The position numbers and the translations under genes are program-made. DNA of 27,074 bases from a virus. Its lineage: Duplodnaviria; Caudoviricetes. The first letter of the stretch is position 1, and the number at the start of each line of letters is the position of its first letter. The stretch is from positions 1 through 27,074 of IMG/VR virus record IMGVR_UViG_3300046817_000104. The stretch is one strand, 5' to 3'. The notes beneath the pieces were generated by a model, which had not been told where the DNA came from, ran no database searches, and saw nothing but the letters and a program-made list of their open reading frames with translations. Shown here in pieces: positions 1 to 27,074 of the stretch.

Positions 1-2
1 TG

Positions 3-77
3 CTGGCGCAGCACAACGATGGCGGCTATGCCCACCACTGCGGCGACCCGATGGCGCACCCATGCGGTAAGCTGTAG
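3..77 (+). CDS. 3' end of a gene truncated by the window edge (…LAQHNDGGYAHHCGDPMAHPCGKL*)
   Basis: Open frame from nt 3 to TAG at 75-77 with high GC3. The stop runs directly into a TIGR-like half repeat (TAGCC), as seen for tas and terL. Confidence 0.5.
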   Translation: MAQHNDGGYAHHCGDPMAHPCGKL

Positions 78-124
78 CCGGGCTTTCAGAGCGTGCCGAT
101 TGAGCGTGCCGATGGATGAGAGCG
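76..124 (+). repeat. Solo/degenerate TIGR-like unit with an internal loop-repeat duplication
   Basis: AGCC-gggctttca-GAGCGTGCC-gatt-GAGCGTGCC-gatggatga-GAGCG. It has the same half-edge, 9-nt spacer and loop architecture as the arrays, plus a 13-nt duplication. Loop variant GAGCGTGCC also occurs at 1883-1891. Confidence 0.65.
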
Positions 125-309
125 TGACGCCGCAGCACATGCAGTGGCGTCTGTATCTACAGTGGCCCAGCGGCAGGCGCGAGAGCGTGGTGTGCGCTGG
201 GCCACGCCCTGTGATGCCGCCCGGCCACGCTGTCCTGCTTGCCTCGATGCCTGTGCCTGCCCTGGCTGTCCAACCTCTGGATTATTGGCAAACTAGGAGA
301 CCTGACTAG
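112..309 (+). CDS. Hypothetical small protein (start uncertain: 112 or 139)
   Basis: Part of ORF 19..309, filling the gap between the solo unit and the array-1 promoter. No recognisable motif. Confidence 0.3.
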   Translation: MDESVTPQHMQWRLYLQWPSGRRESVVCAGPRPVMPPGHAVLLASMPVPALAVQPLDYWQTRRPD

Positions 310-323
310 GAAAAGAAGCTTTC

Positions 324-361
324 TTGCGCTTCCCCTGCTCGCCGTGGTAGTCCCCTAGATG
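324..361 (+). promoter_or_regulatory. Putative sigma70-type promoter of the TIGR array 1/tas transcript, overlapping a self-target of guide 1
   Basis: TTGCGC (324-329) and TGG-TAGTCC (345-353), preceded by an A-rich tract (311-317), in the only intergenic gap before the array. Nt 344-361 match guide 1 at 15/18. Confidence 0.5.
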
Positions 362-367
362 TCTTCC

Positions 368-658
368 AGCCGTGGAAGCCGAGTGTGCCGATCTAGGGGA
401 GCGAGCCGCACGAGAAGAGAGTGCCGACTATGCCGAGCGAGCCAGGGTGGCTGAGTGTGCCAACCGAGATGAGCGAGCCAGCGCGCGTGAGAGTGTCATG
501 AAGCGAGAGCGAGCCGCGAAATACGAGAGTGCCGTCAGAAGGAAGCGAGCCACGAGTGCTGAGATTACCGGAGCACGCGAGCGAGCCGTACCCCGTGAGA
601 GTACCAACACAAGCGAGCGAGCCGCAGCCTGCGAGAGTGCCGACCACCAGAGAGCGAG
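368..658 (+). repeat. TIGR dual-repeat guide-RNA array 1 (8 units, 36-nt period)
   Basis: Loop repeats GAG(A/T)GT(G/A)CC-like at 381, 417, 453, 489, 525, 561, 597, 633. Edge repeats GAGCGAGCC at 399, 435, 471, 507, 543 (AAGCGAGCC), 579, 615. Spacer pairs A/B: gtggaagcc/gatctaggg, gcacgagaa/gactatgcc, agggtggct/aaccgagat, agcgcgcgt/atgaagcga, gcgaaatac/gtcagaagg, acgagtgct/ggagcacgc, gtaccccgt/aacacaagc, gcagcctgc/gaccaccag. Confidence 0.93.
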
Positions 659-665
659 GACCACA

Positions 666-1835
666 GTGAAACCACCCACCCAGAAGACCGGTAGAGGCGC
701 CCGGAACAAGGCGCCTCCACCACCCCCACCCGACGTCGAGCCAGAGCAGCCGCTGGGCCCCGAGGACTTCCTGGAGATGCAGCCGCTCGATCTGGTGACC
801 GACGCGCTCGATCTGCTGCGCCACGGTGCCAACGGTGGTGGCCAGGAGCTGACCAAGGGCCTGTTCCAGCGGCTCGATGCGCTGCACCAGCTGATGACCG
901 GCACGATGGATCCCGGCCTGCTGACGCCGATCCAGAAGCTGACGGCGGATCTGAAGAAGGCCAGCCGCACCCTCGGCCGCGCCGAAGCACGCTTCCTCAC
1001 CGATGCCTACTACACGATGCAGGAGAATCGCATCCGCACGCGGCATCAGGTCACCACCCTGGCGCAGCCGAAGGATACCGAGAAGGCGCCTGAATCTGCC
1101 GATGGCGAGGCGCCGAAGGAGAGAGTGCCCGAGCCGTATGACGTGCTCGAATGGCTATTCACCCAGGAGGATGCGCTGGAGGTGCAGATCCGGGGCACGC
1201 TGAACATCTACAGCCTGAGCAACCGGCCAGGGATCTGGGCCCGCAGCATCAAGGGCATCGGCCCGGTGATCGCGGCAGGATTGCTGGCCCATATCGACAT
1301 CCGGCGGGCGCCGACGGTCGGGCACATCTGGCGCTTCGCGGGGCTCGACCCGACCAGCGTCTGGGGTAAGGGCGAGAAGCGGCCGTGGAACGCCGCGCTG
1401 AAGCGGCTGTGCTATCTGATCGGCGAGAGCTTCGTGAAGGTGTGCAACCGCCCCGACAGCCTGTATGGCCAGCTCTACAAGGCGCGCAAGGAATGGGAGA
1501 CCGAGCGTAACTCGCGCCAACTGTATGCCGATCAGGCCAAGCTGGCGCTGGAGACCAAGAGCTACAGCAAGGAGACCGACGCGTTCAAGTGGTACAGCCA
1601 GGGCATGCTACCACCGGCTCGTATACACGCGCGTAGCCACAGACGCGCCACCAAGGTGTTCCTCTCGCATCTGCACGAGGTGATGTATTGGCACGAGTAT
1701 GGCAAGCTGCCGCCGCATCCGTATGTGCTGGATCATGTGCCGGGGCATGTGCATAGCCTGGAGATCCCGAACGTCGACATGATCTTCCCGGAGCTTTACG
1801 AGGCGCGTCAGCGGGCGCAGCGTAACAAGCGTTAG
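666..1835 (+). CDS. tasA: TIGR-associated Nop-domain RNA-guided DNA-binding protein (TasA-like; IS110/IS116-related C-terminal domain, no evident nuclease), about 389 aa
   Basis: Motifs SIKGIGPVIAAGLLAHID…GHIWRFAGLDP, WNAALKRLCYLIGESFVK, YGQLYKARKE and HARSHRRATKVFLSHL are typical of the IS110 Transposase_20/Nop fold. No DEDD RuvC N-terminus, no HNH and no IS110 catalytic SG motif after AGLDP. GTG at 666 follows RBS GAGGA (656-660). Flanked by TIGR arrays on both sides. Confidence 0.82.
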   Translation: MKPPTQKTGRGARNKAPPPPPPDVEPEQPLGPEDFLEMQPLDLVTDALDLLRHGANGGGQELTKGLFQRLDALHQLMTGTMDPGLLTPIQKLTADLKKASRTLGRAEARFLTDAYYTMQENRIRTRHQVTTLAQPKDTEKAPESADGEAPKERVPEPYDVLEWLFTQEDALEVQIRGTLNIYSLSNRPGIWARSIKGIGPVIAAGLLAHIDIRRAPTVGHIWRFAGLDPTSVWGKGEKRPWNAALKRLCYLIGESFVKVCNRPDSLYGQLYKARKEWETERNSRQLYADQAKLALETKSYSKETDAFKWYSQGMLPPARIHARSHRRATKVFLSHLHEVMYWHEYGKLPPHPYVLDHVPGHVHSLEIPNVDMIFPELYEARQRAQRNKR

Positions 1836-2049
1836 CCGACATGCCTGAGAGTGCCGACTATGTGGAGCGAGCCTTGTCATCGGAGCGTGCCGAGCATCGC
1901 GAGCGAGCCGCTTCCGGCGAGTGTGCCGTATACAGTGAGCGAGCCGAGCGAGCCGAGAGTATCGACCCAGACGAGCGAGCCGATTGGTCAGAGAGTGCCG
2001 AGAAGAACGAGCTAACCACGGCAATTGAGAGTGCCGAGAAGTGTGAGTG
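1834..2049 (+). repeat. TIGR array 2 (6 units) directly after the tas stop codon
   Basis: Loops at 1847, 1883, 1919, 1955, 1991, 2027; edges at 1865, 1901, 1937, 1973, 2009 (GAGCTAACC). Spacer pairs: gacatgcct/gactatgtg, ttgtcatcg/gagcatcgc, gcttccggc/gtatacagt, gagcgagcc/gacccagac, gattggtca/gagaagaac, acggcaatt/gagaagtgt. Confidence 0.92.
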
Positions 2050-2064
2050 TGATATAACCAGAGC

Positions 2065-3942
2065 ATGTCCGGTGCGTTAGGCACGATTGGTTATCCGACC
2101 CTGCCGACGCCCGGACCGTCGGCGCTATCGTCGTTTGGAGGATCCAGTGGCCCACCCACCCAAGGGCAGCAGTCAATTGGCCCAGCAGTCCCACAGCTAC
2201 CAGCGGTCCACCCCGCAGATCCATCGCGAAGCGGACAAGCTGCTGGAGGAGCTGGTGGACAAGCTGGTGCAGCAGGGGCTTACACGGGAAGAAGCGCGGG
2301 AGCATCTGAGGCACTGGGTCTAGGCCCACCGGTCAAGACCATCTGGAGCGCCAACCGCAGCTACCACAACGCCGACAATCCCGACTACCATGAGCTTCAC
2401 CCCGAGGGCGCGCACGCGTTCCACGCCGCGATCGCCGAGGCCAAGCACGGTCACCCGGCCGGTGCTGCCGTCACCCAGTATCCGGCCGAGGACTACCGCA
2501 AGATGCGGCTGTTCCAGACCAAGGAAGGCGACGCCGGGTTCGCCCTGAAGGGCGACGACATCGTCTCGGTGTTCAAACATCCGAAGGCGCCATACCGTAA
2601 CGTCACCCGATCGATGCTGGATCTCGCCAAGCAGGAGGGCGGCAGGCGGCTCGATGCGTTTGATACCGTGCTGCCGCACATCTACGCGCAGAACGGGTTC
2701 CGCACCGTGGCGCGGCTGCCGTGGAACGAGGACTACAAGCCCGAGGGCTGGAACCACGACGCGTTCAAGCAGTTCAAGGGCGGCAGGCCTGACGTGGTGT
2801 TCATGGCGCATGACCCGCAGGCAGGCGCCTACAACCCTGGTGACGGCCGCACGGTCAGCGACTATGACGAGGGCACGGCAGCGCAGCACGCCGCCCTGGC
2901 GCACGTCGCAGCGCGCGGCAACGTGCCAGCAGCGCCCGGCCCGGAGAGCTACGGCAGCGGCCAGCTGATCAGGATGTCGGATCCTCAGACGGTGTGGCAC
3001 GGCACGCAGCACGAATTCAAACCGACGCGCGTCAATCAGTTGGGCGAGTTCGATCTCAGCAAGATGAGCAGCGGCGAAGGCGGCCAGATGTATGGCCACG
3101 GCGCCTATACCGGTGGCGCCAGGGGGACGGGTGAGGCATACCGGAAGAACCTAGCCGAGGGCGCGAAATATAAGGGCCAGTCAGATCCCATGGGCCTCAG
3201 TGGCCACGATTACAATGCGGCCAGAGAGGTGCTTGATACGATCCACGAGCACGGCATGGCGCCCCAGCAGGCGATCGAGCATGTACGACAGACGCATGAG
3301 CAAGAGGCGGCGAATGCGTTCAGCAAGCCCCAGAGCCACGTCTGGCAGTCATGGCAGGAAGCGGGACATCGCTCTGCTGGCATAGCGGACGCGGTACAGA
3401 GACTGAAGCTAGAGGATTTCACGCATAACCCTGGCCACCTCTACGAAGCCGAGCTGCACATCGACCAGGATCATATGCTGCACTGGGACCATCCCATCGG
3501 GCAGCAGCACCCGTATGTGCAGAGCAGGGCTATCCCTCTCGCTCCATCCGCCTCGATCGGCAGCAAGATGACCGGTCAGATGCTGCACGACTATCTGACC
3601 GGAGGCGACAAGACGCGCAGGCCGATAGCTGCAGAGAAACTGCTGAACGCTGGTATTCCTGGCATCAAGTATGTGGATCAAGACAGCCGGTTAACAGATG
3701 TTGGTCCCTACACTACGGGTGACGGCAAAAGAGCATGGGCTGTGTTCCATAGGAACAATAATTTTCCTCTCGCCACATTCAACACGAAAGAAGAGGCGCA
3801 AGCCCATCTCGAAGCCCACCATCGTACGCACAACTACGTTGTGTTCGATCCAAGAACGATCAACATCGTGAAGCGTAACGGCCTGCCAGCGATGGTGGAT
3901 GCGGGTGCCGATGCGTTGCGCGATCATAAGGCGACAGGCTGA
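2065..3942 (+). CDS. Polyvalent phage protein: GNAT-like domain plus ADP-ribosyltransferase-like (ART-PolyVal-type) domain
   Basis: Long ORF. The segment DIVSVF…LDLAKQEGGRRLDAFDTVLPHIYAQNGF resembles GNAT motifs A/B. VWHGTQHEF…FDLSKMSSGEGGQMYGHGAY…GHLYEAEL…AGIPGIKY…NYVVFDP matches the ART-like domain of phage polyvalent proteins. Confidence 0.6.
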   Translation: MSGALGTIGYPTLPTPGPSALSSFGGSSGPPTQGQQSIGPAVPQLPAVHPADPSRSGQAAGGAGGQAGAAGAYTGRSAGASEALGLGPPVKTIWSANRSYHNADNPDYHELHPEGAHAFHAAIAEAKHGHPAGAAVTQYPAEDYRKMRLFQTKEGDAGFALKGDDIVSVFKHPKAPYRNVTRSMLDLAKQEGGRRLDAFDTVLPHIYAQNGFRTVARLPWNEDYKPEGWNHDAFKQFKGGRPDVVFMAHDPQAGAYNPGDGRTVSDYDEGTAAQHAALAHVAARGNVPAAPGPESYGSGQLIRMSDPQTVWHGTQHEFKPTRVNQLGEFDLSKMSSGEGGQMYGHGAYTGGARGTGEAYRKNLAEGAKYKGQSDPMGLSGHDYNAAREVLDTIHEHGMAPQQAIEHVRQTHEQEAANAFSKPQSHVWQSWQEAGHRSAGIADAVQRLKLEDFTHNPGHLYEAELHIDQDHMLHWDHPIGQQHPYVQSRAIPLAPSASIGSKMTGQMLHDYLTGGDKTRRPIAAEKLLNAGIPGIKYVDQDSRLTDVGPYTTGDGKRAWAVFHRNNNFPLATFNTKEEAQAHLEAHHRTHNYVVFDPRTINIVKRNGLPAMVDAGADALRDHKATG

Positions 3943-5972
3943 TGGCACTTGGCACGATCCCCTATCCGCAGCTCAACCGGCCAGAGGACGACACCAATCC
4001 GTTGCAGAAGTATAAGGACCAGCTCAACCCGCTGGGCCAGCTGACGCACCAGATGTTCGCGCCCCCGGCGCCGCCGCCGATCCCGCCGATCGACCCGAGG
4101 ATCGCGCAGCACATGACGCAGATGGGTGCGCAGGGGATGACGCCGACGCAGCTGGCGCCGCCCCCGTCGCCGCTGGCCGCGCCGCCACCGGCTCCACCGC
4201 CGCCCGCACCGCCGATGGCGGCGCCATCACCACCACCCGCGCTCTCGATGATGCCTGGACCGCAGGGGGCGGCCATGCTGCGCGCTGCAGCGCCTGGGAT
4301 GGCGCCCGGCGCGCCAGGGGATGGTGGTCCGCATGATCTGACGCAGTTTGCCCAGGATCCCACCAGCGGCGGCCTCGTTCGCCAGCGTGGCGCCGTGGCG
4401 CAGCGGCTCGCGGCACAGACCATGGGCAGCGTCCCGACGTTCGCTGGTGGCGGTGGTGGCAGCGCCGCCCTGGCGCAGGCCGGTGGCCGTCCGCTGGCAC
4501 CCGAGGACGCGCAGGGCGTGATCGCGCCGCCGTCGGCCGCAGGCGCTGACCCGGCGGTCGACAGCCAGTCGCACAACCGCATCTCGACCCGCATCCCGTC
4601 CGAGCCTGCGCAGAAGAAGGCTGGTATCGACGCGCATGCGACGTCTGGTCTGTCGATCGATATGAACAGCATGAACGCGGCGACCGACCAGAAGGCCAAG
4701 AACGCCGCGATCATCAAGCAGCATTATCCGGGGTTCGCTCATTTGCGCACTGACAATCCCGACCAGATCAATGAGGCCTTCATCAGGCACGCCAAGGACA
4801 ATCTGGTCTGGCTCTATCGCAAGATGAACGACAAGAACGGACCGATCGGTCCTGGCATCGTCGAGCGCGCCAAGCGCTGGTACAGCGGTGCCAACAAGAT
4901 CGCGCATGATCTGGCCAAGGAATTCGGTGTCCAGCCATATCAGGCGGCGGCGGTGCTGGCATCGCTGAGCCCGCAGAAGGATTGGTATCAGAACGTCGAT
5001 CTGGCCCGCCGCGCGTTCACTGCCCACAAGCTGGGCAACAACTGGACGATGACGGAGGAGATGAAGAACTACTCCGACAAGTACATCGCCTCGTTGGAGA
5101 AAGCCGCTGCCAATCCCAAGACCCGCAAGGGGGAGAACCCGGAGGAGAATATCGGCGAGCTGCGGGAGCTGCAGCAGAAGTTCCACGGTACGCCGATGTC
5201 GGAGCTGACCGACCCCTATGAGCGTGCGGTGTTCGCGCGTTGGCACGACGAAGCGCACACCCCGCGCTCCTACAAGATGGTGACGCCCGAAGGCGAGATG
5301 GGCGACACCGCAATGATCCCGGCGAAGTACACCAAGAAGGGTAAGCTGAAGGAGGCATCGAGGCCGCGCGACGTCACCTGGGGCAGCTTCAGCGAGATCC
5401 AGAAGGCCATGGCGGCGCTGCAGAACGCCGATCTGCCCGAGGTCTCGCGGCTGATGGGCAAGGCCCACAAGGTGCGCAATTTCTTCAACAACATCATCGC
5501 GCCGCATCACGGTCACGACGTCACGATCGACACCCACGCGATCGCCGCCGCGTTGCTGCGACCGCTCGGTGCCAGCGCCATGGAGGTCGCCCACGGGCTG
5601 GGCACCAACCCGAAGCAGTCCAAGGAGGAGGGCGCGGTGAAGCTGCCGCAGGCTGGCAACAGCATGACGCTGGGCAACAAGGGCATGTATGGCCTGTATG
5701 CCGAGGCCTACCGGCAGGCCGCCAAGGATCTGGGGATCCTGCCGCGCGAGCTGCAGTCAGTGACCTGGGAAGGCATCCGGGGCATCTTCAGTCCTGAGCA
5801 GAAGCGCAACCCTGGCTTCGTGCGTGAGATCGCCGATATGTGGCGCAACAAGGGCGCGCATCGTGGAAAAACGCCAGATGAGAGACGAGAGGCTATCCTT
5901 ACTCATGCGGGCGGGTTAAAACTGCCCAGTTGGGCAGGAGGAGTGGATCATGGCGACGACGCCGAAGACTAA
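3942..5972 (+). CDS. Large phage protein: Pro-rich N-terminus plus helix-hairpin-helix DNA-glycosylase-like domain
   Basis: TGATG coupling to the previous gene. Motifs WYSGA…AAAVLASLSPQKDWYQN…KVRNFFNNI…VTIDTHA…YAEAYRQAA…PRELQSVTW recur in phage HhH-glycosylase-like proteins; the function is inferred. Confidence 0.55.
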   Translation: MALGTIPYPQLNRPEDDTNPLQKYKDQLNPLGQLTHQMFAPPAPPPIPPIDPRIAQHMTQMGAQGMTPTQLAPPPSPLAAPPPAPPPPAPPMAAPSPPPALSMMPGPQGAAMLRAAAPGMAPGAPGDGGPHDLTQFAQDPTSGGLVRQRGAVAQRLAAQTMGSVPTFAGGGGGSAALAQAGGRPLAPEDAQGVIAPPSAAGADPAVDSQSHNRISTRIPSEPAQKKAGIDAHATSGLSIDMNSMNAATDQKAKNAAIIKQHYPGFAHLRTDNPDQINEAFIRHAKDNLVWLYRKMNDKNGPIGPGIVERAKRWYSGANKIAHDLAKEFGVQPYQAAAVLASLSPQKDWYQNVDLARRAFTAHKLGNNWTMTEEMKNYSDKYIASLEKAAANPKTRKGENPEENIGELRELQQKFHGTPMSELTDPYERAVFARWHDEAHTPRSYKMVTPEGEMGDTAMIPAKYTKKGKLKEASRPRDVTWGSFSEIQKAMAALQNADLPEVSRLMGKAHKVRNFFNNIIAPHHGHDVTIDTHAIAAALLRPLGASAMEVAHGLGTNPKQSKEEGAVKLPQAGNSMTLGNKGMYGLYAEAYRQAAKDLGILPRELQSVTWEGIRGIFSPEQKRNPGFVREIADMWRNKGAHRGKTPDERREAILTHAGGLKLPSWAGGVDHGDDAED

Positions 5973-6156
5973 GATTGACTGGGAACCGTATCGCGGCACC
6001 AACGGGACGTTGGACTACATGCTGAAGAAGGGCATCGAGCCGACGCGGGAGAATTATATCTTCATGGACTATGGCGGGAAGCCGCCTGAGCCGTGGACGG
6101 CGGAGCATGAGAGCATGCTCCCCGAGCCGCTCCAGGAGGGCTACAAGGATGACTGA
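5950..6156 (+). CDS. Small acidic hypothetical phage protein (68 aa)
   Basis: RBS-like GGAG upstream. Overlaps the end of the previous gene and is TGATG-coupled to terL. Confidence 0.75.
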   Translation: MATTPKTKIDWEPYRGTNGTLDYMLKKGIEPTRENYIFMDYGGKPPEPWTAEHESMLPEPLQEGYKDD

Positions 6157-7667
6157 TGCCGCGCCCGAGTCTCGACTTTAACACAGCAGATATCCCCACG
6201 ATCCACGCGTTCCTGCACGATGACGCGTTCATCCGGGGGCTGATGGGTCCGTTCGGTAGCGCAAAGAGTTCCGGATGTCTGTGGGATATCGTTAACCGCA
6301 GCCTCAAGCAGACACCAGGACCGGACGGCATCCGGCGCAGCCGTTGGGCGATCATCCGCAATACGTATAGACAACTGAACGACACCACGATCAGGACCGT
6401 CCACCAATGGTTCCCGTATCCCATGATGGGGATCTGGCGCAGCACCGAGCACGAGTATCTGCTGAACCGGCTGATCGCGCACGGCGACAAGAAATGCGCG
6501 GAAATCGAGCTGCTGTTCCGCGCCCTCGACCGGCCCGACCATGTGCGCAATCTACTGTCGCTCGACCTGACCGGCGCCTGGGTGAACGAAGCCAGGGAGG
6601 TGCCTTGGACGATCATTGATGCGCTGCAAGGCCGTGTCGATCGCTACCCCGCCAAGCGCGACGGCGGCGCGACGTGGGCGGGCATCATCATGGACACCAA
6701 CCCGCCCGACACCGATTCGTCGTGGTACAAGTTCTTCGAGCAGATGGACCACACCGAGGCGGTCGAGCAGCTGGCGCAGTTCATCCCCGGCATGACGGTC
6801 GATCGCTATGCCCGCATCTTCAAGCAACCCTCGGGGCTGAGCCCCAACGCCGAGAACAAGAGCAACCAGAGCCCCGGCTACTGGCAGCGCCTCGCGATCG
6901 GCAAGACCGATGAATGGATCCGGGTTTATTGCAAGGGCGAATATGGTTTCGTCACCGAGGGCAAGCCGGTGTTCCCCGAATACCACGACAACATCCATTG
7001 CCCAGGCAGCGCCGACGAGAAGCGGGCGCCGAAGACCGATCCCAGACTGCCGGTGCATCGCGGCTGGGACTTCGGGCTGACGCCTGCGGTGGTGTTCAGC
7101 CAGCTCGCAGCAAGTGGCCAGTGGAAGGTGGTTGACGAGCTGTGCGCCGATAGCATGGGCATCGACCGGTTCAGCGACCGGGTGCTGTCACACTCGACGC
7201 AATACTTCCCCGACAGCGAGTTCGTTGACGTGGGCGACCCGGCTGGCGACAGCCGCGCCGAGACCGATGAGCGCACCTGCTTCGGTATCCTGCACAACAA
7301 AGGCATCAACATCGAGCCGGGGATGCAGTCGCCGCAGATCCGCCAGGAGGCGGTGCGCAAACCGCTGCGCCAGTTCGATGACGACGGCCGCCCGGCGTTC
7401 AACCTGCACCCCCGCTGCGCGCGGTTGCGACGGGCGCTGATGGGTGGCTACCACTACCGCCGCATTCAGATGGCGGGCAACGAGCGATGGGCCGAGAAGC
7501 CCGAGAAGAATTCGTATTCGCACCCGGCTGATGCGCTGCAATACACCGCGACGCGGCTGTTCGGCCCCAGCCTGCAGTGGAAGGGCGATCAGGTCGACAA
7601 CGAGATGATTGAGCTGAACTCTCGCTTGGTGCAGGATCGCACGCGTAGTCGAACGACGGGCTACTAG
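6156..7667 (+). CDS. terL: Terminase large subunit
   Basis: Walker A-like GPFGSAKSS, Walker B LTGAWVNEARE, coupling motif DTNPP, and nuclease motifs GWDFG, GDPAG and SHPADALQY. Confidence 0.95.
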   Translation: MPRPSLDFNTADIPTIHAFLHDDAFIRGLMGPFGSAKSSGCLWDIVNRSLKQTPGPDGIRRSRWAIIRNTYRQLNDTTIRTVHQWFPYPMMGIWRSTEHEYLLNRLIAHGDKKCAEIELLFRALDRPDHVRNLLSLDLTGAWVNEAREVPWTIIDALQGRVDRYPAKRDGGATWAGIIMDTNPPDTDSSWYKFFEQMDHTEAVEQLAQFIPGMTVDRYARIFKQPSGLSPNAENKSNQSPGYWQRLAIGKTDEWIRVYCKGEYGFVTEGKPVFPEYHDNIHCPGSADEKRAPKTDPRLPVHRGWDFGLTPAVVFSQLAASGQWKVVDELCADSMGIDRFSDRVLSHSTQYFPDSEFVDVGDPAGDSRAETDERTCFGILHNKGINIEPGMQSPQIRQEAVRKPLRQFDDDGRPAFNLHPRCARLRRALMGGYHYRRIQMAGNERWAEKPEKNSYSHPADALQYTATRLFGPSLQWKGDQVDNEMIELNSRLVQDRTRSRTTGY

Positions 7668-7813
7668 CCGCCTTCGCAGAGAGTGCCGTTGTAGATGAGC
7701 GAGCCACGCCACGGGAGAGTACCGTCAATCCAGAGCGAGCCGTGCTGCTGGAGGATACCAAGCCACAGAAGCGAGCCAGTTCAAGCGAGAGTGCCGCCAC
7801 AGGAGAGCGAGTC
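7666..7813 (+). repeat. TIGR array 3 (4 units), satellite array directly after the terL stop
   Basis: Loops at 7679, 7715, 7751 (GAGGATACC), 7787; edges at 7697, 7733, 7769 (AAGCGAGCC), 7805 (GAGCGAGTC). Spacer pairs: gccttcgca/gttgtagat, acgccacgg/gtcaatcca, gtgctgctg/aagccacag, agttcaagc/gccacagga. Confidence 0.92.
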
Positions 7814-7854
7814 TGTCATCATCTTTAATCGTCCCGCGTGATGTCGCAGCGCGC

Positions 7855-8076
7855 ATGCTGGATCAGGCGTGCGCCACCTGCCGGTTCTCGCGGAAGGATC
7901 CATCCGGCGATCGCAACTGCCACCGCGATCCGCCGACGTCGTTCCTCATCCCATTGCCGGGCAAGCTGAACATCGAGATCAAGGCATACAGCTCGCACCC
8001 GATCGTGCGCGACGACGACTGGTGCGGATCATGGGCCCAGCGCGGCGACACCACGCCGCTCACACGCCCTGATTGA
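7855..8076 (+). CDS. Small Cys-rich (probable metal-binding) phage protein
   Basis: Four-cysteine pattern CATCRF…CHRDPP…HPIVRDDDWCGSW, typical of small phage proteins. Confidence 0.75.
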   Translation: MLDQACATCRFSRKDPSGDRNCHRDPPTSFLIPLPGKLNIEIKAYSSHPIVRDDDWCGSWAQRGDTTPLTRPD

Positions 8077-8135
8077 CGCCAGCATAAGCACTGATTGACA
8101 TCACGGACCCGCGAAGCGTCTATATATAGATATAG
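8069..8135 (+). promoter_or_regulatory. Putative promoter/operator upstream of the portal gene
   Basis: Direct repeat CTGATTGAC at 8069 and 8091, TTGACA at 8095-8100, and a perfect AT-rich palindrome TCTATATATAGA at 8119-8130. The -35/-10 spacing is longer than canonical. Confidence 0.45.
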
Positions 8136-8169
8136 CCGTACTGCTGGAGGGTGCCGATATCCATGAGCG
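8134..8169 (+). repeat. Solo TIGR-like unit overlapping the portal RBS and start codon
   Basis: AGCC-gtactgctg-GAGGGTGCC-gatatccat-GAGCG: exactly 36 nt with the same register as the array units. Confidence 0.75.
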
Positions 8170-10763
8170 CCGCGTTAAGCGCGTTTCCGGCGCCAGGACC
8201 ATCGCCGGATCAGGACGACCCGAATCAGCCCCAGGATGGTGACACCAACCAGGGGCCGCCCCCCGATGACCCCGAGCAGCAGCCGCTAAAATCCGCTGAC
8301 ATCCTGCCGCTGCGCCCGCCAGGGCAGGAGCAGAACGACGGCCTCGGTGATCCCCGCCAGAGCCAGGGCGAGCAGCGACCGCTGCTGAAGCCGCAGTATG
8401 CGCGGAAGTTCGCCCGCTGGATCGTGCGCAAGAACATTGCCGACGAGATCGATGACAGCGAGCGGCAGCGCCTCGCGGATCAGGCGAAGCGGGAATACGA
8501 GCTCGACGAAGAGACCCGCTCGGACTGGAAGCAGCGCTACGGCGACTGGATGGACTTTGCGCTGCAGGTGATGCAGCCGAAGACGTATCCCTGGCCCGAC
8601 GCGTCGAACGTGTGCTTCCCGCTGATCACGGTGGCGGCGTTGCAGTTCAATGCGCGCGCCTACCCGGCGATCGTGCAGGGCCGCAACGTGGTCAAGGGCA
8701 CGGTGATCGGTGACGACCGTGGCGTGCCGATGATGATGCCAGCGCAGCCGCCTGGAGGTATGATGCCGCCCGGTGGCCCTGGAGGTGGAGCTGGTGGTCC
8801 TGCGCCGCCGGGGATGCCAGGAGGCGCTCCTGGCGGTCTGGGTGGGCCCCAACCAGGGGCGCCTCCACCGATGCCGGGACTTCCTCCCATGCCGCCCGGC
8901 GCTGGTGGTGCGCAGCTCGGCCCACCCGGAGCACCCGGCCAGGGCGGCCCGCCGCAGCCGCAGGGACCGCAGCAGGCGACCAGCCCCGACGGGCGGCAGC
9001 TGTGGATCCAGCCACCAGGGTCCAAGCAGGCGCGCGCCGACCGCATCGGCCGCCACATGTCGTGGCAGCTGCTCAGCGAGATGCCCGAGTGGGAGGAGCA
9101 GACCGACCGGTTGCTGATCACCGTGGCGATCGCCGGGACCATGTTCCGCAAGAACCACTTCGACCCCAAGCAGCGGCGCAATGTGTCGGAGATCGTATCG
9201 GCGCTCAGATTGTGCGTGAACTACACGGCGAAAAGTTTCGACGCGGCACCGCGCAAGAGCGAGCTGATCGACTTCTACCCGTGGGAGATCGAGAGCAACA
9301 TCCGCTCAGGCCTGTGGGTCGATTACGGTGAGGACGGCTACGGCCGCAACACCGACACCAGCCAGGACGAGCAGGCGCCGGTCACGTTCATCGAGCAGCA
9401 CCGCCGCTACGATCTGGACGACGACGGCTACGAGGAGCCGCTGATCGTTACGTTTGCCAGGGATTCGGGCAAGCTGGCGCGCATCACGGTGGGGTTCGAC
9501 CAGGACGGCATCGAGGCAACCGACGACGGTGAGGTCGCCGAGATCAATCAGATCGATTACTATACGAAATACGGTTTCATTCCGAACCCGGAAGGCGGCG
9601 CCTACGATCTGGGGTTCGGTTCGCTGATGTATCCGCTCAATGCAGCGGTCAACACCAGCATCAACCAGATGTTCGACGCGGGGCATCTGCAGATCGCGGG
9701 CGGCGGTTTCATCGGCGGCGGCGTGTCGATCAACGCCGGGTCGGTGCGGTTCATGACCGGTGAATACAAGGTGGTCACCACGCAGGGGCGTACGCTGCGC
9801 GAGAACCTCGTGCCGCTGGAGATGCCGGGGCCGAACGCGGTGCTGTTCCAGCTGCTGCAGTTCCTGGTCGAGGCGGCGAAGGACATCGGCTCGATCAAGG
9901 AGGTACTACAGGGCCAGCTGCCCGGCGCGAATGTTCCGGGGATCCTCGGTCTGGCAGTGATCCAGCAAGGGCTGAAGGTGTTCAATGCGATCTTCAAACG
10001 CATCCATAGATCTCTCCGCCAGGACTTCGACAAACTATTCCGGCTCAACCGTCTGTATCTCCCTGACGAAGCCGGTTTTAGGATCGGTTCCGAATACTTC
10101 CAGATCACGCGCGCCGATTACCTCAGAGGGTCGGGGGCTGAGCCGGTATCAGATCCGGACATGGTCACCGACACCCAGCAGATGGCGCAGGCTAACTTCC
10201 TCCTGCAGTTCGTGGGCGACCCGTTCTTTGACGGCCGTGAGATCCGCCTGCGCGCGATGCAGGCGGCGTCCATCCAGCAGGTAGACAAGCTGCTGGCACC
10301 GCAGGCGCCGCCCAATGCCGAGCTGGTGCAGGCGGCAGCCAGCCTCGATCTGCAGAAGCAACAAGTCGACATTGCCGGTCAGATGGCGAACCTGCGCAAC
10401 AAGGAGCTGGATATTCGTTTCGCTCATGAGCAGGCGGACATTCTGATCCGGCGCGGCAAGGACAAGGCGAGCGAGATTAAGGAACTGTCGCAGGCGATTC
10501 TCAATCTGGCCAATGCGCGCAAGGCTGACGCCGATGTCGACCAGAACTGGTACAACGTGCAACTGACAGCCTTGAAACATCAGGTGGATATGCTGAATGC
10601 TCTCACTGACACCGGAACTGATGGCGAGGGTGGTAACGCCAGCGGAGGAGGTGGCAGCGGAGCGCCGCCCGGCCTTGCTCGATCTGTCGGAGCAGGACTA
10701 TCAGCTGTGGCTGAGACACCCGGTGTCGGTGCAGATCTTCCTGTGGCTGGCGGATTATCGTGA
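8163..10763 (+). CDS. Portal protein
   Basis: Position after terL. Motifs KTYPWPDASNVCFPLITVAALQFNARAY, IEQHRRYDLDDDGYEEPLIVT and INQMFDAGHL. ATG 8163 follows GGAGGG (8146-8151); GTG 8151 is an alternative start. Confidence 0.9.
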   Translation: MSAALSAFPAPGPSPDQDDPNQPQDGDTNQGPPPDDPEQQPLKSADILPLRPPGQEQNDGLGDPRQSQGEQRPLLKPQYARKFARWIVRKNIADEIDDSERQRLADQAKREYELDEETRSDWKQRYGDWMDFALQVMQPKTYPWPDASNVCFPLITVAALQFNARAYPAIVQGRNVVKGTVIGDDRGVPMMMPAQPPGGMMPPGGPGGGAGGPAPPGMPGGAPGGLGGPQPGAPPPMPGLPPMPPGAGGAQLGPPGAPGQGGPPQPQGPQQATSPDGRQLWIQPPGSKQARADRIGRHMSWQLLSEMPEWEEQTDRLLITVAIAGTMFRKNHFDPKQRRNVSEIVSALRLCVNYTAKSFDAAPRKSELIDFYPWEIESNIRSGLWVDYGEDGYGRNTDTSQDEQAPVTFIEQHRRYDLDDDGYEEPLIVTFARDSGKLARITVGFDQDGIEATDDGEVAEINQIDYYTKYGFIPNPEGGAYDLGFGSLMYPLNAAVNTSINQMFDAGHLQIAGGGFIGGGVSINAGSVRFMTGEYKVVTTQGRTLRENLVPLEMPGPNAVLFQLLQFLVEAAKDIGSIKEVLQGQLPGANVPGILGLAVIQQGLKVFNAIFKRIHRSLRQDFDKLFRLNRLYLPDEAGFRIGSEYFQITRADYLRGSGAEPVSDPDMVTDTQQMAQANFLLQFVGDPFFDGREIRLRAMQAASIQQVDKLLAPQAPPNAELVQAAASLDLQKQQVDIAGQMANLRNKELDIRFAHEQADILIRRGKDKASEIKELSQAILNLANARKADADVDQNWYNVQLTALKHQVDMLNALTDTGTDGEGGNASGGGGSGAPPGLARSVGAGLSAVAETPGVGADLPVAGGLS

Positions 10764-10935
10764 TGCGCTGCTGCGTGAGGCGATCCGCATGTTCATGGCA
10801 GGCGACATGGAGAGCCTGATGCTGAACGAGCACCGTGGCCGCGCCGCGATGTGCAGCGAGCTGGCCGTGCTGCAATATGGCGATGTGCTGCGCTGGTACT
10901 TCGGCGACGTTAAGCCACCGCAGGAGCGCGTCTGA
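10597..10935 (+). CDS. Phage protein following the portal (start 10597 or 10621)
   Basis: YQLWLRHPVS motif of small post-portal proteins. Its stop is coupled (TGATG) to the next ORF, and it overlaps the low-complexity portal C-terminus. Confidence 0.7.
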   Translation: MLSLTPELMARVVTPAEEVAAERRPALLDLSEQDYQLWLRHPVSVQIFLWLADYRDALLREAIRMFMAGDMESLMLNEHRGRAAMCSELAVLQYGDVLRWYFGDVKPPQERV

Positions 10936-11054
10936 TGCCTAAGCTGAACCAACACCGCTGCGCAAATCGGACGCAGAAAGGCTGGGGCGCCGAACCGGTG
11001 AAAAACCCCAACACTGGGTGCCGGGGTTCATGGCCCGGCTGGCAGGTCAACTGA
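10935..11054 (+). CDS. 39-aa microprotein MPKLNQHRCANRTQKGWGAEPVKNPNTGCRGSWPGWQVN
   Basis: TGATG overlaps at both ends (10933-10937 and 11052-11056). Below the ORF-track cutoff. Confidence 0.55.
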   Translation: MPKLNQHRCANRTQKGWGAEPVKNPNTGCRGSWPGWQVN

Positions 11055-11452
11055 TGCTTGAAGGGCGCATCCTCAAGACCGGCGATCAGCGCGAGTTCGT
11101 ACATGCCGAATTCGATGGCGCCAATCACAGCGGCATCACGCCGCTCGACGACAAGATCCTGGTGCTGATGGACCAGCACGCCGAGAAGACGTCGGGCGGT
11201 ATCATCATCACGCAGGACACCCAGTCACGCCAGAGCATGGCCAGCGAGACCGGCGTGGTGATCGCTCTCGGCGCAGCGGCGTTTGCGTTCAACGACGACG
11301 GCAACCGGCGCTGGAGCACTGCCAAGCCAATCCCCGGCGATCGCGTCGTGGTCGAACGCTACGCGGGGCGCGTGGTGCAGGGCGAGGACGGCCAGGAATA
11401 TCGATTGGTATCGCAGCGCTCGATCGGCGCGATCTACAGCAAGGCCGAATGA
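11054..11452 (+). CDS. groES: GroES-like co-chaperonin (Cpn10)
   Basis: PLDDKILV…EKTSGGIII…GVVIALG…GDRVVVERYAG…EYRLVSQRSI follows the GroES pattern. ATG 11054 is chosen because of stop-start coupling. Confidence 0.88.
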   Translation: MLEGRILKTGDQREFVHAEFDGANHSGITPLDDKILVLMDQHAEKTSGGIIITQDTQSRQSMASETGVVIALGAAAFAFNDDGNRRWSTAKPIPGDRVVVERYAGRVVQGEDGQEYRLVSQRSIGAIYSKAE

Positions 11453-11455
11453 GAA

Positions 11456-11487
11456 AGACCGGCACTCCCGTGACGGAATGCCGGTCT
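11456..11487. terminator. Stem-loop after groES (possible terminator or processing site)
   Basis: AGACCGGCA…TGCCGGTCT 9-bp inverted repeat with an inner TCC/GGA pair. No strong U-tract. Confidence 0.45.
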
Positions 11488-11560
11488 AAACGTGCCCTAA
11501 CCCAAAGATCCCAAACGGCTTGCGCAGGCAAGATAACATACTGCGTGAGCGAGGAACAGC

Positions 11561-12535
11561 ATGTCAGAGTCGGCTCAGGACGCTGAGCTGGATCCCCAGG
11601 AAGACGAGGGGTCTGGTCAAGCCGAGACGGAGCAGCGGGCGCGCAACATGGGTTGGCGGCCACGCGAGGAATTCCGGGGCGACGCCAATCGATGGCTACC
11701 GGCCGACGAGTTCGTCGAGCGCGGCGAGCGGTTGCTGCCGTTGCTGCAGGAGCGCAGCCGTGCGGCTGATCGCACCATCACCAACCTGCAGCAGCAGATC
11801 CAGCAGCAGGGCGAGACGCTCAACACCATGCTGGAGAGCACCCGGCGCGCCGAGCAGGCGGGCTACCGGCGGGCGATGACCGAGCTGCACCAGCAGCGCG
11901 TCAAGGCGGTGGAGATGGGCGATACGGCGGCTTTCCAGGCCGTGGAGCAGGCCATGCGGGAGCTGGGGCCGCCACCCCCGGAAGCGCCCAAGGCGCCCCC
12001 AGCGCAGGGCCAAGGCCAGGGGCAGGGGCAGGCGAACAATGATCCGGTGATCCTGGCGTGGGTGCGCGAGCACCCGTGGTTCACCTCGGACCACATCGCC
12101 AACGTGGCGATGATCGCGGCGATGCAGCAGGCCGAGCGGATGAACCCGAACGGCACCGTCGAGGATCACCTGATCGAGGCCGAGAACGCCATCCGTCGGC
12201 GATTCCCCGAACACTTCCCGCAGGCGCGCCGCATCACCAACGGCAGCGGCAATGGCGAGGCGCGGCAGGCGCGGCGCCCGCTGCACATCCAGGAGGACAC
12301 CGAGGACGAGATCGAGGAGGACGAGCCAGTGGCCCAGCCAGTGCGCCGCCAAGCGGCACCGGTATCGCGTTCGTCGGACAGCCCGCCAGCGCGGCGTCCT
12401 GGCCCACGCAGCTTCGAGGCGATGCCCCCCGACGTCAGGGCGCAGTATGACCGCCAGCGCAAGATGCTGGAGGGCAAAGGCGAGCCGCTCACACGGGAAG
12501 AATTTGCGCGGTACTATTTTGAGAATGAGCCGTGA
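11561..12535 (+). CDS. Capsid scaffolding protein (probable)
   Basis: RBS GAGGA; ARNMGWRPREEFRGD…WLPADEFV motif, coiled-coil and acidic composition; located between portal and capsid genes. Confidence 0.8.
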   Translation: MSESAQDAELDPQEDEGSGQAETEQRARNMGWRPREEFRGDANRWLPADEFVERGERLLPLLQERSRAADRTITNLQQQIQQQGETLNTMLESTRRAEQAGYRRAMTELHQQRVKAVEMGDTAAFQAVEQAMRELGPPPPEAPKAPPAQGQGQGQGQANNDPVILAWVREHPWFTSDHIANVAMIAAMQQAERMNPNGTVEDHLIEAENAIRRRFPEHFPQARRITNGSGNGEARQARRPLHIQEDTEDEIEEDEPVAQPVRRQAAPVSRSSDSPPARRPGPRSFEAMPPDVRAQYDRQRKMLEGKGEPLTREEFARYYFENEP

Positions 12536-12702
12536 ACCTGATCATCCTCCTCATTGTCCTGCTGATCTTATTCGGGGGCTTTGGTGGCGGGTATTGGGGG
12601 TATCGAGGTGGTGTTTACGGCCCCGGCGCCTTCGGTGGTATTGGCCTGATCGTATTGATTCTCGTGCTGCTGCTGTTGTTCGGCGGCGGGAGATTTTGGT
12701 GA
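12532..12702 (+). CDS. 56-aa Gly-rich two-helix membrane protein (DUF3309-like)
   Basis: GTGA overlap with the scaffold stop. Translation MNLIILLIVLLILFGGFGGGYWGYRGGVYGPGAFGGIGLIVLILVLLLLFGGGRFW. Confidence 0.75.
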   Translation: MNLIILLIVLLILFGGFGGGYWGYRGGVYGPGAFGGIGLIVLILVLLLLFGGGRFW

Positions 12703-12715
12703 GAGGAACTGAATA

Positions 12716-13288
12716 GTGCCAGGACCAGGACGACCCCCTAACCCGGTTGGGCGCCAGCCGCTCAACGAGGCGGCGGCAGAGGCGGCGATGCGGCGCGAGC
12801 AGGAGAGCCAGCGCGAGCGCGAGATCGCCCACCAGCTGGGCGGCGCCGAGCCCGAAGTGACATCTGTCGATACACTGCCCCGTCGCGAGCGCAAGCCGTT
12901 CGTGCGCAAGCCGTTCGGCTCGTTTGACCAGAAGCTGAACTATCCCGAGCGGGAAGGATTCAAGCGGCATTGGTTCAATGATGAGCCGGGACGCATCATC
13001 CGGGCGCGCGATGCGGGCTATGAACAGGTGCATGACGAGGACGGTCGGCCGGTGAGTACCGTGGTCGGTATCGGTCGTGGCGGTCAGGCACTGGTTGCTT
13101 TCCTTATGGAATTGCCAATAGAGTTGTTTCACGAAGACATGGCTGCCCAGGAAATGGTGGTCCATGGCCTACTGACCCAGATCGGTAAAGGCGAACATGC
13201 GAAGCCGGGAGGCACGGATGGGAACCTTCGCTACGCCGGGTCGGAACGGGGTCAGATCAAGATCGAGACAGGAACCGCTCGGCGCTGA
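12716..13288 (+). CDS. Phage head-module protein of unknown function
   Basis: RBS GAGAGGA. Motif GFKRHWFNDEPGRIIRARDAGYEQV…LMELP is typical of genes between scaffold and capsid. Confidence 0.75.
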   Translation: MPGPGRPPNPVGRQPLNEAAAEAAMRREQESQREREIAHQLGGAEPEVTSVDTLPRRERKPFVRKPFGSFDQKLNYPEREGFKRHWFNDEPGRIIRARDAGYEQVHDEDGRPVSTVVGIGRGGQALVAFLMELPIELFHEDMAAQEMVVHGLLTQIGKGEHAKPGGTDGNLRYAGSERGQIKIETGTARR

Positions 13289-13402
13289 TCACTGACCCCA
13301 CGAAGGCGACGGGATAGCAATGCTCCTCGCTGGACTACAGCCATCACGCGGCTAGGCATCGCACGCGCGACCGGCACGACATCCCTTTAACCGCTTGCCT
13401 GA

Positions 13403-13440
13403 GCGCTGCGCTCTGACCCTGGCCGGTCACGGCGCAGCGC
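13403..13440 (+). promoter_or_regulatory. Stem-loop in the 5' leader of the capsid genes
   Basis: Nested inverted repeats GCGCTGCGC/GCGCAGCGC and TGACC/GGTCA. Confidence 0.45.
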
Positions 13441-13465
13441 ACCGGCACAGCATACAGAGGCTGCG

Positions 13466-14071
13466 ATGCCAAATGTGAATAGCCCCATGGGGCTGCGCCC
13501 TTACTCCCACCGGAGCGGCGCGCCCTATAACGGTGCGGTCCGCACCTACTATGTCCCCTCCTCCAACCCCACCGCGCTCTACATCGGCGACCCGGTGATG
13601 CTGGTCACCAACAGCTCCGACGGCAACGGCGTGCAGACGGTGGCGATCGCCTCGGCGGGCACCAGCAACCCGGTCCTGGGCTCCTTCCAGGGCATCACCA
13701 ACAACGCCGGGACGGCGGTGATCACGCTGCAGCAGACGCAGACGCCGTATCTCGCGGCGTCGCAGGCGGCTTACGTCGTGGTGTGTGACGACCCGGATCT
13801 GCTCTACCTCGTGCAGGAGGACAGCTCCACCACTGGCATGGTGTCGGGCGCCTCGGGGCGCAACGCCAACCTGATCGCGGGCACCGGCAACACCTACTCG
13901 TCGAATTCCGGGTGGATGCTGTCGAGCAGCTCGATGGGCACCACCATCAACGAGCAGCTGCGCATCGTCCAGCTCCTGCAACAGTCCGACAATGCCGTGG
14001 GCGCCTACGCCAAATGGCTGGTGCGGCTCAACTTCGGCATTCACCCCTGGACCAACGCCACGGGCGTTTGA
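13466..14071 (+). CDS. Probable capsid decoration/cement protein
   Basis: RBS GAGG; MPNVNSPMGLRP…ALYIGDPV…DDPDLLYLVQED; beta-rich small-residue composition; lies just before the MCP. Confidence 0.7.
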   Translation: MPNVNSPMGLRPYSHRSGAPYNGAVRTYYVPSSNPTALYIGDPVMLVTNSSDGNGVQTVAIASAGTSNPVLGSFQGITNNAGTAVITLQQTQTPYLAASQAAYVVVCDDPDLLYLVQEDSSTTGMVSGASGRNANLIAGTGNTYSSNSGWMLSSSSMGTTINEQLRIVQLLQQSDNAVGAYAKWLVRLNFGIHPWTNATGV

Positions 14072-14678
14072 GTTGGATCTCTTGCATCCACTCGGCAGGG
14101 TCTCTCGCGTGCTTCGATTGGTTACAGGGCTGGCACGCGAGGGCGATGTTGCTGATCCAGTTCGTGCCGCCGCGCGCGATCGGCATGACGTGGTCCTCGT
14201 GCCACCCGGCGCTGATATCTGCCGGGCAGTAGGCACAACGCCACCCCTGCCGCTCACCCAGCGCCATGATCTCGGCGTACGTGTGGGAGCCTTCCGCGCC
14301 TCGCTCGCGAGTCTCTCGGTTGCGCTCACCGACGCGCCGTTTCTCGGGGTGCGCCTGCGCCCAGGCGCGTCTCTCCGCGTAGAGGCGGTCCTTGTTCGCC
14401 TCTCGGTGTTTCCTGCGGCGCTCACGCACCTTCTCGGGGTTCGCCGCCGTGTAGGCCGTATTCTGCTCGATGATCTTATCGCGGTTCTCGGCGTAGTAAG
14501 CGCGGAGTCGACGCTTTACCGCAGGGTCATCAATCTTCCTGGCAAGGTCGCACGCGGTACAGGTCTTGTTGTTAACCAGTCGCTCGGCAACATGACCGCG
14601 CTTGCATGGAAGACCGGTGAAGTAGCGCTTCAACCCTTGCGTCATAGCGGCACGGCGCGAGATGGTCTGGTCAGCCAT
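14028..14678 (-). CDS. HNH homing endonuclease with an N-terminal Zn-finger-like DNA-binding region
   Basis: RYFTGLPCKRGHVAER…CTAC and CAYC…EDHVMPIARGGTNWISNIALACQPCNQSK; RBS-like GAAGGGA upstream on the minus strand. Confidence 0.9.
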   Translation of the reverse strand: MADQTISRRAAMTQGLKRYFTGLPCKRGHVAERLVNNKTCTACDLARKIDDPAVKRRLRAYYAENRDKIIEQNTAYTAANPEKVRERRRKHREANKDRLYAERRAWAQAHPEKRRVGERNRETRERGAEGSHTYAEIMALGERQGWRCAYCPADISAGWHEDHVMPIARGGTNWISNIALACQPCNQSKHARDPAEWMQEIQLKRPWRWSRGECRS

Positions 14679-14820
14679 GGCGGGCGATCCCTTCGCTCGA
14701 TCTGGTTAGGGCTGGCGCAGCGCTTCCAACGCTTCGTCAGCCCGCTCATCTCATACATCAACCAATCCACCTGGGCAACGCTTGGATGCGGCTGCCTCTC
14801 TAGCCAAAGGAGTTAGTTAC

Positions 14821-15726
14821 ATGGCCGTGATAACTACGGGGTCGCATCCAAAAGCGTTATGGCCGGGTATTAAGGCTTTTTGGGGACGAAGCTATAACGA
14901 ACACCCAGTCGAGTATCTGGATCTGTTCGACAAGCAGACATCGGACAAGGCGTACGAAGAGGAGGTGGAGATCACCGGCTTCGGTCTCGCGCCGGTCAAG
15001 CCGCAGGGTACCCAGATCTTCTACGACATCGAAGTGCAGGGACCGGTCTCGCGCTTCACTCACGTAGCCTACGCACTCGGCTACATCGTGACCTACGAAG
15101 AGCTGCGCGACGATCTCTACGAGGTGGTCAGCAAACGCCGCGCCGCGCAGCTCTCTTTCTCGATGCGGCAGACCAAAGAGAACGTGCTCGCTGGCACCTA
15201 CAATCTGGCGTTCTCGTCGTCAGCGCTCGGTGCCGACGGCCAGCCGCTGGTTTCAGCCAGCCACCCGACGCTGTCGGGCAATCAGTCGAACCTTGGTGTC
15301 TCTGCGGACATCTCGGAGGTCGCGATCGAGGATCTCGTGATCCAGGTCATGCAGTGCCAGAACAACCGTGGCATGCGGATCTCGGCGCTGCCGATGTCAC
15401 TACACGTGCCACCACAGCTGTGGTTCGAAGCCAACCGTATCTACAACTCTGTGCTGCAGAACGACACCGCCAACAACGCGATCAACGTGCTGCGCGCTGT
15501 CGGCACCTTTCCCAAGGGCATCAAGGTGAACCACTACTTCACCAGTGCCACCGCTTACTTCGTCCGCACCAACATCCCGAACGGCCTCACGTACTATGAG
15601 CGGGATGCGATTTCGTTCGATCAAGACAATGATTTCGATACGAAAAACGCGAAGGCCGCGTGTTATGAACGCTACTCAGGATACTGGGCTGACTGGCGTT
15701 CGATCTTCGCAAATCAGGGTGTGTGA
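14821..15726 (+). CDS. Major capsid protein (HK97 fold, Mu gpT-like group)
   Basis: RBS AAGGAG; ITTGSHPKALWPGI…SDKAYEEEV…YALGYIVTYEELRDDLY…GADGQPLVSASHP…ERYSGYWADWR. Confidence 0.92.
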   Translation: MAVITTGSHPKALWPGIKAFWGRSYNEHPVEYLDLFDKQTSDKAYEEEVEITGFGLAPVKPQGTQIFYDIEVQGPVSRFTHVAYALGYIVTYEELRDDLYEVVSKRRAAQLSFSMRQTKENVLAGTYNLAFSSSALGADGQPLVSASHPTLSGNQSNLGVSADISEVAIEDLVIQVMQCQNNRGMRISALPMSLHVPPQLWFEANRIYNSVLQNDTANNAINVLRAVGTFPKGIKVNHYFTSATAYFVRTNIPNGLTYYERDAISFDQDNDFDTKNAKAACYERYSGYWADWRSIFANQGV

Positions 15727-15751
15727 GTAAGACAACTAACAGGAGGTCCGT

Positions 15752-15940
15752 ATGACTATTGGCTTCCTGTTTTGGTTGCTGATGATACTAGCCATCGTGT
15801 TCTACGTGGTCGGCTACTGGGGGCCATATGCAAGCAACCCCCATTGGCCGAGGTTCAACGGCGTCTGGGTGTTCGTGCTCCTATTTCTTTTGGGATGGGC
15901 AGTTTTTGGATTTGCCATCCAGGGACCGGGCGTCCGGTGA
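15752..15940 (+). CDS. Small two-TM membrane protein (62 aa)
   Basis: RBS AGGAGG and two hydrophobic segments. Confidence 0.8.
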   Translation: MTIGFLFWLLMILAIVFYVVGYWGPYASNPHWPRFNGVWVFVLLFLLGWAVFGFAIQGPGVR

Positions 15941-16533
15941 GATACTTCGAGCGGATCGCCGCTGGCATCGACGTCGAGCCTCTGTTGCATCAGTTGCGTA
16001 CGCAACCGGAGCTATGGAACGCGGTGCCGATCCGCTCGCAGTATGGCCAGCACAAGGACACCGACGACATCCTGCTGCGCTACAATCGGTTCGACCCGGC
16101 GCGGGATGATCCGCGCGATGTCGTGGTCAGCAGCATCTACTGCAAGAACTATCCCGCCTGGGGCGCGCTGCCGCTCGCCATGCCGATCGTGTTCGGTCTG
16201 ATGGCCAGGGTGCAGGGGGTGCATCTCGGGCGGGTGTTCATCTCCCGCCTGCCGCCCGAGGCATCCATCCCGCCGCACAGTGACCGCGATCCGTTCACTG
16301 AACAGGAATTCCCCGAGCGGCCGGTGCCTGCGGTCTACTACGAGCGCTACCAGCTGACGCTGCAGGCGCACCCTGGCGTGGTGTTCGTGGCGGGCGACGA
16401 GCGGGTCTACATGGAGCCGGGCACGATCTGGTGGTTCGACAATCAGGCCGAGCACACGGTGGAGAACCGCTCGCTGGATGACCGCATCGCCATGACGATC
16501 GACATCCGGCCGTTCAAGCCGCTGGAGCCGTGA
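15937..16533 (+). CDS. Fe(II)/2-oxoglutarate oxygenase, aspartyl/asparaginyl beta-hydroxylase-like family
   Basis: GTGA-coupled start. HxD (IPPHSD), distal His (WWFDNQAEHTVEN) and Arg (DDRI) fit the facial triad and 2OG-binding pattern. Confidence 0.82.
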   Translation: MRYFERIAAGIDVEPLLHQLRTQPELWNAVPIRSQYGQHKDTDDILLRYNRFDPARDDPRDVVVSSIYCKNYPAWGALPLAMPIVFGLMARVQGVHLGRVFISRLPPEASIPPHSDRDPFTEQEFPERPVPAVYYERYQLTLQAHPGVVFVAGDERVYMEPGTIWWFDNQAEHTVENRSLDDRIAMTIDIRPFKPLEP

Positions 16534-16847
16534 TGTCGGACGTCCCCGAGATCGATGTGCATCTGCCTGATGAGCCGACGGAGCTGCGGGTGGCGCCGCC
16601 GCAGATCCTGGTGTTCACCATCGGCGCCGGGTATGCGGGCGCCACGATCAACATGGTGGTCGACCCTACTGCGGCCAACGTCAGCGGACAGAACAAGACA
16701 CGGCTGGTGCTGGCACGCACGATGGACGAATTGATGGGACGCCTTGTTGCGGTGTTGATCCAGGAGTTCGGTCTGGCGCAGGCCGTTGCCGTTGCTCTCG
16801 TTCCGGCTGGTCTGACACAGCTAGCGCCGGTTACAGGAGGCCCGTGA
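16530..16847 (+). CDS. Hypothetical protein, paralogous to the N-terminus of the next gene
   Basis: Coupled ORF with visible similarity to 16844..17737. Confidence 0.7.
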   Translation: MMSDVPEIDVHLPDEPTELRVAPPQILVFTIGAGYAGATINMVVDPTAANVSGQNKTRLVLARTMDELMGRLVAVLIQEFGLAQAVAVALVPAGLTQLAPVTGGP

Positions 16848-17737
16848 TGTCTGACGACGCTGAAGAGCCCGACATCCTCGAAGAGGAGGCGACAGAGCCG
16901 CTGCCCGAGATCCTGGTCTACAGCATGGGTAGTGGGCTGATCGGCGCCACGGTCAGTGTGCTGATTGACGCCAAAGGCTCCAACCTGGGCGAGAGCTACA
17001 AGACGCAGCTGGTGATGGGGCGCGATCCTGGCGAGCTGAACGACCGTGTCGTGTCGGTGCTGGTGGCGCAGTTCGGATTGTCGCAGGACGACGCGCAGGC
17101 GGCGATGGATAGTGCGACGGCGGTGGTGCCTGCCGACGGCTCAGGCCCGGAGTATCTGCCGCTCGACGGCAGCGTTCCCATGCTGGGACCGTTGTATCTT
17201 AGCGGCGACCCTGTCGATGCGCCGGATGATTCGTCCGATGTGCTGGCTACGACCAAGCACTACGTCGATGCTGCCAACAATCTGAAGATGAATACCTTCG
17301 GTATCGGCGACGCCAGTGAGGCGGCAGGCGGCGAGATCGGCGAGTACATGGTGGTCAGCAACACGGTCGGCGTCACCCTGCCGACGACGGTGCCAACCAT
17401 GATCTGCCAGCTCAGCCTCACGCCAGGGGATTGGGAGATCTGGGGCGCGATCGACTTCGTCCCCGCCGCTGGCGTCAGCCCGAACATGGTCGCGGCATCC
17501 GTCAGCGTGCATCCCGACGCGCTGCCCAGCGATACCGATCTGATGGAGGGCGTCGGCATCCTCAACATGATCACCACCAACTCGCTGACCGCAGGCCAGC
17601 GCCAGATGCTGATGACCGGCCAGTGCCGCTCCAACCAAGCCGCCCCGCTCGACGTCTACCTCGTGGGCCAGACCACCCTCGGTGGCAGCGGGCTTCTAAC
17701 CGCGAAAGGCTACATCTGCGCCAGACGCGTGAGATAA
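16844..17737 (+). CDS. Probable virion/fibre-like protein
   Basis: RBS AGGAGG; YLPLDG…MLGPLYLSGDP…ATTKHYVD fibre motif; GEIGEY…LSLTPGDWEIWG beta-sandwich-like tail. Confidence 0.65.
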   Translation: MMSDDAEEPDILEEEATEPLPEILVYSMGSGLIGATVSVLIDAKGSNLGESYKTQLVMGRDPGELNDRVVSVLVAQFGLSQDDAQAAMDSATAVVPADGSGPEYLPLDGSVPMLGPLYLSGDPVDAPDDSSDVLATTKHYVDAANNLKMNTFGIGDASEAAGGEIGEYMVVSNTVGVTLPTTVPTMICQLSLTPGDWEIWGAIDFVPAAGVSPNMVAASVSVHPDALPSDTDLMEGVGILNMITTNSLTAGQRQMLMTGQCRSNQAAPLDVYLVGQTTLGGSGLLTAKGYICARRVR

Positions 17738-17787
17738 CAGCAACGCTTCCTTCTGCCCCGCACTCAGTGCGCTGAAAGGATCAAATC

Positions 17788-18729
17788 GTGGCACGCACAG
17801 CACTCTACGCCCCGGCCCACCGTGTGATGGGACGCAATCCGCCAGGAAACCGTCTAGGCGCCAGTCAGCCGCCCACCGTGTCGATGTCCTTCGATGCTGG
17901 CGGCACCGGCATCCAGGACAGCCGCTGGCTGTGGAACGCTGGCTCGTCGAGCACCGCACCGCAGATAATTGGCTGGCCTGATCCTGGGCTGTATCCGGTC
18001 TACGACTGCGTGCCAGCGACCCTGGCCGCAGCGGCACTCGCCCCGTCGGCGGTGCCCGTGGTGGGCACGGCTTTCACGTTGGTGTCGTCCTCGGCCGCTG
18101 GGGTGGTGGTGCCGACCACACCGACTCAGATGTTCCCAGGCGGCACGTTAGTACCGACGACGGCGCGCTTCATCCATGCGGTGCCGCTGTATCAGAAATT
18201 TGGCTACGGCAAGCAACAAGCCTACGCCTACGACGCGGCGACCATGCTGGAGCGCTGCATCACCATCACCAGCGTCGGCAACGACAGCGCCGCGACCATG
18301 CTGCTCACCGGGGTGGATCAGTATGGCTATCTGATGACCCAGCGGGTGACCATGGGCAGCGGCGCGGCGGTCACCAGCACCAAGGCGTTCAAGGCGCTGA
18401 TCAGCGCGGTGCCGAGCGGCACACTGTCGGGCAGCGCGATCACCATCGGCACATCGGACACGTTCGGGTTGCCGTTCTATTGCTCGCAGCTGAGCCAGAT
18501 CTACGGGTTCTGGAACAACCTGATACTGTATGGCACCGGCACATTAGTTGCTGGTGTTACGACTATTCCGTCGACCAATCTGCTCGGTGATACCTGCGGC
18601 ACCTGGATCCCGGCCAGCGCCTCGGACGGTTCGAAGCGCTTGACCATGTTCATGCGCCCCTGGCTGCCGCAGATGGTCAGTGCGACATATGGGCTCAATC
18701 AGGGCCTGTTCGGGGTGACCCAGGTTTGA
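17788..18729 (+). CDS. Putative virion structural protein
   Basis: RBS AAAGGA; Thr/Ser/Gly/Ala-rich; motifs GVDQYGY, KAFK and IGTSDTFGLP. Confidence 0.7.
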   Translation: MARTALYAPAHRVMGRNPPGNRLGASQPPTVSMSFDAGGTGIQDSRWLWNAGSSSTAPQIIGWPDPGLYPVYDCVPATLAAAALAPSAVPVVGTAFTLVSSSAAGVVVPTTPTQMFPGGTLVPTTARFIHAVPLYQKFGYGKQQAYAYDAATMLERCITITSVGNDSAATMLLTGVDQYGYLMTQRVTMGSGAAVTSTKAFKALISAVPSGTLSGSAITIGTSDTFGLPFYCSQLSQIYGFWNNLILYGTGTLVAGVTTIPSTNLLGDTCGTWIPASASDGSKRLTMFMRPWLPQMVSATYGLNQGLFGVTQV

Positions 18730-18758
18730 TGGGCCGTGGCTGAACGAGGAGAAAAGCC

Positions 18759-19199
18759 ATGGTTGACGTAGTATCGACCCAGATCCTGGAGAACGGTCCA
18801 CGCTTCATCGTGACCAAGTTCACCAGCCTGTCCGATGCGACCGGTGAGTCTGGCGTCACCAAGCTCAACGCCACGTCGAGCGGCCCCTACGGCGTGGTGT
18901 TTCAGGGCAACACGATCTACCCCGGCATCCATCTTGCGGTGGTCGCGGTGTGGTTCTCGGTCACCGGCATGGCGCTGCGTGTCCAGTGGCATGCCACCTC
19001 CAATGTCGACATGATGGTCCTGTCGCAGGCTGACAACTGGCAGTTCCTGGACCTGGGGCGCGGCGGGTTTGGCGGTCTCACGCCGCCCACAGGCGTTACC
19101 GGGATCACGGGCTCGATCGATTTCACCACGGCAGCGCAGGTGGCCAACAGCGGCTACACGGTGATCCTGAAATGCACCAAGAACATTCCGCAGTCGTGA
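18759..19199 (+). CDS. Putative virion structural protein
   Basis: RBS GAGGAG; beta-rich 146 aa protein in the structural module. Confidence 0.7.
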   Translation: MVDVVSTQILENGPRFIVTKFTSLSDATGESGVTKLNATSSGPYGVVFQGNTIYPGIHLAVVAVWFSVTGMALRVQWHATSNVDMMVLSQADNWQFLDLGRGGFGGLTPPTGVTGITGSIDFTTAAQVANSGYTVILKCTKNIPQS

Positions 19200-19205
19200 G
19201 GCAGC

Positions 19206-19787
19206 ATGCCGTATGGAACCTACTACAAGCCCGGCGACTGGAACGTCATCGATGACCTGACCGGGTTCCGGCTGAAGCACTCACAGGCGCGCCGGATCCC
19301 CGGCGGCCAGACCGGCGGGTTGCTGGTCGACAAGAAGCGCTGGGAGCCGCAGCAGCCGCAGGACTTCGTGCGCGGCGTGGTCGATGACCAGTCGATCCCC
19401 GGCGGTGAGGCGCGGCCACGCCAGCAGAACCGGTTTACTATCACCGCGACGTTCATCACCGCGCAGTCGCCGCGTGGCAGCAACCTCATCACCGTGGATA
19501 GTGCTGAGGGATTCAGTCCCGGCGATCGCATCGGGGTGATGCTCGACAGCGGCGAGAACTATTTCCCGGTCGTGGTCAGGATCGTCGGCAACCAGATGCT
19601 GCTCTCGTATGTGCTGCCCGCGACGGTGGGCGGCCCCTACAACGACATCGGCATGTTCGGCAATTACGGCGGCCCGATCGAGAACACGGTGCTGGCGCTG
19701 GGTCCGTCGGGCGCCACGTTCCTGGTCGACGACAATGGGAACATCCCCATCACCGACGACAACAACAACATGTTCAGCACATCATGA
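19206..19787 (+). CDS. Phage head-tail region protein of unknown function
   Basis: Motif [14 protein letters not shown]…[17 protein letters not shown]; ATGA coupling to the fibre gene. Confidence 0.7.
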
Positions 19788-22700
19788 GCACGACACTCCT
19801 CACCGAAACCATCGGCGATCTGCCGGGTGCGGTTGATCCGCAGCTCGATGACACGCTGGCGATGTGGCAGCAGGGCCAGATACCGCACACGCGGCAGATG
19901 TCGCTGCAGGACATCCAGGCGCTGGTAGGCAGCATCGGCGAGGCACCGCAGGACGGCAACGTCTGGGGCCGTGTCAACGCGAGCTGGGTGCAGGTGCTGC
20001 CGCTGAGCGGCGGCACGATCCTGCCGGGGCCGCTCGGTATCAGCTCGCCCAACACCGACGCCACGCTCAACCTCGAAAGCACGGCTGGTTTCGCCAACAC
20101 CCTCGCGGGGTCTCAGGACGGTTTGAAGTTCTGGCAGATCTCGATGCCGGATACGTCGGTGGCTGGCAACTTCACCATCAGCCGCTTTGATATCACCGGC
20201 AATCAGGACACCGTCGGCTATGCGGCCGAGATCGAGCACGCCACCGGCCAGCTGGTGCTGCCGAACGGCTTCCGCGTCACCGGCAGCGGCACCGCGACAG
20301 TCGCGGCAGATCCGGTCAACGCGTTCGATGTCGCCACCAAGCAGTATGTCGATGCGCAGGTAGCGATCCCGCCGGGGGCACCCACCGGGGCGGCGGGCGG
20401 CTCGCTGACGGGGTCGTATCCGAACCCGGCGATCGCCAACAGCGGCGTGCGCCCTGGCACCTATACCATCGCCACGGTGACGATCGGCGACGACGGCCGC
20501 ATCACCGATGCCGTGAGCGGCCTCACAGCGCCGCCTGGGACGCCTGCGGGGCCTGCCGGGGGCGATCTGACGGGGAACTACCCCAACCCAACCCTGGTCA
20601 CCACAGCGGTCATAGCGGGCGCCTACACCAACGCCAACGTCACGGTCGACAGCAACGGGCGCGTTACCGCCGCCGCCAACGGCAGCACGACACCGACCGG
20701 TGCGGCGGGCGGTGATCTCACCGGCACGTATCCCAACCCGACGCTGAAGGCGACGACGGTCACCGCTGGTAACTACACCAACGCCAGCTTCACGGTGGAC
20801 ACCAAGGGGCGCCTGACGTCCGCGTCGAGCGGCACGGTGGTGACGTCGGCGCTGCCGATCGGCCCGGCTGGCGGCGGCCTGAGCGGAACGTACCCGAACC
20901 CAGCCATCGCGCCCTACGCCGCAACCACCACGACGACGCTGCGGACCATCGCTGATCGCGCCAACGATCAGATCAATGTCCGCGACTACGGTGCCAAGCT
21001 GGATGGCACCACCAACGACGCGGCGGCGTTCATGGCGGCCTACACAGCAGCGTCAGCGGGCCCTGGCGGGGCATCGATCTGGGTGCCGCGCGGCGGCGTC
21101 AACGTCACTGGCGCCACGCTGACCGGTGGTGCCAATCCGGTGCTCTGGAAGCTGGACGGCGATACCTTCAGCACGGGCACGACGCCGGTTTCTGTGCTGG
21201 GCGACGGCGATGTCACCGTGAGCAACTACGGCCGGGTGTCGTTTCGCAAGCAACTACTAAGCTCGGCCAATGGCTTCGCTACGCTTGAAACGAGCGTCAA
21301 CAACCGCAACCCTGGATATGGCGGGCTGGCGAGTGCGTTTCGTGCCAGTGCCAACATGGCGTATGGCGCGAAAGGTATAACCAGCGCGGCAACCATCACG
21401 TCATCGCGTAGCGATGCGGCTGCCACTGCGACCCAACTCGCGATAGGAAACGTCACCGACTACAGCGGGCTGCCGCCGGTCAGCGGTCAACTCGACTACG
21501 GGCTCAATCTGCAGTTCCAAGCCAACGGGCCAGAGGCCGCATCGACGGGTTACGCCCCCGGCGGCGGCGCCCGCACGTTCCTCGTGCTGAACCCTGGACC
21601 GACGCAGATGCAGAACAACTGGCAACCAACGCACAGCTACGCGCTGGGTGTCATCATCGTACCGACGGTAGCTAACAACCTCACCTATGTCTGTATCGCC
21701 CCAGGCACATCGGGATCCACCGAGCCGACATGGCCGACCGATGGCGGCGGCACGGTGGTGGATAGCGGCGTCACATGGCAGACCAGCAACGGCACCATCC
21801 TGCACCCGTGGCAGCCGTCGCACGCCTACACCGTTGGCACGGCGATGCAGCCAACGGTGGGGAACGGCTTCACCTACGTCTGCACCGCTCCAGGTACATC
21901 CGGCACCACTGAGCCGACATGGCCGACTTCGGCTGGCACCGTCGGCGACGGCGGCGTGACATGGGCGTTCGGCACTACCGTGGCGATGCAGATGAGCCGC
22001 GCGATCTCGGTTGTCGGCGGCAGTACAGCATCGTTCGGCACCGCGCTCTATGCTGTCGGGCCGTTCTACGACGCGATCCTTGAGTTCTCCGGTGCCACGC
22101 TCGCTGATGCCGGGGTCAAGGACGCGGCGATCCGGCTCGCGGCCAACCAGCCGATCGACTGGAGCGGCGACCTAACGGACGCGCACCAGAACGTCCGCAC
22201 CACGCGCTACAACAGCAGCAAGGCAGCGTGGCAATACATCACCGGCAGCATCACCGCGCTGTCGATCTCGGATACCGGCGTCACCGACTTTTCCTCGACA
22301 CCCACCGTGCTTGGCGTGCCGCTGGCGGGCACCGGCACCGTCACCAAGGTTTCGACCACGAGCCCCGGCATTACCGGCGGCCCAATCACTGGAGCCGGAA
22401 CTCTTTCCGTTCAGTGGAATGCGGGCACGGTGTTCGCCATCGACGGCGGCAGCATGGTGTTGACGGCGGGCACGCTATCGGCCAGCGGTGGTCCACCATC
22501 CGGCAAGGCGGGCGGCTCGCTCGGCGGCAACTATCCCAACCCCACCCTGGCGACACAGGCTGGCAAGACGATCCTCGCCAACAGCACGGCAGGGACGGCG
22601 GCACCAACGGCAGTGCCGATTGGCACCGGCCTGTCGTTCAGTAGCGGCACGCTCACGGCGACCTCTGTCGGCAGCGTGACCACGGTGGCCACCACCGGCA

Positions 22701-23743
22701 CCGGCATCACGGGCGGCCCGATCACCACCAGCGGCACGCTCGCCGTGGCCTGGAACGGCGGCTCGGTCACCGCCATTGGATCCGGTCTATCTCTGACCAG
22801 CGGCACCCTGGCGTCGACCAGCAGCGGCGGCAGCGTGACCACGGTGGCGACCAGCGGGCCGGGCATCACGGGTGGTCCGATCACCACGGCTGGCACCCTC
22901 GCCGTGCAGTGGAACGGCGGCACGGTCACGACGGTGGGGTCGGGCCTGTTGCTCACCAGTGGCACCCTGGCGTCGACCGCTGGCGGTGGTTCGGTGACCT
23001 CCATCACCGCAGGCACCGGCCTGTCGGGCGGCACCATCACGACCGCTGGCACCGTCGCCCTGGCCACCCGCACCGCCAGCACGATCATGGGCAACCCCGG
23101 CACCGCAGCGGCGGTCCCGAGCGATATCGCGATCGGCAGCGGTCTGACGCTGTCGACCGGCGGCACGCTGACCGCGACCGGATCTGGCGGTTCGGTCACC
23201 TCGGTGGCGACCAGCGGCACCGGCATTACCGGCGGTCCCATAACCACGAGTGGCACGCTTGCGGTGCAGTGGAACGGCGGCACGGTGTCCGCGCTGTCGG
23301 GGCTGACGATCACCAGCGGCACTCTGACATCCACCCCGACGGCTTCGGCGATCGCTGGCGTGATGACCTACACCCAGCTGCCTGCCGAGGTGCAGAGCGT
23401 GCCGATCGCGTTCCCGTTCGCGGGACAACCGGCGGCCAGCGCTGCGATCAACGTGCCTATGGTGATGTCGCTGACGGTGCCCGCGTCGCTGGCAGGCACC
23501 AAGATCTATGACGGCACGCAGACCAAGGCGAACGCGGCGTTCATCCTCAACCAGATCAGCGGCGGCACCACGATCACCCCGATCGGCACGATCACGGTGA
23601 CCACCGCGTCGCACACCAGCGCGACGCTGGCTGGCAGCGGCGGCACGCTGGCGATCGGCGACGTGCTGCAGATCGTGGCGCCGGGCACGCCGGATGTGGC
23701 GCTGAGCGACGTGTCGTTCACCATCCTGACGTCGAGGGTCTGA
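19784..23743 (+). CDS. Long modular tail fibre/tailspike protein (1319 aa)
   Basis: Five GG(D/S/G)LxGxYPNP repeats, [20 protein letters not shown] (beta-helix cap motif), two WQPxHxY…YVCxAPGTSGxTEPTWP modules and four [17 protein letters not shown]…WNxG repeats. Confidence 0.85.
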
Positions 23744-25224
23744 TGGCGTGGAGCTTCGGTGATTCTTTCGATCTCTACGCGGCGCAGACCGATGCGATTG
23801 CGGGCTATTGGGACAGCGGGACGACAGCTGGTTACACTTTGGTGGCCGGTCGCTTTGCTGGTAGTCAGGCGGTTTCCATAGGAAGCGTTGCGCCGAATGG
23901 CTTAGTGAAAAGCAGTACTGCAACCACCGATCCGGTGCATCATATCGTTGTGGCATATTTCCAGGTGGCGGCGCTGAGCGGTACGACACTCGGGCTGTAT
24001 TTCCAACTGTCAGACGGTGCGACCAATCAATGCTGCATCGTGTTTCGATCGGATGGCGCTATCCTGCTGACCTCTGCCACGCCATCAGGAACGGTTCTCG
24101 ATACCTACACCGGCGCGGTGACAGCGCAGAACACATGGTTTGCCTTTGAGTTCGAGATCGTTATAAATGGTTCGACTGGTAGCTGGGCAGTGCGCAAGAA
24201 CGGCAGCACCAGCAACGACCACGCACAGGGTGGCCTCAACACGCGCCCCGGCACAAATACCCAAGCGAACAAGCTGTCAGTTGGCATGCAGGCCAGTGTT
24301 AACAACGTGCGCTTCGATGACGTTCTCTGGCGCAGTGATGCATCGAGCGTGCCGTGGGTGGGCGACATCCGGTGCTACGCGCGGATGCCGAGCACGACCA
24401 CGCAGACGCAGTTCTCGGTGGCGCCAAATCCAGCCACGAACACTCTTGCGCCATTCGGAACCGGCAGCGACGTGACGGCAAACGCCAGATACACACCGTT
24501 TGCTGCCGCCTTTAGTGGTACAGTCGGAACTATCATCATTAACGTGAACACCGGGTTTACGGGCAACCTAAAGTGCACAATTTTCTCTTCCGACATTACT
24601 ACCGGCAACCCGGCCGCGATACTGGGATCGGCAACGAACATCGTAAATCCGGTGACGGGAAATAATACTTGCACATTCGGCACGCCGGTAACTGTATCGA
24701 AGGGCGTGACATATTGGTTTGGGGTTAGCCACGATGTCACGGCCGTATTCACGACCGGATCGGGGTCAACCGGGAGAACCGGCACGGGTGTCAGCTACGC
24801 GTCATTTCCGAGCGCCTCGCCAACTATGGGCGCTTCGGTGGGAGGGGTCACCAGCACCGTTAACATCACCCCATCCAACAACGCCGAGTATGTCAACGAA
24901 GCGCAGCAGGACGGCCTCACCAGCTATGTCTACGACAGCACCGTCAACGACGCGGACTTCTACACCATCGGCACCATCGCCTCGACGCCGACCAGCACGA
25001 TCGCGGTGACCGCACGCGCATATATGCAGAAGAGCGACGCCGGATCACGCACCGCAGCGGTCCAGATCAAGAGCGGCGGCACCACCGTCGCCTCGTCCAC
25101 GTTGACGCTGACCACCGGCTTCCAGTGGACGTGGCGCACCGACACGACCGATCCGAACACAGGCGCGGCGTGGGGCGCGAGCGCGGTCAGTGCGGCCACC
25201 ATCGGCCCGCGTGTGATTGCGTGA
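23743..25224 (+). CDS. Virion protein (tail/receptor-binding, lectin-like beta-sandwich)
   Basis: TGATG coupling; Thr/Ser-rich with lectin-like pattern WFAFEFEIV…RFDDV. Confidence 0.7.
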   Translation: MAWSFGDSFDLYAAQTDAIAGYWDSGTTAGYTLVAGRFAGSQAVSIGSVAPNGLVKSSTATTDPVHHIVVAYFQVAALSGTTLGLYFQLSDGATNQCCIVFRSDGAILLTSATPSGTVLDTYTGAVTAQNTWFAFEFEIVINGSTGSWAVRKNGSTSNDHAQGGLNTRPGTNTQANKLSVGMQASVNNVRFDDVLWRSDASSVPWVGDIRCYARMPSTTTQTQFSVAPNPATNTLAPFGTGSDVTANARYTPFAAAFSGTVGTIIINVNTGFTGNLKCTIFSSDITTGNPAAILGSATNIVNPVTGNNTCTFGTPVTVSKGVTYWFGVSHDVTAVFTTGSGSTGRTGTGVSYASFPSASPTMGASVGGVTSTVNITPSNNAEYVNEAQQDGLTSYVYDSTVNDADFYTIGTIASTPTSTIAVTARAYMQKSDAGSRTAAVQIKSGGTTVASSTLTLTTGFQWTWRTDTTDPNTGAAWGASAVSAATIGPRVIA

Positions 25225-25232
25225 GCTGAACC

Positions 25233-26108
25233 GTGGCGAACACCCAATGGAATGGGAGCGATAAGAGCGCCAACGTCACGCTGAGTGGCCTCAATCTGAT
25301 CGCTGTTGCGAGTGGCGCATCAGCCTGGGTCAGGGCTGTTGATAAGCAGATCACCGGAAAATTCTACTGGGAATGCACACCGACGGTATGGGGCAACGCC
25401 AATACCGGGGTCGGTTTCAGTACACCAAATGTGACCACTCCTGTCCCGACATCGATCGGGACGTGCGTCGTCATTAAGAGCGGCGTCATCAACGTCGATG
25501 GCGTCAGCAGCGGATCTACGCTGGGTGCTCGTGCTGCTGCTGACGTAATCAGCGTAGCCGTGGATTTTGGTGCTCGCCTAACGTGGTTTCGCGTCGCGGC
25601 GGCTGGCAACTGGAACGGCAGTGCGACAGCCAATCCGGCGACTGGCGCTGGCGGCGTAGCGATCACAAGTTCCGGTGTTGGCGTCCCAGCATTTCCGCTG
25701 GCGATCATGGGCGCCAATCTGGACGCAATCACCGCCAACTTCGGCGACACCGCCTTCACCGGCACGGTGCCGAGCGGCTTCACCTCGGGCTTCACCGCAG
25801 GCGCCTCGATCGGCACCAATGCGCTCGCCACCCAGGCAGCGGTCGAGCACTGGCTGACCACCAACCCGGCCGCCCAGGTCACCCAGGTGGCGCTGGAGCA
25901 CTGGGCGTCGGTGCAGACCACGTATCCGACCCCGCTGACGCCCTCGATGATGCTGTCGGGCTCTCGCGCTGGCATCGGCTCGGTGGTGCTGGTGCAGGAC
26001 AACACCACCCGCACCGAGATGATCAGCGACGTCGGCGCCGTGATGCAGATCGCGCAGATCGTGCCGCCAGTCGGCGGCGCGCAGGCCCGTGCTATGATCC
26101 TGGCATAG
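25233..26108 (+). CDS. Virion protein with a SPRY/ConA-like domain
   Basis: DKSANVTLSGLNL…GKFYWE…DVISVAVDFGARLTWFR…TANFGDTAFTGTVPSGF. Confidence 0.7.
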   Translation: MANTQWNGSDKSANVTLSGLNLIAVASGASAWVRAVDKQITGKFYWECTPTVWGNANTGVGFSTPNVTTPVPTSIGTCVVIKSGVINVDGVSSGSTLGARAAADVISVAVDFGARLTWFRVAAAGNWNGSATANPATGAGGVAITSSGVGVPAFPLAIMGANLDAITANFGDTAFTGTVPSGFTSGFTAGASIGTNALATQAAVEHWLTTNPAAQVTQVALEHWASVQTTYPTPLTPSMMLSGSRAGIGSVVLVQDNTTRTEMISDVGAVMQIAQIVPPVGGAQARAMILA

Positions 26109-26117
26109 GAGGCGATC

Positions 26118-27074
26118 ATCGCAGACTGGTACGCATCGTCCGCTGCTTATGCCCTGATCTCGGCGTTCGTACCGAGCGCGACGTATGTCATCGGCAATAT
26201 TGTGAAACCGACCGCACCGGCTCTCAAGGCGCAGTGGGTATTTCGCTGCACGGCAGGGGGCACCGCAGGCACCGAGCCGGTGTGGACCACGGCGAACAAC
26301 AGCACGATCGCCACAGGCGGCGTCACGTTCACCAATGTGACCGGGCAGAGCACATACTTCTGGGCGGCTGCTGCCGGGGATATGCCGACGTTGCTCGGTG
26401 CGGTTGGAGCTATCCGGTTAGCTGGCGGCGACCGGATGTTTGTATCGAGTGATCACGCCGAGACGCAGACAGCAGCGACTATTTATGGCTCTGGTAACGC
26501 AACCGCAAGCTTTGGCACCGGTCAGATATTGAGCGTGAACCGTGCAGGCAGCACGCCACCGGTCGCCGCCGATCTGACAGCAGGTGCTACATGCACTGTC
26601 ACTACTGGATCACTAACCTTGGAGATAGGCTTTCCGACGTATCACTACGGAATGAGCTACATAAATACCGGAACAGGACCAAATCCGATAAATATAAGCA
26701 GCACTGGTTTAAAGTCAGTCTACCTTGATACATGCCAGTTATATGTTAATACATCAACTGCCAATCTTCGTATTGCAAACGGAGCTGCGGCAACTCTCGT
26801 CCTGTATAACTCTACAGTGCGGTTTGGCGCTACATCGCAAGGCATCGGCACGATTGCCGGTATGTTTGAGGTGATCTGGCTAAACACGCCAAGTGCGATA
26901 GCTGGAGCGACAATTCCCGTTACGTTGTTCCCAGGTGTCAATACAGCTATGCTGGTAACCGCCAGGGGCGTCGACCTATCAGCTGTCACTGGCACGCTGG
27001 TGACCGTCAATATCGGTGCCGGTAGCAAGTTCCTATTCGACAGTTGCCGTATTGCCAGCGGCGTCGTGCGTTAT
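26118..27074 (+). CDS. Tail fibre-like protein, 3'-truncated; apparent ATC start or in-frame readthrough
   Basis: Stop-free frame from 26109 to the window end: (I)ADWYASSAAY…VFRCTAGGTAGTEPVW…AGGDRMFVSSDHAETQ. Perfect RBS AGGAGG at 26107-26112. Confidence 0.75.
   Translation, partial: MADWYASSAAYALISAFVPSATYVIGNIVKPTAPALKAQWVFRCTAGGTAGTEPVWTTANNSTIATGGVTFTNVTGQSTYFWAAAAGDMPTLLGAVGAIRLAGGDRMFVSSDHAETQTAATIYGSGNATASFGTGQILSVNRAGSTPPVAADLTAGATCTVTTGSLTLEIGFPTYHYGMSYINTGTGPNPINISSTGLKSVYLDTCQLYVNTSTANLRIANGAAATLVLYNSTVRFGATSQGIGTIAGMFEVIWLNTPSAIAGATIPVTLFPGVNTAMLVTARGVDLSAVTGTLVTVNIGAGSKFLFDSCRIASGVVRY

What the first reader, a model, noticed from the sequence alone, without database searches (positions are those of the whole stretch)
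344..398. The first guide targets its own promoter: probable RNA-guided autorepression
Unit 1 is A=gtggaagcc and B=gatctaggg, so the predicted target A+rc(B) is GTGGAAGCCCCCTAGATC. Nt 344-361, just upstream of the array, read GTGGTAGTCCCCTAGATG: 15/18 identical, with mismatches at A5, A8 and B1. The site covers the putative -10 and start region. The match also fixes which repeat is the loop and supports the opposite-strand tandem-spacer rule. Negative feedback is inferred, by analogy to CRISPR mini-array autorepression.
Basis: partly seen in the sequence, partly recalled or inferred. Interest (0 to 1): 0.92.

Follow-up and report, generated by a model that had tools for sequence, protein, structure and literature searches.

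The report
TIGR guide targets its own promoter
In this phage and seven relatives, one guide RNA of the nuclease-free TIGR-TasA system matches the predicted promoter just in front of its own guide array, and guide and site change sequence together, so the system likely turns down its own transcription; this would be a natural target for guides whose targets have been an open question.

Summary
The match is real but needs re-parsing. Repeats are 10 nt and spacers 8 nt, so guide 1 (A 373-380, B 391-398) matches 345-360 at 14/16: B 8/8, A 6/8. The locus is a phage dual-repeat TIGR-TasA system.

All 8 of 8 non-redundant loci of one Tas clade carry a leader-proximal guide (first in six, second in two) matching its own leader at 13-14/16. 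Each match is gapless, in the published A+rc(B) geometry, and lies over a TTG-(16-18)-TA promoter-like -10 box. Guides differ between loci and follow their own sites (own leader 13-14, foreign mean 10; 1 of 40,320 permutations). Mismatches pile up at A5-A7.

The trait was not seen outside the clade (1 of 112 loci, at control level; 0 of 4 near-complete sister genomes).

Best reading: RNA-guided autorepression of the array-tasA transcript (~0.78). Promoter, start site, binding and repression are inferred. Against: a window-only same-strand hairpin fits 15/16, and seed-region mismatches may weaken binding.

I found no TIGR self-targeting in the searched literature. This scan earlier noted an orphan TIGR guide matching a nearby promoter-like site on other DNA.

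The parts
324..329 (+). Predicted -35-like hexamer (TTGCGC)
   Evidence: Sequence; TTG 16-18 nt before a TA under the site in 8 of 8 clade loci; not called by the strict scan; inferred
348..353 (+). Predicted -10-like hexamer (TAGTCC, no -7T), preceded by TGn; predicted +1 near 360
   Evidence: aligned leaders; inferred, no start-site data
345..360 (+). Self-target of guide 1: 345-352 equals spacer A at 6/8 (mismatches A4, A7); 353-360 is the reverse complement of spacer B at 8/8; spans predicted -15 to +1
361..368 (+). Reverse complement of spacer A at 7/8 (window-only hairpin arm; not conserved)
   Evidence: broken in one low-depth variant contig
368..403 (+). Predicted 36-nt tigRNA 1 (self guide): edge remnant 368-372, spacer A 373-380, loop repeat 381-390, spacer B 391-398, edge half 399-403
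   Evidence: Parse; ends by analogy with TaTasR tigRNA1; processing not shown
363..661 (+). [quoted passage not shown]
   Evidence: repeat pattern never arises in 100 shuffles
666..1835 (+). tasA, about 389 aa from GTG 666 (start inferred): Pro/basic tail, clade-specific N-terminal helices, coiled coil and Nop domain; no RuvC or HNH
   Evidence: Pfam PF02371; phmmer to 9MTY TasR and TasH; model of residues from ATG 777 all-helical, pLDDT 89; top ten Foldseek hits all TasR/TasH; N-termini of relatives
1829..2054 (+). TIGR array 2, 6 units, first edge remnant overlaps the tasA stop codon; no leader match
7661..7815 (+). TIGR array 3, 4 units, directly after the terminase-like gene's stop; no leader match

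Best explanation
A leader-proximal guide of this phage TIGR-TasA locus matches the predicted promoter of its own array, and likely directs the nuclease-free TasA dimer there to repress the transcript that makes both the guides and TasA. Shown: the 14/16 match in the published opposite-strand geometry, its conservation with sequence turnover in 8 of 8 clade loci, its position over a TTG/TA promoter-like motif, and the lack of a nuclease domain. Inferred: a sigma-70-type promoter (324-353, +1 near 360) drives array 1, tasA and array 2 as one transcript. TasA would process the 36-nt guides. The TasA-guide 1 complex would unwind 345-360 (-15 to +1, overlapping the region RNA polymerase must melt) and block initiation. 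The near-perfect B half and the clustered A5-A7 mismatches would make binding partial, giving a rheostat rather than an off switch. The other guides would compete for TasA, so output would scale with guide load, as CreR RNAs do for Cas proteins.
For: (1) Own guides vs own 60-nt leader score 14,13,14,13,13,13,14,14 of 16; foreign pairs mean 10.05, with 1 of 56 reaching 13; the true pairing is best of 40,320 permutations; leader shuffles reach the score in 0-22 of 3000 per locus. (2) L081 and L088 were fetched after the rule was set and fit it unchanged. (3) Self guides are 2/14 to 12/16 identical to each other. Among same-register pairs, both guides match their own site at 60 of 83 positions where the sites differ; guides are identical at 8. 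(4) A half 47/64, B half 61/64, against 25% expected; gap 0 beats gaps 1-2 in all 8. (5) 8 of 21 clade hits >=13/16 lie over a TTG-(16-18)-TA motif, one per locus, against 1 of 91 outside the clade and 5 of 111 in the control geometry. (6) The site sits at three different offsets (0, 2, 3) to the -10, so the guide appears to have been re-aimed. (7) 15 of 20 mismatches fall at A5-A7 (1 of 200,000 simulations that treat loci as independent). (8) Literature: TasA and dead TasR repress reporters in E. coli (Xu 2026); dead TasH aimed at a promoter represses (Guan 2026); TasR engaged a natural E. coli site with B fully and A 6/9 paired (Faure 2025). (9) No + strand terminator-like site lies between leader and tasA, and the array ends 5 nt before the inferred start codon.
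Against: No experiment or RNA data. The promoter is read from a loose consensus: 18-nt spacer and no -7T here, and 6 of 8 hexamers lack -7T, which is typical of Alphaproteobacteria (Myers 2021 abstract), but the host is unknown. Mismatches at A4-A5 fall in the published seed, and double mismatches abolish cleavage by SpTasH; binding may be too weak to repress. Repression was shown for stem-loop TasA and dead TasR with designed guides, not a dual-repeat TasA with a mismatched natural guide. The eight loci are related (L179 and L181 have near-identical Tas), so counts are not eight independent events. Three loci (L179, L181, L201) were recognised by manual reading after the first-unit rule missed them. 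In the window alone a same-strand hairpin fits 15/16. The trait was not seen in the sister group, so it is not general to TIGR.
Confidence: 0.78

Rival explanations
1. Same binding event, different main purpose: the promoter may also drive the downstream genes up to the terminase-like gene, and the guide/site pair would act as a phage-specific repressor/operator that times packaging genes or escapes cross-repression by relatives sharing the same repeats.
For: Same-strand, closely packed genes from array 2 to the terminase-like gene; only one + strand terminator-like site in 1800-8400, inside an ORF. Guide/site pairs differ even between L179 and L181 with near-identical Tas. Only 1 foreign guide among 350 reaches 13/16 on any other locus's promoter stretch.
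Against: No transcript map. Absence of cross-matching is also what chance gives. Not exclusive of autorepression.
Confidence: 0.1
2. The unit is a functionless relic of how spacers are written: a new unit copied from the DNA next to the array, then decaying.
For: The site is always within about 100 nt of the guide. Spacer acquisition in TIGR is unexplained. Guide and site co-change at many positions between close relatives.
Against: In L179 and L181 an unrelated unit lies in front of the self guide, so it is not simply the newest unit. First units of the other arrays in the same genomes show no leader match. Mismatches cluster at A5-A7 with B nearly intact, unlike random decay. The site always covers the -10.
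Confidence: 0.07
3. The match works at the RNA level: read-through RNA from upstream folds back on spacer B (and, in the window, on spacer A too) and controls processing of the first unit.
For: B is the better-matched half in most loci and its complement lies on the guide's own strand. Window 345-408 folds at -25.8 kcal/mol, z -2.98. 353-368 pairs with both spacers at 15/16.
Against: The A half is a direct repeat (47/64) that cannot pair in RNA. The second hairpin arm scores 0-2 of 8 in the other 7 loci. One variant contig (run X22, depth 2.6, could be error) changes 365 and 367, breaking that arm, and changes 351, a mismatched position, leaving the 14/16 match intact. With the predicted +1 most of the B complement is not transcribed.
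Confidence: 0.04
4. Chance match.
For: Short 16-nt targets give many false hits: 109 hits >=13/16 among 1983 guides in their own loci, and two other 14/16 hits in this phage's own DNA.
Against: Permutation, shuffle, geometry and phase controls.
Confidence: 0.01

Closest known systems
Dual-repeat TIGR-TasA systems (Faure et al. 2025, PMC12045711)
   Same: 36-nt units of edge, spacer A, loop, spacer B flanking a solo-Nop tas gene in a phage; truncated first edge; A and B on opposite strands, adjacent; 8-nt spacers as in SpTIGR.
   Different: A natural target is identified here and it is the locus's own promoter-like leader. The paper calls genuine targets hard to identify. This clade has an extra N-terminal helical segment.
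TasA / dead TasR as RNA-guided repressors (Xu et al. 2026, 10.64898/2026.09.09.750476; Guan et al. 2026, 10.64898/2026.08.11.744272)
   Same: Nuclease-free Tas binding is enough to block transcription.
   Different: Shown with designed guides on reporters, and for stem-loop systems or a mutated TasH. [quoted passage not shown] No autoregulation in the text I read.
CreR/CreA mini-CRISPR autorepression and Cas9 long tracrRNA (Liu et al. 2023, 10.1101/2023.03.10.532045; Workman 2021 as cited there)
   Same: A partly complementary guide aims the effector at its own promoter; other guides titrate the effector.
   Different: Unrelated effector; no PAM; split 8+8 guide on both strands; the regulatory guide is an ordinary unit inside the main array with normal repeats; no nuclease to avoid, so mismatches would tune affinity only.
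VIPR systems (10.64898/2026.04.26.720920)
   Same: Phage-encoded RNA-guided silencing.
   Different: Different protein and code; that paper reports no self-targeting hits passing its threshold.

Membership tests
TIGR-Tas, dual-repeat | Two alternating 8-12-nt repeats with short variable spacers, 36-nt period | tested here: met
   10+8+10+8
TIGR-Tas, dual-repeat | Box C (CCA-like) ends and box D (UG-like) starts that covary between edge and loop | tested here: met
   Both repeats end CCR and start GAG; diverged from CCA/UG but shared by both repeats, as the paper allows
TIGR-Tas, dual-repeat | Adjacent Nop-domain Tas gene | tested here: met
   phmmer E 5.9e-11 to 9MTY, 8e-06 to TasH; Foldseek top ten all TasR/TasH
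TIGR-Tas, dual-repeat | Array processed to 36-nt tigRNAs bound by Tas | not testable with these tools
   No RNA holder listed
TIGR-Tas, dual-repeat | Tandem opposite-strand targeting, A then reverse complement of B | tested here: met
   By sequence only: 8 of 8 self-sites fit this order with no gap; rc(B)+A and the other phase give 9-12 of 16
TasA | No RuvC or HNH nuclease domain | tested here: met
   Model from ATG 777 has helices only, pLDDT 89; no nuclease family in Pfam for 663-1835; the extra 37 N-terminal residues are Pro/basic
CreR-type autorepression (works-like) | Guide partly complementary to the effector's own promoter | tested here: met
   promoter is predicted, not mapped
CreR-type autorepression (works-like) | Guide-dependent repression shown by reporter or knockout | not testable with these tools
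   Needs bench work
CreR / CRISPR mini-array (membership) | Cas effector and degenerate CRISPR repeats | tested here: not met
   Effector is a Nop-domain Tas; repeats are TIGR repeats
IS110 bridge-RNA donor recognition | DEDD recombinase domain and a cassette inserted in varying contexts | tested here: not met
   No RuvC-like domain; flanking genes shared among clade loci

The most novel reading that the evidence does not exclude
The self guide and its promoter form an RNA-programmed repressor/operator pair that these phages rewrite together, like immunity groups of temperate phages: each lineage carries its own pair, escaping cross-repression by relatives that share repeats and Tas. The many simultaneous matched changes between near-identical phages would be the trace of the unknown TIGR spacer-writing process copying 16 bp from an open promoter.
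Probability: 0.15. Interest if true: 0.93.

Novelty: new variant of a known kind. Interest (0 to 1): 0.82.

Why it matters
The natural targets and the biological role of TIGR guides, above all for nuclease-free TasA, are stated open questions. This gives eight natural guide-target pairs with covariation support and a directly testable function. The pairs also fix natural rules for this family: 8+8 nt, no gap, A then reverse complement of B, and mismatches tolerated or favoured at A5-A7. That pattern can be used to filter false hits when hunting other targets and to tune Tas-based repressors. It would also show that guide-directed autorepression arose independently in CRISPR and TIGR.

Tried and rejected
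Other geometries and phase: rc(B)+A and the loop/edge-swapped phase give no clustered leader hits. The same-strand order scored 15 in the window (the hairpin) and 13 in L081 (not traced to a guide).

Generality: among 112 non-clade loci (1556 units, 2.5-3 kb flanks only) 1 had a promoter-like hit against 4 in the control geometry. 16 more distant loci (14 with units, 87 units) reach at most 10/16 in the 130 nt upstream. Four near-complete sister genomes (43 units) have none. 35- and 38-nt-period arrays and several divergent ones were not parsed, so these negatives do not cover them.

Other own-genome targets: across four clade genomes (199 units) only the leader hit recurs; other >=14/16 hits are no more common than control.

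Mobility: flanking genes are shared, so no sign of a mobile cassette.

Blank or uninformative: no RNA holder listed. No relative in the annotated phage collection. Single-sequence fold failed, pLDDT 38. Atlas search of the N-terminal segment gave 0.76, a lead at best. My first parser merged the two phases and was replaced. The first solo-unit test was two bases off and was redone. A promoter-plus-unit pattern scan and a scan with P0012 found no new clade loci. L086 (64% identity, 3' part only) and the close proteins that match no fetched locus have no upstream DNA in hand and were not tested. Four further runs showed no variants in 250-520.

Full report
OBSERVATION. The unit boundaries are off by one. 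In 234 units of this clade the base after each repeat's CC is a purine (100% edge, 98% loop) and the base after each spacer is G (98-99%), so repeats are 10 nt and spacers 8 nt. Guide 1 is A 373-380, B 391-398. Its site is 345-360, 14/16, B perfect, A mismatched at 4 and 7. It is the only hit of 14 or more among 757,624 guide-position pairs for the 14 guides of arrays 1 and 2 in the window. No shuffle of the leader out of 3000 reaches it.

WHAT THE LOCUS IS. The window is a virus record with terminase-like, portal and capsid genes. Array 1 (8 units) and array 2 (6 units) flank one gene; a third array follows the terminase-like gene. The protein hits TasR (9MTY) and TasH by sequence and fold. 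Its model from ATG 777 is all-helical at pLDDT 89, so it is a TasA. The start is probably GTG 666, five bases after a GAGGA formed by the last edge repeat; relatives have matching Pro-rich N-termini. Edge and loop can be assigned without the self match: the array opens with a truncated copy of one repeat, as published, and that repeat resembles the TaTasR edge. The order A then reverse complement of B follows from the published C-5 cut rule and 8-nt 3' overhangs (my derivation).

HOMOLOGUE TEST. The first scan gave 80 loci, 54 non-redundant with parsed arrays. First-unit leader matches appeared only in the window's own contig and the two closest relatives. Further scans added L081 and L088, which fit the same rule unchanged. 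A repeat-pattern scan added L179, L181 and L201. My first-unit rule missed these. Reading them showed the self guide is unit 2 in L179, the unit after a roughly 60-nt insert in L181, and unit 1 with a weak loop in L201. These eight non-redundant loci form one clade in a quick tree of 105 Tas proteins (SH-aLRT 100, no bootstrap, careful search unfinished). No non-redundant clade locus with upstream DNA was left out.

STATISTICS. I scored all guides of each leader-proximal array against each 60-nt leader. Own pairs give 13-14 of 16 in 8 of 8; foreign pairs average 10.05, with 1 of 56 reaching 13; the true assignment is best of 40,320. The self guides share 2/14 to 12/16 positions with one another. 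Where same-register sites differ (83 positions over pairs), both guides follow their own site at 60. A halves match 47/64, B halves 61/64, expectation 25%; no gap is always best. Every site lies over a TTG-(16-18)-TA motif, starting 0, 2 or 3 bases before the TA. Such a motif underlies 1 of 91 hits outside the clade and 5 of 111 hits in the control geometry. Fifteen of 20 mismatches fall at A5-A7 whatever the offset. The loci are related, so these counts overstate independence.

LIMITS OF THE TRAIT. Outside the clade there is no excess within 2.5-3 kb flanks. Four near-complete sister genomes have no such hit anywhere. In several outgroup loci the upstream array appears to begin at a preceding gene's stop codon (my reading), with no local promoter to hit. 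Other arrays in clade genomes lack leader matches, and no other own-genome target recurs. Flanking genes are shared, which argues against a mobile cassette recognising its own end.

MECHANISM. Shown: match, geometry, position, covariation, no nuclease. Inferred: the promoter (TTGCGC, 18 nt, TAGTCC; +1 near 360) drives array 1 and tasA together; TasA loaded with guide 1 unwinds -15 to +1 and excludes RNA polymerase. That this overlaps the melted region of the open complex is recalled textbook knowledge. Xu et al. show TasA and dead TasR repress reversibly. Guan et al. show dead TasH represses from a promoter site and that spacer A engages first, using bubbled substrates. Faure et al. found TasR engaging an E. 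coli site with B complete and A 6 of 9, the same asymmetry as here. The mismatches touch the seed, so binding is probably partial: useful for feedback, but also the main risk to the model. In L081 and L088 the predicted +1 lies 6 and 5 bases before spacer A, at or next to the predicted tigRNA 5' end.

EVIDENCE AGAINST. In the window only, 353-368 is complementary to both spacers on one strand (15/16) and 345-408 folds well (z -2.98). The other seven loci lack the second arm (0-2 of 8). One low-depth variant contig breaks it while keeping the 14/16 site; that is a single contig at depth 2.6 and weak. The promoter is not called by the strict scan. Six of eight hexamers lack -7T, common in Alphaproteobacteria, but the host is unknown. 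There is no expression evidence either way.

LITERATURE. [quoted passage not shown] Xu 2026, parts 1-4 of 7 plus a term search (no 'autoreg', 'self-target' or 'feedback'). Guan 2026, parts 1-3 of 6. Zhou 2026 (PMC13421893), passages; its one 'autoregulat' is a Cas9 reference. Liu 2023, abstract and discussion. Myers 2021, abstract. Passages only of the yeast, Bacillus, CRISPy-web, Minerva, review and VIPR papers. Searches found no report of a TIGR guide aimed at its own promoter. bioRxiv supplements are closed, and Yang 2026 (Mol Cell) was seen only as a reference; either could bear on novelty.

VERDICT. A real, conserved, covarying self-target of a TIGR-TasA clade, most likely RNA-guided autorepression (0.78). 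It is a new variant of a known kind: TIGR-TasA is known, and guide-based autorepression is known from CRISPR. It makes an open question directly testable. Interest 0.82.

Noticed in passing
window 8090-8170; L218 (reverse strand) about 3192-3275: A solo TIGR-like unit follows a TTGACA promoter-like stretch and overlaps the likely ribosome-binding site and start of the portal gene; a relative has the same arrangement with a near-identical spacer A, which also resembles spacer A of array 3 unit 3. Best match in the phage 13/16, local 10/16.
   Followed up: partly
window 7661-7815: Third TIGR array (4 units) starting in the stop codon of the terminase-like gene; clade genomes carry several arrays scattered at gene ends, up to about 78 units in 30 kb.
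   Followed up: partly
clade genomes G001-G004, L081, L082, L088, L181: Guides of one clade phage hit other clade phages at >=15/16 nine times against four in the control geometry, including one 16/16 (an L088 guide on G001) and one L181 guide hitting the same gene in two phages (window 2737). A weak hint of targeting of related phages.
   Followed up: partly
L179 2899-2982 and L181 1906-2043: Near-identical Tas proteins but different site/guide pairs (guides 7/16 alike), each matching its own site; in both an unrelated unit sits in front of the self guide, and L181 has a hairpin-like insert between them.
   Followed up: partly
window 1947-1954: Spacer A of array 2 unit 4 is a copy of the edge repeat, suggesting slippage.
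   Followed up: no
window 666-970: Clade-specific N-terminal Pro/basic tail, a conserved GPEDFL-like motif and extra helices occur in the same eight loci as the self guide; function unknown.
   Followed up: partly
window 89-130: Three loop-repeat-like words (89, 102, 120) upstream of the leader, out of the 36-nt register; possibly a decayed array inside the upstream ORF.
   Followed up: no
window 372-1835: Array 1 is open and in frame with tasA from GTG 372; likely a by-product of the 36-nt period and stop-free repeats.
   Followed up: no
L181 about 1400-1500: A tRNA-like gene on the minus strand lies between the upstream array and the leader (read by eye; not scanned).
   Followed up: no

What the first reader, a model, noticed from the sequence alone, without database searches (positions are those of the whole stretch)
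368..2049. Phage-encoded TIGR-Tas-type RNA-guided system with a nuclease-less Nop-domain effector between two guide arrays
Seen in sequence: two alternating 9-nt repeats separated by unique 9-nt spacers, with a 36-nt period, on both sides of a gene carrying IS110/Nop-fold motifs. Established knowledge: TIGR arrays are processed into about 36-nt guides whose two spacers pair with opposite DNA strands, and Tas proteins are relatives of IS110 recombinases and box C/D snoRNP Nop proteins. Inference: with no RuvC or HNH domain, this is a TasA-like programmable DNA binder or repressor with at least 18 distinct guides.
Basis: partly seen in the sequence, partly recalled or inferred. Interest (0 to 1): 0.93.

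Follow-up and report, generated by a model that had tools for sequence, protein, structure and literature searches.

The report
Phage TIGR guides with natural targets
A soil phage carries an already catalogued RNA-guided, non-cutting DNA-binding system (TIGR-TasA) whose first guide matches the system's own predicted promoter, while in sibling phages the last guide of an array often matches rival versions of the gene next door, which likely shows what such guides are for: self-limitation and competition between related phages.

Summary
The protein has the Tas fold (Z 16.9 to TasH), no RuvC, HNH or DEDD domain, and is already in the published Tas catalogue. New is the guide content. Read as spacer A plus reverse-complemented B (16 bp), the first guide matches window 345-360, the predicted -10/start region of its own operon, at 14 of 16. 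All 7 related phages tested have such a guide; guide and promoter change together (2-3 mismatches on own promoter, 5-8 in 40 of 42 cross pairs). In siblings, 8 of 42 last guides match a rival copy of the gene just downstream (0.13 expected), differing mostly at silent sites. Likely function: feedback repression plus interference between sibling phages. Against: no experiment or RNA data, no perfect match, none of this phage's four last guides has a target, and neither rule appears in more distant Tas loci. The scan noted similar hints before on other genomes.

The parts
324..353 (+). Predicted promoter of the array-tas operon (TTGCGC, 18 nt, TAGTCC)
   Evidence: Read from sequence. Not listed by the consensus scan. 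The same position holds TTGACT 16-18 nt before the site's TA-start hexamer in 5 of 7 related phages; called by the scan in G002.
345..360 (.). Candidate natural target of guide 1: 14 of 16 bases (A half 6/8, B half 8/8), covering the predicted -10 box and start region
368..659 (+). TIGR array A1, 8 units; starts with a half edge repeat; unit 1 = spacer A 373-380, spacer B 391-398; the broken last edge (652-659) likely doubles as the ribosome-binding site of tas
   Evidence: ribosome-binding role inferred from GAGG 6 nt before the GTG
666..1835 (+). tasA: disordered N-terminus, clade-specific helical hairpin (about residues 29-81), coiled coil, Nop domain; Y353/H361 likely match the SpTasH guide-processing dyad
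   Evidence: dyad by offset of the structural alignment and positions
1834..2049 (+). TIGR array A2, 6 units; half edge overlaps the tas stop codon; spacer A of unit 4 is a copy of the edge repeat
7666..7813 (+). Satellite TIGR array A3, 4 units, overlapping the stop codon of the terminase gene; polymorphic between strains
75..130 (+). Decayed array remnant starting at the stop codon of a 77-aa ORF; relatives have a full array in this area
6156..7667 (+). Terminase large subunit gene; carries sites matched by last guides of sibling phages
6406..6421 (.). terL site (QWFPYP) matched by the last pre-terL guides of G007 (15/16) and G008 (14/16)
2737..2752 (.). Site (KPEGW) in the gene after A2, matched at 15/16 by the last post-tas guide of G011
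7237..7252 (.). terL site (DPAGD) matched at 14/16 by the last post-terL guide of G009 (upstream side, single case)

Best explanation
This is a dual-repeat TIGR-TasA system of a tailed soil phage, and it likely works as a non-cutting RNA-guided DNA clamp whose first guide would damp its own promoter and whose array-terminal guides would, in this phage clade, block rival siblings' copies of the gene next to each array. Shown: the arrays, the Tas fold without nuclease, the guide-promoter match and its covariation across 7 phages, and the last-guide matches in siblings. From the literature: such arrays are cut into 36-nt guides bound by a Tas dimer, and nuclease-free Tas represses transcription from promoter or gene body. 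Inferred: the operon is transcribed from the promoter at 324-353; satellite arrays ride on late mRNAs because they start at stop codons; TasA cuts its own guides with Y353/H361; guide 1 pairs imperfectly with the -10/start region and gives negative feedback; each satellite array keeps a guide linked to a silently recoded, less well matched allele of its neighbour gene, so that in mixed infection the competitor's terminase, portal or other late gene is repressed; arrays change by recombination at the repeats, exchanging whole and half guides.
For: Fold and membership: VIA Z 16.9 (rmsd 4.1, 222 aligned) to TasH 21KL, 16.0 (2.8, 192) to TasR 9MTY, 11.5 to IS110 ISCro4; 9 of 9 Foldseek hits at E<=0.001 are Tas chains; protein in Faure Table S1. 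Promoter guide: first units match their own 150 upstream bases with <=3 mismatches in 6 of 41 clade arrays, against 0 in 15 random sets, 1 of 41 second units and 1 of 271 later units; no first-unit hit at gap 1 or 2. Seven pre-tas arrays: own promoter 2,3,2,2,3,3,2 mismatches; 40 of 42 cross pairs 5-8; all in the A+rc(B) arrangement and starting at or 2-3 nt before a TA-start hexamer. Last guides: 8 of 42 match a sibling's copy of the 1.5 kb downstream of their own slot with <=2 mismatches against 0.13 expected (P<=0.0002); first 0 of 41, middle 1 of 273; no excess upstream or at gap 1 or 2; 4 of the 8 were not among the hits that suggested the rule. 11 of 12 guide-versus-best-sibling mismatches are synonymous against 17% background (10 of 12 if one uncertain frame is read the other way). 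Own alleles carry 2-7 mismatches, including a serine-codon switch in the terminase Walker A motif. SpTasH pairs 8 bases per spacer and dead SpTasH represses from promoter or ORF; TasA represses in E. coli; TasR bound a site with full B and 6/9 A pairing. Stop-codon starts: 15 of 45 array starts against 2.7% of 1,722 control sites. Recombination: strain L183 differs in A3 by two other units at the front and loss of units 2-3; across 7 records 21 shared half guides have an unrelated partner and 19 the same partner.
Against: Nothing was tested at the bench and no RNA data were laid. None of this phage's own 4 last guides has a near-slot site with <=3 mismatches in itself or 12 other records, so rival targeting is shown for the clade, not for this phage's guides; 24 of its 25 guides have no supported target. 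No guide matches any allele perfectly, and the own allele is the single worst match in only 1 of 10 cases and ties for best in 1. The rules were found post hoc; a blanket 7+2+7 rule did not replicate (1 vs 0.57 in hold-out, 0 vs 0.24 in 104 new guides) and there is no excess in the 3.7-Mb pool (23 vs 18.7). Neither rule appears in more distant Tas loci: last units 0 of 59 and 0 of 32; first units 0 of 60 and 0 of 32; any unit against the tas upstream region 3 of 46 loci vs 1.5. The 7 phages are related, not independent, and for G007 the matching guide is unit 2, chosen after looking. The window's promoter is not called by the consensus scan. Promoter-guide mismatches fall in spacer A positions 3-7, and spacer A engages first in PlTasA and SpTasH, so binding may be weak. 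Recoding is elevated at the QWFPYP site (95th/98th percentile) but only moderately at Walker A (80th/89th) and not at DPAGD.
Confidence: 0.7

Rival explanations
1. All boundary guides are self-regulatory: last guides would, like guide 1, bind the phage's own downstream gene weakly and tune late gene expression, and the better matches in siblings are a by-product of picking the best of several alleles.
For: Own alleles with only 2-3 mismatches in 4 of the 8 downstream cases, the same range as the promoter guide; two targets are start codons (portal, small Cys-rich gene); the own allele is rarely the worst match.
Against: The other 4 own alleles carry 4-7 mismatches while siblings carry 1-2; guides differ from sibling alleles almost only at silent sites, as expected for copies of other alleles.
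Confidence: 0.15
2. The matches are relics of how units are made: new units would be copied from DNA next to the array (promoter or neighbouring gene) and then drift, with no current targeting role.
For: Targets lie within 20-700 bases of the array; no perfect match exists; the acquisition route is unknown.
Against: Guide and promoter differ between phages yet stay matched in 7 of 7; drifting guides would not keep mismatches at silent positions of the gene; middle guides turn over by recombination while these are kept.
Confidence: 0.1
3. The match at 345-360 reflects an RNA hairpin in the leader (spacer B is an inverted repeat of 353-360 and spacer A pairs with 363-368), acting as an attenuator, not DNA targeting.
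For: RNA 340-420 folds into a long hairpin, -30 kcal/mol, z -2.1, 5 of 200 shuffles as good.
Against: A hairpin does not explain why spacer A is a direct 5-7/8 copy of the adjacent 8 bases in all 7 phages; in G011 the site is 107 bases away; from the predicted start near 361 the fold is unremarkable (z 0.31).
Confidence: 0.04
4. An ordinary IS110 transposase remnant with degenerate repeats.
For: Pfam Transposase_20 at residues 193-230, PHROG label 'transposase'; a syntenic relative L278 lacks the block.
Against: No DEDD domain hit and an all-helical N-terminus; Tas structures outrank IS110; catalogued as Tas; the block missing in L278 is about 11 kb of many genes, not a clean empty site.
Confidence: 0.01

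Closest known systems
Dual-repeat TIGR-TasA (FpTasA of Flavonifractor plautii; Faure et al. 2025, PMC12045711; main text parts 1-4, passages and Table S1 parts read)
   Same: Solo Nop-domain Tas, 36-nt units of edge, spacer A, loop, spacer B; arrays begin and end with truncated edge repeats; phage-borne; this protein is in the paper's catalogue (node16873).
   Different: 8-nt instead of 9-nt variable spacers; an N-terminal helical hairpin confined to the nearest relatives; 4 intact arrays spread over about 9.5 kb among late genes; candidate natural targets, which the paper lists as unknown.
SpTIGR-TasH of Salicola phage CGphi29 (PDB 21KL, 9W04; PMC13421893 passages; bioRxiv 10.64898/2026.08.11.744272 parts 1-2)
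   Same: Best structural match; 10-nt repeats with 8-nt spacers; nearly the same edge repeat; 8-base pairing per spacer; likely Y/H processing dyad.
   Different: No HNH nuclease here.
TasA and dead TasR as repressors (Xu et al. 2026, bioRxiv 10.64898/2026.09.09.750476; parts 1-6 of 7 read)
   Same: Nuclease-free RNA-guided repression; arrays upstream, downstream or on both sides.
   Different: Tested there with stem-loop systems and reprogrammed guides; natural targets and spacer acquisition are stated to be open.
Virus-borne mini-CRISPR arrays (Medvedeva et al. 2019, PMC6858448; abstract and 4 passages read)
   Same: Spacers aim at adjacent genes of closely related viruses while the carrier's own copy is altered.
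   Different: CRISPR repeats using host Cas proteins and cleavage; here a phage-encoded Nop protein with split guides and no nuclease.
CreR / tracr-L Cas autorepression (described in bioRxiv 10.1101/2024.10.29.618823; passages read)
   Same: A partly complementary guide encoded next to the effector gene directs it to its own promoter.
   Different: Cas effectors with single spacers and PAMs; here a dual-spacer guide at the head of the working array.
VIPR systems (bioRxiv 10.64898/2026.04.26.720920; abstract start and 4 passages read) and homing-endonuclease interference (PMC11620839; abstract read)
   Same: Phage-encoded interference with competing phages; for VIPR by RNA-guided silencing, with synonymous escape discussed.
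   Different: Unrelated proteins and recognition codes.

Membership tests
TIGR-Tas (dual repeat) | Nop-domain protein with coiled coil, Tas-like fold | tested here: met
   identical protein in the Tas catalogue
TIGR-Tas (dual repeat) | Alternating edge and loop repeats with two short spacers, 36-nt period, truncated edges at array ends | tested here: met
TIGR-Tas (dual repeat) | Box C and box D shared by both repeats; extra complementary pair in the edge repeat | tested here: met
   Both repeats read AG-4nt-CCR; gap ends complementary in the edge phase (0.83-1.0) versus the loop phase (0-0.33) in the four G001 arrays
TIGR-Tas (dual repeat) | Array processed into 36-nt RNAs bound by Tas | not testable with these tools
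   No RNA holder was listed
TIGR-Tas (dual repeat) | Spacers A and B pair with opposite strands of one DNA site | tested here: inconclusive
   Natural matches occur only in the A+rc(B), no-gap arrangement, which fits the rule; binding itself is untested
TIGR-Tas (dual repeat) | C-terminal Y/H guide-processing dyad | tested here: inconclusive
   H361 invariant in 29 aligned proteins, position 353 Y/F/W or other; end-of-alignment offset puts H361 on SpTasH H296; no residue-level alignment to SpTasH was obtained for this region
TasA subtype | No N-terminal nuclease domain | tested here: met
   Residues 1-84 are a disordered tail and three helices; no HNH or RuvC Pfam hit; too short and strand-free for either fold
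TasR / TasH subtypes | N-terminal RuvC or HNH domain | tested here: not met
   Alignments to 9MTY and 21KL start at residue 103-104 and cover only coiled coil and Nop
IS110 recombinases | N-terminal DEDD (RuvC-like) domain | tested here: not met
   No DEDD_Tnp_IS110 hit at E<=0.1; all-helical model
IS110 recombinases | Discrete element with clean empty-site alleles and a single bridge RNA | tested here: inconclusive
   Relative L278 lacks tas and arrays but also about 11 kb of other genes; multi-unit arrays instead of one RNA

The most novel reading that the evidence does not exclude
TIGR arrays in this phage clade have a positional code: the first guide is a built-in feedback operator aimed at the region that RNA polymerase melts at the operon's own promoter, and arrays spread through the late region because each terminal guide must stay linked to a silently recoded allele of the neighbouring essential gene that it silences in co-infecting siblings, a nuclease-free arms race that would also explain array dispersal and unit exchange by recombination.
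Probability: 0.5. Interest if true: 0.86.

Novelty: new variant of a known kind. Interest (0 to 1): 0.74.

Why it matters
The TIGR-Tas papers state that natural targets and the biological role of nuclease-free TasA are unknown because short spacers give too many false matches. Position-restricted comparison among sibling phages gives concrete guide-target pairs: a 7 x 7 guide-promoter set that can be tested directly in a reporter assay, and 8 guide-allele pairs in terminase, portal and neighbouring genes. If confirmed, TasA would be both autoregulated and a tool of competition between related phages, the target size for this repeat type would be fixed at 16 bp, and array dispersal and turnover would have an explanation. 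The system and even this gene are already catalogued, which limits the novelty to these points.

Tried and rejected
Self-targets at <=1 mismatch anywhere in the own phage, gaps 0-4: none (that script printed 2-mismatch hits only for gap 2, so the promoter site was seen only). Target excess in the whole 3.7-Mb pool: none in 20 arrangement-gap combinations, lowest P 0.035 for a control arrangement. Blanket 7+2+7 target rule: post hoc, not replicated. Reading a contig in run X17 as a re-paired window guide: rejected, it is a G007-type unit. Polarised, CRISPR-like addition at the array's front: suggested by L183, but shared units occur in different order in G011 and G007 and both ends can be conserved. 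Half-guide duplication inside this phage: 0 of the 14 cases found in 49 dereplicated loci. A3 unit 3 matches a small membrane-protein gene of siblings at 15/16, but such hits are at chance level in that DNA set (2 vs 1.2). Repeat-like spacer aiming at other arrays: no convincing site. N-terminal hairpin: only generic helical-hairpin matches (uL29-like, Z about 7), no usable Atlas hit. No relative of the protein in annotated GenBank phages; no tas or arrays in the prophage-like loci checked. No RNA holder listed. A residue-level alignment to SpTasH was left out, so the dyad assignment rests on an offset. Literature: no report of natural TIGR targets or autoregulation in searches and passage searches; Yang et al. 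2026 (Mol Cell) was seen only as a citation, the Faure supplementary PDF and all bioRxiv supplements could not be read, and Table S1 is cut in the held copy.

Full report
Observation. The window is part of a tailed phage (terminase, portal and capsid genes) found in soil and rhizosphere DNA runs; contigs of four laid runs cover parts of both arrays without differences. Capsid relatives at 80-82% identity lie in Gluconacetobacter genomes, so an alphaproteobacterial host is likely (inference). Two repeats alternate every 18 nt on both sides of the gene at 666-1835: A1 368-659 with 8 units and A2 1834-2049 with 6. The pattern is far above chance (26 + strand matches against 0.5 in 30 shuffles). 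The same scan revealed A3 (4 units) at 7666-7813 after the terminase gene; the longer record G001 (1 difference in 24,687 shared bases) adds A0 (7 units) 1.5-1.7 kb before the window. Over 104 units the base after each repeat's CC is G or A in 98-99%, so repeats are 10 nt and spacers 8 nt, the layout printed for SpTIGR, whose edge repeat is nearly the same. Arrays begin with a half edge and end with a broken edge, as described for TIGR.

Protein. The 389-aa product has one Pfam hit (Transposase_20, residues 193-230); its only sequence matches among solved structures are TasR 9MTY and TasH. The model (mean pLDDT 80, 29 sequences) matches TasH at Z 16.9 and TasR at 16.0, ahead of IS110 at 11.5 and Prp31 at 6.2. 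Residues 29-81 form a small helical hairpin found in about the 20 nearest of the 120 listed homologues; it has only generic matches. There is no room or fold for RuvC, HNH or DEDD. H361 is invariant and falls on SpTasH H296 by alignment offset; Y353 would be Y289 (inferred). A peptide of this protein occurs in 22 rows of Table S1 of Faure et al. 2025; the 5 rows shown are identical to residues 38-389. The system and the gene are therefore known.

Where arrays sit. In this clade arrays occupy fixed slots among the late genes: G002 has about 80 units in 7 arrays, G007, G008 and G011 have 5-6 arrays each. Three of 4 arrays of this phage start with the half edge overlapping a stop codon; overall 15 of 45 array starts do, against 2.7% of 1,722 control sites, and 14 of 43 starts with a long ORF within 150 nt lie at distance 1-2. 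The control sites are mostly coding, so the ratio overstates the effect. These arrays have no room for a promoter and are likely read as tails of mRNAs. A1 is the exception and has a promoter-like region in front.

First guide and promoter. Built as spacer A plus reverse complement of spacer B without a gap, unit 1 of A1 matches 345-360 at 14 of 16. Across 41 clade arrays, 6 first units match their own 150 upstream bases with at most 3 mismatches; random guides gave 0 in 15 sets, and first units gave none at gap 1 or 2. Five of these 6 are pre-tas arrays. For all 7 pre-tas arrays held (window, G002, G003, G011, G007, G008, L272) the guide matches its own promoter region at 13-14 of 16, while 40 of 42 cross pairs have 5-8 mismatches, one 4 and one 3. 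The B half is 7-8/8, the A half 5-7/8. Sites start at or 2-3 nt before a hexamer beginning TA; TTGACT lies 16-18 nt upstream in 5 of 7, and the scan calls the G002 promoter but not the window's. In G007 the matching guide is unit 2. All 7 carry the N-terminal extension. The site spans roughly the region that RNA polymerase melts (own knowledge of sigma-70 promoters). Negative feedback is the simplest reading; an RNA hairpin is the rival. In more distant loci the rule is absent: 0 of 60 and 0 of 32 first units, 3 of 46 loci against 1.5 for any unit; the pre-tas arrays of the next clade mostly start at a stop codon instead of a promoter.

Last guides and neighbouring genes. An excess of 1-mismatch, no-gap hits in sibling DNA (5 against 0.9 for 244 guides) traced to last units. 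With 356 distinct guides from 13 records (two pairs of them near-duplicates), 8 of 42 last units match a sibling's copy of the 1.5 kb downstream of their own slot with at most 2 mismatches, against 0.13; first 0 of 41, middle 1 of 273; nothing upstream or at gap 1-2. Four of the 8 were new relative to the first hits. The targets read as conserved peptides: terminase Walker A (GKSSG) and QWFPYP (two phages, guides differing only at silent positions), portal start, KPEGW, YPHIE and the start of a small Cys-rich gene. 11 of 12 mismatches to the best sibling are synonymous against 17% background (one frame uncertain, then 10 of 12). Own alleles have 2-7 mismatches and no allele matches perfectly; the own allele is alone the worst in 1 of 10 and ties for best in 1. 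The window's phage is on the receiving end at 2737, 6406 and 7237, but none of its own 4 last guides has a near-slot site with at most 3 mismatches. Outside the clade: 0 of 59 and 0 of 32 last units, with thin sibling sampling. A blanket central-wobble rule failed in hold-out and the large pool shows no excess.

Array turnover. Strain L183 (terminase 97% identical) has two other units at the front of A3, keeps units 1 and 4 and lacks 2 and 3; its last 7 terminase codons differ silently at 8 positions. Contigs of 2 of 4 laid runs show the same form, with an exact 72-nt edge-to-edge skip. Across 7 records, exact spacer sharing is 18 (A) and 33 (B) pairs against 0.5 and 1.1 in column shuffles; 21 pairs have an unrelated partner, 19 the same, 3 intermediate. 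One B spacer of A3 occurs in 5 phages with 4 partners. Recombination at the repeats, within and between phages, is the likely route; how a new target is first captured remains unexplained.

Mechanism and status. Published work shows processing into 36-nt guides, pairing to opposite strands, tolerance of an imperfect A half for TasR, 8-base pairing in SpTasH and repression by dead SpTasH at promoter or ORF, and repression by TasA. Combined with the matches above, the likely picture is a clamp that limits its own operon and interferes with sibling phages' late genes, each satellite array staying next to the recoded allele it spares. The same logic is published for viral mini-CRISPR arrays, Cas autorepression and, by other means, VIPR and a homing endonuclease (abstract). 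I found no such report for TIGR in the searches listed under Tried and rejected; unread supplements and one paper outside the library could bear on this. Earlier notes of this scan reported half-guide shuffling, a distant array, single-locus self-promoter matches and guides beside near-matching genes on other genomes; the target patterns here were found before those notes were read, and I did not check their loci.

Verdict. Real feature, correct family call, known system and catalogued gene; the added value is a testable set of natural targets with covariation support for autoregulation (about 0.75) and good but clade-level support for sibling interference (about 0.6). Interest 0.74.

Noticed in passing
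window 7646-7813; L183 1678-1850: A co-occurring strain has a remodelled post-terminase array (two other units in front, two internal units missing) and silently different last 7 terminase codons, suggesting a recombination tract from the gene end into an edge repeat.
   Followed up: yes
window 1947-1954; G002 unit at about 1810; L186 unit at about 2080: A spacer identical to the edge repeat occurs in three phages, twice as A and once as B; origin by slippage or a role against arrays is unresolved.
   Followed up: partly
L001 7551-8153: Array A0 lies in frame inside an ORF that ends in the conserved YPHIE gene; by eye that gene has lost its own start codon here, and a 9-bp hairpin follows the array.
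   Followed up: no
window 372-665: A1 is open and in frame with tas (487-aa ORF); database proteins P0076 and P0083 have long tails that look like read-through of arrays. Homologue starts support the GTG at 666.
   Followed up: partly
P0008, P0014-P0022: Close homologues carry an insertion of about 60-70 residues after residue 233 (likely the wedge loop), absent here.
   Followed up: no
window 14028-14678 (-): Free-standing HNH endonuclease gene on the opposite strand just before the major capsid gene (Pfam HNH).
   Followed up: no
window 11018-11452 and 15772-16533: A GroES-like gene and an Asp/Asn beta-hydroxylase-like gene in the head region.
   Followed up: no
L001 2516-3442 and 3533-4366: Two predicted secreted proteins ending in a PEP-plus-hydrophobic tail (PEP-CTERM-like; label recalled, not tested) upstream of the window.
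   Followed up: no
L414: A distant Tas locus in a 119-kb phage record also has six arrays spread over 11 kb.
   Followed up: partly
L337-L347: An 80-82% identical capsid gene occurs in 11 Gluconacetobacter genomes, without tas or arrays in the fetched flanks.
   Followed up: partly
window 7743-7768 (A3 unit 3); L195 12542: This guide matches a small membrane-protein gene of sibling phages at 15 of 16; the gene does not align to the window; chance level not excluded.
   Followed up: partly

Follow-up and report, generated by a model that had tools for sequence, protein, structure and literature searches.

A dispersed TIGR array behind the terminase gene of a soil phage, with candidate natural targets in kin phages

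Introduction

In the accessible text of the reports on TIGR-Tas systems, TIGR arrays are described upstream of, downstream of, flanking or inside the tas gene (PMC12045711; Xu 2026, 10.64898/2026.09.09.750476), and sub-arrays are known from one stem-loop locus that contains three of these, approximately 450 nt apart (PMC12045711; Xu 2026). Faure et al. (2025) examined 5 kb on each side of tas (PMC12045711). The discussion sections of PMC12045711 and Xu 2026 describe natural targets as hard to determine and spacer acquisition as open. A TIGR array that follows the gene for the large terminase subunit (terL) of a soil phage raises the question of what guides encoded among packaging genes, away from their effector gene, might be for. 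Here, this question is addressed for the window, that is, the entire 27,074-nt stretch of DNA that was analysed (positions 1 to 27,074 of the IMG/VR record IMGVR_UViG_3300046817_000104), and for relatives of its source phage.

Results

Four TIGR units start in the terL stop codon

The array (positions 7666-7809; on the plus strand, like tasA and its flanking arrays, terL, orf87, the solo unit and the portal gene described below) consists of four 36-nt units arranged head to tail: unit 1 at 7666-7701 (spacer A, 7671-7678; spacer B, 7689-7696), unit 2 at 7702-7737, unit 3, with a deviant loop repeat, at 7738-7773, and unit 4, the last one, at 7774-7809. Unit 1 starts inside the terL stop codon TAG (7665-7667), which is overlapped by the first AGCC; at the 3' end, GAGCG is directly followed by a degenerate half repeat (7810-7813). 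Three of the four units are exact matches to the pattern AGCC-N9-GAGnnTRCC-N9-GAGCG. Unit 3 deviates from the consensus at two positions, and 20 Markov controls yielded no matches at up to two mismatches. Across the complete window, 12 sites fit the pattern exactly, compared to none in 100 shuffled sequences. Of these sites, five lie upstream and three downstream of tas, three belong to the post-terL array, and one is a solo unit at 8134. The scan thus confirmed the four units and revealed a fifth one, the solo unit over the portal start (8134-8169), that the original prediction had missed. That prediction had also taken the spacers to be 9 nt long. They are 8 nt, given that the base directly after each repeat is G in 349 of the 383 clade units and belongs to box C.

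All four units show the features of the dual-repeat TIGR type: they follow one another at exactly 36 nt and combine two 10-nt repeats with spacers of 8 nt. Both repeat consensuses start with GAG and end with CC followed by a purine; one edge repeat of unit 3 begins with AAG. The tas gene is flanked by two further arrays, one of 8 units upstream (368-655) and one of 6 units downstream (1834-2049), which starts in the tas stop codon. None of the four post-terL spacer pairs recurs in either of these, so the four units combine the same repeats with new spacers, as had been proposed. The distance from the tas stop codon (1835) to the array is 5,831 nt, with four genes in between, and the array adjoins no tas gene, in agreement with the predicted 5.8 kb. 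Adjacency to tas, a mark of TIGR-Tas systems, is thus not seen here; the repeats are the same as those of the tas-flanking arrays, and we file the array as a distant array of that system.

No terminator-like site, U-tailed ones included, was flagged 3' of the array, where the next gene, orf87, starts 3 nt on; an intrinsic terminator is typical of dual-repeat arrays and is not required for membership. The predicted fold of 7666-7809 is no better than that of shuffled sequences (z 0.03). An AGCC over a TAG or TGA stop codon is found at 1833-1837, 7665-7669 and 74-79 and in several arrays of relatives, an overlap that may reflect insertion-site preference. Degenerate TIGR-like units that start in a stop codon and are followed by a short hairpin are located at 74-130. 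Altogether, the array is genuine. It belongs to a known family, is arranged in a new way and offers natural-target candidates that can be tested.

The effector is a Tas protein without a nuclease domain

The tasA gene (666-1835) encodes a Nop-domain Tas protein of 389 aa. It matches NF052498 with 184.7 bits (cut-off 100), a model whose name says endonuclease, and the proteins closest to it in sequence and fold are TasR and TasH (top folds, E 3e-6 to 3e-5). The predicted structure is all-helical, with no beta strand and with low confidence for residues 1-90, and a Pfam scan of the product detected no nuclease family and no RuvC or HNH domain. On these grounds, the effector is classified as TasA, with a predicted Nop domain, a coiled coil and no nuclease. 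In an alignment of 18 Tas rows, neither H361 nor H363 varies, and position 353 holds Tyr or, in 3 of the 18, Phe. The resulting C-terminal Tyr/Phe...Gly-His motif resembles, at the sequence level, the C-terminal Tyr/His pair reported for TasH processing (PMC13421893, accessible text), with the qualification that the TasA C-terminus aligns to TasR and not to TasH, where the pair was defined.

One tas gene is present in the window and one in the near-identical 47-kb record G001 (fragments, 47% and 74% complete, respectively); across five records, four contain one tas gene each and the fifth contains none. A Pfam scan of 37 ORFs upstream in G001, the majority of them unannotated, detected no nuclease family. 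An element-encoded nuclease that cuts the element-free allele, the hallmark of homing endonucleases, was not found.

The array lies within a co-directed block of genes

The terL gene (6156-7667) was identified by profile matches, by its homologues and by the portal gene being next but one. The matches of the window protein itself are weak (Pfam Terminase_3, E 0.0054; TIGR01547, E 1.9e-4; PHROG terL, E 0.0013), and all five outgroup homologues tested match phrog_2 strongly (E 8e-20 to 5e-25). A PDB profile search with terL found nothing, and the predicted structure (pLDDT 30.6) was not used as evidence. Between terL and the portal gene lies orf87 (7813-8076), a conserved, small, Cys-containing gene of 87 codons. 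Its putative CTG start was deduced from the ATG or GTG starts of the homologues in relatives, and the end of unit 4 provides a Shine-Dalgarno-like GGAG (7802-7805) for it. A promoter-like motif follows (8095-8130; TTGAC, 20 nt, CTANAT), and then the portal gene (8163-10763; phrog_1216, E 3e-12), the N-terminus of which is conserved in relatives. Further downstream, the head module includes genes for a GroES-like co-chaperonin (11018-11452) and an aspartyl/asparaginyl beta-hydroxylase-like protein (15772-16533).

All genes from tas to the post-terL array are on one strand, and the single terminator-like site between them (3743-3757) does not rise above chance. Co-transcription of the array with tas is therefore possible. 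The late timing of array expression that had been suggested is plausible from position alone. The Rfam search yielded a single type of match, a tRNA, across five sources. No relatives of terL were found in GTDB genomes and none of tas in GenBank phages. Two PEP-CTERM proteins encoded in G001 upstream of the tas region (L091:2590-4437) are a possible hint at the host type.

The dispersed layout has a single origin in one phage clade

Searches with terL and portal yielded the clade relatives, at 82-100% terL identity. On the terL tree, the array-bearing phages form one branch (11 of the 24 rows; 98/98), so that, as traced by terL sequences, the dispersed layout has one origin. A post-terL array is present in 8 of the 9 distinct clade types whose sequence covers the end of terL (the window type, L002, L003, L004, the L007 type, L115, L098 and the L105 type), with 2-10 units and mostly different spacers. 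The exception, L097, shows a deletion and has no post-terL array; L005, which ends 157 nt after terL, was left out of the count. Among 22 outgroup loci (terL identity 54-74%), there were no arrays at the terL-orf87 junction and no tas hits, in a scan that used the clade repeats and would miss unrelated ones. The comparison at the terL stop codon that the original prediction called for thus places the array within the clade. In 6 of the 7 outgroup junctions viewed, orf87 starts at most 10 nt from the terL stop codon, which indicates that the array was inserted into a tight operon.

Clade arrays occupy up to seven core-gene junctions. Among these are both sides of tas and the orf68-terL junction, which is empty and stop/start-coupled in the window (6150-6158) and holds an array in those relatives whose sequence includes it. 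In addition, G001 carries two solo units approximately 20 and 23 kb from tas (L091:16783-16818 and L091:19961-19996). The proposed spread of the guide repertoire over the packaging module is therefore borne out as to the many junctions and is too narrow as to its limits, with arrays upstream of tas and solo units about 20 kb away. One of the two solo units lies on the opposite strand, with a simple hairpin behind it.

Of 77 further tas loci, many of them short, four were flagged as having arrays of at least two units at a distance of more than 2.5 kb from tas: L077, L089 and L090, the latter two identical in layout, and, doubtfully, L020. In L089/L090, these arrays lie 4.9-9.3 kb upstream of tas, and in L077, 3.3-4.0 kb downstream; one is on the opposite strand.

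Small ORFs that differ from phage to phage are inserted between terL and orf87 (L105:10731-11057, L098:1812-1991, L004:10416-10600), and one of them matches phrog_16521; given this variety, the junction appears to be an insertion hot spot. An HNH-like reading of the post-terL ORFs in L098 and L105 was not confirmed by profile searches.

Arrays turn over in whole units

The phage L002 (97% terL identity) has two of the four window units in common: unit 1, with one change, and unit 4, which stays the last unit both in L002 and in the contig variant X15. One environmental contig (depth ~3) carries 92 other bases, unit 1, an exact 72-nt skip corresponding to units 2 and 3, and unit 4, and in another, single contig of the same depth (~3), units 1 and 2 are replaced. 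Array turnover proceeds in whole units. A second mapping of environmental reads showed no joints.

Three units recur in identical form in different phages, at array sites that differ. Halves are reused as well: a spacer A is found with an unrelated partner in 7 of 352 cases and a spacer B in 12 of 347, where about one identical pair is expected. Both observations support the idea that units can move. Judging from its sequence, unit 3 of the window is likely a chimera, with a spacer A equal to that of the solo unit at the L003 portal gene and a spacer B found in four units of relatives.

Last units match the flanking genes of kin phages

Targets were sought as spacer A followed, without a gap, by the reverse complement of spacer B, with three control geometries; this arrangement is implied by the 8-nt 3' overhang of the published cleavage (PMC12045711, accessible text). 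Searches with all 382 units yielded no enrichment at up to two mismatches (41 canonical matches and 45, 40 and 29 in the controls); at up to one mismatch, the counts were 10 and 4, 0 and 2, respectively. We then took the 29 units at the 3' ends of the post-tas, pre-terL and post-terL arrays and compared them with the flanking gene of another clade phage, at up to two mismatches. Nine of these 29 match it at 14-15 of 16 positions, as against 3 of 185 other units (Fisher p 8e-7, an optimistic value because the rule was noticed and tested on overlapping data, some of the 29 are near-duplicates and a single terL site accounts for two of the hits) and 1 of 87 in the control geometries. Computationally, the tandem of spacer A and opposite-strand spacer B is thus enriched over the controls for last units, and likewise for the first units upstream of tas.

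In all nine cases, the match to the phage's own allele is worse than that to the kin allele, a difference that is partly built in because the best of up to 17 alleles was taken. When seven sites were tabulated by allele, the own allele ranked lowest, alone or in a tie, among the listed clade alleles at five; it was typical at one and tied best at one. The kin matches lie within approximately 1.7 kb of the array, and the best reaches 15/16, none being perfect. In the window, the terL sites 6406-6421 and 7372-7387 are matched at 15/16 by guides of other clade phages, the former by different guides from three phages. This shared site is not more variable than other protein-invariant segments (42nd-59th percentile), and diversifying selection was not seen. 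Anecdotally, a 571-nt environmental contig (depth ~4) differs from the window at only five positions, clustered at 6401-6419 on this site.

Several other matches were noted. The first unit of L098 has a 15/16 match in its own terL, which counts against kin targeting, and the L093 unit at 19165 matches, at 15/16, the tas gene of another group of tas phages (L014, L015, L017, L019), which could be chance. A one-base overlap of the two spacers, seen in 94 of 370 guide pairs with 93 expected, was rejected for the clade.

Such matches might be by-products of array growth. Arrays would spread into tolerant junctions by repeat recombination, 3' spacers would be copied from nearby, and the near-matches would be footprints of acquisition with little competitive effect. 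The position of the matches, in last units and close to the array, fits this account, as do the lack of any perfect match, the target site without extra diversity, the loss of the array in L097, and the post-terL arrays of L004, L007 and L115, in which the last units differ and some inner units are common. However, footprints of acquisition do not explain why the matches favour the alleles of other phages over the own one, or why one terL site is matched by different guides in three phages. Furthermore, inner units do not resemble flanking genes in excess of the controls (26 of 158 at up to three mismatches, compared to 18, 24 and 25), which argues that last units are not simply pushed inward. 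We consider this explanation possible but unlikely.

A structured RNA element follows the matching last units

Many arrays of relatives have at their end a stem of 10-15 bp, which encloses segments a, b, a' and b' of 6, 7-9, 6 and 7-9 nt, respectively, often directly before the next start codon. This 3' element, a covarying RNA with a long stem and a 6-nt bulge complementary to the apical loop, is present at 15 of 58 array ends, some of which are not true ends (examples are L003:11692-11744, L004:10967-11017 and about 20 other array ends). In 21 distinct cores, 122 of the 126 a/a' cells pair, compared to a mean of 92 (maximum 103) in shuffled sets, with a register that was fitted by script and favours pairing. 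Only 3 of 3,000 random positions pass the test for the element. It is reminiscent of branched kissing loops and phi29 pRNA contacts.

All nine gap-free hits are followed by the element (eight in the strict form, one in a longer variant); six last units have the element but no hit, and among last units without it, there are 0 hits in 14. Some copies precede an array. A covariance model of the element matched in clade loci only, with no matches in the window, the G001 regions, the outgroups or 25 other tas loci, and Rfam yielded no match for it. The post-terL array of the window accordingly ends without one, which weakens the case for its own guides.

Guides of the post-terL array have candidate targets in orf87

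For the window array itself, the best gap-free matches in terL or orf87 alleles have 5, 4, 3 and 4 mismatches for units 1-4, respectively. With a 2-bp gap, unit 4 matches orf87 of the kin phage L097 at 14/16, compared to 6-7 mismatches with the own allele. Gaps of 1-2 bp are tolerated in TasR cleavage (PMC12045711, accessible text), which is not a test of TasA binding. When post-terL arrays were compared with orf87 at gaps of 0-2, matches were found for 3 of 7 last units (window unit 4 included), 0 of 38 other units and 0 of 21 controls. Unit 3 matches orf87 of the kin phage L007 at 13/16, at a site that is also matched by the last unit of L115. At up to three mismatches, 2 of 387 units match this site, namely, the L115 last unit, which defined it, and window unit 3, compared to 0 of 1,161 controls; in the window, the site matched in kin alleles corresponds to orf87 positions 8017-8032. 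For unit 3, whose sequence complexity is low, there are 14/16 matches elsewhere in the phage's own genome as well (12665 and 19345). By sequence comparison, kin orf87 is thus a candidate target of units 4 and 3. Unit 2 matches the helicase gene of the kin phage G003 at 15/16 with a 2-bp gap (13/16 at the own site), which, taken alone, is at chance level. A search of the own genome with the four units and 9-nt spacers gave at best 3 mismatches. Overall, the evidence for kin targeting is strong for the clade and moderate for the guides of the post-terL array itself.

Most of the approximately 370 distinct guide pairs have no kin target, and unit 1 has no match with gaps of 0 to 2 at up to two mismatches in 668 kb of family DNA. 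These guides could be stored against the host or unrelated mobile elements, with the place behind terL borrowing a strong transcript, and the 16/16 matches of unit 3 in two loci of another tas phage group would be compatible with such a role. However, the low complexity of unit 3 weakens this point, perfect matches numbering one in the canonical and one in a control geometry, and the last-unit bias is left unexplained; storage against hosts or unrelated elements is a very improbable account of the array.

The first guide upstream of tas matches the putative tas promoter

In the window, the guide of the first unit upstream of tas fits positions 345-360 at 14/16, a stretch that overlaps the putative -10 region of the promoter. 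The corresponding units match their own upstream DNA at 14/16 in four phages and at 13/16 in two, with no match in the seventh, and the matched sequences differ among the six phages. Controls have 4-8 mismatches, but one window control on the minus strand has a single mismatch. The location of the sites over putative -10 regions suggests natural autorepression of tas by TasA. Among 67 tas loci tested for such a self-match, it was convincing only in three clade members; a hit in L089 was unconvincing.

A solo unit forms the leader of the portal gene

The solo unit (8134-8169) forms the 5' leader of the portal gene. Spacer B contributes its final two bases, and the edge repeat its first base, to the portal ATG (8163-8165). 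A single unit is found between the promoter-like motif and the portal gene in 5 of 7 clade types, with five spacer pairs and one of the units degenerate, and all five keep the portal ATG in this register. In L007 and L115, the ATG directly follows the motif, so that the gene looks leaderless. The motif occurs in all clade types viewed and is absent from the 7 outgroup junctions viewed; a sigma-70 scan did not flag 8095-8130. A match of the solo-unit guides to portal promoter regions was rejected (4-6 mismatches at best); likewise, an 11-12/16 resemblance, noted by eye, between unit 2 in reversed geometry and the portal promoter was dismissed as chance.

The constant register, kept despite the five spacer pairs, is what would be expected if the units acted at the RNA level, as sites in the mRNA that TasA binds or cleaves. 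Cuts would then part terL from orf87, and the solo unit would gate portal translation. The gain of the motif in array-bearing phages at a position where outgroups couple the genes, the strong stem before the next start codon at many array ends and the C-terminal Tas motif similar to the TasH processing pair (PMC13421893, accessible text) point in the same direction. Nevertheless, the solo unit is dispensable, given its absence in L007 and L115, and has half edge repeats, whereas minimal arrays required full ones for processing (PMC12045711, accessible text). In addition, the orf68-terL junction is empty in the window, and a cleavage site needs neither varying spacers nor unit numbers that range from 2 to 10. 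Control of the packaging operon at the RNA level is, accordingly, an improbable purpose of the arrays.

Discussion

The observed base for an interpretation comprises the array itself, its conserved position with changing spacers, the single origin of the layout, the nuclease-less TasA and the enrichment of matches in last units. The last guides often nearly match the neighbouring gene of kin phages, so the arrays likely silence close kin. The explanation that we favour, with a probability of roughly 0.55, is that the post-terL array is transcribed with the packaging genes and processed and that its guides, loaded on TasA, block genes of co-infecting kin. The array is likely included in the packaging transcript. 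By analogy with the biochemistry of TasH and TasA, its RNA is likely cut into 36-nt guides that TasA loads, and reporter assays with another TasA (Xu 2026) suggest repression by binding. The blocked genes would be those of co-infecting kin phages. Such phages frequently recombine, and inner units are exchanged among their arrays. A guide directed at an essential gene would therefore be protected only in the terminal position beside that gene, where it would stay linked to the mismatched, resistant allele. This linkage could be the reason for the dispersal of the arrays.

A more far-reaching and, in our estimate, unlikely possibility is a nuclease-free, RNA-guided allele drive. A terminal guide together with the knotted RNA element would land beside an essential gene, be rewritten in place against kin alleles and seed an array; during co-infection, TasA would silence the rival allele, and the module would spread along with the resistant allele. 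Spacers would then be acquired at the element-adjacent unit, and TasA would control portal translation through the solo unit. Phage homing endonucleases (Birkholz et al. 2024, PMC11620839) are similar in that a phage element attacks a gene sequence of a co-infecting phage. TIGR recognition, unlike theirs, would be RNA-guided and reprogrammable, with no family membership implied, and TasA, lacking a nuclease domain, would not by itself be expected to cut DNA or to promote homing.

Two other systems invite comparison, within the accessible parts of the respective reports. Virus-borne mini-CRISPR arrays (Medvedeva et al. 2019, PMC6858448) are likewise short and distant from the effector genes, and spacers of related viruses target each other. 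They consist, however, of CRISPR repeats, in viruses without cas genes, whereas the window phage encodes its effector, uses 8+8 nt guides and places the guide next to the gene that is targeted in kin. VIPR (10.64898/2026.04.26.720920) also comprises phage-encoded RNA-guided repressors with natural targets in competing phages, but differs in its GGY/NN guide code, in the unrelated protein and in its targets, mainly satellites and prophages. Compared to the dual-repeat TIGR-TasA systems in the accessible literature, the post-terL array lies beyond the 5-kb span of Faure et al., and the clade is distinguished by up to seven occupied core-gene junctions, a solo unit at a start codon and target candidates that can be named. 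A literature search, thin on subscription journals, turned up no TIGR arrays among phage structural genes and no self-promoter or kin-gene guides.

Surveys restricted to the tas neighbourhood miss part of the guide repertoire. The clade yields named guide-target pairs of two classes, the putative tas promoter, for autoregulation, and the flanking gene of kin phages. These pairs bear on the questions on TIGR-Tas that the accessible discussions state as open, natural targets and spacer acquisition, and the positional rule, with the last unit beside a structured element, points to where arrays get rewritten.
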